DNA of 64,000 nt from Candidatus Levyibacteriota bacterium (GCA_016432345.1 CP066685.1:695740-759739); one strand, 5' to 3'; positions 1-64,000 are shown, numbered from the stretch's first letter. Made by a program: numbers and translations. Notes: generated by a model from the sequence alone, not told the origin.

Positions 1-195
1 TCGTGAAGAAAAAAACAATACATCAACAACAATCACATTGATAAAAAGGACAAAAATAAAACCCAAAAGGACAAATACAGTAGCTTTATTTTCAAAAAGA
101 TACCCTGCGCTACTCGTAAATGCTTGGATTTTACTTGGAGAATCTTCCTGGGAATCGTCCATACAAATAGTATAGCAAAAGAGGAAAAAGAAATC

Positions 196-270
196 TGGTC
201 GGGGTGAGAGGAATTGGACCTCCTGCTTCTCGGTCCCAAACCGAGCGTTCTACCGATGAACTACACCCCG
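196..270 (-). tRNA. tRNA-Pro (anticodon TGG)
   Basis: Reverse complement reads CGGGGTG...CTCGG-TTTGGGA-CCGAG...CACCCCG-A-CCA: 7-bp acceptor stem, anticodon stem-loop with TGG, T-loop GTCCAATTC, encoded CCA. Confidence 0.85.
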
Positions 271-272
271 AG

Positions 273-357
273 TGCCGCGAGAGAGAGTCGAACTCTCACA
301 CCCTTTTAGGATAAAGGCTCTTAAGGCCTTCGTGTCTGCCATTCCACCACCGCGGCG
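273..357 (-). tRNA. tRNA-Leu (anticodon TAA), type II with long variable arm
   Basis: Reverse complement GCCGCGG...AAGGC-CTTAAGA-GCCTT...long variable arm...GTTCGACTC...CCGCGGC-A; anticodon TAA. Confidence 0.85.
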
Positions 358-394
358 TTTTACCACTCTATTCTACTGCATATAACATATACTA

Positions 395-1363
395 TCAACC
401 ATGTGAAGGTGGAGTGATTCCTAAAACTTTCAACGAATAATCCAAAAGCTCCTTCATATCCTCACGCCTGTTATTACTATTAAGAAGCACGCCAATTATC
501 TGATGATTATTGTAATCTAAATATGTTGCCAAACAAAGACCAGCCTCTGGCGTATAGCCTGTTTTAACGCCTTTTACTCCAGGATAAGTTGTCAGAAGAT
601 TTGTTTCATTTTCTAAATAAAACGCTTTGTGCGTTTGCGAATAGGGAATTTGGTACTCTGACGTTTCAACTATTTTTTGGAAAAGAGGAAAATGCTCAAA
701 TGCGTATTTTGTGATAATAAGTAAATCATAGACGGTTGTATACTGCTTGCCATCTCCCTGCAGTCCGCTTGAGTTAGTAAAATGCGTATCCAAAAGACCA
801 AATGATTTTGCCTTATTATTCATAGCTAAAATAAACGCCTCGCGTCCTAAAGGATAATTACTGGCCAAAACCTCGGCTGCATCATTACCCGATGGCAGCA
901 TAAGCCCATACAAAAGCTCTTCTTGAGTCAGAATTTCGTTTTCGCCCAAACCCATACTATCTTCTCCCACCAAATTCTCTTTCGATACGATATACCTATC
1001 GTCTTCTTTTTTGTTTTCCAAAGCAATTATGGCGGTCATTATTTTAGTTAATGACGCCATGGGAAGTTTTCGATGCTCATTTTTGGTATAAAGCGCAGTA
1101 TCAGACGTCAAATCGTACACAATCGCGGCCTCTGCCGAAATCTGAGGCTTTTCCAAAGCTAAGCTTTGCATAATGTTTTCTTTGGGAAACCAAAGATCAA
1201 TAGATGAAACTTGGCTGTTTTCCCATAGGTTTAAAAAAGAGGGGAGAGGAGAAACAACTTTTGATTTTGCCAAAATATTTGGAGATATATACCACATAAT
1301 TAATCCTGCAAGCAAAAAAAGACAAATACTTGTTGCTATATACGAAAACCAAATATGCCGCAT
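395..1363 (-). CDS. D-alanyl-D-alanine carboxypeptidase (serine peptidase S11, PBP5/6-like) with N-terminal membrane anchor
   Basis: 322-aa ORF containing the three active-site motifs SLTK (SxxK), SGN and KTG in canonical order and spacing. Confidence 0.85.
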   Translation of the reverse strand: MRHIWFSYIATSICLFLLAGLIMWYISPNILAKSKVVSPLPSFLNLWENSQVSSIDLWFPKENIMQSLALEKPQISAEAAIVYDLTSDTALYTKNEHRKLPMASLTKIMTAIIALENKKEDDRYIVSKENLVGEDSMGLGENEILTQEELLYGLMLPSGNDAAEVLASNYPLGREAFILAMNNKAKSFGLLDTHFTNSSGLQGDGKQYTTVYDLLIITKYAFEHFPLFQKIVETSEYQIPYSQTHKAFYLENETNLLTTYPGVKGVKTGYTPEAGLCLATYLDYNNHQIIGVLLNSNNRREDMKELLDYSLKVLGITPPSHG

Positions 1364-1435
1364 TTTATTATTTTAGCAAAAAACATATATTAGCGCTAAA
1401 TTGACGGAGACTAATTGTTTTAGTATCATAGTAAA

Positions 1436-2011
1436 ATGAGCTTACTTTTTTTAAATCTGTTTTGGATTGCCACAAATATATTATTAGCCGTATTGGCGGT
1501 TGATTTTGGCTGGCTGGCGTGGAAAATAAAACAAACACAACTAAAACCAGCGCTTTGGTTTCTCTGGCTGCTTTTTGTTCCAAATACTATGTATATGGTT
1601 ACTGATCTCATTCACTTCCAAAAGCAATTTAACAAAGTTAATGCCAGCGCAACAGATATAGCAATATTAATTTTGCAATACAGTATTTTACTGCTGGCTA
1701 CATTAATTACATTTTTACTTGCTATGCATCCATTTGAAAAAACACTTATAAAAAAGCTAAAACATCCTTTATATGTTTCTTTCGCTATTTTTGTGGTCAA
1801 TTTTATTATTGCCTTTGGCATTGTGATTGGCCGGGTACAACGCACAAATTCATGGGAAGTATTTACTAATATCGGAAAAGTTATCCAAGACAGTAATAAT
1901 GTATTTACTTCCCAAGAACTAATGACGCTTGTAATTTTTTTTGGCGTCCTTAATAATTGCGTCTATTTCTTTTTTAGAAAAAAAGTTTATCTGTATGAAA
2001 TCGCAAAATAA
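1436..2011 (+). CDS. Polytopic integral membrane protein, function unknown
   Basis: 191-aa ORF with several hydrophobic helices; no recognisable catalytic motif. Confidence 0.5.
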   Translation: MSLLFLNLFWIATNILLAVLAVDFGWLAWKIKQTQLKPALWFLWLLFVPNTMYMVTDLIHFQKQFNKVNASATDIAILILQYSILLLATLITFLLAMHPFEKTLIKKLKHPLYVSFAIFVVNFIIAFGIVIGRVQRTNSWEVFTNIGKVIQDSNNVFTSQELMTLVIFFGVLNNCVYFFFRKKVYLYEIAK

Positions 2012-2372
2012 CGCCTGGCGACAAAGCCGTGTTTATCATGGTAAAAAACAAGGTCGGTTGCTTGGCTTCCCAACTCTTAATCTTGATCCTTTGGTTTTAC
2101 CAAAAGATCAAAAAGAAGGAGTCTATGCGGCGATAGTAAAACTTAAAGGAAAAACATACAAAGCAGCGCTTTTTTTTGGCCCGCGGATTGTGGTTGGCGA
2201 GACGTATAATACGCTGGAGCTTTATGTGTTTGATTTTTCAGATGAAATATACGATAAAAAAATAGAATTTCAAATTTTGGATTTTATTCGGGGAGTGATG
2301 GACTTTTCGTCATTTGAAGAACTTAAAAAACAAATAAAAAAAGATGTCGAAAAAATACAATCCTTGATATGA
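1995..2372 (+). CDS. Riboflavin kinase domain protein (RibF C-terminal-domain-like)
   Basis: GRLLGFPTLNL matches the riboflavin kinase GRxLGFPTANL motif. Start placed at the internal Met that gives the usual motif position; it overlaps the preceding ORF by 17 nt. Confidence 0.65.
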   Translation: MKSQNNAWRQSRVYHGKKQGRLLGFPTLNLDPLVLPKDQKEGVYAAIVKLKGKTYKAALFFGPRIVVGETYNTLELYVFDFSDEIYDKKIEFQILDFIRGVMDFSSFEELKKQIKKDVEKIQSLI

Positions 2373-3289
2373 AAAAAACCTCATTCTTTCCATTGTTTTT
2401 GTTGGCAATCGCGTTTCTTTACTTTTTCTATCCGCCTTTTTCTGCAATTGCCAATAAAGTTTTATATCAATCACCGTGCGACACGCCAAAAACCTACAAA
2501 ATTGGCATTGTTGATTTACGCTTTCAACTGCCCAAAAGTGATTTTCAAGAAAGAACAAAAGAAGCGGCGCGAATTTGGAATACAGCTCTTCAGAAAAATC
2601 TCCTTTTGTACGATCCGCAAGCAATACTTACAGTTAATCTTGTTTACGACCAAAGACAATCATTAAATACACAAATAAACTCGCTTGAAGGCACGCTAAA
2701 TAGTCAAAAATCATCTCTAGATTCCGAAATTGCAGAATACGAAAGCCTTGCGAAATCATTTGAAAGCAAACTTTCGGCGTTTAACACCCAGGTTAGCTAT
2801 TGGAATAGTCAAGGCGGCGCGCCTAAAGATGAATACGACAAGCTAAAAAAAGAGGAAGAAGAATTAAAAACGCAGGCGCAGCGAATAAATGCGTTGGCCA
2901 AAAAACTAAACTTTTCCACCCAAAATTACAATACCCAAGTTAATACTCTTAACACAACAATTCGTACATTCAAAAACGAACTTCAGAAAAAACCAGAAGA
3001 AGGAGTCTACAAACCAAAGGAGCAAAAAATTGATATTTTTTTTGACATCAACCATGATGAGCTTGTCCATACACTGGCGCATGAATTTGGCCACGCCTTA
3101 GACATTGACCATATTCCAAACGAAAACGCTATTATGTATCCCTTTACCACACAAACAATTAAACCCGCAGCAGAAGAAATTGCGGCTTTACAAAAAATCT
3201 GCGAGAAGCGTTTTATCGGAGAAATAGCATTTAAAAATGCGGTTATACTTACTCAAGAACTTATTACAAAAGTGAAAGAAACAAAATAA
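2369..3289 (+). CDS. Secreted metzincin-type zinc metallopeptidase with a coiled-coil region
   Basis: N-terminal signal peptide; HEFGHALDIDH (HExxHxxxxxH) followed by an AIMYP Met-turn; central region rich in heptad-like repeats. Confidence 0.65.
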   Translation: MKKTSFFPLFLLAIAFLYFFYPPFSAIANKVLYQSPCDTPKTYKIGIVDLRFQLPKSDFQERTKEAARIWNTALQKNLLLYDPQAILTVNLVYDQRQSLNTQINSLEGTLNSQKSSLDSEIAEYESLAKSFESKLSAFNTQVSYWNSQGGAPKDEYDKLKKEEEELKTQAQRINALAKKLNFSTQNYNTQVNTLNTTIRTFKNELQKKPEEGVYKPKEQKIDIFFDINHDELVHTLAHEFGHALDIDHIPNENAIMYPFTTQTIKPAAEEIAALQKICEKRFIGEIAFKNAVILTQELITKVKETK

Positions 3290-3314
3290 CCTCGTTTTCT
3301 GCTATAATATATAC

Positions 3315-3337
3315 ACCGCATAAGGCGGTTTTTTTAA
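3315..3337 (+). terminator. Putative intrinsic terminator after the metallopeptidase gene
   Basis: ACCGC-ataag-GCGGT hairpin followed by a T7 run, immediately 3' of the stop at 3289. Confidence 0.45.
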
Positions 3338-3339
3338 TT

Positions 3340-5160
3340 ATGGATATTCGTAATGTGGCCATTATCGCCCATGTTGACCATGGAAAAACAACATTGGTGG
3401 ACGCGCTGTTAAAGCAATCAAAAACAAAACTGCATAAAGACAGCGCTAGCTCGCTTATTATGGATAGCAACGAGCTTGAGCAAGAAAGGGGTATTACTAT
3501 TTTTTCCAAAAACGCCTCGGTGCTGTGGCATTCGCCAGCTGGCGAAACCAAAATAAATATTATTGACACCCCAGGACACGCAGATTTTGGCGGGGAAGTA
3601 GAAAGAGTTTTAAAAATGGCCGATGGATGCTTGCTGCTAATTGATGCCAAAGAAGGACCAATGCCCCAGACCCGTTTTGTTTTAAAAAAAGCGCTGGAGA
3701 TGAAATTAAAAATTATTGTGGTTGTTAATAAAATTGATAAAAAAGACGCCCGTATCCATTATGTGCTTAGTAAAACTCTTGATTTGTTTTTCGAATTAGG
3801 AGCCGATGAAGAAACCGCCGATTTTCCCATTATTTATGCATCGGCAAAAATGGGAAAAGCAGGACTCACAGAAGATTTAACAGCCATGACCGATATATCA
3901 CCGATATTTAACATGATTCTAGAAAAAATTCCATCCCCTGCTGGAGACAAAAATAAGCCACTTCAGATACTTATTACCACCCTTTCTACTGATCTGCATA
4001 AAGGACGCATTGCGATTGGACGAATATACAATGGCACAATTAAAAACGGCCAAGACATAGTCCAAATAAAAAGGGACCAAACAAAAAATACTTATAGAGT
4101 AACTTCTCTTATGACCTTTGTTGGGCTTGATAAAACAGAAGTAGAAAGTACAGAAAGCGGCGATCTTGTGGCTGTTTCTGGTATTGCCAATCCTGAAATT
4201 GGCGAAACAATTACTGATCCTACAGAATCAATCGCTCTGCCTGTACTTAATATCGAAGAACCAACGATTAGAGTTACTTTTATGGTAAACAGCTCTCCTT
4301 TTGCAGGACGGGAAGGGGAATTTAAAACCTCTCGCCAAGTTAGGGATAGATTATATAAAGAACTAGAAACCGACATGGCTCTTAGGGTACAAGACGATGC
4401 TTTAGGAGGTTGGGTTGTGTCGGGACGGGGAGAACTGCATATTGCAATTTTAATTGAGCGGATGCGGCGGGAAGGATACGAATTTCAAGTTGGCAGACCA
4501 CAAGTTATTGATAAAGTTATAAACGGCGAAAAACTTACTCCGTACGAACGCATATTTATAGAAATACCAGATGAATTTAGCGGTATTGTTATGCAAAAAT
4601 TAGGCGCAAGACGCGGCGAATTACAAGATATGAAGTCAGAAAACGGCACAACATATATGGAATTTATTATTTCCACCCGCGGGCTTTTTGGCTATCGAAG
4701 CGAATTTGTTACAGATACTCGGGGTTTAGGTATTATTAACACTTCATTTTACAAATACGATAAAGACAATGGTTATTCTCACGAAAGGGAAAGAGGTTCG
4801 CTTGTTGTTCACGAAAATGGCATAACCAATTTATATGGCCTTACCAATGCCCAAGATAGAGGAATACTTTTTGTTGGACCCGGCATAGATGTTTACAAAG
4901 GACAAGTTGTTGGAGAAAATGCCAGATCAGAAGATATGACAATTAATGTCTGCAAAGAAAAACAACTCTCCAACATGCGCTCCAAAGGCGAAGGCGGCAT
5001 GGAACATTTTAATACACCAAAACAAATGGGGCTTGAAGACGCGCTGGAATTTATTGCCGATGACGAACTTGTTGAAGTAACACCTAAAAATATTCGAATT
5101 AGGAAAGCCATACTTGACGAAGTTGAAGCCCGCCGCAAACGCTCCCAAGGATTGATTTAA
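3340..5160 (+). CDS. typA: Translational GTPase TypA/BipA
   Basis: 606 aa; N-terminus VAIIAHVDHGKTTLVD, DTPGHADF, NKIDK G-motifs; full TypA-length C-terminal domains. Confidence 0.9.
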   Translation: MDIRNVAIIAHVDHGKTTLVDALLKQSKTKLHKDSASSLIMDSNELEQERGITIFSKNASVLWHSPAGETKINIIDTPGHADFGGEVERVLKMADGCLLLIDAKEGPMPQTRFVLKKALEMKLKIIVVVNKIDKKDARIHYVLSKTLDLFFELGADEETADFPIIYASAKMGKAGLTEDLTAMTDISPIFNMILEKIPSPAGDKNKPLQILITTLSTDLHKGRIAIGRIYNGTIKNGQDIVQIKRDQTKNTYRVTSLMTFVGLDKTEVESTESGDLVAVSGIANPEIGETITDPTESIALPVLNIEEPTIRVTFMVNSSPFAGREGEFKTSRQVRDRLYKELETDMALRVQDDALGGWVVSGRGELHIAILIERMRREGYEFQVGRPQVIDKVINGEKLTPYERIFIEIPDEFSGIVMQKLGARRGELQDMKSENGTTYMEFIISTRGLFGYRSEFVTDTRGLGIINTSFYKYDKDNGYSHERERGSLVVHENGITNLYGLTNAQDRGILFVGPGIDVYKGQVVGENARSEDMTINVCKEKQLSNMRSKGEGGMEHFNTPKQMGLEDALEFIADDELVEVTPKNIRIRKAILDEVEARRKRSQGLI

Positions 5161-5268
5161 CAACCTTTTTAACGACTGTCGTTATAGATGTTGATACGAC
5201 AACCTAAAATCAATCTCCCTCTGTCTGTTCTTGAACAAAAACTCCAAATCTTGTATCATAATAAACAT

Positions 5269-5340
5269 TGCTGAGTCGTCTAATGGTAGGACAACGGACT
5301 TTGGATCCGTTTATTCTGGTTCGAATCCAGGCTCAGCAGC
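5269..5340 (+). tRNA. tRNA-Gln (anticodon TTG)
   Basis: TGCTGAG acceptor stem pairing with CTCAGCA; anticodon stem ACGGA/TCCGT with loop CTTTGGA; T-loop GGTTCGAATCC. Confidence 0.85.
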
Positions 5341-5394
5341 CTAGGCTTTAGTATCGGAAATTTCATTAATCTTAACCACCTTATTAAACTTATC

Positions 5395-6438
5395 ATGAAT
5401 AATTTTTTTCGAAATAAAATACTTATTGTTGTACTTCTCCTAATTAACGCTACTCTTATTGTATTTCTTCCAAAGAATAAATCAATAAGTACTCCTTTAA
5501 ACAAAAACACAATAAACCCGCAAACCAAACAAAACCTTAACCCTTTGTCAATTGAAGCCATGCGCGAGAAAACATATCCAGGCAGCGATATTATAATCGA
5601 ACAAACTCTACCTTCTACCAGTAATTACAATCAGTATCTTACTTCCTACCAATCGGACGGTCTAAAAATCTACGCTCTGTTAACTGTTCCTATTGGCCAA
5701 AAACCCAAAAATGGTTGGCCGGTGATTGTTTTTAATCATGGCTATATTCCGCCCGAAGTTTACCGGACAACCGAAAGGTATGTTGCTTACATTGATGCTT
5801 TTGCCAGAAACGGCTATATAGTTTTTAAACCAGATTACAGAGGAAATGGTAATTCCCAAGGAAAACCCGAAGGCGCATATTACTCTGCGGCTTACGCAAC
5901 CGATGATTTAAATGCAATTTCCTCAATTAAAAAATATAAAGACGCAAACCCCCAAAGAATTGGCGTTTGGGGCCACTCAATGGGCGGCAATATTACCCTT
6001 CGGGATTTGGTTGTAAACACAAAAGATATAAAAGCGGCTGTAATTTGGGGTGGGGTTGTTGGCTCGTACGAAGACTTAATGTATAACTGGCAACGAAAAG
6101 TAACTTATCGTCCATCAGGAAGAGAACTAACACTTCGAAATTCATCCAGACAACAATTAATAGACAAATATGGGGACCCAAGAAAAAACCCGCAGTTTTG
6201 GAACTCGCTTGACCCTACCTACTTTGTAAAAGATATTACAGCGCCCATTCAATTGGACACAGGCGGCAGCGACGAAGAAGTACCGGTGGCTTTTTCTAAG
6301 TCTCTAAAAGACAAATTGCAAACGGCTGGAAAAACCGTTGAATATTTCGAATATCCAGGAGATGACCACAACATTTCTCAAAATTTTACCCCTGCCATGC
6401 AAAATTCAGTTAAATTTTTCGATAAATACCTAAAATAG
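5395..6438 (+). CDS. Membrane-anchored alpha/beta hydrolase (S9 peptidase / dienelactone hydrolase-like)
   Basis: N-terminal TM helix, linker, then a hydrolase fold with the GHSMGG nucleophile elbow. Confidence 0.7.
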   Translation: MNNFFRNKILIVVLLLINATLIVFLPKNKSISTPLNKNTINPQTKQNLNPLSIEAMREKTYPGSDIIIEQTLPSTSNYNQYLTSYQSDGLKIYALLTVPIGQKPKNGWPVIVFNHGYIPPEVYRTTERYVAYIDAFARNGYIVFKPDYRGNGNSQGKPEGAYYSAAYATDDLNAISSIKKYKDANPQRIGVWGHSMGGNITLRDLVVNTKDIKAAVIWGGVVGSYEDLMYNWQRKVTYRPSGRELTLRNSSRQQLIDKYGDPRKNPQFWNSLDPTYFVKDITAPIQLDTGGSDEEVPVAFSKSLKDKLQTAGKTVEYFEYPGDDHNISQNFTPAMQNSVKFFDKYLK

Positions 6439-6711
6439 CTGACTTAGACTTTTAGCCTCAATTTTGATATAATCCGCGGATGCTTCCAAAAAAATCCGTA
6501 TTTATCATCCCGGGATTTAGGCACAAACCTACCAGCAAAGCAAGTAAAGGCAAAACAAAAACATTTCGCTACATTCCTTCAGTAGAAAAGTATCTAATAC
6601 AAATCCAAAAAACCGACCATGATATCGGAAATACCCGATATTTACAAACACTCCGCCTCGCAACAAAAGAATTATTGTAATAATTTTTTTTGTCTGTTAT
6701 ATTAGAACCGA

Positions 6712-7533
6712 ATGCGCAGAAACGATATACTGAAAGCAAATAAAAAATGGTGGAATGATGTTACCCCAATTCACGCAAAATCCAAACTCTATAATCTCGC
6801 CTCTTTTAAAAAAGGAAAAACCAGTTTAGAAAAAACAGAAATTACAGAATTGGGCAATAACGTTCGTGGAAAAACCTTATTACATCCCATGTGCCACTTT
6901 GGTATGGACACATTATCGTGGGCCAGAAAAGGCGCAATAACAACAGGTGTTGATTTATCAGATAAAGCAATTGAATTCGCAAAAGAATTAAGTAAAGAAA
7001 CCCATATTCCATCAACCTTTATATGTTCGGATTTTAATAAATTGCCAAAAGCACTCAACAAAAAATTTGATATTATTTTTATGTCTTATGGCGTACTTTG
7101 CTGGATAACAGACATTAATAAATGGGCAAAAATAATAAGTCATTTTTTAAAAAAAGGTGGCACTTTTTATATTATCGAACTTCATCCATTTACCAACATA
7201 TTAAGTTATGATTTTAAGATATCCTACAACTATTTTGATAAAGGCCCAGACATTGATGATTCAGAAGGCACCTATGCAGATTGGAATGCGCCGATAAAAA
7301 GCCCGACATATGTCTGGAGCTATACCATAAGTAATGTTATAAACGCGCTAACCCAACAAGGATTAAAAATAGAATATGTCCATGAATTTCCTTTTACCAT
7401 GTACGATCAGTTTCCCGGATTTATGAAGATAAACGAAAAAAACCAATATGTCTTAAAAAATAAAAAAATTCAAATACCTCTCTTGTTTTCCATAAAAGCT
7501 ACCAAACAAAACTTTAATACTGCCAAGTATTGA
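6712..7533 (+). CDS. Class I SAM-dependent methyltransferase
   Basis: LLHPMCHFGMDT (motif I-like), GVDLSDKAIEFAKE (motif post-I), FDIIFMSYGVL (motif II). Confidence 0.6.
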   Translation: MRRNDILKANKKWWNDVTPIHAKSKLYNLASFKKGKTSLEKTEITELGNNVRGKTLLHPMCHFGMDTLSWARKGAITTGVDLSDKAIEFAKELSKETHIPSTFICSDFNKLPKALNKKFDIIFMSYGVLCWITDINKWAKIISHFLKKGGTFYIIELHPFTNILSYDFKISYNYFDKGPDIDDSEGTYADWNAPIKSPTYVWSYTISNVINALTQQGLKIEYVHEFPFTMYDQFPGFMKINEKNQYVLKNKKIQIPLLFSIKATKQNFNTAKY

Positions 7534-7703
7534 AGTTTTTTACATAAAACTATGTCTCTTATTTTTACTATTCTAAGCTTTGGCTTTACCTGCGACTGCG
7601 TCATGCCATCGATGCTGACCACGTAGCGGCAATTACTACATTTGTCAACCGAGAGCAAAGCATCCGCTCTGCAGAAGTAAGGATACGACAGCTTTTTTAT
7701 TTG

Positions 7704-7775
7704 AGCGGCGGACCGGATTCGAACCGGCGACATCTTCCTTGGCAAGGAAGCATTCTACCACTGAATTACCACCGC
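7704..7775 (-). tRNA. tRNA-Gly (anticodon GCC)
   Basis: Reverse complement GCGGTGG-TA-ATTCAGTGGTAGAAT...CTTCC-TTGCCAA-GGAAG...GGTTCGAATCC...CCGCCGC. Confidence 0.85.
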
Positions 7776-7780
7776 ACGGG

Positions 7781-7853
7781 TGCCGAGAGCAGGAATCGAA
7801 CCCGCATAACCGCTTCTTCAGAGCGGCGCCTTGACCACGTTGGCAATCTCGGC
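7781..7853 (-). tRNA. tRNA-Phe (anticodon GAA)
   Basis: Reverse complement GCCGAGA...CCGCT-CTGAAGA-AGCGG...GGTTCGATTCC...TCTCGGC-A. Confidence 0.8.
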
Positions 7854-8135
7854 TTTCTGCTTTTGTATTCTAGCATAAGTTCTAACCCTATGACAATTCG
7901 CACAAACAAGGTCACATTTTATTATCTCTTTCTTTATTTTTTCTATATTTGATGTATCGTTAACAGCCATCCAAGAAATACTTCTTATTTTTGTTTCTCC
8001 ATCACGATGATCAAAATCCATTACATATGGTGGAAATAAATTACTACAATCCATACATGGTCTATCTTTCTTTAACTCAGTGATAAATCTACGGCGTTCT
8101 TCTTTGTATCTTGTTTTTCTTAGTAATGCTAACAT
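7818..8135 (-). CDS. HNH homing-endonuclease-like protein
   Basis: 105 aa with CMDCS...FDHRDGE...N...CANCH (CxxC, His-Asp, Asn, CxxCH: HNH/His-Me finger). The last 11 codons plus the TGA stop are the first 36 nt of tRNA-Phe. Confidence 0.7.
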   Translation of the reverse strand: MLALLRKTRYKEERRRFITELKKDRPCMDCSNLFPPYVMDFDHRDGETKIRSISWMAVNDTSNIEKIKKEIIKCDLVCANCHRVRTYARIQKQKAEIANVVKAPL

Positions 8136-8143
8136 AAGTTGTC

Positions 8144-8688
8144 TTGTTTGGTTCTGATGATATTGGTATTCATGTCTGCATTGTAGATCTTGATGTTGGC
8201 ATGGCTCGCAAGCCAGTTATTATTGAAGTAAAACGGGGAGATTATTTAATTGGCCCGGATAATGGCGTGCTTTTACCTGCTGTAAGAATGCTTGGAGGAG
8301 ATAAGAAAGTCTTTGTAATAATAAATAAAGATTTTATGCTTTTACCAATTTCACCAATTTTTCATGGACGACATATTTTTTCACCAGTTGCTGCACATTT
8401 ATCAAATGGTGTACCAATCGATCAATTTGGTCCAGTTATCAGATTTAACACTTTAGAACCAGCGCCATATCAAGAAGCAACCATTAAAAATGGCGTCATT
8501 GAAGCAGAAGTTATTACGATTAATAAATTTGGCTCGCTCAAGTAGAGACTTTTGGCCAAGTCAAACCCCAAGAACCCCTCATTCTCAAAGACGATTATGG
8601 AAGAGTGGAAATTGCGATCAACCTCGGTGAATTTGCAAAAAAATATAAAGTAAACGTTGACGATAGAGTTGTTATTAAAAAGTTGTAG
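8144..8688 (+). pseudogene. 5'-truncated and frameshifted SAM hydroxide adenosyltransferase (DUF62 / fluorinase-chlorinase family) remnant
   Basis: Conserved DUF62 core (VDLDVGMARK..GPDNGVL...FHGRHIFSPVAAHL) but missing roughly 90 N-terminal residues. The C-terminal part (ETFGQVKPQEPLILKDDYGRVEIAINLGEFAKKY...) continues in a different frame after the stop at 8545. Confidence 0.65.
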
Positions 8689-8691
8689 ATG

Positions 8692-8763
8692 TGGGCACTG
8701 AGGGATTTGAACCCCCGGCATCTTCGATGTAAACGAAGCGCTCTACCACTGAGCTAAGTGCCC
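8692..8763 (-). tRNA. tRNA-Val (anticodon TAC)
   Basis: Reverse complement GGGCACT-TAGCTCAGTGGTAGAGC...CTTCG-TTTACAT-CGAAG...GGTTCAAATCC...AGTGCCC-A. Confidence 0.85.
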
Positions 8764-8781
8764 GACTATTTTTATGATTAG

Positions 8782-8865
8782 TGCCGAGGACAGGAGTCGA
8801 ACCTGCACGCTTTTTATAGCACTACCACCTCAAGGTAGCGGGTATACCAGTTTCCCCACCTCGGC
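8782..8865 (-). tRNA. tRNA-Leu (anticodon GAG), type II
   Basis: Reverse complement GCCGAGG...CTACC-TTGAGGT-GGTAG, long variable arm, GGTTCGACTCC, CCTCGGC-A. Confidence 0.85.
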
Positions 8866-9486
8866 TTGTTTACTAATTATATCTAAACAGGCTTGAATTT
8901 TAAAGTACTTTCTTTTCAGGCAAGGTACTTTTTTGTTGTAATACATCTTTCCAACAAGAATCAACGATTCCCTTTTTGCGAATTTTAAGCTAAATGTTGA
9001 TTTTCCTTCAAATTTAATAGCACCAGATAATCCGAAGAAACGCTTTATCTCCTTTTGTAACCATTCAATATGATTTTCGCTTGCAGAAAGAAAACCAGTA
9101 TACATCATAAAACTACTTTTCCATCTTTTATCCCAATAACTATATGTGTAGCCATCACCGTCTAAATGACCTCTTAAGAAATCCGCAAAATATCTATCCG
9201 GAATTTTTATACTACCTAAAGTTTTGGTCTTATGTGGAGTTAATCCAATGGATAATAAAAACCTGTAGAATTTTACATTTCCAAACTGAACCTGGTAGTA
9301 TTTTTTTTCGTGCGTGTAAGAACTATACTTTAATCCGATCTTATTTTTTAAGTTTAATATTTTTATAAAGGTTTGAATTTGATCCAAATCTTTCGACGTT
9401 AAATTAATATGCCTTCCATCTATCGAAAGACTTCCATCAGTCGTAATTAATCCTACAGCGTATGCTATACCTCTACTCCATCTCAC
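8830..9486 (-). CDS. Double-motif LAGLIDADG homing endonuclease, free-standing
   Basis: 218 aa with two LAGLIDADG motifs (AVGLITTDGSL and FLRGHLDGDGYTY). The last 11 codons plus the TGA stop coincide with the first 36 nt of tRNA-Leu(GAG). Confidence 0.75.
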   Translation of the reverse strand: MRWSRGIAYAVGLITTDGSLSIDGRHINLTSKDLDQIQTFIKILNLKNKIGLKYSSYTHEKKYYQVQFGNVKFYRFLLSIGLTPHKTKTLGSIKIPDRYFADFLRGHLDGDGYTYSYWDKRWKSSFMMYTGFLSASENHIEWLQKEIKRFFGLSGAIKFEGKSTFSLKFAKRESLILVGKMYYNKKVPCLKRKYFKIQACLDIISKQAEVGKLVYPLP

Positions 9487-9544
9487 TGATAAATTGTAGC
9501 ATACTCAAGAATTAGCGTATACCATTTACTACTTGCTCTTTTTT

Positions 9545-9629
9545 GTGCCGAAGAGAGGATTCGAACCTCCACGAGCTTTAGGCTCACAGCGTTCTGAACA
9601 CTGCATGTCTACCATTCCATCACTTCGGC
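9545..9629 (-). tRNA. tRNA-Leu (anticodon CAG), type II
   Basis: Reverse complement GCCGAAG...CAGTG-TTCAGAA-CGCTG, long variable arm, GGTTCGAATCC, CTTCGGC-A. Confidence 0.8.
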
Positions 9630-9699
9630 AAGTACACCTATTCTAACAAACACTGTAAAACTTGACAACAAACCAAAAAATGTGCAACTATAAAATACC

Positions 9700-10281
9700 A
9701 TGGGCAAATTTTTTAGACTTGCAATTTTTTTGTGCTTAACACCCGTTGTTTTTTTATTACTCTTTGTTTCTATTTCTTACCTCTCATATCTTAAAGTTTT
9801 TCAAGATCCATACCACGTGCATCTTTCCCAAAGTCAAACTGTAGCTTACGCCGCTTTGCCATCTGCACAGGATATTATCGAACAAGAAGTAATCATGCAG
9901 GATGCCAGAGTAGAAATGATAAAACAATTCTTTGCCAAATATAAATCGCCGCTAGAACCGTACGCAAAAGAGGTTGTTAACTATGCCGATGATTTTGGTC
10001 TTGATTTTCGGCTTATTCCCTCTATCGCCATGCAAGAATCTAACCTTTGTCTTAAAGCTCCAGTTGACTCCAACAACTGCTGGGGATTTGGCATATATGG
10101 CGGCAAGGTAAGAATGTTTAAAGACTATAAAGAAGGGATTTATGAAGTTACCAAAACCCTTGCTACAAACTACAAGAAAAATGGCTTAGAAACGCCAGAA
10201 CAAATTATGACTCGCTACACCCCAGGAAGCAATGGCAGTTGGGCTAGAGGAGTAACCCACTTTATGAATCAGCTTCAGTAA
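9700..10281 (+). CDS. Secreted lysozyme-like / lytic-transglycosylase-like peptidoglycan hydrolase, paralog 1
   Basis: Signal anchor; conserved block IPSIAMQESNLC...WGFGIYGG (putative catalytic Glu-Ser context as in SLT-type muramidases); clear paralogy with the next gene. Confidence 0.5.
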   Translation: MGKFFRLAIFLCLTPVVFLLLFVSISYLSYLKVFQDPYHVHLSQSQTVAYAALPSAQDIIEQEVIMQDARVEMIKQFFAKYKSPLEPYAKEVVNYADDFGLDFRLIPSIAMQESNLCLKAPVDSNNCWGFGIYGGKVRMFKDYKEGIYEVTKTLATNYKKNGLETPEQIMTRYTPGSNGSWARGVTHFMNQLQ

Positions 10282-10336
10282 CCCATAGTAAACCCCTTGA
10301 CAAACCTATAGTTACATGATAAAATTCCCCCTTAGA

Positions 10337-10379
10337 TCCTAAGGTATGGCCTTCAAAACCCCATACGTTAGGATTTTTT
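10337..10379 (+). terminator. Compound hairpin plus T-run between the two paralogs
   Basis: ATCCTAA-GGTATGG...CCATACG-TTAGGAT nested stem followed by TTTTTT. Confidence 0.4.
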
Positions 10380-10380
10380 A

Positions 10381-10935
10381 ATGGTAAAAAAAGGAGTGCT
10401 TCTTTTTACAGTGCTGGCAATTATCTATCAAAACTTTATTCCAAATGTCTTTGCGCAGAAATCTGCAGGATCGTCTGCTGTGTCTATTGTCACACTTCCA
10501 GAACAAGAAGAAGACGCAAGAGTAAAAATTCTTAAAAAATATCTTGAAAAATACAATTCGCCTTTGGTAAATTATGCTAGTGTCTTTGTTGCGGAAGCTG
10601 ACAAAAACAATATTGATTATAGATTGCTTGTGGCTATATCTGGTGTCGAATCCACCTTTGGACAACAAATTCCTAATAATTCCTACAATGCGTGGGGATG
10701 GGGAATTTATGGCGATAATATGATTAGATTTTCGTCTTGGAACGAAGCTATTGCAACTATATCTGGCGAACTTAGACAAAAATATATAAATCAGTGGGGA
10801 GCTAAAGATGTCTATCAGATTGGAAGGTTTTATGCTGCTTCACCAACATGGGCATCCCGTGTTAATTACTTTATGGAAAAAATAAACGCGTTTGCCCTAA
10901 AAAATCCGGGGCAGTCTCTTCCCATTTCACTCTAA
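10381..10935 (+). CDS. Secreted lysozyme-like / lytic-transglycosylase-like peptidoglycan hydrolase, paralog 2
   Basis: Signal peptide; the same architecture (KYxSPLxxYA...DxRLLxAISGVESTFG...WGWGIYGD...) aligns along its whole length with the preceding ORF. Confidence 0.5.
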   Translation: MVKKGVLLFTVLAIIYQNFIPNVFAQKSAGSSAVSIVTLPEQEEDARVKILKKYLEKYNSPLVNYASVFVAEADKNNIDYRLLVAISGVESTFGQQIPNNSYNAWGWGIYGDNMIRFSSWNEAIATISGELRQKYINQWGAKDVYQIGRFYAASPTWASRVNYFMEKINAFALKNPGQSLPISL

Positions 10936-10959
10936 GTAAGGTATAATTGCCATTTAGAA

Positions 10960-11042
10960 GGGTCGGTGGCGGAACTAGGTATACGCGTATGGTTTAGGAC
11001 CATATCCCGAAAGGGTTGGAGGTTCGATTCCTCTCCGACCCA
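10960..11042 (+). tRNA. tRNA-Leu (anticodon TAG), type II
   Basis: GGGTCGG acceptor; anticodon stem TATGG/CCATA with loop TTTAGGA; long variable arm CCCGAAAGGG; GGTTCGATTCC; CCGACCC-A. Confidence 0.75.
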
Positions 11043-11055
11043 CCCGTAAATAATT

Positions 11056-11889
11056 ATGAACATTACATCAACAATCGAAAAGCTAAAAGACAATACAATT
11101 AAATTAACTATTACTATCCCCAGTAACATGGTTAAAAAAACCTGGGAAAAAGTAGTTGAGGAAACATCAAAAAACGCCAAAGTTTCGGGTTTTCGTAAAG
11201 GCAAGGCGCCAAAAAAATTGATTGAAGAACAAATTGACACCGAAAAAATACGTGAAGAGGTTCTTAAAGAATTACTTCCTCAAGCCTATATCGAAACTGT
11301 TAAAAAACACAACATTACCCCAATTGTTAATCCAAAAATTCATGTCGAAAAATTTGAAGAAGGTGGAGATTGGGAATTTACCGCCCTTACTTGCGAAACA
11401 CCAGAAGTAAATCTTGGTAAATATAAAGACGAGATTCAAAAAATTACTGCCAAATCAAAAATTATCATTCCTGGTAAAGAGCCGCAGCAACCAAACTTTG
11501 ATGAGATTGTAAAAACTCTGCTTGCAGCCACAACAGCAATTATTCCATCAATGCTTATCGAACACGAAGTAGATAGGCTTTTAAGCCAAACGCTTGACGA
11601 AGTAAAGCGGCTTGGCATGACACTTGAGCAGTACTTAAATGCTACAAAAAGAACACCGCAAAACCTTCGAGAAGAGTATCAAAAAAAGGCAGAAACCGAC
11701 ATAAAATTGGAGTTTGTTTTACAAAAAATTGCCGAAGCAGAAAAAATCGTTGTTGAAGAAAAAGAAATACAAGAAGCAATCCAAAAAGCCAAGGATGAAA
11801 CAGAACGAAAAAACCTGGAGGCAAACAAATATCTTCTAGCTTCAATCCTGCGACAACAAAAGACTCTTGATTTTCTGCGCAACCTGTGA
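11056..11889 (+). CDS. tig: Trigger factor, short form (277 aa; ribosome-binding N domain plus C-terminal arms; apparently lacking the PPIase domain)
   Basis: N-terminal domain with the GFRKGKAP ribosome-docking signature; total length about 150 aa shorter than canonical Tig. Confidence 0.7.
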   Translation: MNITSTIEKLKDNTIKLTITIPSNMVKKTWEKVVEETSKNAKVSGFRKGKAPKKLIEEQIDTEKIREEVLKELLPQAYIETVKKHNITPIVNPKIHVEKFEEGGDWEFTALTCETPEVNLGKYKDEIQKITAKSKIIIPGKEPQQPNFDEIVKTLLAATTAIIPSMLIEHEVDRLLSQTLDEVKRLGMTLEQYLNATKRTPQNLREEYQKKAETDIKLEFVLQKIAEAEKIVVEEKEIQEAIQKAKDETERKNLEANKYLLASILRQQKTLDFLRNL

Positions 11890-11917
11890 TAAGGTAAACC
11901 CGAAATGGGGAAGCGCT

Positions 11918-12511
11918 ATGCAAATTACAACGCAAAAAAAGCAGAAAAACTCTTTAGGGCAATTTGTTGATCAAAACCCGGTCGAAGCAATTCGCAGTAT
12001 CGGTGGTGGTACCGAGTGGACTAATGATTTTTGGGAACAACTACTTGGTGAGAAAGAAAAGAAACAACCTCAAAAAAGTGGCGAACTTCAGGAAGGACAA
12101 GATCTTAATTTATCAATTGAACCAGGAATTGATTACAGACGAGAAATAATTCATGGTTCAGAAAAAATAGCCTCCGAAGAAAACCAGGCTCTTATTCAAC
12201 AAATAGAAATGATAGTTCTTGAACTTAAACGCTTGAGCGCATCTTCAAAAGAATTGGAAATTGAATTCAAAGATGTAATTGTTACCCAAAATGTGGTTAA
12301 ACCCGGCAAATATCACCAGGGTTTTTTTGAATGGATGCTAATAATTATTAAAACTGCCCGCCTGCGAATAGAAGATGCTGGCGCCTGGCTTTCTGCCATG
12401 AAAGGCAAAAAAGGTAAAAAACAATCACAAAATTACTGGGAAAGATTTAAAAAAGAGGGCACCACTTTTGGCCTCTCCAACGAACGCGTCGTTTCCACCC
12501 AAACAGGGTAA
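11918..12511 (+). CDS. Hypothetical protein (charged, Lys/Glu-rich)
   Basis: Uninterrupted ORF with coding-like composition; no recognisable motif. Start chosen at the internal ATG downstream of the tig stop. Confidence 0.4.
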   Translation: MQITTQKKQKNSLGQFVDQNPVEAIRSIGGGTEWTNDFWEQLLGEKEKKQPQKSGELQEGQDLNLSIEPGIDYRREIIHGSEKIASEENQALIQQIEMIVLELKRLSASSKELEIEFKDVIVTQNVVKPGKYHQGFFEWMLIIIKTARLRIEDAGAWLSAMKGKKGKKQSQNYWERFKKEGTTFGLSNERVVSTQTG

Positions 12512-12529
12512 AATAAAAGGGTTATTAAT

Positions 12530-13150
12530 ATGAATGAGTTACCCACCGCTGGTAATCCCGAAACCTCCCGCTTTCCAGAATTTGAGTATGGAAGAGATTT
12601 ATATGTTCAACTTTTTAAGGATGATACTCCTTTTGTTAACTTAGGTTATCTTCCTTATCAAAGAATTATAGCAGAAAGGGCACTCAGTATTTTAGAAAAT
12701 GATGGACATATTAGGCTAACACCTATGCCTTGTGCTACGTTCACAGGAGAAAAAGGAGATCTTGGTGATGCTGTATATCTCTATTTGCTCAGGCATGACG
12801 GGTACAGTCTTCACGCTGATGTGGAAGTCCCAGAAGGCGGTATTGATCAATCTTGGATTTTAAGACATACTTTTTTTGGAAGTGAAGCTAGCAGCACAGT
12901 TGTAGAAATTAATATGCTTCCGGGAGACACTAATTGTGAAGATCTAACTAGTTTAGTTAGACATTTATATGAGGAAAAAGGAGTACAAATAGGTGGTCAT
13001 CCAGAAATTCATTTAGAACCGGACGCATTGTTATCCCGAGTAAAATCAGCTTTGTCTTCCTCAACACACCAGGTGTGTGGTAGCTTGACACATAAGGAAA
13101 AATGGTACAATCGTTATGATGATTACGAAGCTTTACTGTTATGTAGATGA
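12530..13150 (+). CDS. Hypothetical protein; region is GC-richer than its surroundings
   Basis: 206-aa ORF with no motif recognised; its end overlaps the DUF3800 gene start. Confidence 0.4.
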   Translation: MNELPTAGNPETSRFPEFEYGRDLYVQLFKDDTPFVNLGYLPYQRIIAERALSILENDGHIRLTPMPCATFTGEKGDLGDAVYLYLLRHDGYSLHADVEVPEGGIDQSWILRHTFFGSEASSTVVEINMLPGDTNCEDLTSLVRHLYEEKGVQIGGHPEIHLEPDALLSRVKSALSSSTHQVCGSLTHKEKWYNRYDDYEALLLCR

Positions 13151-13696
13151 AAGCGGTCAAAATACAAAAGGAAAAGTATTTGTCGTTTCTGTGGTTGTAA
13201 CAGGTCAAAAACGGGAAGAACTTATAAAGATTTGTGAACAATTAGAACAAGTTAGTGGTAAGCGGAAGGATAAATGGGGCGAAGCTGATCATGAAGAACG
13301 AATGCGTTATCTTCATCATATTTTTGCAGATGACCGTTTTAGGGGCTGTTTACGCTACGAAGTGTTTCGTCAAACAATCGATTACGATACGGCAACTATT
13401 AAAGGTATTGTTGCATCAATAAAATGGGAAAAACCGAGTAGCAAGTATACTACGCTTATATATTGATGGACTTAGAAAAACAAAACGGCATGAATATGGA
13501 GCAAAACTTCGTCATTTGGGACTATCTGTTAGAAAAGTACAAGGAATTGCGAAAGACGAAAGTAATACTTTAACTCGTCTTGCTGATGCTATTGCTGGCT
13601 TTGTACTTGACGCAGTGGATGGCACATCGGAAGAGATAAAAGCATTATTTCGAAAAGCAAAGCGGGATAGTATGCTTATTGAAGTTTCTCCATAAA
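13116..13696 (+). pseudogene. DUF3800-family protein, interrupted by a +1 frameshift near 13440-13466
   Basis: N-terminus KLYCYVDESG (DUF3800 YxDESG signature). Frame A stops at 13466; the downstream part (IDGLRKTKRHEYG...LTRLADAIAGFVLDA...) continues in frame +1 to 13696 and matches the conserved C-terminal half of the family. Confidence 0.55.
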
Positions 13697-13809
13697 AAAA
13701 CCACCCACTAAGGGGTGGAGGAGCCTAGTCTTTTGAGAGACACATGCCATAACGGACAGTTTTCAGCTCTGATTTGCATTATTTATATCACATTTCTGCT
13801 TTTTCGTCA

Positions 13810-13911
13810 ATGCCAAAAAATCAACAGTTGATTTTACTCGGAAAATTCTATACAATTCTAAAGGTGAAACAATTTTGCATTCTTACTGTCGTCCTTATTG
13901 ATCTCGCATAA
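13810..13911 (+). CDS. Putative ilv leader peptide (33 aa: MPKNQQLILLGKFYTILKVKQFCILTVVLIDLA), 14 of 33 residues Ile/Leu/Val
   Basis: Short ORF whose stop lies 2 nt before the first of the alternative stem-loop segments upstream of ilvB; the C-terminal third is ILTVVLIDL. Confidence 0.55.
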   Translation: MPKNQQLILLGKFYTILKVKQFCILTVVLIDLA

Positions 13912-13942
13912 ACGAGCGGGGCTGACTGTAGAAAAACATACT

Positions 13943-13966
13943 CCCGCTCATAAGCGGGATTTTTTT
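13943..13966 (+). terminator. Attenuator terminator: CCCGCT-cata-AGCGGG plus T7, abutting the ilvB ATG
   Basis: 6-bp GC-rich stem followed by TTTTTTT. The upstream segment GAGCGGGG (13914-13921) can pair with TCCCGCTC (13942-13949) as a mutually exclusive antiterminator. Confidence 0.55.
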
Positions 13967-15652
13967 ATGAAACAAATGTCGGGTGGGCATATGCTGATGG
14001 AAACTTTCTTAAAAGAAGGTGTGGATTTAATTTTTGGCTATCCAGGGGGCGCTATTATGCCTGTATATAATGCCCTGTATGATTACCGAGGAAAAATCCG
14101 CCATATCTTAGTCCGCCACGAGCAAGGCGCATCCCACGCCGCAGAAGGATATGCCCGCATAACTGGCAAACCAGGTGTTTGCTTGGCCACTTCTGGTCCC
14201 GGCGCCACCAATCTTATTACCGGCATTACCGATGCCTTAATGGACTCTGTGCCTTTAGTCTGTATTACAGGACAAGTTGCTTCCCATTTGGTTGGAACAG
14301 ATGCTTTTCAGGAAGCAGACATCGTTGGCATGACTACACCAATTACTAAATGGAATTACCAAATTACCAAAGCCTATGAAATCGTTAACGTCATTGCCAA
14401 AGCATTTAGTATTGCCAAATCAGGCAGACCTGGACCTGTTTTAATTGATATTACCAAAGACGCCCAAATTGATACAGGCAGTTTTTCCTACAAACCATAC
14501 CAGATTAAAAAAACATATCTCTCGCTTATTACACAAAAGAATAATATTAAAAAAGCAGCAGACCTTCTAAATAATGCCAAACGGCCTTATGTACTTATTG
14601 GTCATGGAGTGCAAATTTCATATGCCGAAAAAGAGCTTTTACAGTTTGTAGAAAAAGGCGGATTTCCGACTGCCGCAACCATCCACGGATTATCTTCTCT
14701 TCCCGCCAATCATCCTCTTTATGTTGGCATGCTTGGTATGCACGGCAATTACGGATCTAACATCCTAACAAACAAAGCAGATGTGATTATTGCCATCGGC
14801 ATGCGATTTGACGATAGGGTAACAGGAAGAATAAAAGACTATGCGCCTCAAGCCAAAATTGTTCATGTTGACATTGATCAAAGCGAGCACAATAAAATTA
14901 TAAAAACCGCTTTGGCAATAGTTGGCGACGCAAAAGAAGTTTTGCGAAAACTTATCCCCCTTATTAAGAAAAACTCTCACGCAGAGTGGATAAAAGAGTT
15001 TAGAAAATGTGATGCAATAGAATATGAAAAAGCCGTTCGCCCCGAAATGGCGCCAACAACCCCTCTTATCAAGATGGCAGAAGTTATCGCCATGCTGTCA
15101 AAAAAAACAAACGGCCAATCTATTATTGTTGCCGATGTGGGACAACATCAAATGATGGCAGCGCGTTATTATAAATTTCAAAAACCGAAAAGCTTTATCA
15201 CATCCGGCGGACTTGGCACTATGGGTTTTGCTTTACCGGCAAGTATTGGTGTCAAACTCGCCAGTCCAAAACGAAATGTAATTGCTGTTATTGGCGATGG
15301 CAGTTTTCAAATGACTATTCAAGAACTGGCAACAATTACCCAGGAAAAATTACCTGTTAAAATAATACTATTGAATAATAACTATTTAGGTATGGTGCGA
15401 CAATGGCAAGAGTTATTTTTTGACAGAAGGTATTCTTTTGTCGATTTAGATAATCCGGATTTTATCCAAGTGGCAAAAGGATTTCGCATTCCAGGCTTAA
15501 AAGTGGAAAAACGAAAAGATTTGGCAAAGGGAGTAGATAAAATGCTTTTAGCAAAAACACCATTTCTTTTGGAAGTGCATGTCGAAAAGGAAGGAAATGT
15601 TTTTCCCATGATGCCAACCGGCGCTTCGGTGGAGGAGATAAGACTGGAATAA
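13967..15652 (+). CDS. ilvB: Acetolactate synthase (acetohydroxy-acid synthase) large subunit
   Basis: ThDP enzyme: GVDLIFGYPGGAIMP N-terminal motif, GDGSFQM ThDP-binding motif; roughly 560 aa. The start could instead be the ATG at 13991 or 13997. Confidence 0.9.
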   Translation: MKQMSGGHMLMETFLKEGVDLIFGYPGGAIMPVYNALYDYRGKIRHILVRHEQGASHAAEGYARITGKPGVCLATSGPGATNLITGITDALMDSVPLVCITGQVASHLVGTDAFQEADIVGMTTPITKWNYQITKAYEIVNVIAKAFSIAKSGRPGPVLIDITKDAQIDTGSFSYKPYQIKKTYLSLITQKNNIKKAADLLNNAKRPYVLIGHGVQISYAEKELLQFVEKGGFPTAATIHGLSSLPANHPLYVGMLGMHGNYGSNILTNKADVIIAIGMRFDDRVTGRIKDYAPQAKIVHVDIDQSEHNKIIKTALAIVGDAKEVLRKLIPLIKKNSHAEWIKEFRKCDAIEYEKAVRPEMAPTTPLIKMAEVIAMLSKKTNGQSIIVADVGQHQMMAARYYKFQKPKSFITSGGLGTMGFALPASIGVKLASPKRNVIAVIGDGSFQMTIQELATITQEKLPVKIILLNNNYLGMVRQWQELFFDRRYSFVDLDNPDFIQVAKGFRIPGLKVEKRKDLAKGVDKMLLAKTPFLLEVHVEKEGNVFPMMPTGASVEEIRLE

Positions 15653-15653
15653 T

Positions 15654-15902
15654 ATGAACATTCAAACCTATACCATAACAGTTGAATCCGAAAATAAACC
15701 AGGAGTACTCTACCGTATCGCCGGTATTTTTGTGCGGCGAAAAATTAATGTTGAAAGTTTGTCTGTTGCCGAAACAAAAACTAAGGGCTTGTCAAAATTT
15801 TCAATTATTGCTAATATTACACCATACAACGCAAAAAGAGTTATTGAAAGCATTAAAAAAATTGTGGAAGTAACCGACGTTAATGCCGTAATCAAAAAAT
15901 GA
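15654..15902 (+). CDS. ilvN: Acetolactate synthase small (regulatory) subunit, minimal ACT-domain form
   Basis: 82 aa; ACT fold pattern ITVESENKPGVLYRIAGIFVRRKINVESL; positioned between ilvB and ilvC. Confidence 0.8.
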   Translation: MNIQTYTITVESENKPGVLYRIAGIFVRRKINVESLSVAETKTKGLSKFSIIANITPYNAKRVIESIKKIVEVTDVNAVIKK

Positions 15903-15946
15903 AACAAAATAATAATAACCTACAAAAACTCTAAACTGCCTCTTAT

Positions 15947-16993
15947 ATGAAAATAAATTTTGGCGGTGTCATCGAAGACGTGGTCACCCGAAAAGAATTT
16001 CCATTGACAAAAGCAAAGCAAGTGCTTAAAGACGAGGTAATTGCAGTAATTGGTTATGGCGTGCAAGGACCAGCCCAGGCATTAAACTTGCGGGATAACG
16101 GCTTTAGTGTGATTGTGGGACAACGAAAAGGTGGTCAGTCATTTGAAAAAGCCCAAAAAGACGGCTGGAAAGAGGGAAAAAACCTTTTCGATATAGAAGA
16201 AGCGGCAAAACGGGGAACCATTATTTGTTACCTTCTTTCCGATGCCGGGCAAATTCAATCCTGGCCGATTATTAAAAAACATCTAACACCTGGCAAAGCC
16301 TTATATTTTTCTCACGGCTTTGGTATAACTTACAAAAAACATACCAAGATTGTACCGCCAAAAAATGTTGATGTTATTTTGGTGGCCCCCAAAGGCTCGG
16401 GACGCACTGTCCGCAAACTCTTTACCGAAGGTAAAGGCATTAACAGCAGTTTTGCCATTTTCCAGGACGCCACAAAAAAAGCAAAAGAACGAATACTTGC
16501 AATAGGCATAGCCATAGGATCGGGTTATTTATTTGAAACAACGTTTGAAAAAGAGGTTTTTAGCGACCTAACAGGAGAAAGAGGCGTTTTAATGGGCGCC
16601 ATTGCCGGGGTTATGGAAGCGCAGTATAATTTGCTTCGCAAAAAGGGGCACACGCCATCGGAAGCATTTAACGAAACGGTCGAAGAAGCCACCCAAAGTC
16701 TTATTCCTTTAATTTCCGAAAACGGCATGGACTGGATGTTTGCCAATTGTTCAACCACGGCACAGCGCGGAGCGCTAGATTGGAAAGGAAAATTTAGAAA
16801 AGCTGTCGAACCGATATTTAATGATTTATACAAAAAAGTAAAATCAGGTTACGAAGCGCAGGTTACCATTAAAGCAAATAGCAAGAAAAATTATAAAGTT
16901 GGTTTGCAAAAAGAATTAGACACCATCAAAAATTCCGAAATGTGGAAAACAGGAACCACCGTCCGCTCCCTTCGCCCCGAACGACAAAAGTAA
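15947..16993 (+). CDS. ilvC: Ketol-acid reductoisomerase
   Basis: Rossmann motif GYGVQGPAQALNLRDNG; class I KARI length (348 aa). Confidence 0.9.
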   Translation: MKINFGGVIEDVVTRKEFPLTKAKQVLKDEVIAVIGYGVQGPAQALNLRDNGFSVIVGQRKGGQSFEKAQKDGWKEGKNLFDIEEAAKRGTIICYLLSDAGQIQSWPIIKKHLTPGKALYFSHGFGITYKKHTKIVPPKNVDVILVAPKGSGRTVRKLFTEGKGINSSFAIFQDATKKAKERILAIGIAIGSGYLFETTFEKEVFSDLTGERGVLMGAIAGVMEAQYNLLRKKGHTPSEAFNETVEEATQSLIPLISENGMDWMFANCSTTAQRGALDWKGKFRKAVEPIFNDLYKKVKSGYEAQVTIKANSKKNYKVGLQKELDTIKNSEMWKTGTTVRSLRPERQK

Positions 16994-16997
16994 GCGT

Positions 16998-17026
16998 TTG
17001 ACAAATAAGACACAACCTCTTATACT
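16998..17026 (+). promoter_or_regulatory. Sigma70-like promoter TTGACA-17 nt-TATACT; predicted start site falls at the leader ATG (leaderless leader mRNA)
   Basis: -35 TTGACA at 16998-17003, 17-nt spacer, -10 TATACT at 17021-17026, 7 nt before the ATG at 17034. Confidence 0.5.
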
Positions 17027-17033
17027 ACGATTA

Positions 17034-17090
17034 ATGAAGACAAATCAAAACATTCTCCTTACTATTGATCTCCTCCTTACGGAGATCTAA
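17034..17090 (+). CDS. Putative leu leader peptide (18 aa: MKTNQNILLTIDLLLTEI), 6 Leu and 3 Ile
   Basis: Short ORF ending 35 nt before the terminator hairpin; the Leu codons lie inside a self-complementary segment GATCTCC..GGAGATC. Confidence 0.6.
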   Translation: MKTNQNILLTIDLLLTEI

Positions 17091-17124
17091 TGGTTTGGGA
17101 GAAATAATTTTTAGATAATAACAA

Positions 17125-17150
17125 TCTCCCAAGCAAGGGAGATTTTTTTT
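17125..17150 (+). terminator. Attenuator terminator: TCTCCC-aagcaa-GGGAGA plus T8, abutting the leuA ATG
   Basis: Hairpin followed by TTTTTTTT. The upstream GGGAGA (17096-17101) and GGAGATC (17081-17087) can pair with ATCTCCC as alternatives; the 3' arm GGGAGA also serves as the Shine-Dalgarno for leuA. Confidence 0.6.
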
Positions 17151-18293
17151 ATGAAAAAACAGATTTTTATTTTTGACACAACTTTAAGGGATGGCGAGCA
17201 AGTACCCGGCTGTCAGTTAAATACTATTGAAAAAATTCAGGTGGCAAAAGCCTTAGACGAGCTTGGAATTGACATTATCGAAGCGGGCTTTCCAATCTCC
17301 AGCCCAGGAGATTTAAAATCTATTATTGAACTTTCCAAAGTCGTAACTCGGCCTACCATTTGCTCCTTATCCCGCGCTATTAAAGAAGATATTGATGCGG
17401 CCGCAGAAAGTCTAAAATTTGCCAAGCATAAACGAATACACACATTTATAAGCTCTTCCGATGTACAAATTAAATATCAGTTTAAATCCACCCGCGAAAA
17501 AATTATGCAGCAAGGCATTGAGGCTGTAAAATATGCCAAAAAGTTTACCCAGGATGTGGAATTTTCGGCCATGGACGCAGGCCGATCTGACAACGCATTT
17601 TTAGCAAAATTTATCGAAAATACAATCAAAGCCGGAGCCACTACTGTTAACATTCCCGACACTACAGGTTATTGTTTACCCGATGAGTTTGGTGAAAAAA
17701 TTAAATACTTATTCGAAAATGTCAAGGGAATTGATAAAGTAATTGTCAGCGTCCACTGCCATAACGACCTAGGACTAGCTACCGCTAATACCATTGCCGC
17801 TGTCCAAAATGGCGCGCGGCAAATAGAAGTAACTGTCAATGGTGTAGGCGAGAGGGCAGGCAACACCTCGCTTGAAGAAGCAGTGATGATCTTAAAAACA
17901 AGAGTTGATTTAAACGCTACAACCAGCATTAATACCAAATTAATTTGTCAAACATCTCAACTTGTTTCCAAACTTATGCACATGCCTGTTCAGCCAAACA
18001 AAGCCATCGTTGGCAAAAATGCCTTTGCCCACTCGTCAGGTATCCATCAAAACGGCGTCTTAAAAAACCGATTTACCTACGAAATTATTAACCCGGAAGA
18101 TGTTGGTGCTAAATCTTCGCTTGTTCTTACAGCCAGATCAGGACGATCAGCTTTAAGGTACCATTTAGAACGCTTGGGTTACAAAAAACTTTCCCAAACC
18201 CAAATTAATAGTACTTATCAAAAATTTTTAATGCTGGCAGACCAGAAAAAAGATTTAGGCGACAATGATTTAAAATATCTAATGAGTAATTAA
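17151..18293 (+). CDS. leuA: 2-isopropylmalate synthase, short form without the C-terminal regulatory domain (LeuA/CimA family)
   Basis: [10 protein letters not shown] motif and a HxH metal-site region in a DRE-TIM barrel; only 380 aa. Confidence 0.8.
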
Positions 18294-18295
18294 AT

Positions 18296-19978
18296 ATGAA
18301 AAGAAGCGATGCCTTAACTAAAGGAATTAAACGCGCGCCTGCCAGGGCAATGCTGCGGGCAGTTGGGTTTACAGATAAAGATTTTGGGAAACCAATTATA
18401 ACTGTGGCCTGTCCTTATACCAATGCCACCCCCTGCAATGCCCATATCCAGGATTTAGGCAACATAGCCCTGTCTGAAATAGAAAAAAAGGGTGGCAAAG
18501 GATTTATTTTTGGTACCCCTGTTGTCACAGATGGCGAAACAATGGGCATGGAAGGCATGAAGTATTCTCTTGTTAGCCGCGAACTTATTGCCGATTGCAT
18601 CGAAACCATGCACGAAGCGTATTCAGCCGATGCTGCTTTTACACTATCAGGATGCGACAAAACTATCCCAGCAGCTCTTATGCCACTGGCACGAAATAAC
18701 AATGTTGGACTAACACTTTATGGCGGAACAATTCGCCCAGGAAAATATAAAGGCAAAGATTTAACTATTGTTAGTACCTTTGAAGCAGTAGGAAGTTATA
18801 TTGCTGGAAAAATATCAGATGACGAACTTCATCAAATAGAGTGTCATTCTTGTCCAGGCAACGGCGCTTGCGGAGGCATGTATACGGCCAATACCATGGC
18901 TTCGGCGATTGAGGCTTTAGGAATGAGTATTCCGGGCAGCGCATCCCACCCGGCAGTTGATAAGCATAATAAAATTTCAGTAAAAAAAGTACAAGATATT
19001 AAAAAATCAATAACCGCACTCTTTATGCTTCTGGAAAAGAATATCCGAGCGCGGGATATTATAACTAAAAAGGCCTTTGAAAACGCTATCACAGTTGTTT
19101 TGGCATTGGGCGGTTCCACAAATGCAGTACTTCATCTTATTGCTCTTGCTCATGAAGCAGAAATAAATCTAACAATTGACGATTTTACTCGCATTGGCAA
19201 AAAAATTCCTTTAATTGGCAATTTTAAACCCTTTGGCGACTATGTAATGGAAGATTTAGATAATATTGGCGGCGTACCAATGGTAATGAAAATGCTCCTT
19301 GATGCAGGACATCTATATGGAGATTGCCTAACAGTCACTGGAAAAACCGTGTCCGAAAATCTTAAAAATGCCCCAAAACGGGAAACCAACCAAAACGTTA
19401 TTTATAGTCTCGAAAAACCATTATCTCCTCCACAACATCATATTATTATTTTAAGAGGCAACCTTGCGCCTGATGGCGCAGTGTTAAAACTAAGCGGAAA
19501 AGAAATGAAGTTTCATTCTGGTCCTGCCCGGGTTTTTAACTGCGAAGAAGAAGCTTTGGACGCAATTCTGCAGGGAAAAATAAAAAAAGGCGATTGTGTT
19601 GTAATTCGCTACGAGGGGCCAAAAGGCGGCCCGGGCATGCGGGAAATGCTTTCGCCATCCAGCGCTTTAATGGGCGCGGGACTTGGCAAAGATGTAGCTT
19701 TAATTACCGATGGACGTTTTTCTGGCGGCACACACGGCATCATGGTTGGCCACATTGCGCCAGAAGCAGAAAGAGGCGGACCAATTGCAACTATAAAAGA
19801 GGGTGATACAATAACAATTGATCTTGCAAAACGGACAGTTGATGTCGAACTTTCGAATGTCGAAATTAAAAAACGGCTGACAAAATGGAAAGCGCCAAAA
19901 GCGCAATACACCAGGGGCGTTTTGGCAAAGTACGCAAAATTAGTCTCAAGCGCAAGTAAAGGAGCGGTAACATCATGA
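18296..19978 (+). CDS. ilvD: Dihydroxy-acid dehydratase
   Basis: [17 protein letters not shown] Fe-S cluster motif; 560 aa. Confidence 0.9.
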
Positions 19979-20346
19979 AAATAATCAAAACCAAAAAAGC
20001 GCCAGCTGCGATCGGACCATACTCACAAGCAATTGTAGCAGGAGATTTTGTTTTCTGTTCTGGTCAGATTGGTATCAATCCAACAACAGGTAACCTGGTT
20101 GAAGGAATCGAAGACCAAACCAAACAAGTAATCACAAATCTTCAAGCAGTGCTCAAAGCCGCAAGGTTAGACCTTGCAAGTGTGGTAAAGACAACAGTAT
20201 TTCTCAAAAATATAAATGATTTTCCAAAGATGAACAATGTGTTTGCTTCTTTTTTCGACAAACATAAACCAACCCGCTCCACAATCGAAGCATCAAATCT
20301 CCCTAAAAATGCACTAGTCGAGATAGACGCGATAGCCCTCAAATGA
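19975..20346 (+). CDS. ridA: RidA (YjgF/TdcF) reactive enamine/imine deaminase
   Basis: 123 aa; [11 protein letters not shown]...FVSGQ-like signature; translationally coupled within the ilv-leu operon. Confidence 0.8.
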
Positions 20347-21719
20347 AACCAAAAACACTATTTGAAAAAATTTGGGATAGCCACGTGGTGTATCAAAAAA
20401 AGAACTATCCTGATGTTTTATATATCGACGCCCACTTAATCCACGAAGTTACCAGCCCCCAAGCCTTTGATGGTCTACGCAAAAGAAATCTCCCGGTTTT
20501 TCGCAGCATTCGCACCTGGGCCACAGCCGACCACAATGTCCCAACCAAAAATCAAGACAAACCAATCAAAGAAATACTCTCAAGAAAACAAGTTGAAATG
20601 CTTACCAAAAATTGCAAAGAGTTTGGTATTCGCCTCTATGGCCTTGGCCATCCATATCAAGGCATCGTCCATATTATTGGCCCGGAGCTTGGCATTACCA
20701 AACCTGGAATGACGATAGTTTGTGGTGATAGCCACACTTCCACTCACGGCGCGTTTGGCAATATTTCTTTTGGCATTGGTACAAGTGAAGTCGAACAGGT
20801 TTTAGCGACCCAAACTATCTTGCAATACAAACCCAAAACTATGCTGATAACTGTTGATGGAAAGTTAAAAAAAGGTGTTGTTGCAAAAGATATTATTCTT
20901 TACATTATTTCAAAAATATCAACAAGCGGCGCAACAGGCTACTTTGTTGAGTATGCCGGGTCAACCATTCAAAATCTTTCCATGGAAGCCAGAATGACTA
21001 TCTGCAACATGAGTATCGAAATAGGAGCCCGAGGTGGCCTAATTGCGCCAGATAAAACAACATTTGCCTACATGAAAAACCGAAAGTTTATGCCAAAAAA
21101 CAAAGAATGGGATAAAATAATCGCATATTGGAAAACCTTACCATCCGACAAAGACGCTATATACGACAAAGAGCTACATTTCGATGCAACAGACATAGAA
21201 CCAATGATTACCTATGGCACCAATCCCGGCATGGGAGTAAAAATCACAGAAAAAATCCCAAACGTTCCAACAGCCGAAAAAGCCCTTACCTATATGAATT
21301 TAAAAGCTGGAACTCCCATGATTGGATTAAAGATAGATTATGTTTTCTTGGGAAGCTGTACGAATTCCAGGATTGAAGACCTGCGTTTAGTTGCCAGTAT
21401 TGTTAAGGGGAAAAAGAAAGCAAAAAATGTTGATGTTTTTGTTATCCCAGGTTCCAAGCAAGTAGAAAAACAGGCCAAAAAAGAGGGGATAGATAAAACT
21501 CTTAAAAATGCTGGTTTCGAACTAAGGGAACCAGGATGTTCGGCCTGTTTGGGAATGAATGAAGACAAAATTCCTGCTGGAAAATACTGCATCTCAACAT
21601 CAAATCGCAACTTTGAAGGCCGCCAAGGCCCAGGTGCCAGAACTTTTTTAGCAAGTCCACTAACAGCCGCGGCGGCGGCAATTACAGGTAGAATTACAGA
21701 TGTCAGAACAATATTATGA
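20343..21719 (+). CDS. leuC: 3-isopropylmalate dehydratase large subunit
   Basis: Aconitase-family motifs ([21 protein letters not shown]); 458 aa. Confidence 0.9.
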
Positions 21720-22282
21720 AAACTATAATTTCAACCTGCGTACCATTACCAATAGAAAATATTGACACCGACCAAATTATTCCGGCCAGGTTTCTTAAAG
21801 CCACAACCCGAGAAGGTTTTGGTGAAAACTTATTTCGGGACTGGCGCGCAAAGGATAATTTTGTTCTTAACAATCCAGCATACTTTGGCAAAATTTTAGT
21901 TGCCGGGAAAAATTTTGGCTGCGGCTCCAGCCGCGAACACGCCGCCTGGGCTATAAAAGATTATGGCTTTAAAGCTGTAGTTTCCAGCTTTTTTGCGGAC
22001 ATATTTAAAAACAACGCACTCAACAACAACCTTCTTCCAGTCCAAATCAGCGAATCATTCCTGCAAAAACTTTTTAAAGCAATAGAAAAAGATCCAAAAA
22101 CAAAAGCAACTATTGACCTTGAAAAACAAATCATATCTTTTAACTCTCAAAAAGAAAAGTTTGATATTAACCCATATAAAAAAACGTGCTTAATATATGG
22201 ATATAACGATATAGAATACCTTTTGTCAATAAAAGACAAAATTAAAGAGTATGAGAAAAACAATAGCAATTTTGCCAGGTGA
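21716..22282 (+). CDS. leuD: 3-isopropylmalate dehydratase small subunit
   Basis: 188-aa aconitase swivel domain ([13 protein letters not shown]); overlaps leuC by 4 nt. Confidence 0.85.
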
Positions 22283-23306
22283 TGGGATAGGCCCAGAAAT
22301 TATAGAACAAGCAATAAAAGTGCTCAAAATTGTGGGTACAAAATTTAATCACGAATTTGTGTTCGAATATGGACTAATAGGTGCTATAGCAATAGATAAA
22401 ACTGGAAACCCTTTACCAAATGAAACGCTTAAACTATGTAAGTCAACAGACGCTATTTTATTCGGCGCAATCGGCGATCCAAAATACGACAATGATCCAA
22501 GCGCAAAAATTAGACCCGAACAAGGGCTTTTAAAACTTCGAAAATCCCTAGACCTTTATGTCAACGTCCGCCCAATTCGGGTATTTGAAAAACTAAAAAG
22601 CAAATCTCCTTTGAAAGGAGAAATTTTAGAAGGTGTTGATTTTGTGGTAGTACGAGAACTTATAGGAGGGATTTATTTTGGAAAGCGGGGAAGAAGAAAA
22701 AACGGAACAGTAGCCTACGATACCTCCACATATTCAAAAGCAGAAATTGAAAGAGTAGCAAAATTCGCCTTTGAGCTTGTGCTGACTCGGAAGAAACATA
22801 TCACAGTTGTTGATAAAGCCAATGTATTGGAAACTTCGCGCCTTTGGAGAGAAACAATTCAAGAACAATCGAAACAATATAACAATGTAACAATCGAATT
22901 CATGTTTGTCGACAACGCGGCAATGCAGATTATTAAAAAACCAAGTAGTTTCGATGTAATTTTAACCGAAAATATGTTTGGAGACATTCTCACGGATGAA
23001 GCCTCGGTCATCACTGGTTCAATTGGTATGTTGCCCTCTGCATCAATCGGCGCAAAAACCTCGCTGTATGAACCAATTCATGGCTCATATCCAAAAGCCA
23101 AAGGATTAAATACTGCAAATCCTATTGGGACAATCCTTTCTGCAGCAATGATGCTCGAATATAGTTTTGGACTTATAAAAGAAGCAAAATCAATAGAAAA
23201 CGCCGTCGAAAAAGCAATCAATCTTGGTTTCGGCACAAAAGACATCGTTTCAAATAATCCACTTGGTACTTCAGAACTAGGCACCAAAATCGCATCTTTG
23301 ATATAA
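22251..23306 (+). CDS. leuB: 3-isopropylmalate dehydrogenase
   Basis: [12 protein letters not shown]-terminus and [12 protein letters not shown] motif; 351 aa. Confidence 0.9.
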
Positions 23307-23497
23307 TAGATGTTAATGAACAGCCGAGTATTTACCCCAGATGAGGTTGCCAAAAACACCACTGAGGGAAAATTCTATTCTGTTTTTCAAGAAAAATAAT
23401 AAACATTACATCCTTCGCTGACAAAAATCTTCTTAAACACCAAAGCTACTGTAATTGTCTTTATCTAGCCAATTTGCTACAATAAATTAACTTTTTT

Positions 23498-23571
23498 GGG
23501 CGCATAGCTCAGTTGGTTAGAGCGTTACATTGACATTGTAAAGGTCTCAGGTTCGAATCCTGATGCGCCCA
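23498..23571 (+). tRNA. tRNA-Val (anticodon GAC)
   Basis: GGGCGCA-TAGCTCAGTTGGTTAGAGC...TTACA-TTGACAT-TGTAA...GGTTCGAATCC...TGCGCCC-A. Confidence 0.85.
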
Positions 23572-23659
23572 CAAGTGATCTAATTGGATTATAAAAAGAC
23601 CCAGTTGACACCCACGAAATTACTTTTGCTAGACTACTTATCACTCTATTTATCACTCT

Positions 23660-23998
23660 ATGAAAAAAGCAAAAACCAGTCCTCAAAACGAGAATCTCAC
23701 AGATATTCTTAAACTTCTTACCAAAAGAATCGAAGAAGTAGCTGTTGATGTATACGGAATAAAAGGGAGCATAGCAAGAATTGATCTTAAAGTGCATGCT
23801 ATAGACATGAATACCAAATTAACAAAATCGGACGTAGAAAGATTAAGTAAAGAAGTAAAAAAGGTTGAAAAAAGAATTATTAACGAAGTTGGAAAATTCA
23901 TTGATCAAGCTATTCTTCCACAACTCGATGATAAAGCCGATAAAAAAGATGTAGAACGATTGGAAGGAAAACTCGACAGTCTTTTACACGCAAATTAA
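23660..23998 (+). CDS. Hypothetical coiled-coil protein
   Basis: 112-aa Lys/Glu-rich ORF with heptad character and no identifiable motif. Confidence 0.35.
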   Translation: MKKAKTSPQNENLTDILKLLTKRIEEVAVDVYGIKGSIARIDLKVHAIDMNTKLTKSDVERLSKEVKKVEKRIINEVGKFIDQAILPQLDDKADKKDVERLEGKLDSLLHAN

Positions 23999-24003
23999 TT
24001 TGA

Positions 24004-24032
24004 TTGACAATAATAAATTTGTCTGCTAGTAT
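24004..24032 (+). promoter_or_regulatory. Sigma70-like promoter TTGACA-17 nt-TAGTAT, 7 nt upstream of the ilvA leader ATG
   Basis: -35 at 24004-24009, -10 at 24027-24032; leader ATG at 24040. Confidence 0.4.
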
Positions 24033-24039
24033 ACATACA

Positions 24040-24084
24040 ATGAATAAAAATCAAATTATCACAATTACCACCATTCCTTCCTAA
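24040..24084 (+). CDS. Putative ilvA leader peptide (14 aa: MNKNQIITITTIPS), 4 Ile and 4 Thr
   Basis: Short ORF whose stop codon is immediately followed by GGGAGGTG, the first arm of the alternative structures. Confidence 0.55.
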   Translation: MNKNQIITITTIPS

Positions 24085-24108
24085 GGGAGGTGTGTTTTTG
24101 TAAGAAAT

Positions 24109-24136
24109 ACCTCCCATAAAGGGAGGTTTTTTATTT
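24109..24136 (+). terminator. Attenuator terminator: ACCTCCC-ataaa-GGGAGGT plus U-run, 5 nt before the ilvA ATG
   Basis: 7-bp stem followed by TTTTTATTTT. The upstream GGGAGGTG (24085-24092) can pair with ACCTCCC as the antiterminator. Confidence 0.55.
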
Positions 24137-24141
24137 TAACC

Positions 24142-25392
24142 ATGAACAATACTGTTACAATTAAAACAATCGAAGAGGCTTCTAAACGAATCAATGGCAT
24201 AGCCAAAAATACACCACTGCAGCATGCCAAAAGACTTTCCGAACTTTTTGAAGCCACCATCTTTTTAAAACGCGAAGACCTTCAACGAGTGCGTTCTTAC
24301 AAAATTCGAGGCTCCTATAATCTGATGAAGTCGCTTTTGGACAAGGAAAAAGCAAACGGCGTTGTCTGCGCCAGCGCGGGCAACCACGCGCAAGGAGTAG
24401 CCTACAGCGCGGCAGCGCTTAAAATACATGCCGACATTTTTATGCCGGTTAAAACACCGCTGCAGAAAATAAACCGAGTCAAGCATTTCGGAGGAGCATG
24501 GATAAAAATCCACCTGGTTGGCAATACCTATGATGAAAGTTATAAAGAGGCTTTAAAGTATTGCAAAGATAAAAAAGCCACCCTTGTTCATCCCTTCGAT
24601 GATCCTCGCGTAATATCGGGAGCAGGCACCATTGCCAAAGAAATTTACGACGAGTTAGGCCAAAATATTGACTATATAATTTGTACAATTGGCGGAGGAG
24701 GATTAATTTCTGGAGTGGGAACATATCTTACTCAAAAAATAAAAAAAATAAAGGTGATAGGAACAGAACCAAAGGGAGCGCCAAGTATGTACGAGGCATT
24801 AAAAAAAAGAAAAGTTATTACACTCGATGCTATCGATACCTTTGTCGATGGGGCGGCAGTAAAAACAGTAGGCCAAAAAACATTTGATATTGCAAAAACT
24901 GTAGTAAGTGAGATTATTTTAGTTCCAGAAGGCAAAGTTTGCACTACTATGATTGATCTTTATCAAAATGAAGGGATTGTCGCAGAACCAGCAGGCGCGC
25001 TTTCGATCTCTGCTCTTGACTTTATGGCAGAAAAAATAAAAGGAAAAACTGTTGTTTGCATTTTAAGCGGCGGCAATAACGACATTTTAAGATACCCAGA
25101 AATTATGGAAAGAAGTCTTATATATCTTGGAAGAAAACACTATTTTCTTATTGAGTTTGCGCAAAAACCTGGACAGCTTAGACAGTTTGTGGATAAGGCG
25201 CTTGGTCCAACCGATGACATTGTGCGCTTTGAATACATCAAAAAAAGCGCCAAAGAAACAGGTCCGGCATTGGTTGGCATCGAGCAGGAAAAAAAAGAAG
25301 ATTACGATAAACTCATACACCAAATGAATAACTTTGGTATTATATACAAAATAATAACTTCTAATGATCTTATCTATAATTATCTTATATAA
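24142..25392 (+). CDS. ilvA: Biosynthetic threonine dehydratase (threonine ammonia-lyase) with a C-terminal regulatory domain
   Basis: PLP-lysine motif (KREDLQRVRSYKIRGSYN), glycine-rich loop (GNHAQG, GGGGLISG), ACT-like C-terminal domain; 416 aa. Confidence 0.85.
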   Translation: MNNTVTIKTIEEASKRINGIAKNTPLQHAKRLSELFEATIFLKREDLQRVRSYKIRGSYNLMKSLLDKEKANGVVCASAGNHAQGVAYSAAALKIHADIFMPVKTPLQKINRVKHFGGAWIKIHLVGNTYDESYKEALKYCKDKKATLVHPFDDPRVISGAGTIAKEIYDELGQNIDYIICTIGGGGLISGVGTYLTQKIKKIKVIGTEPKGAPSMYEALKKRKVITLDAIDTFVDGAAVKTVGQKTFDIAKTVVSEIILVPEGKVCTTMIDLYQNEGIVAEPAGALSISALDFMAEKIKGKTVVCILSGGNNDILRYPEIMERSLIYLGRKHYFLIEFAQKPGQLRQFVDKALGPTDDIVRFEYIKKSAKETGPALVGIEQEKKEDYDKLIHQMNNFGIIYKIITSNDLIYNYLI

Positions 25393-25432
25393 AAGCTTTG
25401 CATAGCGGTATTTTTTTGCTATAGTAATAACC

Positions 25433-26671
25433 ATGAAGGATACAAAAAATCTAAAAGATCACAAGCAAATTGGCCAAGAGCTTGAATTATTTTTTACTCA
25501 TGACATAGCTCCTGGCGCTCCATTTTGGCTTCCTCGCGGCCTGATTATCTTTAAACAACTTGAAAAATATATTAGAGAACTAACAGAAAATGCCGGATAT
25601 TTAGAAACATCAACCCCCATAATGGTAAAATCTGAGCTGTTTAAGCAATCTGGACACTGGGAAAAATTTGGCGCGCATAATATGTATAATTTACAACTTT
25701 CAGATGAAAATGATGATTCTAAACCAGTTAGTTATTCCCTAAAACCAATGAACTGTCCCGAATCAACCATAATTTATAGATTTAGACCCAGATCGTATAG
25801 AGAATTACCCTTAAGACTGTCCGAAATTGGCAGGCTTCATAGAAGAGAAAAATCAGGGGAAGTAAACGGACTGCTTCGAGTTAGACAGTTAACTATGGAC
25901 GATGCGCATATTTATGCTACTGAAGAGCAAATTTTTGATGAGGTTTCTAATATTTTGGACATGATGATACATTTTTACGAAAGTTTTGGTTTTGAGTATG
26001 AATTCCGATTTGCCACCAGACCAGAATCCAGAGCAGGAAATGATAAAATGTGGGACAAAGCGGAAAACGCGCTATATCAAGCTTTAAAAAAGAAAAAAAT
26101 TAAAGCAGGGGACAAAATGGGAGACGGAGCATTTTATGGACCAAAAATAGACTTGCACATTAAAGATTCCCAAAAAAGAGAATGGCAACTTGCAACAGTT
26201 CAACTGGACTTCCACCAACCAGAAGCGTTTAATTTAAAATATATAGATGAAAATGGCGAGTCGCAAAGACCTGTTATGATTCACAGGGCAATCTTTGGTT
26301 CATTTGAAAGATTTATTGGTATTCTAACAGAACACTATCAAGGTAAATTTCCGCTGTGGCTTTCTCCTGTGCAAATAATACTTGTTCCAATTGCTGATCG
26401 ACACAAAGAGAAGGCAGAAAAAATCTTCAAAAAGTTACAAAATGAAGGTATTAGAGTAGAAATTGATGATCGAAAAGAGACGATGCAATCTAAAATTAGA
26501 GATGCCACTTTACAAAAAGTGCCATATATGGGTATAATAGGAGATAAAGAAACCGAAAAATCGGGCGAGTTTCTTTTGTCTGTAAGAACACGAGAGGGAA
26601 AAGATCTAGGACAATTAGCTTTCCCAATGTTTTTACAAAGGGTAAAAGAAGAAATTGATACGAAGGTTTAA
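25433..26671 (+). CDS. thrS: Threonine--tRNA ligase, catalytic core plus anticodon-binding domain only (no TGS or N2 editing domains)
   Basis: Starts directly at the DHKQIGQELELFF motif (canonical DHRKLGxELDLF, which normally lies about 240 aa into ThrRS); class II motifs and the C-terminal anticodon-binding domain are present. Sits in the conserved thrS-infC-rpmI-rplT order. Confidence 0.8.
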   Translation: MKDTKNLKDHKQIGQELELFFTHDIAPGAPFWLPRGLIIFKQLEKYIRELTENAGYLETSTPIMVKSELFKQSGHWEKFGAHNMYNLQLSDENDDSKPVSYSLKPMNCPESTIIYRFRPRSYRELPLRLSEIGRLHRREKSGEVNGLLRVRQLTMDDAHIYATEEQIFDEVSNILDMMIHFYESFGFEYEFRFATRPESRAGNDKMWDKAENALYQALKKKKIKAGDKMGDGAFYGPKIDLHIKDSQKREWQLATVQLDFHQPEAFNLKYIDENGESQRPVMIHRAIFGSFERFIGILTEHYQGKFPLWLSPVQIILVPIADRHKEKAEKIFKKLQNEGIRVEIDDRKETMQSKIRDATLQKVPYMGIIGDKETEKSGEFLLSVRTREGKDLGQLAFPMFLQRVKEEIDTKV

Positions 26672-27245
26672 AAAACATAATCAAAGACAACAAGTATTCA
26701 GGATAAACGAACGCATCTTTGCTGTAAGTCTTCGCGTTTTAGATAGTGAAGGAAAACAAATAGGCATACTAAATCGTTTTGAAGCACTACAAAAGGCCAG
26801 AAATGCAGGACTAGATTTAGTAGAGATTGCACCAAGCGCAAAACCGCCTGTTGCTAAAATAGTTGATTTTAAAAAATTTTTATATCAAGAGGCGAAAAAG
26901 AAAAAGGAAGAGAAGAAAAAAGCCAAGGTGCCTGAAACCAAAGAAATTAGGTTAGGGCCTTTTATGAATAACCATGACTTAGATGTTATGGTAAGACGAG
27001 CACGAACGTTTTTGGAAAATGGAGATAAAGTAAAATTAGTTGTTAAATTTGTCGGAAGACAAATAACACATCCTGAGTTTGGAAAAGACATAACAAAAAA
27101 ATCAATTGATCATCTTTCTGATATATCAAAAATTGAAAGAGAGATGAAATTTGAAGGAAAAAATTTAATAACAATACTATCGCCAGAAAAGAAAAGAAAT
27201 AAACATGAAGAAGAAAACACGAAAGTCAGCCTTAAAACGGTTTAA
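26655..27245 (+). CDS. infC: Translation initiation factor IF-3
   Basis: RINERI...LRVLD N-domain and C-domain; the in-frame start is non-ATG (TTG at 26655), as is typical for infC; overlaps the thrS end. Confidence 0.8.
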   Translation: MIRRFKKHNQRQQVFRINERIFAVSLRVLDSEGKQIGILNRFEALQKARNAGLDLVEIAPSAKPPVAKIVDFKKFLYQEAKKKKEEKKKAKVPETKEIRLGPFMNNHDLDVMVRRARTFLENGDKVKLVVKFVGRQITHPEFGKDITKKSIDHLSDISKIEREMKFEGKNLITILSPEKKRNKHEEENTKVSLKTV

Positions 27246-27393
27246 AATAACGAAAAAAGGAAAAGTTATGTTTTCCCATCAGTATACTGGGCACTTAATG
27301 CGTAAAAAGGGCGCAAAAAGACAACGTAGACAAAAAGAACCAGGACAGCTTAGTGGCGCATTTGCTAAAAGACTAACAAAAATTCTTGAGTAA
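27205..27393 (+). CDS. rpmI: 50S ribosomal protein L35
   Basis: 62-aa basic protein with KTRKSALKRFKITKKGK; position between infC and rplT. Confidence 0.8.
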   Translation: MKKKTRKSALKRFKITKKGKVMFSHQYTGHLMRKKGAKRQRRQKEPGQLSGAFAKRLTKILE

Positions 27394-27395
27394 TT

Positions 27396-27743
27396 ATGAG
27401 AGTAAAACGAGGTACAGTTTCTAGACGAAAACATAACAAACTTCATTCTCTTACCAAGGGATATAGAGGTACCAAAAGCCGCCTTACAAAGGTGGCAAAA
27501 GAAGCAATCCTTCATGCGGGCGCGTACGCGTTTCATGGAAGAAAACTTCGCAAACGAGACATACGCCAACTTTGGATTACACGTATTGGCGAAGCATCCA
27601 AACAGATGGGAATTTCTTACAGTGTTTTTATGAATAAGTTAAAAAAAGCAAATATTTTACTTGACAGAAAAATTCTAAGCGAACTTGTTGTAAATGATAC
27701 TGCTGCTTTTAAACAAGTAATTGACTCTGTTAAAAATATCTGA
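27396..27743 (+). CDS. rplT: 50S ribosomal protein L20
   Basis: MRVKRGTVSRRKHNK... canonical L20 N-terminus; 115 aa. Confidence 0.9.
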   Translation: MRVKRGTVSRRKHNKLHSLTKGYRGTKSRLTKVAKEAILHAGAYAFHGRKLRKRDIRQLWITRIGEASKQMGISYSVFMNKLKKANILLDRKILSELVVNDTAAFKQVIDSVKNI

Positions 27744-27749
27744 TAAGAT
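27721..27749 (+). promoter_or_regulatory. Sigma70-like promoter TTGACT-17 nt-TAAGAT overlapping the rplT 3' end, 10 nt upstream of the aromatic leader ATG
   Basis: -35 at 27721-27726, -10 at 27744-27749. Confidence 0.35.
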
Positions 27750-27759
27750 CAATCTACCA

Positions 27760-27813
27760 ATGAAACAATTCAACAATAGAAAAATTACTTTTTGGTTTTA
27801 TTTTACCTCCTAA
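27760..27813 (+). CDS. Putative aromatic leader peptide (17 aa: MKQFNNRKITFWFYFTS), with Phe-Trp-Phe-Tyr-Phe in 6 consecutive codons
   Basis: Short ORF directly followed by AGCGGGGA and a strong terminator before the DAHP synthase gene. Confidence 0.6.
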   Translation: MKQFNNRKITFWFYFTS

Positions 27814-27843
27814 AGCGGGGACTATTTGCGTGTTGCAAATAAG

Positions 27844-27866
27844 ATCCCCCAAAGGGGGATTTTTTG
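27844..27866 (+). terminator. Attenuator terminator: ATCCCCC-aaa-GGGGGAT plus TTTTT, 5 nt before the DAHP synthase ATG
   Basis: 7-bp stem (5 consecutive G-C pairs), 3-nt loop, U-run. The upstream GCGGGGA (27815-27821) can pair with TCCCCC as the antiterminator. Confidence 0.6.
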
Positions 27867-27871
27867 TATTT

Positions 27872-28630
27872 ATGACAAATAAAACAATTATTATAACAGG
27901 ACCATGCGCTGCCGAATCGGAAGAACAAATTCTTCTATCGGCAAAAGAAGCAAAAAAAAGGCAGGTTGACTTTTTACGGGTTAGTTTGTGGAAACCCCGC
28001 ACCAAACCCGGCTTTGACGGTTTAGGAGAAAAAGGTATCGAGCTTTTGGTAAAAGTGGCAAAAATGGGCGTAAATCCAGCTACCGAAGTTATTATTCCAT
28101 CCCATGCAGAAAAAGTTATAGACACTGTTTTAACAGCTGTACCAACCGCAAAGGTACTTCTCTGGATTGGAGCTCGAAACCAAAATCATTATATTCAGCA
28201 AGAAATTGCCCGAGCTATGGGAAACGAAAAAAGAGCATACTTAATGGTCAAAAATCAACCCTGGCCAAGCTTAGAACATTGGGAGGGAATTATTGAACAT
28301 GTACTTCATGGTGGTATTAGTAAAAACCGTCTGCTTATTTGCCATCGCGGCTTTAGTCCAAACGGACATGCAAATCCTTATGGATACCGAAATGTCCCAG
28401 ATTACGAAATGACCATGAAAATAAAAAATAAAACAAAACTTCCTGTGCTTTTTGATCCATCTCACACAGGAGGAAGTGTTGATAATGTATTTAGAATCGT
28501 CAAAGAAGCTGCAAAACATTCATTCGATGGTTTAATTATCGAAGTGCATCCAAATCCAAAAAACGCCAAAACCGATGCCAAACAACAGCTTACCTGGAAA
28601 CAATTCGATGAATTACTAAAATTAGTATGA
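27872..28630 (+). CDS. aroF: 3-deoxy-7-phosphoheptulonate (DAHP) synthase, class I-beta (KDO8PS-like), bare catalytic domain
   Basis: IITGPCAAESEEQ N-terminal motif of the Ibeta DAHPS/KDO8PS fold; roughly 250 aa; first gene of the shikimate cluster. Start set at the Met downstream of the attenuator. Confidence 0.7.
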   Translation: MTNKTIIITGPCAAESEEQILLSAKEAKKRQVDFLRVSLWKPRTKPGFDGLGEKGIELLVKVAKMGVNPATEVIIPSHAEKVIDTVLTAVPTAKVLLWIGARNQNHYIQQEIARAMGNEKRAYLMVKNQPWPSLEHWEGIIEHVLHGGISKNRLLICHRGFSPNGHANPYGYRNVPDYEMTMKIKNKTKLPVLFDPSHTGGSVDNVFRIVKEAAKHSFDGLIIEVHPNPKNAKTDAKQQLTWKQFDELLKLV

Positions 28631-29694
28631 CGCAAAAAACCTACATCATTGATACAACAGAAACAACTACTATTATTATAAATAATTATATTCTTAAAGA
28701 TATTGATTCTATTCTTAAAGAAAACAGTTATAGTATGTTTTTGCTTCTTTGTGACGATACAACAAAAAAACTTTTTATAAACAAAGTCTTAGAATCTCTA
28801 AAAAAACTTGGTAAACCCATTGAAATACATAGTCTCACTCCAGGAGAAGACAGTAAAAATACTATAAATCTTTTTCGAATTCTTGAACACATGGTTGAAA
28901 AAGGATTTGATCGAAAAAGCGCTGTTATCGCGCTTGGCGGGGGAGTTATTGGAGATATTGCGACAATCGCCGCGGGTGTATTTTTGCGGGGAATTGACTG
29001 TATTCAAATCCCAACAACACTGCTTGCCCAAGTCGATGCGGCAATTGGAGGAAAAGGCGCTGTAAATGTGCGTCATTACAAAAATATCATTGGAGTTATT
29101 AAACAACCCTCTTTTATTCTTATCGATCCAATGCTTTTAACAAAACTGCCAGAAAAACAATACAAGTCAGGAATAGGGGAAGTTTTAAAATATGCAATTG
29201 CCATGGATAAAAAACTTTTTGAACTTTTAGAAAAACAAACAAAACATACATCACTTCTTCCAATTATTAATCGCTGTGTTGAGCTGAAAACGAACATCGT
29301 GCAAAAAGACCCACATGAAAAAAGTGGAAAAAGGCAACAGCTAAATTTTGGCCATACCTTGGGGCACGCCATTGAACTCTATGCGCATCTTTCTCATGGA
29401 GAAGCAATTAGTATTGGCATGACTTTTGCAATTATTGTTAGCGAAAAATTAAATATGCTTAAAAAAGAGGACGCAAAAAAATCAATTGAACTTTTAAAAG
29501 TTTACAAACTTCCTACAACTATTTCAAAAAAATCAATTGCCAAAGACACAATTTATACACAAATGAAAAAAGACAAAAAAGCAATAGACGGCATGCCAAC
29601 TTTTGTACTCCTTGAAGGCATAGGAAAAACAAAATCTGGCTGCCATGTCCAAAGAGATATTATTGAGCAGACTTTAGACGAGATATTGATATGA
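28627..29694 (+). CDS. aroB: 3-dehydroquinate synthase
   Basis: LGGGVIGDIATIAAGVFLRGIDCIQIPTTLLAQVDAAIGGKGAVN NAD- and metal-binding motifs. Confidence 0.85.
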   Translation: MTQKTYIIDTTETTTIIINNYILKDIDSILKENSYSMFLLLCDDTTKKLFINKVLESLKKLGKPIEIHSLTPGEDSKNTINLFRILEHMVEKGFDRKSAVIALGGGVIGDIATIAAGVFLRGIDCIQIPTTLLAQVDAAIGGKGAVNVRHYKNIIGVIKQPSFILIDPMLLTKLPEKQYKSGIGEVLKYAIAMDKKLFELLEKQTKHTSLLPIINRCVELKTNIVQKDPHEKSGKRQQLNFGHTLGHAIELYAHLSHGEAISIGMTFAIIVSEKLNMLKKEDAKKSIELLKVYKLPTTISKKSIAKDTIYTQMKKDKKAIDGMPTFVLLEGIGKTKSGCHVQRDIIEQTLDEILI

Positions 29695-30125
29695 AAATTT
29701 TAGTTCTTAACGGGCCAAATCTTAATATCTTGGGAAAACGAAAAAAAGAGTTTTATGGAATATCTACACTTGATAATATCAATATCATTCTAAAAGACGC
29801 TGCAAAAAAATATGACTGCCAACTTTTATTTTTTCAATCAAATCATGAAGGAAGACTTATTGATTTTATTCAAAAACACGCAAAAAGCGCAGATGGCATA
29901 CTGATAAATCCTGGAGCGCTGACTCATTATGGGTATTCACTTCACGATGCACTAGTTGATACAAAATTACCAATTGTCGAAGTGCACCTTTCTGACATCA
30001 CAAAACGGGAAGACTTTAGAAAAATAGATGTATTTGATGGAATTGTAATTGAAAGAGTAATGGGAAAAAAAGAAAAAAGTTACGAAGAAGGACTGGAAAA
30101 ACTAATTAAACATATTAAAAAATGA
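29691..30125 (+). CDS. aroQ: 3-dehydroquinate dehydratase, type II
   Basis: ILVLNGPNLNxLGxR...HEGxLID type II DHQase signature; 144 aa. Confidence 0.85.
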   Translation: MKILVLNGPNLNILGKRKKEFYGISTLDNINIILKDAAKKYDCQLLFFQSNHEGRLIDFIQKHAKSADGILINPGALTHYGYSLHDALVDTKLPIVEVHLSDITKREDFRKIDVFDGIVIERVMGKKEKSYEEGLEKLIKHIKK

Positions 30126-31279
30126 ATATTAAGATCTATCCATCTAAAATATCAGGAGTCATAAATGCGCCGCCATCCAAAAGTATAACACACCGAGCTA
30201 TTATTGCCGCTGCTTTAGCGCATGGAACCTCTGTAATAAAAAACGTGCTTTTTTCCGATGACACAAAATACACAATTCATGCGCTACAACAACTAGGTGT
30301 AGAAATAGAACAAAACAAAACAACACTAACTATTTATGGAACTGGTGGAAAACTTATTGCTCCCAAAAAACCGCTATATGTAGGCAACTCCGGGTCAACA
30401 CTTCGCATGATCACTGCTATTGCGTCATTAGCAAAAGGTGAAACAATAATTACAGGAGAAAAACGACTGCAAAAACGCCCCATCCAAGATCTTCTTGACG
30501 CGTTAAAACAAATCAATACAAGTATAATTACAATTGATGGATCGAAAAGCTCACAGTATATTACCGCACTGCTGCTTATTGCTCCATTTGCAAAAAACAC
30601 TTTGGAAATTATTATTAAAGGGGATCTTCGTTCAAAACCATATGTTCTATTAACTCTTGATGTAATGAAATCATTCGGCGTTTCTTTCCACCTTAGAGGT
30701 GGAAACCTATTGACACCTTTGGAAAAAAACCAAAAATATAAAGGTAGAAAATATACGGTTGAAGGAGATTTTTCCTCTGCGGCATACTTTTTTGCAGCGG
30801 CCGCAATAACAAAAGGCAAAATAACAGTAAAAAATCTTAATAAGAATTCTGCGCAGGGAGACAAGAATTTTCTTAACCTCCTGCAAAAAATAGGAAGCAC
30901 TGTTGATATGAATGATTATCCTGATATTGTTCAAACACTGGCTGTTGTTGCTGCCTTTACCAAAGGAAAAACCACTATTACAAATATAAATCATTTAAAA
31001 GACAAAGAAACAAATCGTATTTCTGCGACTGCAAAGGAGCTTAGGAAAATGGGAATTGCAGTAAAAGCAACAAATGACAAACTCATTATACAGGGGGGAA
31101 TACCAAAAGGAGCAGTAATTAACACATATAACGATCACAGAATGGCCATGAGTTTTGCTGTTGCTGGTCTTGCCGCAATGGGTGAAACGATTATTCAAAA
31201 TGCAGAAGTAGTTAACAAATCGTATCCCAATTTTTGGAAAGATTTGCAAAATCTTGGAGCAAAAATAGAAGTTATATGA
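30122..31279 (+). CDS. aroA: 3-phosphoshikimate 1-carboxyvinyltransferase (EPSP synthase)
   Basis: PPSKSITHRAIIAAALA N-terminal motif, VEGDFSSAAYFFAAAAI; 385 aa. Confidence 0.85.
   Translation: MNIKIYPSKISGVINAPPSKSITHRAIIAAALAHGTSVIKNVLFSDDTKYTIHALQQLGVEIEQNKTTLTIYGTGGKLIAPKKPLYVGNSGSTLRMITAIASLAKGETIITGEKRLQKRPIQDLLDALKQINTSIITIDGSKSSQYITALLLIAPFAKNTLEIIIKGDLRSKPYVLLTLDVMKSFGVSFHLRGGNLLTPLEKNQKYKGRKYTVEGDFSSAAYFFAAAAITKGKITVKNLNKNSAQGDKNFLNLLQKIGSTVDMNDYPDIVQTLAVVAAFTKGKTTITNINHLKDKETNRISATAKELRKMGIAVKATNDKLIIQGGIPKGAVINTYNDHRMAMSFAVAGLAAMGETIIQNAEVVNKSYPNFWKDLQNLGAKIEVI
30684..30722 (+). repeat. REP-like hairpin copy inside the aroA coding sequence (TTCCACCTTAGAGGTGGAA plus CTATTGACACCTT)
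   Basis: A 37-39-nt near-identical match to the left flank of the Y1 transposase gene at 39614-39653; encodes FHLRGGNLLTPLE in frame. Confidence 0.7.
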
Positions 31280-31779
31280 ACATTGTTTTAATTGGTATGA
31301 GGGGAGCTGGTAAAACAACTGTGGCAAAACTGTTGTCTAAAAAACTGCAAAAAGAAGTTTTGGAAACAGATGACTTTATTGCAAAAAAGGCAGGTATGAC
31401 TATTGCCGAAATTGTTTTAATGAAGGGTTGGGATTATTTTCGCGATGTTGAAACGGAAGTAATTGCCGATATTTCAAAAAAAGATAATGTAATTATTTCC
31501 TGCGGCGGGGGCGTTGTAATAAGACCAAAAAATATAGATTTGTTAAAACAAAATGGGAAAATTTTTTGGCTGCAAGTTAGTGTTGCAACGCTTCTTAACA
31601 GAATCGGACACGACCAAAACCGACCATCACTCACTGGTAAGCCGCAAAAAGAGGATATGGAAGAAACGCTAAAAAAACGATATACACTATATAAAAACGC
31701 AAGCAATGTTAGTATTGATACAGAAAAACTAACTAAAAAAGAAGTGGCGCAAAAAATAATTGATTCATTATGGAAATAA
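31276..31779 (+). CDS. aroK: Shikimate kinase
   Basis: IVLIGMRGAGKTT P-loop; 167 aa; start chosen at the ATG overlapping the aroA stop (ATGA). Confidence 0.85.
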   Translation: MNIVLIGMRGAGKTTVAKLLSKKLQKEVLETDDFIAKKAGMTIAEIVLMKGWDYFRDVETEVIADISKKDNVIISCGGGVVIRPKNIDLLKQNGKIFWLQVSVATLLNRIGHDQNRPSLTGKPQKEDMEETLKKRYTLYKNASNVSIDTEKLTKKEVAQKIIDSLWK

Positions 31780-32546
31780 ATTCACAAACACAACTTTGCT
31801 GCATTATCGGTAATCCAGTAGAACATTCTCTTTCGCCAACAATTCATAATGCAGCTTATGATAATTTAGGACTAAATTTTGTTTACCTGTCATTTCGGGT
31901 AACTGATGTAAAAAATGCCATTGCGGGAATTAGAGCCCTCGGAATAAAAGGAATAAGTATTACAATTCCTCATAAAATCACTGTTATGCCGCTACTTGAT
32001 GAAATTGATAAATCAGCAAAAGAAATTGGCGCAGTGAATACTATTATAAACAACAACGGAAAACTAAAAGGTTTTAATACCGATTATAAAGGCGCCATAC
32101 GAGCTCTTGAAGAAAAAACAACGCTTACCGGAAAACACGTTGTATTACTCGGTAAAGGTGGAGCAGGAAAAGCAATTGCCTTTGGGCTTAAAGAAAAAAA
32201 TGCATCAGTCTTTATCGTTAACAGAGCAATAGAAAAGACAAAAGTTTTAGCAGAAATTAAGAAAGCAGATATACTAATCAATGCCACGCCTATTGGCATG
32301 CATCCAAAAACAGAAGAATCGTTAATACCCAAAAAATATCTTCATAAAAACCTGATTGTTTTCGATATTGTCTATAACCCAAAAGAAACAAAATTACTAA
32401 AATATGCAAAAGAAGCTGGATGTGCAATTGTCTATGGTTATAAAATGCTCTTATACCAGGCAGTATCGCAGTTTGAGCTTTTTACCAATCACAAAGCGCC
32501 AGTTGCTATAATGGAGGAGGCTTTATTATTATGCTTAAATTCTTAA
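31770..32546 (+). CDS. aroE: Shikimate dehydrogenase
   Basis: GNPVEHSLSPTIHNAAY substrate-binding motif; GKGGAGKA Rossmann motif. Confidence 0.85.
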   Translation: MEINSQTQLCCIIGNPVEHSLSPTIHNAAYDNLGLNFVYLSFRVTDVKNAIAGIRALGIKGISITIPHKITVMPLLDEIDKSAKEIGAVNTIINNNGKLKGFNTDYKGAIRALEEKTTLTGKHVVLLGKGGAGKAIAFGLKEKNASVFIVNRAIEKTKVLAEIKKADILINATPIGMHPKTEESLIPKKYLHKNLIVFDIVYNPKETKLLKYAKEAGCAIVYGYKMLLYQAVSQFELFTNHKAPVAIMEEALLLCLNS

Positions 32547-33658
32547 CAGCAGGCGAATCACACGGTAAAGCAGAAATTGCTATTTTAGAAGGCATGCCGG
32601 CCGGTCTTTTCATTTCCCATGAAGACATAAATCGCGAATTAAAAAAGCGCATGCATGACTACGGACGAGGAGGACGGGCAGAAATAGAAACTGACGAGGC
32701 GAAAATTCTCTCCGGAGTTAGACAGGGAAAAACCATCGGCAGCCCAATTGCCTTGCTTGTAGAAAACAAAGACCAGGCTAAATGGGAAGATAAAATAACC
32801 AAACCCCGTCCAGGACACGCAGATTTAGCGGGAAGTTTAAAATACGGCTTTGATGATGTCCGAAATGTTTTGGAAAGAGCATCGGCTCGAGAAACAGTGA
32901 TGCGGGTGGCAGTTGGCGCTGTTTGTAAAAAGTTTTTATCTGAATTTGGCATAGAAATTGCCAGTCATACAATTCGTATCGGCAAAATTGCCATTACAAA
33001 AACTGATTATTCATTTGATGAAATAAAAGATATTTATATAAAAGATCCCGATGTCCATTGTATTGACAAAAACACTCAAGAAAAAATGAAACAAGAAATA
33101 ACAAATGCTCGTCTTAACAAAGATACCTTGGGAGGAATTGTAGAAATTATTGCTCATAATGTTCCAGTAGGTCTTGGCAGTTATGTTCATTTTGACAAAA
33201 GACTTGATGCCAACATTGCACAAGCTTTAATGAGTGTACCATCGGTAAAAGCTGTAGAAATCGGCAATGGCATCGAAGCATCTGGCAAAACAGGAAAAGA
33301 AATACAAGATGCAATTACTGTTTCTAATAATTCTATACAACGAAAAACCAATAATATGGGAGGCATTGAAGGCGGCATGAGCAATGGAGAAGATATTGTC
33401 TGTCGAGTCTACCATAAACCTCTTTCGACAATTTATGATCCTCTCCCAACTGTTGATATAAAAACAAAAGAAAAAACTGTTGCAGCTATTGAAAGATCGG
33501 ATGTATGCGTGGCGCCTCGCGCTGGGGTTGTATCAGAAAGCATGATTGCATATACACTTGCTCAAGCAATGTTAGAAAAATTTGGCGGAGATTCATTACA
33601 AGAAACAAAAAGAAATTTTGACGCATACATTAAATTACTGCCGATTAAACGCGTATGA
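32531..33658 (+). CDS. aroC: Chorismate synthase
   Basis: FLTAGESHG N-terminus, GGRxSARETxxRVAxGA motif; 375 aa. Confidence 0.9.
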   Translation: MLKFLTAGESHGKAEIAILEGMPAGLFISHEDINRELKKRMHDYGRGGRAEIETDEAKILSGVRQGKTIGSPIALLVENKDQAKWEDKITKPRPGHADLAGSLKYGFDDVRNVLERASARETVMRVAVGAVCKKFLSEFGIEIASHTIRIGKIAITKTDYSFDEIKDIYIKDPDVHCIDKNTQEKMKQEITNARLNKDTLGGIVEIIAHNVPVGLGSYVHFDKRLDANIAQALMSVPSVKAVEIGNGIEASGKTGKEIQDAITVSNNSIQRKTNNMGGIEGGMSNGEDIVCRVYHKPLSTIYDPLPTVDIKTKEKTVAAIERSDVCVAPRAGVVSESMIAYTLAQAMLEKFGGDSLQETKRNFDAYIKLLPIKRV

Positions 33659-35328
33659 AAAATAATCAACCATTAATTGGCATTATTGGCGGAACTGGAA
33701 AAATGGGGCAGTGGTTCACCCAGTTTTTCCAGGATCATGAGCTATTGGTACTCACTGCTTCGAGAAAAACAGCTCTTTCGATAGAATCTCTTGCCAAAAA
33801 AGCAAACATCATTATAGTTTCTGTTCCCATCTCCGAAACGCAAAAAACACTTAAAAAAATTATTCCGCATATATCAAAAGACAAACTTCTAACAGACTTA
33901 ACATCATTCAAAGTAATGCCCATGGAAACAATGAAAGAGGCAGAATCTGGAACGTTAGGCATGCATCCGCTTTTTGGACCAAGCGCAACGCTTGATCAAA
34001 AATTAAAAATAGTTTTTTGCAAACAAAAAAATAATTCTCATGTTACTTTTTTAGAAGATCTTTTTACAAAATCAGGCATTGAAATAATTGAAATATCTGC
34101 CGAAGAACACGACTACCAAATGGCTTACATTCAAGCATTCACCAATGCTATAAATTTACTATATGCCAAAATTATTTTTGAGCATAAAAACGTGCTAGAA
34201 AACAAACTGCATACACCTATTTTTACTTTACAATCACTTATTATGGGTAGAGTTTTAAACCAGGATATAAAATTAACCAGTGATTTACAATTATATAATC
34301 CCTATTTTTTGCCCGTACTAGAAGCATTTGTTACTCAGGCAAAAAAGTTAGAAACTATTATTGAAAAAGAAGATGAAAAAGCATTTGTCGAAATGTTTTC
34401 CGAAGAACAAGCGTTGACAAAAAATTTTGCCAGTTTTTCCACATTACAAACAAATAAGCTGCTGCTGCAAGTCAACAATGTTACAGTAACAATTCCATCT
34501 AAAATTTCGGAAATTGATTTGTCAAAAAATGCAGATGTTGCATATTTAGGACCGGAAGGAACATTTTCTCATCTGGCAGTTTTAACTGCTATGCCTCATA
34601 ATACAAAAGTTTCCTACGAAACTATATATGATATTTTTAACGCCGTACAAAATGGAGATATTAAATTAGGCATTATCCCCGCAGAAAACTCAATAGAGGG
34701 AACAGTTAAAGAAACATTAGATTATCTTATTGATTTTTCTTTAATGGTTATTGGTTCTTTCGAACTTCCTATTCATCAACAGTTTCTCTCGAAAGAAAAA
34801 AATTTAACAAATATTCACACTGTCGCATCACATCCTCAAGCCCTTGCCCAATGCAGAAACTGGATTAAAAAGCATGTGCCAAACGCCAAAACAATTTCAA
34901 CATCAAGCACTACAAACGCCTTACAAAATCCCCAAAAAGGCTACGCCTACATTGCGTCAAAACTTGCTGCAAAGCAATACCATATGTCTATCCTTGTAAA
35001 AGACATAGAAGATAACCCAAACAACAGGACAAAATTCTATATTGTAGCCAGAAAAAAAATAAAAATTGATGGCATAAGCAATAACAAAACATTGATCTTT
35101 GCTACAGTGCATAATAGAGTAGGAATCCTTCGCGACATTCTAAACGTTTTTGCAACCCATCAAATAAATTTAACAAAATTAGAATCAAGACCAAGCGGCG
35201 GCAAACATGTTTGGGACTATCACTTTTTTATTGAATTTGAAAAGAATCAAAAAAATGTTTCCCTCTCACAACTGTTTAGCGAACTTAAGCCATACTGCCC
35301 AATCATTCGAACCTTGGGAAAAACATGA
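33655..35328 (+). CDS. Fused prephenate dehydrogenase (TyrA) and prephenate dehydratase with ACT domain (PheA)
   Basis: N-terminal roughly 280 aa: NAD Rossmann IGIIGGTGKMGQWF and GMHPLFGP (TyrA). C-terminal half: AYLGPEGTFSH, GIIPAENSIEG, TKLESRP and a terminal ACT region (PDT-ACT). One uninterrupted 557-aa ORF. Confidence 0.75.
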   Translation: MKNNQPLIGIIGGTGKMGQWFTQFFQDHELLVLTASRKTALSIESLAKKANIIIVSVPISETQKTLKKIIPHISKDKLLTDLTSFKVMPMETMKEAESGTLGMHPLFGPSATLDQKLKIVFCKQKNNSHVTFLEDLFTKSGIEIIEISAEEHDYQMAYIQAFTNAINLLYAKIIFEHKNVLENKLHTPIFTLQSLIMGRVLNQDIKLTSDLQLYNPYFLPVLEAFVTQAKKLETIIEKEDEKAFVEMFSEEQALTKNFASFSTLQTNKLLLQVNNVTVTIPSKISEIDLSKNADVAYLGPEGTFSHLAVLTAMPHNTKVSYETIYDIFNAVQNGDIKLGIIPAENSIEGTVKETLDYLIDFSLMVIGSFELPIHQQFLSKEKNLTNIHTVASHPQALAQCRNWIKKHVPNAKTISTSSTTNALQNPQKGYAYIASKLAAKQYHMSILVKDIEDNPNNRTKFYIVARKKIKIDGISNNKTLIFATVHNRVGILRDILNVFATHQINLTKLESRPSGGKHVWDYHFFIEFEKNQKNVSLSQLFSELKPYCPIIRTLGKT

Positions 35329-35340
35329 TATACTAAATAT

Positions 35341-35601
35341 ATGGATCAACTAGAAATATTACGAAAAAATATAGACCAGATTGACAACGATATTTTAACT
35401 CTTTTAGTAAAACGGTTTTCTCTTGTTAAAAAAATTGGAGTGTATAAAAAAAATAATAATATGTTGATTGTAAATAAAAATAGGGAAGAAGAAAAAATAA
35501 ATGCTTTAATCAAAACTGGCAATATGTTTAACATGTCAAAAGAATTTATCCAAAATATCTGGCAAACAATTTTTGCAGAAAGTTATAAACTGGAAATATA
35601 A
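35341..35601 (+). CDS. Chorismate mutase, AroQ class, monofunctional
   Basis: 86 aa; LRKNIDQIDNDILTLLVKRFSL helix-1 signature of AroQ-type chorismate mutases. Confidence 0.75.
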   Translation: MDQLEILRKNIDQIDNDILTLLVKRFSLVKKIGVYKKNNNMLIVNKNREEEKINALIKTGNMFNMSKEFIQNIWQTIFAESYKLEI

Positions 35602-35607
35602 TATCTT

Positions 35608-36525
35608 ATGCCAACAGTATATTTTAACGGCAAATTTATTCCCGAAAACCAAGCTTTAGTACCAATCAATACTCATGCTTTGCATTATGGCACTGGCTGT
35701 TTTGAAGGAATAAGAGCTTACTATTCGGAAAAAGAAAATGCCTTATTAGTATTTCGCATGCAGGATCATTACAAAAGATTTTTGCAATCGTGTAAAATCT
35801 TAATGACAACCCCTGAAGAATCGGTTGATAAATTATGTGAGATAACAACTAAACTTATTCAAAAAAACTTTGAAAAAATTGATTTATACATTCGACCGCT
35901 GGCTTACAAAGCCGATCGGGCTGTCGGGAATTTTAATTTAAAATTCCTTAAAAACGGCTTGGCAATTTATACAATTGCCTTTGGCCGCTACCTTAACACC
36001 GACAAAGGTATTAGAGCAAACGTTAGCTCCTGGCGAAGAATTCCTGACAATGTTATTCCTGCTAGAGCCAAAATTACCGGCGGTTATGTAAATAGTTCTT
36101 TGGCCAAAACAGAAAGTTTGTTAGCCGGATATGAAGAAGCGCTATTCTTAGATAATCAAGGACACGTCATGGAAGGCACTGGAGAAAATATTTTTATTGT
36201 TAGAGACGGCATTGTTATAACCCCGCCAGAATCAGACGATATTTTAATTGGCATCACAAGACTTACCGTGATGACTCTTTTAAAAAATGATTTGGGAATC
36301 ACAGTTATTGAAAGGAGTATTGATAGAGCAGAGCTTTATCAAACCGACGAAGTTTTTGTGGTAGGAACTGCCGCAGAAGTTACGCCAGTTGTAGAAATCG
36401 ATGGAAGAATAATTAGCAACGGTAAAATTGGCAAAATAACAGCAGATGTAAAAGATTTATATTTTAAACTTGTTCATGGAGATTATCCAAAATATAGAAA
36501 ATTTATCACAAAAGTAGAGCTATAA
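35608..36525 (+). CDS. ilvE: Fold-type IV PLP aminotransferase (branched-chain amino-acid aminotransferase IlvE-like)
   Basis: HALHYGTGCFEGIRAY motif typical of BCAT; 305 aa. Lies at the end of the aromatic cluster, so it may serve both pathways. Confidence 0.65.
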   Translation: MPTVYFNGKFIPENQALVPINTHALHYGTGCFEGIRAYYSEKENALLVFRMQDHYKRFLQSCKILMTTPEESVDKLCEITTKLIQKNFEKIDLYIRPLAYKADRAVGNFNLKFLKNGLAIYTIAFGRYLNTDKGIRANVSSWRRIPDNVIPARAKITGGYVNSSLAKTESLLAGYEEALFLDNQGHVMEGTGENIFIVRDGIVITPPESDDILIGITRLTVMTLLKNDLGITVIERSIDRAELYQTDEVFVVGTAAEVTPVVEIDGRIISNGKIGKITADVKDLYFKLVHGDYPKYRKFITKVEL

Positions 36526-36527
36526 AC

Positions 36528-37565
36528 ATGGAAGAGCAACTAATCGATATTAAAAATGCCGCGCTTTCTTTAATTCTTGATGCAAAAGATAAGGCAGAAC
36601 TCGAGGAAATAAAATTACAATTTTTAGGAAGAAACGGCACATTTACTTTAATATTAAAAGACCTTCCAAAAATCCCAAAAGAAAAAAGGCCTGCCGTTGG
36701 ACAACTAGCTAATAGTGTCAAAATAACGATCTCTGACGCAATTGATAGACAAAACTTAAAACTAAAAACCGAAAAACCAAAACAGCAAAAAGATGTTCTT
36801 GATGTTACCATGCCTGGCCACAAACCGCCGCTTGGACACCATCATCTTATTACCCAAGCAATTTCAGAGATTACTGCTATATTTGAAAAAATTGGTTTTA
36901 CCCGCGTCAAATACCCAGAGGTCGAATGGGATTGGTACGCCTTTGAAGGATTGAATTTTCCTAAAGATCACCCAGCCCGAGACGACTGGGAAACATTTTT
37001 TATCAAACAAAAACCAGATCCTAAAAAAGGCCCGGTTATTTTAACCCCTCATACTTCTTCCGGGCAGATTAGAGAAATGGAACGGGTAAAAACTCCTCCA
37101 ATTAGAATGCTTAACATCGCCAAATGCTACCGAAGACAATCTGACGTTTCTCATTCACCAATGTTTCACCAATTTGAAGGATTAGTAGTAGACAAAAATA
37201 TTTCAATCACACATCTAAAAGGAACGCTTGATTATTTTGTTAAATCATACTTTGGCGCCAACAGAAAATCTCGAATTAGACCATACCATTTTCAGTTTAC
37301 CGAACCGTCATTTGAAGTTGATGTTTCCTGTGGCATTTGTCTTGGCCGAGGATGTAAACTTTGTAAAGCAGGATGGTTGGAAATGGGAGGAGCAGGCATG
37401 GTCCATCCAAATGTTCTAAAATTTGGGGGAATTAATTCTAAAGAGTACTCTGGATTTGCTTTTGGTTGGGGAGTCGAACGAGTGTTGATGATGAAAGAAG
37501 GAATAGAGATAGACGATCTGCGATTATTATATTCCAATAATTTAGATTTCTTAGAGCAATTCTAG
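36528..37565 (+). CDS. pheS: Phenylalanine--tRNA ligase alpha subunit
   Basis: Class II motifs (FPKDHPARD, CYRRQSDVSHSPMFHQFEGL, GWLEMGGAGMVHP); 345 aa. Confidence 0.9.
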   Translation: MEEQLIDIKNAALSLILDAKDKAELEEIKLQFLGRNGTFTLILKDLPKIPKEKRPAVGQLANSVKITISDAIDRQNLKLKTEKPKQQKDVLDVTMPGHKPPLGHHHLITQAISEITAIFEKIGFTRVKYPEVEWDWYAFEGLNFPKDHPARDDWETFFIKQKPDPKKGPVILTPHTSSGQIREMERVKTPPIRMLNIAKCYRRQSDVSHSPMFHQFEGLVVDKNISITHLKGTLDYFVKSYFGANRKSRIRPYHFQFTEPSFEVDVSCGICLGRGCKLCKAGWLEMGGAGMVHPNVLKFGGINSKEYSGFAFGWGVERVLMMKEGIEIDDLRLLYSNNLDFLEQF

Positions 37566-37647
37566 TATCAGCGTATAGTTAATAGCGTCTAGCGTATAGT
37601 TTTAGATTTAACTAAACGCTAATTTCTAAACGCTATACGCTAAATAT
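37566..37647 (+). repeat. Imperfect palindromic repeat element of the AGCGTATAG / CTAAACGCT family filling the pheS-pheT spacer
   Basis: CAGCGTATAGTT, TAGCGTCTAGCGTATAGTT ... CTAAACGCTATACGCTA: inverted arms able to form a long hairpin; shares motifs with 48901-48977 and 49946-49976. Confidence 0.7.
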
Positions 37648-39609
37648 ATGAATATAAAAATTTTAGACAGTTGGCTTCGTCAACACATAAAAACAAAAGC
37701 CACGCCGGAAAAAATTGCCGAAATTTTATCTCTTACTTCTGTATCTGTTGAAAGAATTGAAAAAATCGACAATGATTTTATCTATGATATCGAAGTAACA
37801 ACAAACAGGCCAGACATTATGTCTGTTATTGGGCTGGCACGAGAAACTGCAGCAGCCTTAAAACAGTCCGGAATCGATGCAACATATATTCCTTATCTAC
37901 CAAAAGGGCTCGAAAAAGTAAAAAGTAATACCAAAGTTATTATTAAAAATGATGCAAGACTGGTAAATAGAATTTGTGCTGTTGTAATGGATGTGAACAT
38001 AAAACCAACTCCGGATATTATTACAAAAAGAATCGAAGCATCAGGCATTCGATCACTCAATAATCTTATTGATATAACAAATTATGTCATGCTGGAAATT
38101 GGTCATCCAACCCATGTCTTTGATTACGATAGATTACTAGAATCTACCCTTATCATTCGAGAGTCTAAAAAAGGAGAAAAAGTTACTACCCTTGATAACA
38201 AAACGCATACACTTCTAGGCGGAGATATTGTGGCAGATAACGGAAAAGGAGAAATTATAGATTTGCTGGGGATTATGGGCACAAAAAACAGTGTGGTAAC
38301 CAACAATACAAAAAGAATACTCTTCTTTATCGACAACAACGATCCTGTTCGCATTAGAAAAACATCTATGTCTTTAGGCATTCGAACAGATGCTGCTGTA
38401 ATAAACGAAAAAAATATCGATCCAACACTTGCTATGACTTCGCTGCTTGCCGGAATCGAGTTATACAAGGAATCGACAGATGGAAAAATGCTCTCCAACA
38501 TCATAGATATCTACCCAAATAAAGTAAAACCAAAAATAGTATCTGTAACACTCAAAAAAATTCAAACCCTTTTGGGCATCAACATAAACCTATCAACTGT
38601 TATACAAATCCTTAAAAGCCTAGAATTTGAAGTAGTAAGTAAAAAAAACGACCAATTGGTAGTTTCTGTACCCAGTTTTAGGACAAACGACGTTACGATA
38701 GAAGAGGATATTTGTGAAGAAGTCGCCCGCCTTTACGGGTACCATAACTTGCCGACTTTGCTTCCTCCACTTTCAAGTATCCAACATTACTCTGTTGAAA
38801 AAAACAGTTTTTATTGGGAGGAACGAATTAAAAATATCCTTAAGTACTGGGGATTTACCGAAATGTATACATATTCGTTGGTTTCAGAAGACTTGTTTGA
38901 TGGACCGGTAGAAAATGCAGTCAAGCTATCAAACCCATTAACAGAAGATATGTTATATCTACGAAAAACACTAATTCCCAGTCTTTTGCAGACGGTAAGA
39001 GAAAATAAAAACCGAGAGTCTATGATGATTTTTGAAATTGCCAATATTTACGAAAAAACAGATGACAAACATCTTCCTAACGAAATCCCAATGCTGGCCG
39101 GCATTGTAAAAAAACAAGATGTAACATTTTTCGACGTCAAGGGAATACTGGAACAGCTTTTTGCCGATGTAGGAATATCAAATATCCAATTCAAAAAAAA
39201 TAAAGAGGGGATAGAAAAAATACATATCCACTGCAATAACTCTGTTATTGGAGAAGTTGAAATCCTGGAAGAAACTTTAATTAACTTTGAAATAAATTTT
39301 GTAAAGTTATTGTCTTTCGTAAACAACAAAAAAGTCTATACCCCAATTGGCAAATATCCGCCAATTATTGAGGACATCGCTTTTATTTTTGAAAAACCAA
39401 TTACAGTTGGAGATGTTATTTCAGAAATAAAAAGCCAAGATCCTCTTATTAAAGAAGTTTCCCTATTAGATGCTTATGAGCATACAAAAACATTTCATAT
39501 TATTTACCAACATAGAGAAAAAAATCTTACTTCAGAGGATGTTGCACCCATCCGGGAAAAAATCCTCAAAGCAATTAAAGAAACCTTCTGTGCAAAAATA
39601 AAAGAATAA
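37648..39609 (+). CDS. pheT: Phenylalanine--tRNA ligase beta subunit, short form (653 aa; apparently lacking the N-terminal EMAP-type tRNA-binding domain)
   Basis: B3/4 and B5 region motifs (DIEVTTNRPDIMSVIGLARE); length about 150 aa less than typical bacterial PheT. Confidence 0.8.
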   Translation: MNIKILDSWLRQHIKTKATPEKIAEILSLTSVSVERIEKIDNDFIYDIEVTTNRPDIMSVIGLARETAAALKQSGIDATYIPYLPKGLEKVKSNTKVIIKNDARLVNRICAVVMDVNIKPTPDIITKRIEASGIRSLNNLIDITNYVMLEIGHPTHVFDYDRLLESTLIIRESKKGEKVTTLDNKTHTLLGGDIVADNGKGEIIDLLGIMGTKNSVVTNNTKRILFFIDNNDPVRIRKTSMSLGIRTDAAVINEKNIDPTLAMTSLLAGIELYKESTDGKMLSNIIDIYPNKVKPKIVSVTLKKIQTLLGININLSTVIQILKSLEFEVVSKKNDQLVVSVPSFRTNDVTIEEDICEEVARLYGYHNLPTLLPPLSSIQHYSVEKNSFYWEERIKNILKYWGFTEMYTYSLVSEDLFDGPVENAVKLSNPLTEDMLYLRKTLIPSLLQTVRENKNRESMMIFEIANIYEKTDDKHLPNEIPMLAGIVKKQDVTFFDVKGILEQLFADVGISNIQFKKNKEGIEKIHIHCNNSVIGEVEILEETLINFEINFVKLLSFVNNKKVYTPIGKYPPIIEDIAFIFEKPITVGDVISEIKSQDPLIKEVSLLDAYEHTKTFHIIYQHREKNLTSEDVAPIREKILKAIKETFCAKIKE

Positions 39610-39613
39610 ACTA

Positions 39614-39653
39614 CTTTTCCACCTTAGAGGTGGAATGCTATTGACACCTTGGG
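39614..39653 (+). repeat. Left REP-like hairpin of the Y1-transposase unit (TTCCACC-TTAGA-GGTGGAA plus downstream CTATTGACACCTT)
   Basis: Perfect 7-bp stem hairpin; its exact reverse complement occurs at 40378-40396. Confidence 0.7.
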
Positions 39654-40353
39654 TATTTTCGTTTACTCTAGCAATATGCCGGGAAGAAAAACGCCACTGG
39701 TAAATAACGAAATATACCACATCTTTAATAGAGGTGTCGCATCGCAACCAACATTTCTCAATAAAAGAGACTATGACAGAGCTTTAGAAACAATTTTCTA
39801 CTATCAAAATAGCATTCCTCCAATAAAATACTCTCGTTTCCTATCTTTATCTACAGAAGATAGAACTGAGTTATTCGAAAATTTAGCAAAACAGAAAAAT
39901 TTTCTAGTAGAAATCATTTCGTACTGCCTTATGCCTAATCACTTTCATTTTCTGTTGAGACAAATAAAAGATGGTGGTATTGCAAAGTTTATAAGTAACT
40001 TTACAAATAGTTATACCCGCTTTTTCAATACAAAACGAGAAAGAACAGGGCCGCTTTTTACAGGAAAGTTTAAATCTGTAAGGATTGAAACACAAGAACA
40101 ACTTCTCCACGTTTCAAGATATATCCATTTGAATCCATATACTTCTTTTGTTGCAAAAACACTTAAAGACCTTGAAACTTATCCCTATTCTTCTTTTCCA
40201 GAATTCATTAACAAAGTAAAATCAAATTTTTGTACTAAGGACATTGTTTTAGCTAACTACAAAAATATAGAATCTTATAAACAATTCGTTTTTGACCAAG
40301 CAGACTACCAACGATCATTAGGTCTAATAAAACATCTAACCACAGAGAATTAG
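39649..40353 (+). mobile_element. HUH-Y1 transposase of the IS200 / REP-associated tyrosine transposase (RAYT) type
   Basis: YHIFNRG N-terminal motif, HUH motif MPNHFHFLL, catalytic-Tyr helix VSRYIHLNPY (YIxxNP signature); flanked by inverted REP-like hairpins. Confidence 0.7.
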
Positions 40354-40377
40354 GTATTACCAGAGGTGGCGTATCTG

Positions 40378-40396
40378 TTCCACCTCTAAGGTGGAA
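40378..40396 (+). repeat. Right REP-like hairpin (TTCCACC-TCTAA-GGTGGAA), the exact inverse of the left one
   Basis: Reverse complement of 39617-39635; 22 nt beyond the convergent PBP1A stop. Confidence 0.7.
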
Positions 40397-40418
40397 AATG
40401 ATAACAGGAGAAACTTAG

Positions 40419-42776
40419 TCAAAGTGTTGACGTCGGTGTTGGAATAGAGGTATTGGTTGGCGTTGGAGTAGGAGTATCTGAAACAACCCGCGTTGATTTT
40501 TCGGTTGGAGGGTGATAAAAAGGATCATCTTTATAATGCTCGTTTATCCATTCATTAATACCATCTTGCCATCTGTTTTTTCCATCACCCGAAAATGGAT
40601 CTTCTTCCGCAAAATTAATAAATTTTTTGGTATCGTACTCGTTATGCGCAATTTCTGAATCGCTGGCAAGCTTATTATTATCTGCTTTGGAAACTTTAAA
40701 CTCCTTATATATTGCTGACGGTCCTTGCGGCTGTGTCCCTTTAATATAATATTCTGCTCTGGTTTTTTGTCCGTCCACTGGTAACCCTCCGCCCAAACTA
40801 TCTATAGTTACTGCTGTTACATTATCTGGTTTATTAAATTCTTCATTTGGTTTATTTTTTAGCGCTTCTAAAATAATTCTCCTCCAAATTGGCGCGGCGC
40901 CTGTTACGCCTGACGCCACATTCCCCATTGGACTGTTGTCGTTATTCCCAACCCAAGTCGCCACCAAAATACTTGGCGTCCATCCAATTGTCCAGTTATC
41001 TCTTTTATCATCAGTTGTTCCTGTTTTTACAGCAATTTCTCGTCCAGTAATATTTAAATAACTGTTTTCTCCAAAAGTAATCAGTCTGGCATTATTATCA
41101 AATAATATATGAGAAACAATAAACGCCACCTCGGAACTTAATACTCTTTTTGGCGATGCTTCCTTATTTTCGTACAAAACTTTTCCTTTTCTATCGGTTA
41201 CTTTAAGAATCGCAATCGGTTCAACATGATACCCGCCATTGGCAAACGCGCTGTATGCCGATGCCAATTCCATCATGTGTACCTCGCCGCCGCCAAGTGT
41301 TATAGACAAACCAAAATGTTTCACATTATCATCTGATGGTTCAAAAGTGGAAATACCCATACTATATGCGGTTGTTAACATATTTTTTACACCAACTTGC
41401 GCTAGCATCTTTACAGCCGGAATATTAAGCGAGGATCCAAGCGCAAAACGCATCTGTACCGGCCCATGAAATTTACCATCGTAATTCTTTGGCTCGTAAT
41501 CTTTTCCTCCCTGATTTGGAAATACTGTTTTTGTATCCATAAGAAGTGTCGATGCGCTAAAACCTTTTAAAAGCGCGGTGGCGTATGTTACAGGTTTTAT
41601 AGAAGAACCTGGTTGTCTTAATGCTTGAGTTACCACATTAAATTGTCCATCAAAAGACACTCTTTTTAAAGTTCCCGACTCTGTGGCAAAGAAATCTTTA
41701 CTCCCCACCATTGCTAAAATTTCTCCATTCTTAGGATTTATCACAATGCTTGCTCCGTTACCAACCTTAAGAGAAGCCGCAGCATCAACTTCTTCTTTTA
41801 CAATCTCTTCTGCTTTTTGTTGTAGTTTATAATCAATGGTTGTTGTTACCTGTAAACCCCCTTGTTCAACCATATTTTCTCCAAATTTTTTAATAAGTAG
41901 ATCTTTTACATAAAAAGAAAAATGCGGCGCTTTTATAGATTGACTTTTAGATAAAAATTCAACTTTGTCTAAAGATTTTACCGCTTCTTTTTCTTGTTTT
42001 TCTGTAATATAGCCATCCTCCTGCATTCGCCGCAAGACGTCTTTTGTACGATTAATATATGCTTTTTTATTTAACCCATAAGGAGAATAATAAGAAGGAA
42101 GCTGGGGAAACCCAGCTAAAATTGCCGATTCTGCAAGAGTTAAATCTTTGGCTTTTTTGCCAAAATACCCCTCACTTGCCGCCTCAACACCAACCATAGT
42201 TCCTCCATATGGCGCGATATTAAGATAAAGTTCCAGAATCTGATCTTTTTTATACTTTTTATCTACTTGAATTGCTAAAATAAGCTCTTTTATTTTTCGA
42301 GGCAAAGAACGCTCTGATGTTAAAAGCGTATTTTTTACCAACTGCTGCGTCAGTGTTGATCCTCCGGTAACGCGGCGAAATAAAAGCGCATCACGAAAAA
42401 CCCGCAAGTATGCCATGGGAGAAAATCCTTGATTTGTGTAAAAATCTTTGTCTTCAATGGCAATTGTTGCGAGTTTTATACTTTTAGGAATATCTTTTAA
42501 TTCCACATACGTTCTATTTTGATCTTCAAAAATATCGTATAGTAAAACCTCATTTCTGTCGAAAATCTTTGTTGATTGCGACAAGTTGCTGGCTGACAAC
42601 TTGCCAGGAGTTGGCAAATCGCGGCCATACCAGAAAAAAAGCGCTATCACAAATAAAACAAGTCCAATTGTCCCAAAAAAAACCAGTTTCACCAAACCGC
42701 TAATTAACAAAAGGTTTTTAGATCTATAAACTCGATCGCGTCTTCGACTTCTAAATCCTAACATGATTATACGCAT
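40419..42776 (-). CDS. Class A penicillin-binding protein (PBP1A; glycosyltransferase plus transpeptidase) with a Thr/Pro-rich C-terminal tail
   Basis: N-terminal TM anchor; GT51 motifs (EDKDFYTNQGFS, RKIKELILA); transpeptidase SxxK/SxN/KTG (STLK, SLN, KTGTT); C-terminus TPTPTPTNTSIPTPTSTL. Confidence 0.85.
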   Translation of the reverse strand: MRIIMLGFRSRRRDRVYRSKNLLLISGLVKLVFFGTIGLVLFVIALFFWYGRDLPTPGKLSASNLSQSTKIFDRNEVLLYDIFEDQNRTYVELKDIPKSIKLATIAIEDKDFYTNQGFSPMAYLRVFRDALLFRRVTGGSTLTQQLVKNTLLTSERSLPRKIKELILAIQVDKKYKKDQILELYLNIAPYGGTMVGVEAASEGYFGKKAKDLTLAESAILAGFPQLPSYYSPYGLNKKAYINRTKDVLRRMQEDGYITEKQEKEAVKSLDKVEFLSKSQSIKAPHFSFYVKDLLIKKFGENMVEQGGLQVTTTIDYKLQQKAEEIVKEEVDAAASLKVGNGASIVINPKNGEILAMVGSKDFFATESGTLKRVSFDGQFNVVTQALRQPGSSIKPVTYATALLKGFSASTLLMDTKTVFPNQGGKDYEPKNYDGKFHGPVQMRFALGSSLNIPAVKMLAQVGVKNMLTTAYSMGISTFEPSDDNVKHFGLSITLGGGEVHMMELASAYSAFANGGYHVEPIAILKVTDRKGKVLYENKEASPKRVLSSEVAFIVSHILFDNNARLITFGENSYLNITGREIAVKTGTTDDKRDNWTIGWTPSILVATWVGNNDNSPMGNVASGVTGAAPIWRRIILEALKNKPNEEFNKPDNVTAVTIDSLGGGLPVDGQKTRAEYYIKGTQPQGPSAIYKEFKVSKADNNKLASDSEIAHNEYDTKKFINFAEEDPFSGDGKNRWQDGINEWINEHYKDDPFYHPPTEKSTRVVSDTPTPTPTNTSIPTPTSTL

Positions 42777-42815
42777 AGTATAGCAAATTTCAGTTTTTCT
42801 TGTTATACTTTAGGC

Positions 42816-43988
42816 ATGGATGCAATCACGGAATTATTAACGCGAGGCGTTGATACCATCTATCCCGATAAGGTTGAACTCGAAAAAGTGCTTCGAGAAG
42901 GGCAAAAACTACGAGTCTACCAGGGATTCGACCCAACTTCCCCACAGTTTCATATTGGACATATGGTAGGACTACGTAAACTTTCTCAATGGCAAAATTT
43001 GGGACATGAAGTAATCTTTCTTATTGGAGATTTTACCGCTATGACAGGCGACCCAACAGGAAAAGATAAAACCCGAATTCCTTTAACTCGAGAGCAGGTT
43101 TTAGAAAATGCAAAAACATACAAAGAACAGGCATCGAAAATTCTTAATTTTAGTGGAAAAAATCCAACCGTTATCAAATATAACAGCGATTGGCTGGCAA
43201 AAATGTCTGTATTGGAATTTGCAAATTTAGCTTATCATTTATCTCTTAACCAGATAATAAAAAGAGATATGTTTCAAAAAAGAATTGCGAATAATATGGA
43301 TATCTCTATGACAGAAATTTTTTATCCGCTTATGCAAGGATACGACTCTGTTGCGATGAATGTTGATGTGGAAGTCGGAGGAAGTGATCAAATGTTTAAC
43401 ATGATGACAGGACGCGACCTTATGCATAAAATAAAAAGAAAAAACAAATTCGTTATGACTACACCTCTTCTCACAGATTCACAAGGAGTAAAAATAGGTA
43501 AAACCGAAGGCAATTCGATTGCTCTTACCGACAAACCCGAAGATTTGTTTGGGAAAATAATGACACTCCCAGATGATGTTATGCAAAAGGGCTTTGAATA
43601 TCTTACCGACGTGCCAATGGATGAAATTAATTCAATGAACAATGATTTTATGAAAAATAAAAAAAGGCTGGCATATGAAATTGTTAAACAACTTAATAAT
43701 GAAAGCGCGGCAAAAGAGGCCGAAAGATATTTTGAAAAAACAGTTCAGAAAAAAGAAATACCAAGCGATATCAAGGAATTTTCGTGGTCTACCGGAAAGT
43801 CTTTGGTAGATTTTCTTACTGAATCAAAACTCGCAACAAGCAAAACTGATGCCAAACGCTTAATCGAACAAGGCGGAGTGGCAATTGATGAAGAAATAAT
43901 AACCGATTCCAACGCGCCGTTTTCGGGAACAGATGACTCTATCGTACGAGTTGGAAAAAGAAAATTTATTAGAGTCTCTATAAAGTAA
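42816..43988 (+). CDS. tyrS: Tyrosine--tRNA ligase
   Basis: Class I HIGH (FHIGHMVG) and KMSKS-like (KIGKTEG) motifs; S4-like C-terminal domain; 390 aa. Confidence 0.85.
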   Translation: MDAITELLTRGVDTIYPDKVELEKVLREGQKLRVYQGFDPTSPQFHIGHMVGLRKLSQWQNLGHEVIFLIGDFTAMTGDPTGKDKTRIPLTREQVLENAKTYKEQASKILNFSGKNPTVIKYNSDWLAKMSVLEFANLAYHLSLNQIIKRDMFQKRIANNMDISMTEIFYPLMQGYDSVAMNVDVEVGGSDQMFNMMTGRDLMHKIKRKNKFVMTTPLLTDSQGVKIGKTEGNSIALTDKPEDLFGKIMTLPDDVMQKGFEYLTDVPMDEINSMNNDFMKNKKRLAYEIVKQLNNESAAKEAERYFEKTVQKKEIPSDIKEFSWSTGKSLVDFLTESKLATSKTDAKRLIEQGGVAIDEEIITDSNAPFSGTDDSIVRVGKRKFIRVSIK

Positions 43989-43989
43989 C

Positions 43990-45507
43990 ATGCAAAATAA
44001 ATACGCTTTAATTAGTGTTTTTGATAAAACTGGAATTGCCGATTTTGCAAAACAAATTGTAAATTTTGGATACAAAATTATTTCAACTGGCGGTACTGCA
44101 AAAACCCTCCAAGAAAATGGAGTACAAATTATCCCCATTCAAGATATAACAGGCAGCCCCGAAAGCTTTGACGGCAGAATGAAAACAATTAGTTTTCAAA
44201 TTGAGTCTGGAATTTTATTCGATCGGTCAAATTTAAAACACGTTAAGCAAGCTGAAGCACTAAAAATAAAACCGATTGACCTTGTTATCTGTAATCTCTA
44301 TCCATTTGAAAAAGAGCAAACAATCGAAAATATTGACGTGGGCGGCCCGACTATGATTAGGGCAGCAGCTAAGAATTTTAAAAACGTAATTGTTGCCGTT
44401 GATCCTAATGATTATGAAAAAGTTGCAAATGAACTCAAAAAACCCACGCCTGAATTAAGAAAAAAACTTGCCGCCAAAGCGTTTGCGCATTTATCTCTTT
44501 ATGACAGTCAAATTGCAAAATATCTCACATCTGAACTTTTTCCGAATGAAGTTACTATTCCAGGTAGAAAAGCAAAAGACCTTCGCTATGGAGAAAACCC
44601 TCATCAACAAGCAAGCCTTTATTTTTTTCCAAATACCAATTCTCCACTCAAAAAACTAGAACGACTATGGGGCAGAGAACTATCCCTGCTAAATGTTACC
44701 GATATAAACGCAGGTCTGGCATCAGTAAAAATGTTTAACGAACCCGCAGCAGCTGTAATAAAGCATAACAACCCATGCGGTATTGCTCTTGGCAAAAATG
44801 CAGCCGAAGCCCTAAAGCTGGCAATTGCAGCAGATCCCGAATCTGCCTTCGGCGGAGTTATGGTATTAAACAAGCCAATCAATACAGCAACTGCAAGCGT
44901 TATCACAATGTTTAAAGATGAAAAAAAAAGTAATGTAGATATACTAGCAGCGCCAGAAATAGATAAAGAAGCCTTTGCTGTTCTATCGAAACTTCGAAAA
45001 AGTATGGGAATTTATGTATTTGGCGCTATACCAAAAATAACAGATCCAATGGATATCAAACATATCGAAGGCGGTTTTATTCTCCAAACCGCAGATGATG
45101 TTTTGAATGGATTTTCTGGTTGGGAAGTAGTTACGCAGAAAAAACCAACCGAGCAACAACTACAGCAAATGCAGATTGCCTGGAAATTTATTACTAGAAT
45201 TAAATCAAATGCTGTCATTGTTGTTGACAAAGATTTGCCAATGACACGAGGCATTGGCACAGGCCAAACATCAAGAGTTAGAGCAGTAAAAATTGCGCTT
45301 GAACAGGCAGGGGATCATATCAAAAATGCAATACTTGCCAGCGACAGCTTTTTCCCATTTGGCGACTCTGTGGCACTTGCGGCAAACAAGGGTATTTCAG
45401 CAATAGTCCAACAAGGCGGATCAATCAATGACCAATCATCCATTGATGCGGCAAACAAAGCAGGAATTGCGATGGTCTTTACCCACCGCCGCGCGTTTTG
45501 GCACTAA
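43990..45507 (+). CDS. purH: Bifunctional AICAR transformylase / IMP cyclohydrolase
   Basis: MGS-like N-terminus (ALISVFDKTGI...ISTGGTAK) plus an AICARFT domain; 505 aa. Confidence 0.85.
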   Translation: MQNKYALISVFDKTGIADFAKQIVNFGYKIISTGGTAKTLQENGVQIIPIQDITGSPESFDGRMKTISFQIESGILFDRSNLKHVKQAEALKIKPIDLVICNLYPFEKEQTIENIDVGGPTMIRAAAKNFKNVIVAVDPNDYEKVANELKKPTPELRKKLAAKAFAHLSLYDSQIAKYLTSELFPNEVTIPGRKAKDLRYGENPHQQASLYFFPNTNSPLKKLERLWGRELSLLNVTDINAGLASVKMFNEPAAAVIKHNNPCGIALGKNAAEALKLAIAADPESAFGGVMVLNKPINTATASVITMFKDEKKSNVDILAAPEIDKEAFAVLSKLRKSMGIYVFGAIPKITDPMDIKHIEGGFILQTADDVLNGFSGWEVVTQKKPTEQQLQQMQIAWKFITRIKSNAVIVVDKDLPMTRGIGTGQTSRVRAVKIALEQAGDHIKNAILASDSFFPFGDSVALAANKGISAIVQQGGSINDQSSIDAANKAGIAMVFTHRRAFWH

Positions 45508-45634
45508 AATATGGTATTATAGATATATGGACACATTTCGAAAACACCAGTGGATTTGGAAAATAATCGTTGTTGTTTCTTCTTTGGCGCTTATCGCAAC
45601 ATCTGTGCTTCCTTTCCTACCGCGTTAATACCGT

Positions 45635-47653
45635 ATGAATCTTAAAACGCCAATTGCCAATGCGGATAGACCGTATAAAATGTATGCCTCGCGCCTGGAA
45701 AAGCTGGGCATAATAAAACTAGAAGATTTCTTATATCATGTTCCGTCCCGCTACGAAGACTATTCTATTATTTCTTCTATACGACATTTGCAAGCTGGAG
45801 AAATTGTTACTATTCAAGGAACTGTTGCTGCAATAGAAAACGAGTACGCTAAAAACTATAAAAAATTACAAAAAGCAACAATAGAAGATAACAGCGGAAC
45901 AATAGATGTTGTTTGGTTTAATCAACAATACATTACTAAAATTATCAAAAAAGGGACAAAAGTTTCTTTGTCGGGCAAAGTTGATTGGTTCTCCCGTAAA
46001 TTAACTATTGCTTCGCCAGAATACGAAATTATGTACGATAATTCAGAACCAATTCATACTGGCAGAATTGTGCCGATTTATCCAGAAACAAGAGGTGTTT
46101 CTTCCAAGTGGCTGCGCCGCCAAGTATATAAAATTCTACAAGAACAAAATGTACTCGAGTACATTCCTGATTCAATTATTATAAATAATTCTCTTACCAA
46201 CATTACAGATGCAATACAACAAATACATTTTCCCAAAAATATAGAAAATGCAAAAAGAGCCAAAGACCGTTTGGCATTTGACGAACTCTTTTTGCTGCAG
46301 CTTGCATCTTTACAAAGAAGAAACGCTTGGGAAAAACAACTTGTTGGACATCCGTTTTCTATTTCCACATTTCAAAAACAAATAGGGGAGTTTTGGAAAA
46401 GACTGCCATTTACACTAACTGACGCCCAAAAAAGAGCAGTCAAAGATATTTTTGCCGACCTTGCTTCAAAAAAACCAATGAACAGACTACTAGAGGGAGA
46501 CGTAGGAAGCGGAAAGACAGTTGTTTCTGCAATTGCTATGTATGTTGCATATCTTAATGGCTTTCAATCAGTTCTTATGGCGCCAACAGAGATACTCGCA
46601 CAACAACATTTGGCAACGATCTCTAATCTTTTATCTTCATTGGGAGTCAAGGTTGACCTCGTAACAAGCAGCAAAAAGCCGCGAGCCACACGCGCATTTG
46701 ATATTCTTGTTGGCACTCATGCTATTCTTTCGGATAAGATTAATTTAGATAAATTAGGTCTGGTGGTGATTGACGAACAACAGCGGTTTGGTGTTGAGCA
46801 ACGAAGCATTATTCGGCAAAAAGGCAAAAACCCGCATGTCTTAACAATGACAGCAACTCCAATCCCGCGAACTGTGGCATTAACACTCTATGGAGATTTA
46901 GATTTATCTTATCTTGACGAAATGCCAAAAGGCAGACAAAAAATAAAAACCTGGCTTGTCCCTCCACAAAAACGAGAAAACGCTTACAAATGGATAAATA
47001 AGCAAATTCAAGAAAATAGGGATCAAGTTTTTATTATTTGTCCATTTATTGAACAGTCGGAAAGCATGCAAACCGTTAAAGCAGCGGCAATTGAATTTGA
47101 GCGCCTGCAAAAAGAAGTTTTCCCAAACTTAAAAATTGGCTTGCTTCATGGCAAACTAAAATCCAAAGAAAAAGACGAAGTGCTGCGGCAATTTAAAGAG
47201 AAAAAATTTGATATACTCGTTGCTACACCAGTAGTTGAAGTAGGTATAGATATCCAAAACGCCACCATTATGCTTATTGAAGCATCCGAACGTTTTGGAC
47301 TAGCACAGCTTCATCAACTGCGAGGTCGGGTAGGCAGGGGAGACAAACAATCATATTGTTTACTATTTACAGAATCAAAAAGCCCACAAACTCTGGAAAG
47401 ACTAAAAGCCTTAGAAACCATGCATGTCGGAGCAGAACTTGCAGAACTGGACTTACGCCTTCGCGGGCCTGGAGAAATGTATGGCACCATGCAGCACGGC
47501 GCAAAACAACTTAAAGTTGCTTCATTTTCTGATTTTCCACTGATCGAAAAAACAAGAAGAGCGACAGAAAGTATTTTTCCAAAACTTTCTCAATATCCAA
47601 ATCTGCAAGAAAAATTACATAGTATAATTATTCAAGAAGTCTCTCCAGATTAA
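45635..47653 (+). CDS. recG: ATP-dependent DNA helicase RecG
   Basis: Wedge/OB N-terminal region; SF2 helicase motifs (LLEGDVGSGKT, DEQQRFGV, TATPIPRT, QLRGRVGRG); 672 aa. Confidence 0.9.
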   Translation: MNLKTPIANADRPYKMYASRLEKLGIIKLEDFLYHVPSRYEDYSIISSIRHLQAGEIVTIQGTVAAIENEYAKNYKKLQKATIEDNSGTIDVVWFNQQYITKIIKKGTKVSLSGKVDWFSRKLTIASPEYEIMYDNSEPIHTGRIVPIYPETRGVSSKWLRRQVYKILQEQNVLEYIPDSIIINNSLTNITDAIQQIHFPKNIENAKRAKDRLAFDELFLLQLASLQRRNAWEKQLVGHPFSISTFQKQIGEFWKRLPFTLTDAQKRAVKDIFADLASKKPMNRLLEGDVGSGKTVVSAIAMYVAYLNGFQSVLMAPTEILAQQHLATISNLLSSLGVKVDLVTSSKKPRATRAFDILVGTHAILSDKINLDKLGLVVIDEQQRFGVEQRSIIRQKGKNPHVLTMTATPIPRTVALTLYGDLDLSYLDEMPKGRQKIKTWLVPPQKRENAYKWINKQIQENRDQVFIICPFIEQSESMQTVKAAAIEFERLQKEVFPNLKIGLLHGKLKSKEKDEVLRQFKEKKFDILVATPVVEVGIDIQNATIMLIEASERFGLAQLHQLRGRVGRGDKQSYCLLFTESKSPQTLERLKALETMHVGAELAELDLRLRGPGEMYGTMQHGAKQLKVASFSDFPLIEKTRRATESIFPKLSQYPNLQEKLHSIIIQEVSPD

Positions 47654-47696
47654 AATAACCTTGCGGTTAAAGAAAAAACAAGATATAATACAACGT

Positions 47697-47900
47697 ATGC
47701 CGCAGGAGCCAAAAAAACGCCATTCAAGACAAAGACAAGGAAAAAGAAGAGCAAGTATTCATTTACAAATACCAAAAGGCGCAGCGTGCGCAAATTGCAG
47801 TAACATTACATTGCCTCATACCGTATGTAAACAATGCGGATACTATGATGGACGACAAGTTTTGGCAATAAAAAAGAATAAAAATGAAAACCGCTCTTGA
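47697..47900 (+). CDS. rpmF: 50S ribosomal protein L32
   Basis: [15 protein letters not shown]...CANC...[17 protein letters not shown] zinc-ribbon L32 pattern. The upstream in-frame ATG at 47661 is possible but would give an atypical N-terminal extension. Confidence 0.7.
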
Positions 47901-48240
47901 TCCCCGTCATAAAACGCGGCAAAAACTTATCGAAGAATTGTTTGCGATGGATTTTAATAATCAAAAATCATCAGAAAAGACCAAAAGTATATTTTCTCAA
48001 AAACAAGAAATAGATGCGGTGATTCAAAAAGCCGCAACAGAATTTCCCATAGATAAAATCAATAAAATTGATCTGGCAATCTTGCGGTTGGCTGTCTATG
48101 AATTATTACTCGAAAAAACCCAGCCCAAAAAAGTTATTATTGACGAAGCAATAGAACTGGCCAAAGAATACGGCGGGGATTTAAGCCCGAGTTTTATTAA
48201 CGGCGCTTTAGGCAAAATTATTTCTTATGCAGCTTCCTAA
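47884..48240 (+). CDS. nusB: Transcription antitermination factor NusB
   Basis: [17 protein letters not shown]... and [13 protein letters not shown] helices; 118 aa. Confidence 0.75.
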
Positions 48241-48889
48241 ATTTAATAATAAACAATTATTACAACAGGCGTTTACTCATCGCTCGTATCTTAACGAAAC
48301 AAGAGAAAATATAGAGTCTAATGAACGCCTTGAATTTTTAGGCGACAGCATTTTATCTTTTGTCGTTTCCAACTATTTATATGAAACATATCCCAAGTTT
48401 GATGAAGGAACGCTTACCAACTTGCGCTCTTTGCTGGTCAATACCAAAAGCTTAGCCGAAAGCGCAAGACAGCTTAAATTTGGAGATATGCTACGGCTTT
48501 CTAAAGGCGAGGAAGAATCAAAAGGACGACAAAACCAAAGTCTTTTAGCAGATTGTTTTGAAGCATACATCGGGGCGCTATTTTTAGACCAAGGACTTGA
48601 AGCTGTAAATACGTTTATTTTGCAAACTATTTTGGAGAAGATAAAAGATATTATTACCAAAAAATCATTAAAAGATCCCAAAAGCTTGCTGCAGGAATAT
48701 GTTCAATCTCAAAAACAAAAATCTCCGGTGTATAAAGTAATAAATGAAGAAGGTCCTGCCCACGCCAAAACATTTACGGTAGGAGCATATATAGATAATA
48801 TTTTACAAGGAAAAGGTATTGGCAAATCCAAACAGCAAGCAGAAGAATACGCAGCTAACGTAGCACTTGAGAAGCTGCAGAAAAAATGA
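48227..48889 (+). CDS. rnc: Ribonuclease III
   Basis: RNase III signature [11 protein letters not shown]; C-terminal dsRBD; 220 aa. Confidence 0.9.
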
Positions 48890-48900
48890 TAAAATAACAA

Positions 48901-48977
48901 TTAGCGTATAGATACTAGCATCTAGCGTTTAGTTAAAAAAACTATACGCTAATTTACTAGACGCTAAACGCTGTATT
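48901..48977 (+). repeat. Palindromic repeat element (TAGCGTATAG ... CTATACGCTA ... TAGACGCTAAACGCT) filling the rnc-rpsP spacer
   Basis: Same motif family and arm arrangement as 37566-37647; ends 1 nt before the rpsP ATG. Confidence 0.7.
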
Positions 48978-49208
48978 ATGAGTGTTGTTATTCGGCTAAC
49001 ACAAATGGGTAAAAAAGGCGAGCGAAAGTTTCGTGTTGTGGTAAAAGAAAAACGAAGCCGCAGGGACGGCAAACCAGTAGAATCTTTAGGCTGGTACGAA
49101 AAACGAACAGATAAGGTAATAAAAAATATAGATCGGGAGCGTTTTGAGTATTGGCTGCAAAAGGGAGCCAAACCAACCGCCACAGTTACCAAACTTTTGA
49201 CTGTATGA
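48978..49208 (+). CDS. rpsP: 30S ribosomal protein S16
   Basis: MSVVIRLTQMGKKGERKFRVVV canonical S16 N-terminus; 76 aa. Confidence 0.9.
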   Translation: MSVVIRLTQMGKKGERKFRVVVKEKRSRRDGKPVESLGWYEKRTDKVIKNIDRERFEYWLQKGAKPTATVTKLLTV

Positions 49209-49444
49209 AAAAGGCTTTACAATATATTGTTTCTTCAATTGTTGATAATCCAAAAGACGCAAAAATAGCAGAGCAGAAACAGGATGAAATGACACAACTT
49301 ATTATAACAGTAAATCCAGAAGATATGGGTAAGATAATAGGTAAAGAAGGTAAAGTTATCCGAAGCATCCGAAATGTCATGAAAATTTTAGCCATGAAAC
49401 ACAACGAAAAAATAAATATTTCATTAAGCGAAACCCCTCAATGA
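49205..49444 (+). CDS. KH-domain RNA-binding protein (YlqC/UPF0109 family)
   Basis: GKIIGKEGKVIRSIR GxxG KH loop; conserved position between rpsP and trmD; start overlaps the rpsP stop (ATGA). Confidence 0.75.
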   Translation: MKKALQYIVSSIVDNPKDAKIAEQKQDEMTQLIITVNPEDMGKIIGKEGKVIRSIRNVMKILAMKHNEKINISLSETPQ

Positions 49445-50166
49445 AAATCTCCATTCTAACGCTTTTCCCCGAAATGTTTGGGGGCGCTTTTGATCATTCA
49501 ATCATAAAAAAAGCGCAAGAAAAAAAAATTCTTAGTATTTCGTACGTTAACATCCGCGATTTTGGTATCGGCAAACACCGCATCGTTGATGACACACCCT
49601 ATGGCGGGGGAGCAGGCATGGTGATTAGAGTAGATGTGATTGCAAACGCTCTCGCACACGCCACACGCCACACGCCACACGCCACACGCCGAATTCTTCT
49701 TGATCCGCAGGGAGAAAAATTCACTCAAAAAAAAGCGCAAGAATTATCAAAATACGATCATCTGATCTTAATTTGCGGCCGCTACGAGGGAGTGGACGAA
49801 CGGGTGCGAAAATTTGTTGACGAGGAAATTTCGATCGGCGACTATGTCTTAACAGGCGGAGAAATTCCCGCCATGGTTATTACTGATGCTGTTTGTAGAT
49901 TGCTGCCAGATGTAATTAAAGAAGAATCGCCAAAAAACGAATCTTTTTCCAACCATACGCTAGACGCTAAACGCTATACGCTATTAGAGTACTCCCAATA
50001 CACCCGTCCGCCGATTTTTAATGGCAAAAAAGTTCCAATTATTCTTACCAAAGGAGATCATCAAAAAATAGCAGGGTGGAGAAATCAAGAAGCGCTAAAA
50101 AAAACAAAAAAGAAAAGGCCGGATTTATTGCAGCTTGAAAGCGGCAAGTTGATTCAAAAGCGATAA
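49441..50166 (+). CDS. trmD: tRNA (guanine37-N1)-methyltransferase TrmD carrying two in-frame repeat insertions
   Basis: SPOUT-fold TrmD motifs (ILTLFPEMF, DDTPYGGGAGMV, ICGRYEGVDERV, VLTGGE). Extra segments ATRHTPHATR (from the CGCCACA repeats) and HTLDAKRY (from the TAGACGCTAAACGCTATACG repeat) are present relative to canonical TrmD. Confidence 0.85.
   Translation: MKISILTLFPEMFGGAFDHSIIKKAQEKKILSISYVNIRDFGIGKHRIVDDTPYGGGAGMVIRVDVIANALAHATRHTPHATRRILLDPQGEKFTQKKAQELSKYDHLILICGRYEGVDERVRKFVDEEISIGDYVLTGGEIPAMVITDAVCRLLPDVIKEESPKNESFSNHTLDAKRYTLLEYSQYTRPPIFNGKKVPIILTKGDHQKIAGWRNQEALKKTKKKRPDLLQLESGKLIQKR
49645..49682 (+). repeat. Heptanucleotide tandem repeat (CGCCACA), about 5 units, inside the trmD coding sequence
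   Basis: GCACA-CGCCACA-CGCCACA-CGCCACA-CGCCACA-CGCCG read directly in the sequence. Confidence 0.9.
49946..49976 (+). repeat. Half-copy of the AGCGTATAG/TAGACGCTAAACGCT repeat element embedded in frame in trmD
   Basis: ATACGCTAGACGCTAAACGCTATACGCTATT matches the right arm of the elements at 37566-37647 and 48901-48977. Confidence 0.7.
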
Positions 50167-50790
50167 CTGATCTTGTGATAAAGGCTGTATCTGTCTGCCT
50201 GGATCAAAATTAACCGAGTCGTACGGTTTGTAATAAAATAAAACTTTAATTGTCGAGGTAGATTCGCTAACATTTATATTTGTCGCCTCTGACAAAGGAA
50301 ACCTCTCCATCAGCATGCGCAAAAACTGTTTACTGCTTACAATATCGCCGTTAATGCTAAGCGATATCTCGATAGGATAAGCGTTTGTAACCTTGGTTTT
50401 ACTAGCAGACAATTCTCCAATCTGAAAAGAAAAATCTCCCAAAACAACATTTGCCTCTGTCGCCGCCTGGGCAATAGCCCGTAAAATCCCGCCAAAATCT
50501 TTTTCCGCTGGCAAAGCCGATGAAACAACTTTTAATTTTTCATCTAAATTTGTTTCGTCTACAGCTAAAAGGGTATTGGTATTGCTTTTAACTACATTTA
50601 CTCTTTCTTTAATATTTTTTTCCTCGTCTAAATACGAAAAATAATCGTTTATCTGGGGCATAACCGCCAAATACACCAGCGCAATCGCCAGCGCAATAAG
50701 TAAAAACGGCAGCAGATATACCTTATTTTTGTAATAAAGTAGTCTAAAAGTATTCTGATCAAATACGTCTTTTACGATACCTGTATTCAT
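50125..50790 (-). CDS. pilO: Type IV pilus assembly protein PilO-like
   Basis: 221 aa; single N-terminal TM helix followed by a periplasmic domain; third gene of a pilM-pilN-pilO array; overlaps the trmD 3' end convergently. Confidence 0.6.
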   Translation of the reverse strand: MNTGIVKDVFDQNTFRLLYYKNKVYLLPFLLIALAIALVYLAVMPQINDYFSYLDEEKNIKERVNVVKSNTNTLLAVDETNLDEKLKVVSSALPAEKDFGGILRAIAQAATEANVVLGDFSFQIGELSASKTKVTNAYPIEISLSINGDIVSSKQFLRMLMERFPLSEATNINVSESTSTIKVLFYYKPYDSVNFDPGRQIQPLSQDQLSLLNQLAAFKLQ

Positions 50791-51377
50791 GGCAAATTAC
50801 CAGTTAAAGAAATAGTATATTTCCCGGTTTTTGGATCAACAGTCAACCCTTCCAGGGTAATTTTGGCAAAAATTTTTTTATTTTCCGATAAATTTTCAAA
50901 GCCGTTTAAAAGCTTATCAATAGACAAAAGAGAAGACGATGTTATAGTCATTGATAAATTTTTTTTATCCAAATTTAAAGACTGTACGGTAATATTAGAC
51001 GGAATCACATTTACAGTCTCTGTAATTACCCCGTCAAACGTGGACCGCTTTTTTAAGATATCCGAAATATCTTTTATCCGACTTTCCGCATAAAGCAGTT
51101 TCCCGGCTTTTTTGCTTACAGCGGTAATTTGAGAAATAGCGGCATTTTCTTTTTCTTTAAGCGATTCTACCCCCAGTCTAAATTTAAGAAAGAAAAAAAT
51201 CAAAGAAGTTAAAACCACCAAAGTCAAAGAAACAACAGAAGAAATTCTAATTATCTTTAATATCTTTTCCTGCCGAAAACGTTTGGCCTTGCTGCCTTTT
51301 AAGAGATTAATTTTGTCATTCATATTCCCGCATTGCCAACCCGCATACCACAGTAAAATTAGCCGCATCATCGGCAA
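50787..51377 (-). CDS. pilN: Type IV pilus assembly protein PilN-like
   Basis: 196 aa; short cytoplasmic N-terminus, TM helix (IIRISSVVSLTLVVLTSLIFFFL), periplasmic domain; between pilM and pilO. Confidence 0.6.
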   Translation of the reverse strand: MPMMRLILLWYAGWQCGNMNDKINLLKGSKAKRFRQEKILKIIRISSVVSLTLVVLTSLIFFFLKFRLGVESLKEKENAAISQITAVSKKAGKLLYAESRIKDISDILKKRSTFDGVITETVNVIPSNITVQSLNLDKKNLSMTITSSSLLSIDKLLNGFENLSENKKIFAKITLEGLTVDPKTGKYTISLTGNLP

Positions 51378-52353
51378 TTTCTTTTGGCAGCAAAGACACG
51401 TCTATACCAAGCTCTTTAAAAGGATTAGCAACCACTGTTTCTATGCTGCAATTTTGGGCAAAAAATAAATCAATCCCGGGCAAACGGGCGCTTCCCCCGG
51501 ACAAAATAATTTGTTGAATCGGCAATTCGCTTTGATACTTCTGGGAATAAAATTCCATCGCTTTTTTAACTTCGTTAATAATAGACATTAAAATTGGTTC
51601 TGTGGCTTTGCCAATCTTTACATTCTGCCCTTGCTGCAAAATACCATGCACTTTTTTATACTCCTGCGCTTGAGCAATGTTTAATCCAAGATCGCCTGCT
51701 ATGGCTCGCGTAATGGCAATACTGCCGGTGGCTATAGTATAAGAAAAAACAATTACTCCGTTTTTGATAATGGCAAAGGAGGTGCTTAAATCCCCGATAT
51801 ACACAACAAGGATGCTTGGCACTTGATTTCTAATAAGAGGCCTTATGGTAGATAATATCTCGGTTTCAACCACATTAATACTTAATCCTGCCAAATCGAG
51901 AATTTTTTGATACCTATCCAAAAGCATGGTGGGAGTACCCACAAGAAGCACTTGCATTTTTTGTCCCTGGATCGGCTTTTGCGGCTTTTGCAGTACCGTC
52001 CAATCCAGAGTAACGTTTTTTAACGGCAAAGGAATATACTGTTCCGCTTCCCAATAAATAGCAGACGACAACTCCTGATCGGATAAAATCGGTAAATCTA
52101 TTACCCTGGTGTAAACCTGGCTATCAGGCAAGGCGATATTTACATATGGCGTGGTAATTTTCCCCTGCATCAGCATTTGTTTAATGCTTTGCGCCATTGC
52201 CTCCTGATCGAAGGGCGAATCAGACAGCATACCCTTAGACGAGGTAGGCATTTGCGCAATCGCCGCAACATTAAATTTTTCTTTATCTTCAGCAAGCCAA
52301 ATTGCTCTGGTTAAAATTGGCCCGATATCAAGCCCGAAAGGTTTTGTTTTCAT
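51316..52353 (-). CDS. pilM: Type IV pilus assembly ATPase-fold protein PilM (actin/FtsA-like)
   Basis: 345 aa; FGLDIGP N-terminal phosphate-1 motif and actin-like ASKHA-fold pattern (DIGxxxT, GGGS); upstream of pilN and pilO. Confidence 0.7.
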   Translation of the reverse strand: MKTKPFGLDIGPILTRAIWLAEDKEKFNVAAIAQMPTSSKGMLSDSPFDQEAMAQSIKQMLMQGKITTPYVNIALPDSQVYTRVIDLPILSDQELSSAIYWEAEQYIPLPLKNVTLDWTVLQKPQKPIQGQKMQVLLVGTPTMLLDRYQKILDLAGLSINVVETEILSTIRPLIRNQVPSILVVYIGDLSTSFAIIKNGVIVFSYTIATGSIAITRAIAGDLGLNIAQAQEYKKVHGILQQGQNVKIGKATEPILMSIINEVKKAMEFYSQKYQSELPIQQIILSGGSARLPGIDLFFAQNCSIETVVANPFKELGIDVSLLPKEIADDAANFTVVCGLAMREYE

Positions 52354-53222
52354 TGTTGAGACGAAAAAAGAATATACTGAAAAAACTCATTTGGAAGTTT
52401 GGGAAACCCCTGATAATAAGTTATTTTTCTGGCAGTGTCTCCCGATTTACCGGTTGAATTTATGCTTTTACCCTGGGAAGGAAATGCTCTTGTACCCTTA
52501 ATTCCAATTTGCGTATTCGCATACAAAGGAACAACCCTAACAACTATACCTCTTGATGAATCGGCAATATAAATTGATTTTCTATAAGCAAAAGTTTTGC
52601 CCGCCACCGATCCAACGCCGCCATCTTCCGAAGAAAACTTATTAACTAATCTTCTATCCGAACAGGGATCAACGGCATACCGCGTGGACACTGGCGACTG
52701 CGGCCTACCCGATATCACAATTATTTCGACTGCCGCCATAGTATTTATAATGGAATCAGTATTGCATTTATCGCTTGTCAAACCCCAGTAAACAGTAATG
52801 CCTGCGCTACCCGCTGTTGTCTGCCAACCGCTATTATAATTAAGCGTGCCGTCTGTCATATGATCAACCAGCCAAACATCAACTCCATCGTCTTTGGCAA
52901 CTGGCGCAATGTTTTGGCACAAACTTGCATCAGCGCCGCAATTAACTATAAATTCATTTCCTCCAACTGTTGTCGGCTTATTAGCCTTAACGACAGCATT
53001 ATTTCCAAGCGATAATTCTACCTCTTCACCTGTTTTAAGCGCCTCCTCAACTCCTGCTTCTGCTGCCGAAAACGCTCGCTGCGAGTTATCCTCCTCTGTG
53101 CTGATGCGCAAATTAACTATCGAGCGCGAAGCAAGCGACAAACCAACAGTTAAAGAAACTACCACTATCAAAATCACAATTAAAAGTGTTTGTCCGCTTT
53201 CCGAATTGAAAATTGTCTTCAT
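52350..53222 (-). CDS. PilX-like minor pilin / pilus assembly protein
   Basis: N-terminal hydrophobic segment GQTLLIVILIVVVSLTVGL followed by QRAFSAAEAGVEEAL (PilX_N-type motif). Confidence 0.5.
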   Translation of the reverse strand: MKTIFNSESGQTLLIVILIVVVSLTVGLSLASRSIVNLRISTEEDNSQRAFSAAEAGVEEALKTGEEVELSLGNNAVVKANKPTTVGGNEFIVNCGADASLCQNIAPVAKDDGVDVWLVDHMTDGTLNYNSGWQTTAGSAGITVYWGLTSDKCNTDSIINTMAAVEIIVISGRPQSPVSTRYAVDPCSDRRLVNKFSSEDGGVGSVAGKTFAYRKSIYIADSSRGIVVRVVPLYANTQIGIKGTRAFPSQGKSINSTGKSGDTARKITYYQGFPKLPNEFFQYILFSSQQ

Positions 53223-53268
53223 CTTTCTATACGATTAGCGTATCAGTTTATCACATAAACTGTCAATG

Positions 53269-53826
53269 CTACCTTGGCGCGTTTCTCATGGTAACAGTTG
53301 TTTGGAAAGGAACTTTGGCCGCATTTTCTAAAAGCAAACCACTGCGGGTGGTAAGAGCAAAATTAATTCCAATAACAGGCGCGTCAGTCGCGCTAGCCTG
53401 CATACAGGTGAATGCGGGTAAATTACTTGGATCATCGCAAGCCAAAGTTACAGCAGAGTCTAAAAAAGAAATGCCATTTGTATAAATGGTAGGTGGAGAA
53501 GATGCGCATGAAAAAGCAAAAGTAGTATATGTCTTTTTATCATAAGCTGTTAATCGCACATAGTTATATGTTTCTGGCTCTGCTGGACAAACACTAATAA
53601 AATCTGTGCCATTGTTGCTTACACCATAAAAACCCTCGGCGTTGCGGATGGTTTTGGCCATTTGCGAAATGGCATAGTTGCCGTTTTGTCTAACCAGCGT
53701 GATAGCATTTGTCTTGTTGGCTCCCCTAAGCGAAGAAAACAAAATAGCGCCAATAATTGCTCCTACCGCAATCAAAACAACCATCACTACCAACAGCTCG
53801 ATTAAGGTAAAACCTTTATCTTTCAT
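53269..53826 (-). CDS. Type IV minor pilin (prepilin-type N-terminal methylation domain)
   Basis: MKDKGFTLIELLVVMVVL class III signal with the G/F cleavage site and Glu+5. Confidence 0.7.
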   Translation of the reverse strand: MKDKGFTLIELLVVMVVLIAVGAIIGAILFSSLRGANKTNAITLVRQNGNYAISQMAKTIRNAEGFYGVSNNGTDFISVCPAEPETYNYVRLTAYDKKTYTTFAFSCASSPPTIYTNGISFLDSAVTLACDDPSNLPAFTCMQASATDAPVIGINFALTTRSGLLLENAAKVPFQTTVTMRNAPR

Positions 53827-53831
53827 TTTTA

Positions 53832-54611
53832 TTACTCACCCCCACAACTACCACCTAAAACAACCTCTACAATATCAGATAAGCCGCTAGTTATACCCCC
53901 TCCATAATCGGTACTACCAGCAAATCTGTATATAATAGCATCACAGGTACTAGTTATATAGCTATAAGTATTAAAACTAGTTGTACCAGGAGCAAATCTA
54001 ACTAAGATACCTCCAGGCGTACATTGATAACCAGAACAGTAATAGATTATATATCCTGCCGCTCCATCCACAGAAGTCCAGGACAAATTAGGATTATTAG
54101 GATCATCATTATACGACAGCGCTGGGGGGACGCGGTTTGTCCCAGGAGTTGGGACAGCAGCCGAGGACAAACACGACACCTGCTTGGCGCTGTGGCAATA
54201 AAGATTGCCTGGGTTTGTACACTTGCTGTCCGACCACGATGTTGACACCGTAACTTCTGCCCCGCTTGAGCATGATGACGACAACTCTTTATTTATGGTT
54301 ACTTCCCGAACAAAAACATCAACATTTTGTCCACATCCAGTACCTTTTGGTGTAAGACTGCTCTTATCTTTATCCAAACAGTTATTGGGAGGAAATAAAT
54401 TAAACTGCGTAAAATTACTATCTCTTATTTTTCTTACTATCTCCATTCCTTGCTGAGAATATTGAGTGGCTAAATTTTGATTTTTGCTAAACTGGGCGTT
54501 GTAAAGAGCAGAAATTACCACAATTGTAATGGCCGAAACCAAAACCACAGCTATGCCAAAAGCCGCCAAAACCTCAATCAGCGTTTGCCCGTCCTCATTT
54601 TTCATTAGCAC
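53832..54611 (-). CDS. Type IV minor pilin / pseudopilin-like protein
   Basis: GQTLIEVLAAFGIAVVLV prepilin-like N-terminal helix (non-canonical Q instead of F at +1). Confidence 0.55.
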   Translation of the reverse strand: MLMKNEDGQTLIEVLAAFGIAVVLVSAITIVVISALYNAQFSKNQNLATQYSQQGMEIVRKIRDSNFTQFNLFPPNNCLDKDKSSLTPKGTGCGQNVDVFVREVTINKELSSSCSSGAEVTVSTSWSDSKCTNPGNLYCHSAKQVSCLSSAAVPTPGTNRVPPALSYNDDPNNPNLSWTSVDGAAGYIIYYCSGYQCTPGGILVRFAPGTTSFNTYSYITSTCDAIIYRFAGSTDYGGGITSGLSDIVEVVLGGSCGGE

Positions 54612-55111
54612 CCTCCTCCTATGCTTATGTTGCTTGCGCTATTAACCGATATTTTTTTACAATTGCCATACCCTGTTACTTTTATTTCGCCACCCGACCC
54701 CGAAATACCCCCTGAAATTGTGTTAAATTCAACAACCGCTATAGAAGTTTTATCAAAACTGATATTTGCCGGTAATTTTTTAGTATCCAAAGTATAAAAA
54801 CTACCACCACAGGAAACCCTAAACTCATAGTCTTTAAGATCGGGATCGGTAGCGCCGCGACATGATCCGTCGCAAATCTCCACTCTATATGCATTAAGCT
54901 GCTGCGTATCGCTGCACTGCGTTGGCTTTACCTGCGACTGCGCCCTAGATTTAGCCAACTGCAGCATGGTTGCCACCTCTGAAGTAGCAGCAGAAAGTGT
55001 TTGCGCTCTACTGTAATTTACAAATGCCGCAATGCCAACCACCGATAGGACTGCCGTAATAGCTATCACAATAATAAGCTCAATCAGCGTAAAACCTTTA
55101 TCATTTATCAT
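54605..55111 (-). CDS. Type IV minor pilin (FimT/GspH-like)
   Basis: MINDKGFTLIELIIVIAI prepilin signal; 168 aa. Confidence 0.65.
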   Translation of the reverse strand: MINDKGFTLIELIIVIAITAVLSVVGIAAFVNYSRAQTLSAATSEVATMLQLAKSRAQSQVKPTQCSDTQQLNAYRVEICDGSCRGATDPDLKDYEFRVSCGGSFYTLDTKKLPANISFDKTSIAVVEFNTISGGISGSGGEIKVTGYGNCKKISVNSASNISIGGGC

Positions 55112-55582
55112 TTACGGGTTTGTGAAGGTAATAGACCAATTTGTTGAACCATCACAGTATGTAGTATTATTATTTAGATCCTTATCGTTATCATTAACAT
55201 TCTCCAAACAAGCATACAAATTGTATCCCGTTCCACTTCCAGCTTGAACATAGGTATACACATATTTGCCAGTATTTAACGGATCGCAGGGAATTTTTTG
55301 TATGTAAGTTGCTGGCGGACTTCCCCCTACAAACGCATTATTACAAGCGGGCAATGAACTTGGATAACTGCCAAGGTCAGCTCGATAAATCTCTAAAGCT
55401 GCTTGAATTTGACGCAAGTTTGACTTTCTTTGTCCATCGCGAGCCCGCTGTCTAATCCCTATAAAATTTGCCATCAAAAGCGTTGTTAAAATACCAATAA
55501 TAACAATCACCACCAAAAGCTCAATTAAAGTAAATCCTTTTTTCATGGGCTCACGTTCGGGCTTGACACTGCATAGTTGCAA
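55112..55582 (-). CDS. Type IV pilin / GspG-like pseudopilin
   Basis: KKGFTLIELLVVIVIIGILTT...RARDGQRKSNLRQIQAALEIY, a classical T2SS/T4P major (pseudo)pilin N-domain. Confidence 0.75.
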   Translation of the reverse strand: MQLCSVKPEREPMKKGFTLIELLVVIVIIGILTTLLMANFIGIRQRARDGQRKSNLRQIQAALEIYRADLGSYPSSLPACNNAFVGGSPPATYIQKIPCDPLNTGKYVYTYVQAGSGTGYNLYACLENVNDNDKDLNNNTTYCDGSTNWSITFTNP

Positions 55583-56139
55583 ATTTTTCCGCAGGCAGAC
55601 GAATCTATATTGTTAAACTTTAAACTTGCTTGCGGATTTGCTCCTCCTCTTTCTAAACTAGCATACAACCAATAGGCTTGTCCATTGCTGCTGGCATAAT
55701 ATACGTACCTTCTAGTATCTGTGTCTTTAGGCAAAACAGCCATGTAGGGCGACCATTCCTCACCCCAATCTATAATTTGGTGATCTGCTTTAAATCCTTT
55801 TATTCTATAGGGAAGCTTGTCCTCTTTTGCTGTGCTTAGTGGATAACTACTATTATCTTTATGGTACTGCTCCAAAGCTTTTTGCATTTGTTCAAGGTCG
55901 GATTTTCTTATATTATCATTTGCTTTTTGCATTTGCGCCAGGGGATCAAAGTAAACAAATGCGCTTATCCCCAAAACACCAATCACAGCCATCGCCGCCA
56001 AAAGCTCAATTAGGGTAAAACCAGTCTGCAAGCGTATAGCAGGTAGCGTATAGCGTATAGTTTTTAATAAATTTTGCATTTTGAACTTTGAATTACTTTC
56101 CATCGTAGCAACGAAGAAAATATATGTCAAGGAAAACAA
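55543..56139 (-). CDS. Type IV pilin with a long leader; 5' end duplicated at 59809-59940
   Basis: ...LQTGFTLIELLAAMAVIG...KANDNIRKSDLEQMQKALEQY pilin N-domain. The first roughly 45 codons and 80 nt of upstream sequence are identical to those of the pilin gene at 58786-59940. Confidence 0.7.
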   Translation of the reverse strand: MFSLTYIFFVATMESNSKFKMQNLLKTIRYTLPAIRLQTGFTLIELLAAMAVIGVLGISAFVYFDPLAQMQKANDNIRKSDLEQMQKALEQYHKDNSSYPLSTAKEDKLPYRIKGFKADHQIIDWGEEWSPYMAVLPKDTDTRRYVYYASSNGQAYWLYASLERGGANPQASLKFNNIDSSACGKICNYAVSSPNVSP

Positions 56140-56141
56140 TC
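56000..56141 (-). repeat. About 140-bp segment (pilin 5' coding plus upstream leader with an AGCGTATAG x3 array), identical copy 1
   Basis: Identical by eye to 59809-59940, including AGCGTATAGCAGGTAGCGTATAGCGTATAG. Confidence 0.85.
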
Positions 56142-56161
56142 CTTAAAATAAAAGTTTACAA

Positions 56162-57289
56162 TTATGCAATAAAATTTAGGTAGTTTTTAGGCGTAACTGC
56201 CGCAAAAGCCGCTTGGGGATATGAAGTTATCCAATCCTTTGGCGCAACCACTTTTTTCTTGTTAGACCACTTGCATTCATACCCAAATAACTTACCGTCG
56301 CGGTCCTCCACCAAATCTATCTCCTGCTGACTATATGTGCGCCAAAAATACTGGTTGCTATAAATTCCTTTATATGAACGTTTTTTAAGCCTCTCAACCA
56401 CTACAAAATTCTCCCACAATTTTCCACCATCATCCCTCATATCAAGGCCGTTAAATTGCGCTATTATTCCATTACGTATCCCGTTGTCCAGAAAAAAATA
56501 TTTATTTTTACTAGTAATTTCAGAACGCAGATTTCTGCTTAATCCTCCTAATGATAGGATTACAAAAGATTTCTCCAACAAATCAAGATATCTGGCAACT
56601 GTTTTAATATCAATGCCAAGTTTCATTGATAACTCATTTAAAGATACTTCGCTGCCCAATTGAAATGCCAATAATTTTAACAAATCCAGTAATACTTTTG
56701 ATCCTTTGATTTTTTCTAATGACAGTACATCCTTTAACAAATAAGAATTAACTATTTCTTCAATAATACTTACTTTTTCTTGCTTGGTTTTAGCGGTTAA
56801 TACTTCTGGATAAACGCCAAAAATTAAAAATTCATTTAATCTTTCTCTAAGCTCGTGCTTATTATAAATCTCTGAAAGCTCAAGTTGAGAAATAGGAAAT
56901 AACGTAACAGTATTTTTTCTACCGGTTAAAGGTTCGCCAATCTGGTGGGAAAGGTCAAAAGACGATGATCCTGTGGCAATCACCTTAATATTTGGTATTT
57001 GATCTATAATAATCTTTAAACCCATGCCTATATTAGGAATTTGTTGCGCTTCATCAATTGCGATCAATTCATACCCTTGGGCATACTCCAAAATTTGGGA
57101 AAAATCCTGCGATCCTAAAATTTGTTGAGTACGGATATTATCTCCTATATCCAGCTTATATTTTAATTGAGTGCTGTTTAAATAATCCTGCAGCATAGTA
57201 GTTTTGCCTACACGTCTTGGCCCATAAATTACCAGCACTTTTTGTGGTTTTAACAGCTTTCCAATATCATATATTCTAGGTATAAGCAT
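56162..57289 (-). CDS. AAA+ superfamily ATPase (COG1373 / AAA_14 plus DUF4143-like)
   Basis: Walker A IYGPRRVGKTT, Walker B LIAIDEAQ; 375 aa; a paralog lies divergently downstream. Confidence 0.7.
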   Translation of the reverse strand: MLIPRIYDIGKLLKPQKVLVIYGPRRVGKTTMLQDYLNSTQLKYKLDIGDNIRTQQILGSQDFSQILEYAQGYELIAIDEAQQIPNIGMGLKIIIDQIPNIKVIATGSSSFDLSHQIGEPLTGRKNTVTLFPISQLELSEIYNKHELRERLNEFLIFGVYPEVLTAKTKQEKVSIIEEIVNSYLLKDVLSLEKIKGSKVLLDLLKLLAFQLGSEVSLNELSMKLGIDIKTVARYLDLLEKSFVILSLGGLSRNLRSEITSKNKYFFLDNGIRNGIIAQFNGLDMRDDGGKLWENFVVVERLKKRSYKGIYSNQYFWRTYSQQEIDLVEDRDGKLFGYECKWSNKKKVVAPKDWITSYPQAAFAAVTPKNYLNFIA

Positions 57290-57462
57290 AAAAATATGCT
57301 ATCACAACTCCACAAATTTGTCAAAATTTATGGAGTATTGATCCTTAAATTATTTTGTTAAACGTTATTTGGCAAGGTAGAAAGGGTACAACCTAGTCAA
57401 CCATTGACTTCCTTAAATAACCCTGCTAAAATTTAGATATTATTCAAAATAACCCTGCTAAA

Positions 57463-58746
57463 ATGAATTACTACCCAAGAAAACTGCTAAGTAAAATAGA
57501 ACCCTTTTATAAACTTAGGGAGATTATCGCCATAGTTGGCGCGAGACAAGTGGGTAAAACTACCCTTCTAAAAATTATTTTTGATCATTTATCAAAAAAA
57601 CATAAATGTTTATTTTTAACTTTTGAAAATCGTTCTGATTTAGAAATATTTGACACAGATATTGAAAACTTTAAAAAACTGTATTGTTTGGATTACGAAA
57701 TAATTTTTATAGATGAGTTTCAATATGCTAAAGATGCCGGGCAAAAACTAAAATATCTGTATGATACTACCAAAGTGAAGTTTTTTATTAGTGGTTCTGC
57801 TTCGCTGCAGATAAAAGAAGCAGGTAAATACCTGGTAGGCAGAGTGTTTACTTTTGATTTACATTCATTTTCTTTTGAGGAATACTTGGAAGTAACAAAT
57901 CCTGCTTTGTATCATATTGTCAAAAAAGGCTTTAACATAGTAAAAAATCTTTTAGCAGGAAACGAACCTAAAATCACAAATTTCATAAAAAGCGAAGCCC
58001 TAAATGCTAAATTAACAAATCTTTTCGAACAGTATTTGATATTTGGAGGTTATCCTAGAGTAGTAACTTCTAAAACAGACGACGAAAGAAAACAAGTTCT
58101 TGCCAGCATCATAGATAATTATTTATTGCGGGATATTAGTTCTTTACTGCATTTGGCAACGGAAAATCAGTTGTTAAATTTAAGCCGATTTTTAAGTCTG
58201 CAAACAGGTAATTTAATCTCTTACACAGAGTTATCTACAACTATCGGCATGCCTTACAAAGAAGTTAAAAACCACATCAAAATACTTGAGCAGACTTTTG
58301 TTGTTAATTTGGTTTATCCATATTTTGGCAATAGAAGAACAGAACTAGTTAAAAACCCTAAAGTATACTTTTTGGACAACGGTTTTAGAAATAAAGTGAT
58401 TGACAATTTTTCTTCTTTGTCAGACAGGTCGGATATGGGGGCATTAGCAGAAAATTTTATATTCAATAGTCTAATTAGAGGCAACATAATAGATTCAAAC
58501 AAGGTAAATTTTTGGAGAACAAAATCACAGGCCGAGGTTGATTTTATAGTTTTTAGAGAAGGGGAAATTATCCCTGTGGAAGTAAAATACGCTCCCATCA
58601 ATCAAAAAGTTGCGGGGAAAAGTCTGTTTAGTTTTATCAATAAATACTCTCCCAAAACAGCAGTTATTACTACCAACAAAGAATTTGGGGCGCGTCAAAT
58701 TAAAAACACAAATCTATACTTTATTCCTATTTTCTTTTTAGACTAG
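57463..58746 (+). CDS. AAA+ superfamily ATPase (COG1373 / AAA_14 plus DUF4143-like), paralog
   Basis: Walker A IVGARQVGKTT, Walker B IIFIDEFQ; 427 aa. Confidence 0.7.
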   Translation: MNYYPRKLLSKIEPFYKLREIIAIVGARQVGKTTLLKIIFDHLSKKHKCLFLTFENRSDLEIFDTDIENFKKLYCLDYEIIFIDEFQYAKDAGQKLKYLYDTTKVKFFISGSASLQIKEAGKYLVGRVFTFDLHSFSFEEYLEVTNPALYHIVKKGFNIVKNLLAGNEPKITNFIKSEALNAKLTNLFEQYLIFGGYPRVVTSKTDDERKQVLASIIDNYLLRDISSLLHLATENQLLNLSRFLSLQTGNLISYTELSTTIGMPYKEVKNHIKILEQTFVVNLVYPYFGNRRTELVKNPKVYFLDNGFRNKVIDNFSSLSDRSDMGALAENFIFNSLIRGNIIDSNKVNFWRTKSQAEVDFIVFREGEIIPVEVKYAPINQKVAGKSLFSFINKYSPKTAVITTNKEFGARQIKNTNLYFIPIFFLD

Positions 58747-58785
58747 GCCGGCCCTACAGGGAGGGGTATCCTTCTTTTTTCATAA

Positions 58786-59940
58786 TTATTGCTCAAAACA
58801 ATATAATCTCTTTGATTCGTTACAATAAACACCACCACAAGAGCTTGTCCAAGAATTATCTGTTGCCAGATAGCCACCTGTTACAGCACTGTATAAAAAA
58901 GATGTCGTTGACCAATCACTACATGGATTACCATCGCTGCTGCCACTTGAATTAGTTTGCGTCCATACTGTACAACTGGCAGATGAAGTCAAAACATCCC
59001 CGTTTTCTGTTACGTTAATTCCATGCCTCAAATAGGAAGAGTCTGATTTCTGTGTAATCAAATCACTCCAGCTATTTGCAACTAACGTATCATCAATAAG
59101 ATTGTATGATGATGTTTTAGTAAACCTTGTACCAGGGCCGTTTGTACTATCTGAAAGCCATGTCATCCATGTCCTCCCATGCAAATTAGTAACAGTGGAA
59201 TTATCTGCTAAACTTTTGCAAATCTTATCTGCTCCATCCAAACCGCTAGTACCACTACCAGCACTTTTTAAATCACCATTATACACTTGGCTGGTCACAA
59301 AAACATACTTACTTGTGAGAGTTGGTGTAGCTGTGGGAACGGGAGTAGAAGTTGCGGTTGGTTCTGGCGTTGAAGTTGGAGCAGGAGTAGAAGTTGGAGA
59401 TGCAACTTGACCTTGACAAAGCGTGGCTGGACATGGAGCAACCGTTAAATTGGAGGATGTAGCGCTGTAATTGTATGGATCGCTGCATGGAATAACTTGT
59501 GGGCCAACTTGCGAGTCGTTTACGCAGTGATCAAGTTTGGCAAAAAGACGATAGCCGCCAGCATCAAGCCCATATTTATAAGGCATATTAGAATCCTGCG
59601 GCACTTTTTCCATATATCCTGGCCATAAATCTCCAAATGGCACGGTGTCAGGATAAGTACCGTTATCATTGTAATACACTTCAAGCGCCCTTTGAATTTG
59701 CGCCAGCTCCTGTTTCCTTTGAGTATCTCTGGCCCTTTGTATCTGATCTATTGGATTAACAACCACTAAAATCCCTGCCGTTAAAATTCCAAGAATGGCA
59801 ATCACCACCAAAAGCTCAATTAGGGTAAAACCAGTCTGCAAGCGTATAGCAGGTAGCGTATAGCGTATAGTTTTTAATAAATTTTGCATTTTGAACTTTG
59901 AATTACTTTCCATCGTAGCAACGAAGAAAATATATGTCAA
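58786..59940 (-). CDS. Long type IV pilin: pilin N-domain, Thr/Pro-rich linker, roughly 190-aa C-terminal extension domain
   Basis: GFTLIELLVVIAILGIL...RARDTQRKQELAQIQRALEVYY; linker PTSTPAPTSTPEPTATSTPVPTATPT; the N-terminal leader is identical to the gene at 55543-56139. Confidence 0.7.
   Translation of the reverse strand: MTYIFFVATMESNSKFKMQNLLKTIRYTLPAIRLQTGFTLIELLVVIAILGILTAGILVVVNPIDQIQRARDTQRKQELAQIQRALEVYYNDNGTYPDTVPFGDLWPGYMEKVPQDSNMPYKYGLDAGGYRLFAKLDHCVNDSQVGPQVIPCSDPYNYSATSSNLTVAPCPATLCQGQVASPTSTPAPTSTPEPTATSTPVPTATPTLTSKYVFVTSQVYNGDLKSAGSGTSGLDGADKICKSLADNSTVTNLHGRTWMTWLSDSTNGPGTRFTKTSSYNLIDDTLVANSWSDLITQKSDSSYLRHGINVTENGDVLTSSASCTVWTQTNSSGSSDGNPCSDWSTTSFLYSAVTGGYLATDNSWTSSCGGVYCNESKRLYCFEQ
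59809..59940 (-). repeat. About 140-bp segment (pilin 5' coding plus upstream leader), identical copy 2
   Basis: See 56000-56141. Confidence 0.85.
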
Positions 59941-59958
59941 GAAACCCCAGGTGGTAAA

Positions 59959-60531
59959 TTATTTTAGTGGTTTAGATGTTGGTGTAACTGTGGGAGTGGG
60001 GGTTGAAGTTGCGGTTGGTTCTGGCGTTGAGGTTGGAGCAGGAGTAGAAGTTGGGACCACAACTGGACAAAGCGCTGTATCCGCGCATGGAGCAACCGTT
60101 AAATTGGGGGAGGTAACGCTGTAGTTGTAAGTGGTTGTACTACATGTTGCAGAGTCAATAACTTGATTGTCATCGCACCGCTCGAGTTTGGCAAAAAGAC
60201 GATAAGAACTCCCATCTGTAGCAGGCTGATACGAATACTCAAAAGAACCACCTGGATCTTTTGGCATCTTCATAAGATACGGTGAAAACGGTTCGCCCCA
60301 TACGACTTCGGAGGATGAAGGATATTTGCCGTTATCTGCATAGTAGGATTCCAGGGCATTGCGTACCTGCAAAAGTTCCTGTTTTCTCTGCGAATCCCGA
60401 GCCTTTTTAAGTAAATCTACCGGATTTATAATCGTCAGCAGTCCGGCAGCAAGAATCCCCAAAATAGCAATCACTACTAAAAGCTCAATCAGAGTAAAAG
60501 CCCGCTCGGCAAATAACAATCGCTTTTTCAT
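59959..60531 (-). CDS. Type IV pilin with a Thr/Pro-rich C-terminal tail; mosaic relative of the N-terminal half of the 58786-59940 pilin
   Basis: AFTLIELLVVIAILGILAAG...KARDSQRKQELLQVRNALESYY; shares NLTVAPC and the TSTPAPTSTPEPTATSTP segment (nearly identical DNA) with the preceding pilin. Confidence 0.7.
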   Translation of the reverse strand: MKKRLLFAERAFTLIELLVVIAILGILAAGLLTIINPVDLLKKARDSQRKQELLQVRNALESYYADNGKYPSSSEVVWGEPFSPYLMKMPKDPGGSFEYSYQPATDGSSYRLFAKLERCDDNQVIDSATCSTTTYNYSVTSPNLTVAPCADTALCPVVVPTSTPAPTSTPEPTATSTPTPTVTPTSKPLK

Positions 60532-60573
60532 CTTAATGATAAGGTATCAATTCGCCAAAATTATGTCAAGCCC

Positions 60574-63500
60574 CTACGGAGCAACCTCCTGCCAAATATA
60601 GTTGGGGGATTTAAGAAAATCAGGAGCATTTAAAATAAAGTCTAATCGCTCGAAAACTTTAAACGATGGCGTGGTTTTGTTATTACTGCAAAGGTTTCTG
60701 TGATTTATTATCTGTCCTCCTTGCAATTTAGCATTAGTTACCAAAGCGCCGGCAATACTAAGCTGGGTATCTGGTGTTGGAGGGCTGGCTTGACAGCCGG
60801 CAATATCGTTTCCCTCCAATACAATGTCTGAATCACTGCTGTAAAATCCTTCCAATTTGGTAACTGCTTTATCAACTGTAATTTTCCCAGATACCGAAAA
60901 GGTAACAGTCGAACCAACCGGTACAATAATATTCTCGCTGATATTAAGGTTGCCATTTACCAGTATGACATAATTTTTACCATTCGGGAAAGTATATCCG
61001 GTACCAGACAATGTTAAATCGCCTTCTGATTTATACAAACCATTTGTTAATTGACTAATATCCGATGGAAAAGGATTTGGGACAATCCCGTTTTGCCTGG
61101 CGGTGGTGGTCATATAATCGTAGGAGGTTCTAATTGCTCCGCTCACAGGCGTAAATGTTTCTTTCCACAATCCCGAACCAGCTTGCCAATCGTAGTCTTT
61201 CGATGCCCGGCCGCCTGCTACCCCAAAATTTGGGGTGGATCCGCCGGAAAAGATTACTCCAGGTGTTTGGCCGCCGCCGCCATCACCTCTGCCAGGCAAA
61301 GACGCGTATGGCTCCATACCCGTTCTACCCTGGGGAATTGAGTCCACAAACCCGCTATCCATGCGCATATCCCCGCCCACTCCCTGAAACCAGGACGAAG
61401 TACGAACATTTACAGTAACTCTAATAGATTGTGGAATACAATTACGTTGGGCTATCAGCGGATCGCTAGATACCCCTGCATCCTCATTTACTGTTAGCGT
61501 AGCTGTTCCCTCACTAATAGCATTAACTGTAATAATTGCTCCTTGAGGAACTCCCCTAGAAATTCCAATTATTTGACTCTCGGGATCACTAGTATACCAG
61601 CCTATTAAACCTGGATTTCCATTATAGCCAGTGGCGGTTAAGGTGAGCGTTTGTCCAGGCTCCATGGTTATATTTAATCCCGGTGATACCCGCAGGATGC
61701 TGCACCAATACGAAACATCGGTACTGCAGTAGTTGCTAAAAAGACCATTGCTGTTTTTGGCATAGGATTTTGGGTGAAACTGACCCGCAGAATCATATCT
61801 GTGCGTAGCGGTCGAGCCGCCTGGAGTAAGAAAAAGCGAGGTTATAGGATCATCGAAATTGTAGAAATAACTGCTGATTGCCTGCGGCGGGGCGGGGCTG
61901 GTATCAATGCTGGCCGAGTATTGACTTGTTATTATGTTTGAATATCCACTCAAAAACAAAGGTCTAACAAAGGCAAAAAGGTAGCTTCCGGCCGGGGTAA
62001 TTAGATAATCCCGTTCTCCGCCTATCATATGGCTTACGCCCGGTATCCTTTTTAAAGGCAGCCACGGGCCTAAAGTGCCGTCGCTGCTATTAACAGCCGA
62101 AACAAAATCAACGCTAGTCTGTAAGCCGTTTTCTGTAAAACGCAGTCCTGTTACAAAAGCGTAGCCGTTAGACGCAAAAGCATTTGAAAAGTGACCATTT
62201 GGCGGGGCCGTAAGCCGCGCCCAGGAATCTAACGACCCGCCCCCAGATCTTATCCGCGCTCCAAAAACATTTGTTGTTGTCCCATTGAAATCAATTAAAT
62301 AAAGATAATCGTTGGCTACAAACAGATCCTTTATTCCATAAGGAGAGTCCACCTGGGGCATAGGTAATTCTTCCCAGTTAAGACTGTCTGTTGAGCGCAA
62401 AATTTTTGCTGTTACCGCGCCTGCTTCGCTTCTTGTTCCCGAAACAATTAATTTATTACCATAACTAGTCATCGAATAAGGCGTAAACCCCGCAGGGAAA
62501 TTTGGGTCACGGGAAAGCCAAGAACCAAGACTGCCATCGCTACTATTAACTTGAACATTGTAAAACTTATACACATTAGCGCCATAATGATTGTAATTGG
62601 CAATTACATAGATATTATTGCCTCTGTTTGCAACAAGCTGACCAGGATTTAAAGTATAAGAAGGATCAGCGCTGGTGCCGGGATTAGGCAGCGACCATTC
62701 CGGTTTGCTAACCCACGGGCCTAAAGTGCCGTCTGTTTGATATTGCGCTCTAAGCACATTAGCAAGAGAAGCTGTGCCATAAGCCCCCCCAACCATAAAA
62801 AGATAATTATTCACCATTACAGGTTTTGAGTACCAAATAGGAGGATAAGACTGATAAGTGTTTTCAAAAGACTGCAGTGTGCCGTTGGCGTTGATTTTGG
62901 CGGCAAGACTGGCATTAAGCGAGGTTGTTACAACAACAATATACCCGTTTGCTAAAACCGCAGATTGCGGCCATGCGCCAATAAAAGTTGGCGTTTCGGA
63001 CATCTGCCATCCTTCTTCTCTAAGAGTGCCATTATTTTGGTTTATAGGAGCAAATTGCGTAAATCCACCGCTGGTAACATACAAATAATTACCCGATACC
63101 GCAGAATTACTCATTACACCAGGATAAGATAAATCAGTAAGGGTCTGCCATGCGTTTATAGTACCATCGCTATTTACATAAGCTGATTTTACTGTTTTTA
63201 TCCATCCGCTATTATCATTGCCCCCTGCTATAAAAATGTAATCGTTGGCGGCCGCGGCTGAATGATAATACAATGGGATTGAAAGTTTTGTAGTTTCTGT
63301 CCAATCGCCTAAAGAAACGCTGTCTCCGTTGATAGTTATTTTGGCGGAGTAAGTTGTATCTTTGGAGAAACTTCCATACAAACCTCCTGTTACAAACAAA
63401 TATCCTTTAATTGCGACAGTAGCATGAGTATATCGAGGCTGCGGCAGGGACGTAAGGGTTGTCCACTGGTCTAAAGTGCCGTCATCGTTAACCTTGGCGG

Positions 63501-64000
63501 CATAGACGGCGGATTGCGTTGTACCATCGTTTGCCATACCACCGACTACAAAAAGAAAACCATTATACACAGTGGCAGTATGATTATGAAGCTGTTTGGG
63601 CAAAGAAGAAACAGTGCTCCACTGGCCTAAAGTGCCGTCATCGTTAACCTTGGCGGCATAGACGGCGGAAGAATAATATCCTCCTGTAATATAAACATAA
63701 CCATTAACCGCGGCTGTGGCGTATCCAACCATCTCTTGTGATGTAAGAGGAACTGCCATAGGATTCCACTTCGCAACAACATTGCTGGGATTAGCGGCAA
63801 TGGTGTTAAAGACAACGTCAAGCGGCCGCTCGCCCCTATCTGGCTGCGCAGTTAGGCTTTGACAAAAAGGCCTATCCGCCTCGCCCGCAAAACCAAAAGA
63901 AACACTTTGGCTATAAACAGAACAACTTCTATCTTCACAGTTATAAAGGCCGGAGTTAACATTGGAAAATTCCGGCGCGCCGCCTGGTCCAATCGTGTCG
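60574..64000 (-). CDS. Giant secreted beta-propeller (Kelch/galactose-oxidase-like repeat) protein, likely pilus-associated adhesin; N-terminus lies beyond the window edge
   Basis: Repeated roughly 45-aa units (YITGGYYSSAVYAAKVNDDGTLGQWSTVSSLP / FVVGGMANDGTTQSAVYAAKVNDDGTLDQWTTLTSLP ...). The minus-strand reading frame stays open from 63759 up to coordinate 64000 with no stop. Confidence 0.6.
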   Translation of the reverse strand, partial: DTIGPGGAPEFSNVNSGLYNCEDRSCSVYSQSVSFGFAGEADRPFCQSLTAQPDRGERPLDVVFNTIAANPSNVVAKWNPMAVPLTSQEMVGYATAAVNGYVYITGGYYSSAVYAAKVNDDGTLGQWSTVSSLPKQLHNHTATVYNGFLFVVGGMANDGTTQSAVYAAKVNDDGTLDQWTTLTSLPQPRYTHATVAIKGYLFVTGGLYGSFSKDTTYSAKITINGDSVSLGDWTETTKLSIPLYYHSAAAANDYIFIAGGNDNSGWIKTVKSAYVNSDGTINAWQTLTDLSYPGVMSNSAVSGNYLYVTSGGFTQFAPINQNNGTLREEGWQMSETPTFIGAWPQSAVLANGYIVVVTTSLNASLAAKINANGTLQSFENTYQSYPPIWYSKPVMVNNYLFMVGGAYGTASLANVLRAQYQTDGTLGPWVSKPEWSLPNPGTSADPSYTLNPGQLVANRGNNIYVIANYNHYGANVYKFYNVQVNSSDGSLGSWLSRDPNFPAGFTPYSMTSYGNKLIVSGTRSEAGAVTAKILRSTDSLNWEELPMPQVDSPYGIKDLFVANDYLYLIDFNGTTTNVFGARIRSGGGSLDSWARLTAPPNGHFSNAFASNGYAFVTGLRFTENGLQTSVDFVSAVNSSDGTLGPWLPLKRIPGVSHMIGGERDYLITPAGSYLFAFVRPLFLSGYSNIITSQYSASIDTSPAPPQAISSYFYNFDDPITSLFLTPGGSTATHRYDSAGQFHPKSYAKNSNGLFSNYCSTDVSYWCSILRVSPGLNITMEPGQTLTLTATGYNGNPGLIGWYTSDPESQIIGISRGVPQGAIITVNAISEGTATLTVNEDAGVSSDPLIAQRNCIPQSIRVTVNVRTSSWFQGVGGDMRMDSGFVDSIPQGRTGMEPYASLPGRGDGGGGQTPGVIFSGGSTPNFGVAGGRASKDYDWQAGSGLWKETFTPVSGAIRTSYDYMTTTARQNGIVPNPFPSDISQLTNGLYKSEGDLTLSGTGYTFPNGKNYVILVNGNLNISENIIVPVGSTVTFSVSGKITVDKAVTKLEGFYSSDSDIVLEGNDIAGCQASPPTPDTQLSIAGALVTNAKLQGGQIINHRNLCSNNKTTPSFKVFERLDFILNAPDFLKSPNYIWQEVAP

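Follow-up and report, generated by a model that had tools for sequence, protein, structure and literature searches.

The window, that is, the whole 64,000-nt stretch of DNA that was analysed, contains a type IV pilin operon of a groundwater Levybacteria (CPR) genome with three PilA/GspG-like paralogues, designated pilA', pilB' and pilC' (Table 1). PF07963 scored above its cut-off in all three and TIGR02532 matched as well; a motif search found the prepilin motif G/FTLIELL or A/FTLIELL, with Glu5 and a hydrophobic alpha-1 helix as the N_methyl motif. Each gene is complete, with a start codon, a class III signal peptide and a promoter-like site of its own. The pilA' family is widely conserved in Levybacteria/Microgenomates (480 homologues), and pilA' is the first gene of the downstream pilin operon, in synteny with three related loci (L130, L134 and L135). 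A PilM-like gene and the genes downstream of it also lie inside the window; the prepilin peptidase, T2SSE and T2SSF were seen in L130 and L133, two relatives with synteny to this locus, and their counterparts here would fall beyond base 64000.

Table 1. Features of the pilin region, in window coordinates.
Feature	Position	Strand	Remarks
pilA', GspG/PilA-like pilin	55543..56079	-	178 aa from ATG (MQNLL); Pfam N_methyl + T2SSG
5' module, copy A (head of pilA')	55998..56131	-	contig L003 spans it, unique flanks on both sides
Heptamer array, copy A	56031-56060	-	twin of the copy B array, within the exact repeat
CAAAATT-type array, copy A	56070-56094	-	twin of the copy B array
Sigma-70-like promoter, copy A	56102-56130	-	twin of the copy B site; consensus match
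ATPase 1 (AAA_14 + DUF4143)	56162..57289	-	Pfam; PADLOC PDC-S01, E 1.8e-142, residues 8-374
Spacer common to ATPases 1 and 2	57290-57462		promoter-like sites for both genes (promoter scan)
ATPase 2 (AAA_14 + DUF4143)	57463..58746	+	divergent from ATPase 1; Pfam; PADLOC PDC-S01, E 3.4e-89, residues 4-407
pilB', predicted modular pilin	58786..59889	-	367 aa from ATG; Pfam N_methyl
pilB' endostatin-like (DUF1554-type) module	58789-59310	-	
pilB' disordered Thr/Pro linker	about 59311-59412	-	AF2 pLDDT <50
Block 2 in pilB'	59318-59480	-	3' block shared with pilC' (YNYS..NLTVAPC.. + Thr/Pro linker)
pilB' pilin module	about 59413-59829	-	
5' module, copy B (head of pilB')	59808..59941	-	exact match to copy A; independent contigs L001 and L002 cover it
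Heptamer array (AGCGTATAG triplet), copy B	59841..59870	-	leader-coding; units CTATACG, CTATACG, CTACCTG, CTATACG, CT; TRF period 7, 4.3 copies
CAAAATT-type array, copy B	59880..59904	-	across 5'UTR and ATG start; TRF period 7, 3.6 copies
Sigma-70-like promoter, copy B	59912..59940	-	TTGACA-17-TGcTACGAT; consensus match
pilC', pilin	59959..60531	-	190 aa; paralogue of pilB' pilin module + linker; own short leader MKKRLLFAERA/FTLIELL
Block 2 in pilC'	59974-60129	-	3' block shared with pilB'

The AF2 model of pilB' (pLDDT 79.5 overall, about 90 for residues 194-367) has a long N-terminal helix and shows the build of a modular pilin, in which a pilin module and a linker are combined with an extra, independently folding module. 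Foldseek with this model matched endostatin (TM 0.72-0.78; 1koe, E 4e-8, TM 0.78) and also C. difficile PilA1; homologues of pilB' bear PF07588 and PF06482, and P0007 exceeds the PF07588 cut-off. In work on PilB/PilC of Streptococcus sanguinis, Raynaud et al. (2021, PMC8179133) reported over 1,200 modular pilins with 264 architectures in all, several of them from CPR phyla. pilB' resembles these in its N-terminal pilin module, flexible linker and grafted binding module. It differs in that its module is of an endostatin/DUF1554-type fold, which is unmentioned in the main text of that paper, that its linker is a long Thr/Pro tract, and that a linker-only paralogue, pilC', adjoins it.

pilC' aligns to residues 10-190 of pilB' and ends 6 codons past the Thr/Pro linker, without the endostatin-like (DUF1554) adhesin module; the initial annotation was therefore correct in describing the shorter gene as the N-terminal half of the longer one. 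The last ~55 codons of this alignment, with 83-95% DNA identity, form a shared block (block 2). Its DNA had been called near-identical and is instead similar, with 83% identity over 162 nt including gaps and, inside this, 91 nt at 87% and 44 nt at 91%; a core of 57 nt has 3 mismatches (counted on the alignment), and exact runs reach 26 nt at most. Nor is the resemblance only TP-rich low complexity, since the match includes YNYS.TS.NLTVAPC and pS between the two genes is 0.14-0.4 in the block versus 0.6-1.0 in the remaining pilin domain. Block 2 is older than the exact repeat described below (block 1). pilC' probably goes back to an older, partial tandem duplication of a pilB'-like gene that took in the pilin module and the linker, and ~160 bp at the 3' end of pilC' would have been homogenised with pilB' after the duplication.

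Self-comparison of the window revealed that the heads of pilA' and pilB' are exactly identical over 134 bp (offset 3810), or over 138 bp when one indel is allowed. This bears out the ~140 bp of identity first noticed, although the division into 80 nt of upstream sequence and 45 codons summed wrongly: counted from the ATG at 59889/56079 (MQNLL...), the module consists of 52 nt of promoter and 5'UTR and of 28 codons (20-aa leader plus FTLIELLx). An in-frame TTG just after the array and an ATA are the other start codon candidates besides the ATG of MQN..., from which the codons are counted here. Read along the minus strand, a sigma-70-like promoter is followed by two 7-nt arrays, the 20-aa prepilin leader and 8 mature codons. 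The upstream edge is sharp and coincides with the -35 box, and TTTC is the only evident homology at this junction. The downstream edge falls within the FTLIELL-coding stretch, the only DNA common to all pilin paralogues, which is 66-87% identical across all six pilin genes (repeat family D1). pS between pilA' and pilB' was 0.00 over codons 1-28 and 0.5-1.1 directly after; the genes do not diverge completely at this point, as had been stated, but stay paralogous with 39-48% amino acid identity. No third copy of the module was found in the 64-kb window of this 762-kb genome (chance expectation 0), and it was absent from every locus retrieved.

The promoter-like sites of the two module copies were the joint top scores of the promoter scan (10/12), each with a TG before the second hexamer. 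pilC' has its own site, TTGACA-17-TACCTT, read by eye from the alignment. It is a fair inference from these identical putative promoters, drawn already in the initial annotation, that pilA' and pilB' share their regulation.

Between the two repeats lies a pair of divergent ATPase genes, which was overlooked by the earlier reader together with its absence in three relatives. Both products matched the PADLOC PDC-S01 HMMs over their full length and carry the same AAA_14 and DUF4143 domains, which makes them candidates for a defence role; PDC-S01 is itself a candidate defence system, and differs from the present case in that two divergent copies are found here within a pilin operon. The GC content of the ATPase segment is 30-35%, against 39-44% in its flanks. 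In L130, L134 and L135 the gene order is large protein, modular pilin, pilA and, further on, PilMNO; the modular pilin and pilA are neighbours there, 13 nt apart or overlapping at their ends, and both the ATPase pair and pilC' are absent from these three loci. The ATPase pair is most likely foreign DNA whose insertion broke up the pilin operon.

In a metagenome-assembled genome such as this one, where 134-bp repeats are longer than the usual k-mer sizes, a single true copy might have been duplicated, or two strains collapsed, during assembly. Such an artefact is extremely improbable, as independent Logan short-read contigs from six separate runs, each matching the window at 100% identity, reproduced all four junctions and placed both copies in their own unique flanks. 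L002 spans pilC', the block and pilB', and L003 spans the ATPase gene, the block and pilA'; assembly duplication, which the initial annotation had raised against its own reading, is thus unlikely because these two contigs cross the whole repeat into unique flanks. L004 and L005 each extend from 30 nt within one module copy to 30 nt within the other, the pattern expected of a k=31 graph at a true two-copy repeat. It is likewise highly unlikely that purifying selection on shared cis-regulatory and leader sequence has kept the copies alike since the original duplication with no recent recombination. The promoter, 5'UTR and signal peptide all serve a function, and the related leaders of L129 and L133 show partial conservation; however, there are 0 differences in 134 nt, including the synonymous sites of 28 codons, next to codons with the high pS given above, the homologous leaders of relatives carry many substitutions and indels, and the module RNA lacks any significant structure on which selection might act (z = -0.65). 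A sharp-edged tract of identity in diverged paralogues, with synonymous sites included and both copies kept, corresponds to generic gene conversion, and the block-wise identity is best explained by non-reciprocal recombination because pS is 0 in block 1 and lowered in block 2.

We therefore consider it probable that ordinary paralogue gene conversion copied the promoter-leader module across the operon-splitting insertion, and that the locus holds a mosaic gene family rather than a switching device. As the synteny suggests, the insertion would have severed pilA', together with the pilin and PilMNO genes that follow it, from the promoter upstream. Gene conversion or an ectopic copy, with the crossover on the downstream side falling within the FTLIELL-coding stretch, may then have set the same promoter-leader before both genes, after which transcription and processing would be the same for the filament-core operon as for the adhesin pilin. 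Since the upstream junction has no evident homology beyond TTTC, simple two-ended homologous conversion is an incomplete explanation. A homologous MQN...KTIR leader is present on different pilin families in relatives, namely on P0166 of L133 (pilA family) and in L129, the orthologue of pil185 of the window, whose leader here is the short MKDKG; 5' ends have thus moved among paralogues before. The similarities of N- and C-modules are discordant across homologues, in which the pilB'-type pilin domain is joined through linker shuffling to DUF1554, CBM or LamG modules, and DUF1554 also occurs with other types of pilin or with dockerin. With the pS values, this Thr/Pro-linker shuffling upholds the earlier proposal of gene conversion or domain shuffling, but not the part of it that saw an ongoing cassette system.

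Pilin loci are classic sites of variation, and programmed pilin or phase variation would mean that recombination of the 134-bp direct repeats or of the shared blocks switches the expressed pilin body, for example by excision or deletion of the 3.8-kb pilB'-ATPase segment or by swaps of adhesin cassettes. The direct repeats flank 3.7 kb and could recombine, and the leader cassette occurs on different pilin families in relatives. Against this, the identical stretch is the constant 5' end, outside the variable region, and all six contigs keep the window arrangement; no alternative arrangement was found in them, although consensus short-read de Bruijn contigs are blind to minority variants. In Neisseria pilE/pilS, promoterless 5'-truncated silent copies give variable-region segments to one expression locus, aided by a G4. 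The likeness to the present locus is non-reciprocal block transfer between pilin paralogues to give mosaic genes, whereas here the genes are complete with promoter-like sites and the shared block 1 consists of promoter, leader and alpha-1N, not of sequence in or flanking the variable exposed region. None of the three paralogues is a silent, promoterless, 5'-truncated cassette, and no G4 motif was found on either strand of 52-64 kb. Inversion of Moraxella tfpQ/tfpI by Piv requires inverted repeats and an adjacent recombinase. Its recombination sites, too, are within the conserved 5' part of the pilin coding sequence, where one promoter-leader can serve alternative bodies; here, by contrast, the repeats are direct and each copy has a promoter-like site. 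No recombinase or invertase was found in 52-64 kb, where the ORFs are pilins, ATPases and a Kelch/PKD protein, and the repeat scan gave no inverted repeats of switch type, the sole inverted pairs being weak and unrelated; a Piv- or shufflon-type invertible switch was accordingly rejected. Programmed variation is thus very improbable, and the antigenic or adhesive variation of cassette type that had been suggested is unsupported.

The two 7-nt arrays make up about half of the 134-bp module, and a stretch homologous to the CAAAATT-type array is present in L129 and L133. The AGCGTATAG triplet is one of the CGCTAnn heptamer arrays, a cross-phylum class whose members are oriented and lie shortly before start codons; this spread through the genome and across phyla was overlooked by the earlier reader. 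Such arrays are scattered through the window and many phyla (Patescibacteria, Omnitrophota, Atribacterota, Elusimicrobia, Planctomycetota and Clostridia). Among 117 short arrays, units taken without pattern constraint fit CTA[AT][AC]CG (C, G, C and T positions: 82-93%); an ATG-ORF started ≤60 nt away in 40 cases forward vs 11 reverse, and ≤21 nt away in 25 vs 0. The TAACTGA repeats of Beggiatoaceae, Cyanobacteria and Bacteroidetes, patchy in their phylogenetic spread, are 2-6 tandem forward heptamers a few nt from start codons, often with no Shine-Dalgarno; their downstream genes have no common function and include ribosomal proteins, and some arrays lie inside ORFs (MacGregor 2015, PMC4679880). 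The CGCTAnn arrays are start-codon-proximal in the same manner and behave alike in placement, orientation and mixed, housekeeping downstream genes, and one lies within trmD. They differ in their unit (CGCTA plus 2 variable nt), in host range and in frequently having an upstream inverted partner array that forms a hairpin.

Given these arrays and the sharp upstream edge, the 134-bp block might be a small mobile or self-propagating, promoter-carrying repeat inserted independently upstream of both genes. This seems quite unlikely, because the reading frame of the block covers the class III signal peptide and carries on into the FTLIELL codons, so that the block represents a pilin 5' end, not an autonomous element; in addition, terminal inverted repeats or a target duplication were not noted at its edges (flanks, repeat scan), a third copy is absent from the window and the retrieved loci, and viral contigs lack the exact 24-mer. 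More speculatively, and in our judgement with little likelihood, the block could be a portable expression and export cassette that Levybacteria re-attach time and again to different pilin paralogues through recombination at the FTLIELL codons, its CGCTAnn array core being a functional cis-element of an undescribed cross-phylum class, read by a conserved nucleic-acid-binding factor that controls translation or mRNA fate. If true, cassette swaps would move pilin genes into and out of heptamer-array control. The CGCTAnn arrays, oriented, start-codon-proximal and spread over many uncultured phyla, are the more interesting lead.

CPR bacteria are thought to rely on type IV pili for host attachment and DNA uptake, so the way in which their pilin repertoire is built up and expressed matters to their biology. 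Three ordinary routes, none of which is a new mechanism, appear within 5 kb. A lectin-like (endostatin-fold) module may have been grafted onto a pilin via a Thr/Pro linker, a partial tandem duplication may have been followed by later homogenisation, and a promoter-signal-peptide module may have been copied, which would keep the pilin operon expressed despite a foreign candidate-defence gene pair.

The type IV pilus gene cluster lies at 51.3-63.8 kb of the window on the minus strand. Within it, pilA' and pilB' are headed by block 1, a stretch of 134 bp that agrees in every base between its two copies at an offset of 3810 nt (138 bp if one indel is allowed in the BLAST comparison). The 30-nt core of block 1 has no further occurrence in the window, with a chance expectation of 0 copies. 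The shared pilin 5' block of the initial annotation is thus real and far above chance, but its description as 80 nt upstream plus 45 codons does not fit arithmetically. On the coding strand, the identity starts at TTGACA, which is followed after 17 nt by TGcTACGAT, a short untranslated stretch and ATG CAA AAT. The leader from this ATG reads MQNLLKTIRYTLPAIRLQTG followed by FTLIELL, and the identity stops past the eighth mature codon. In codon-window analysis, the pS between pilA' and pilB' was 0.00 in codons 1-28 and 0.5-1.1 directly after, which bears out the recombination proposed initially; outside block 1 the two genes are paralogues of 39-48% identity. The two copies were also the joint best matches of the promoter scan (10/12, with TG ahead of the second hexamer), and these identical promoter-like sites make the proposed co-regulation a sound reading, if the putative promoters are active.

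Features of the pilus gene cluster, shared blocks and CGCTAnn arrays, in window coordinates
Feature	Position	Strand	Remark
Kelch/PKD protein, 1061 aa	60574-63759	-	first in transcription order; Pfam domains
pilC'	59959-60531	-	second, after the Kelch/PKD gene
pilB'	58786-59940 as listed	-	ATG 59889 is the likelier start
AAA_14 + DUF4143 ATPase	57463-58746	+	between pilB' and pilA'
AAA_14 + DUF4143 ATPase	56162-57289	-	between pilB' and pilA'
pilA'	55543-56139 as listed	-	ATG 56079 is the likelier start
N_methyl pilin	55112-55546	-	after pilA'
N_methyl pilin	54605-55111	-	after pilA'
N_methyl pilin	53832-54611	-	after pilA'
N_methyl pilin	53269-53826	-	after pilA'
290-aa protein, then PilM-like gene			after the four N_methyl pilins in transcription order
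Block 1, copy A	55998-56131		heads pilA'
Block 1, copy B	59808-59941		heads pilB'
Block 2 in pilB'	59318-59480		
Block 2 in pilC'	59974-60129		
CGCTAnn arrays	56031-56060, 59841-59870		in the pilin modules
CGCTAnn inverted pair	37566-37647		directly upstream of pheT
CGCTAnn inverted pair	48898-48978		directly upstream of rpsP
CGCTAnn solo array	49955-49984		inside trmD (49441-50166)

Logan contigs of six different sequencing runs, recovered by exact-protein look-up, were 100% identical to the window in BLAST comparison. One contig (L002) starts at the 3' end of pilC' and passes through block 1 into pilB' and ATPase 2 (57463-58746), while another (L003) runs from pilB' through both ATPases, block 1 and pilA' into two more pilins; a search for further contigs over the pilA' copy using pil144 returned L003 only. 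Two others (L004 and L005) start 25-30 nt within copy B and stop 30 nt within copy A, which is the behaviour of a k=31 graph at a genuine two-copy repeat. Since these junctions place both contexts of block 1 in reads of several samples, the assembly duplication that had been named as a possible source of the identity is unlikely.

The large pilin family of which pilA' is a member is conserved in Levybacteria and Microgenomates, with 480 homologues, typically at 45-60% identity. For pilB', the top database match was a 100%-identical protein from an NCBI 'Candidatus Levybacteria' MAG, and a search of metagenome contigs with pilB' gave three partial relatives. In the AlphaFold model of pilB' (pLDDT 79.5), a disordered Thr/Pro linker joins the pilin module to a confidently modelled C-terminal domain, which matches endostatin structures (1koe, E 4e-8, target TM 0.78). 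Homologues of pilB' carry PF07588 (DUF1554) and PF06482 (endostatin). Pfam did not detect DUF1554 directly in pilB' itself, which is too diverged for the model, and the domain is putatively assigned from the homologues and the predicted fold. The two halves combine freely among the homologues: pilin modules of the pilB' type occur with DUF1554, CBM_4_9 or Laminin_G_3 modules, and DUF1554 occurs with other pilin types or with dockerin. pilB' shares this 'modular pilin' design with S. sanguinis, for which it was described; the design is reported to be widespread, CPR included (PMC8179133).

Three syntenic relatives were recovered, namely L130 (groundwater, 79-kb contig), L134 (NCBI GCA_041643055.1) and L135. 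Their gene order is large protein, modular pilin, pilA-family pilin, T2SSG-type pilin and onward, reaching PilM/N/O in L130 and L134. Between the modular pilin and the pilA gene behind it there is a gap of 13 nt, or the ends of the two genes overlap. The pilC'-like extra gene and the ATPases were present in 0/3 of these relatives. In the window, the ATPase segment has a GC of 30-35% compared with 39-44% on either side and contains its own divergent promoter-like sites in the promoter scan, and both ATPases hit PDC-S01, a candidate defence family in PADLOC (E 1.8e-142 for the minus-strand gene and 3.4e-89 for the plus-strand gene). By its absence in relatives, its low GC and the PDC-S01 match, the pair is a lineage-specific insertion, probably acquired horizontally; it cuts pilA' and all genes behind it off from the modular pilin's promoter region. 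Entry of the module, pilB' and the ATPases together on a circle, by Campbell-type integration, was rejected, since pilB' has a host-like GC and only the ATPases are low in GC, and since the relatives have a modular pilin at the pilB' position.

Other proteins of the cluster showed features of their own. The Kelch-repeat/PKD gene contains internal DNA repeats (63421-63513 vs 63577-63669, 80% identical). The L130 protein at its position has 911 aa and a weak N_methyl hit, so the Kelch/PKD product may be pilin-like or a giant protein associated with the pilus. The pilin-like protein at 53832-54611 (259 aa, GTG start) appears to continue for ~90 residues beyond the stop of its orthologue in a relative, L129 (1-99, ending ...CLSGVVP), as judged by eye from the two unaligned sequences, and this extra C-terminus may be another C-terminal module gain or loss in the pilin cluster.

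Relatives of the block 1 leader were recognised at the DNA level only: a word-index search with the 44-aa leader gave no homologues, and an exhaustive phmmer search with the 35-aa leader returned the protein itself only. A related leader (…AATTCAAAATTCAAA ATG CAA AAT … AAA ACT ATA CGC T…) was found twice among the relatives, each time on a different pilin family. The L133 copy heads a member of the pilA family, P0166, whose identity to pilA' is 48%, and aligns as TIRY.L.AI..Q.G followed by FTLIELL; the L129 copy heads the orthologue (52% identity) of the window pilin 53269-53826, for which the window has only the short MKDKG. Between the leader ATG and the cleavage site, L129 has no canonical in-frame start, which argues that the leader is translated there. 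On this distribution, the leader has moved among pilin genes before. In Microgenomates, leaders annotated for the pilA family vary from MKKG to >40 residues (from 3 to >50 residues in P0121-P0240). Many long ones resemble translations of short tandem repeats (FSTFNFQLST and KFKIQNSKFKI, for example), and start codons called for this family should be taken with caution; gene callers may extend the starts through in-frame repeat arrays.

pilB' and pilC' are 56-60% identical across the whole pilin module, and pilC' stops 6 codons past the Thr/Pro linker. Their shared 3' stretch, block 2, has 83% DNA identity over 162 nt, with sub-blocks of 87% over 91 nt and 91% over 44 nt and a longest exact run of 26 nt. 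The pS was 0.6-1.0 over most of the pilin module and 0.14-0.4 over the final ~55 codons. Since these codons include the non-repetitive YNYS.TS.NLTVAPC, the similarity exceeds the low-complexity, TP-rich resemblance that had been raised as a possible objection. Block 2 owes its similarity either to homogenisation at a later time or to a 3' part that diverged more slowly, and it is clearly older than block 1. pilC' scored 28.1 bits against Pfam ComP_DUS (DNA-uptake-sequence receptor pilin; gathering cut-off 27.3), with pilB' and several homologues slightly under the cut-off; this score is probably generic pilin similarity.

We consider ordinary non-reciprocal recombination between pilin paralogues the probable origin of block 1. 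The downstream crossover would have fallen in the FTLIELL-coding stretch, which is the sole segment common to all six pilin genes at the DNA level (66-87%, family D1), and the upstream end would lie at the promoter edge. The adhesin pilin and the pilA'-led operon would thereby have been given identical promoters, 5'UTRs and signal peptides, and expression of the operon would have been restored or ensured downstream of the ATPase insertion, whose genes are partly in opposed orientation. pilC' would be an older partial tandem duplicate, with its 3' end homogenised with pilB' afterwards. The data show the identity and its edges, the promoter-like sites, the insertion, the synteny and the fold, whereas activity of the promoters, the sequence of events, which copy served as donor and why the change was selected are what we infer for this locus.

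Purifying selection alone cannot explain the identity of block 1, as zero synonymous change stands beside saturated sites and the module transcript has no significant RNA structure (z = -0.65); a riboswitch or thermometer reading of the transcript was dropped on the same value. The view of block 1 as a mobile element is weakened by its being an in-frame pilin 5' end, with no third copy in the window or any compared locus. The cassette-type pilin variation system proposed initially is not supported: the genes are complete and the locus has no promoterless or 5'-truncated pilin copies, the common block is the constant end of the pilins, the repeats are direct, neither a recombinase gene nor a G4 motif was found in 52-64 kb, and the independent contigs, which are consensus contigs and blind to minority rearrangements, all agree on one arrangement.

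TRF resolves the transcribed part of the module into two 7-nt arrays, one of which had been noted initially as the AGCGTATAG triplet. The motif CTATACGCT has 12 occurrences in the window vs 0.22 expected. The inverted pair at pheT forms a significant hairpin (z = -4.4). The trmD array encodes ..YTLDAKRYTLLEY.. in the reading frame, and its sequence CTATACGCTAGACGCTAAACG is also found inside the L130 trmD (about 18423-18443), TrmD aligning full length; this nucleotide conservation may point to selection acting directly on DNA or RNA. L130 also contains like arrays between its T2SSE, PilT and T2SSF genes. In a more distant relative (L127, about 9880-9990), five CTATACC heptamers were observed upstream of a TTGACA promoter-like site before a pilin gene, so heptamer arrays with other units also accompany pilin 5' regions.

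Species-representative genomes were scanned with CTAWACGCT-N12-CTAWACGCT, which gave at least 120 loci (L007-L126). Among the matches listed, the loci belong to Patescibacteria, Omnitrophota, Atribacterota, Elusimicrobia, Planctomycetota, Clostridia and others, the arrays usually have 4 units, (CTAnnCG)4CT, and the genes downstream are unrelated housekeeping genes. For 117 short arrays among these matches, the two pattern-free units read CTA[AT][AC]CG (82-93% at the C, G, C and T positions). Within 60 nt downstream, the start of an ATG-ORF (80 aa or longer) was seen in 40 forward vs 11 reverse cases, and within 21 nt in 25 vs 0. An inverted partner array was located upstream in 21-23 of the 117 and downstream in 0; in the matches listed, the forward arm stands 0-40 nt ahead of a start codon, often together with an upstream inverted partner that makes a hairpin. 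Rfam at gathering thresholds matched tRNAs only in the window and none of the arrays in 18 array-bearing loci. Full-text literature search for the array sequence gave unrelated primer matches only, and no description of CGCTA-type arrays was found in the literature.

A role as DNA-uptake sequences, prompted by the ComP_DUS score of pilC', was dropped because the arrays occur in unrelated phyla and are tied to start codons. A reading as promoters seems less likely by eye, as TATACG makes a poor -10 element and a 7-nt phase puts the -35 at the wrong spacing. As a precedent, the TAACTGA heptamer repeats of Beggiatoaceae, Cyanobacteria and Bacteroidetes come closest: they share the positional behaviour of the CGCTAnn arrays, and their function is unexplained (PMC4679880). 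The locus itself belongs to known kinds, namely modular pilins and gene conversion among pilin paralogues, and the heptamer arrays are the part of it that might merit separate study.
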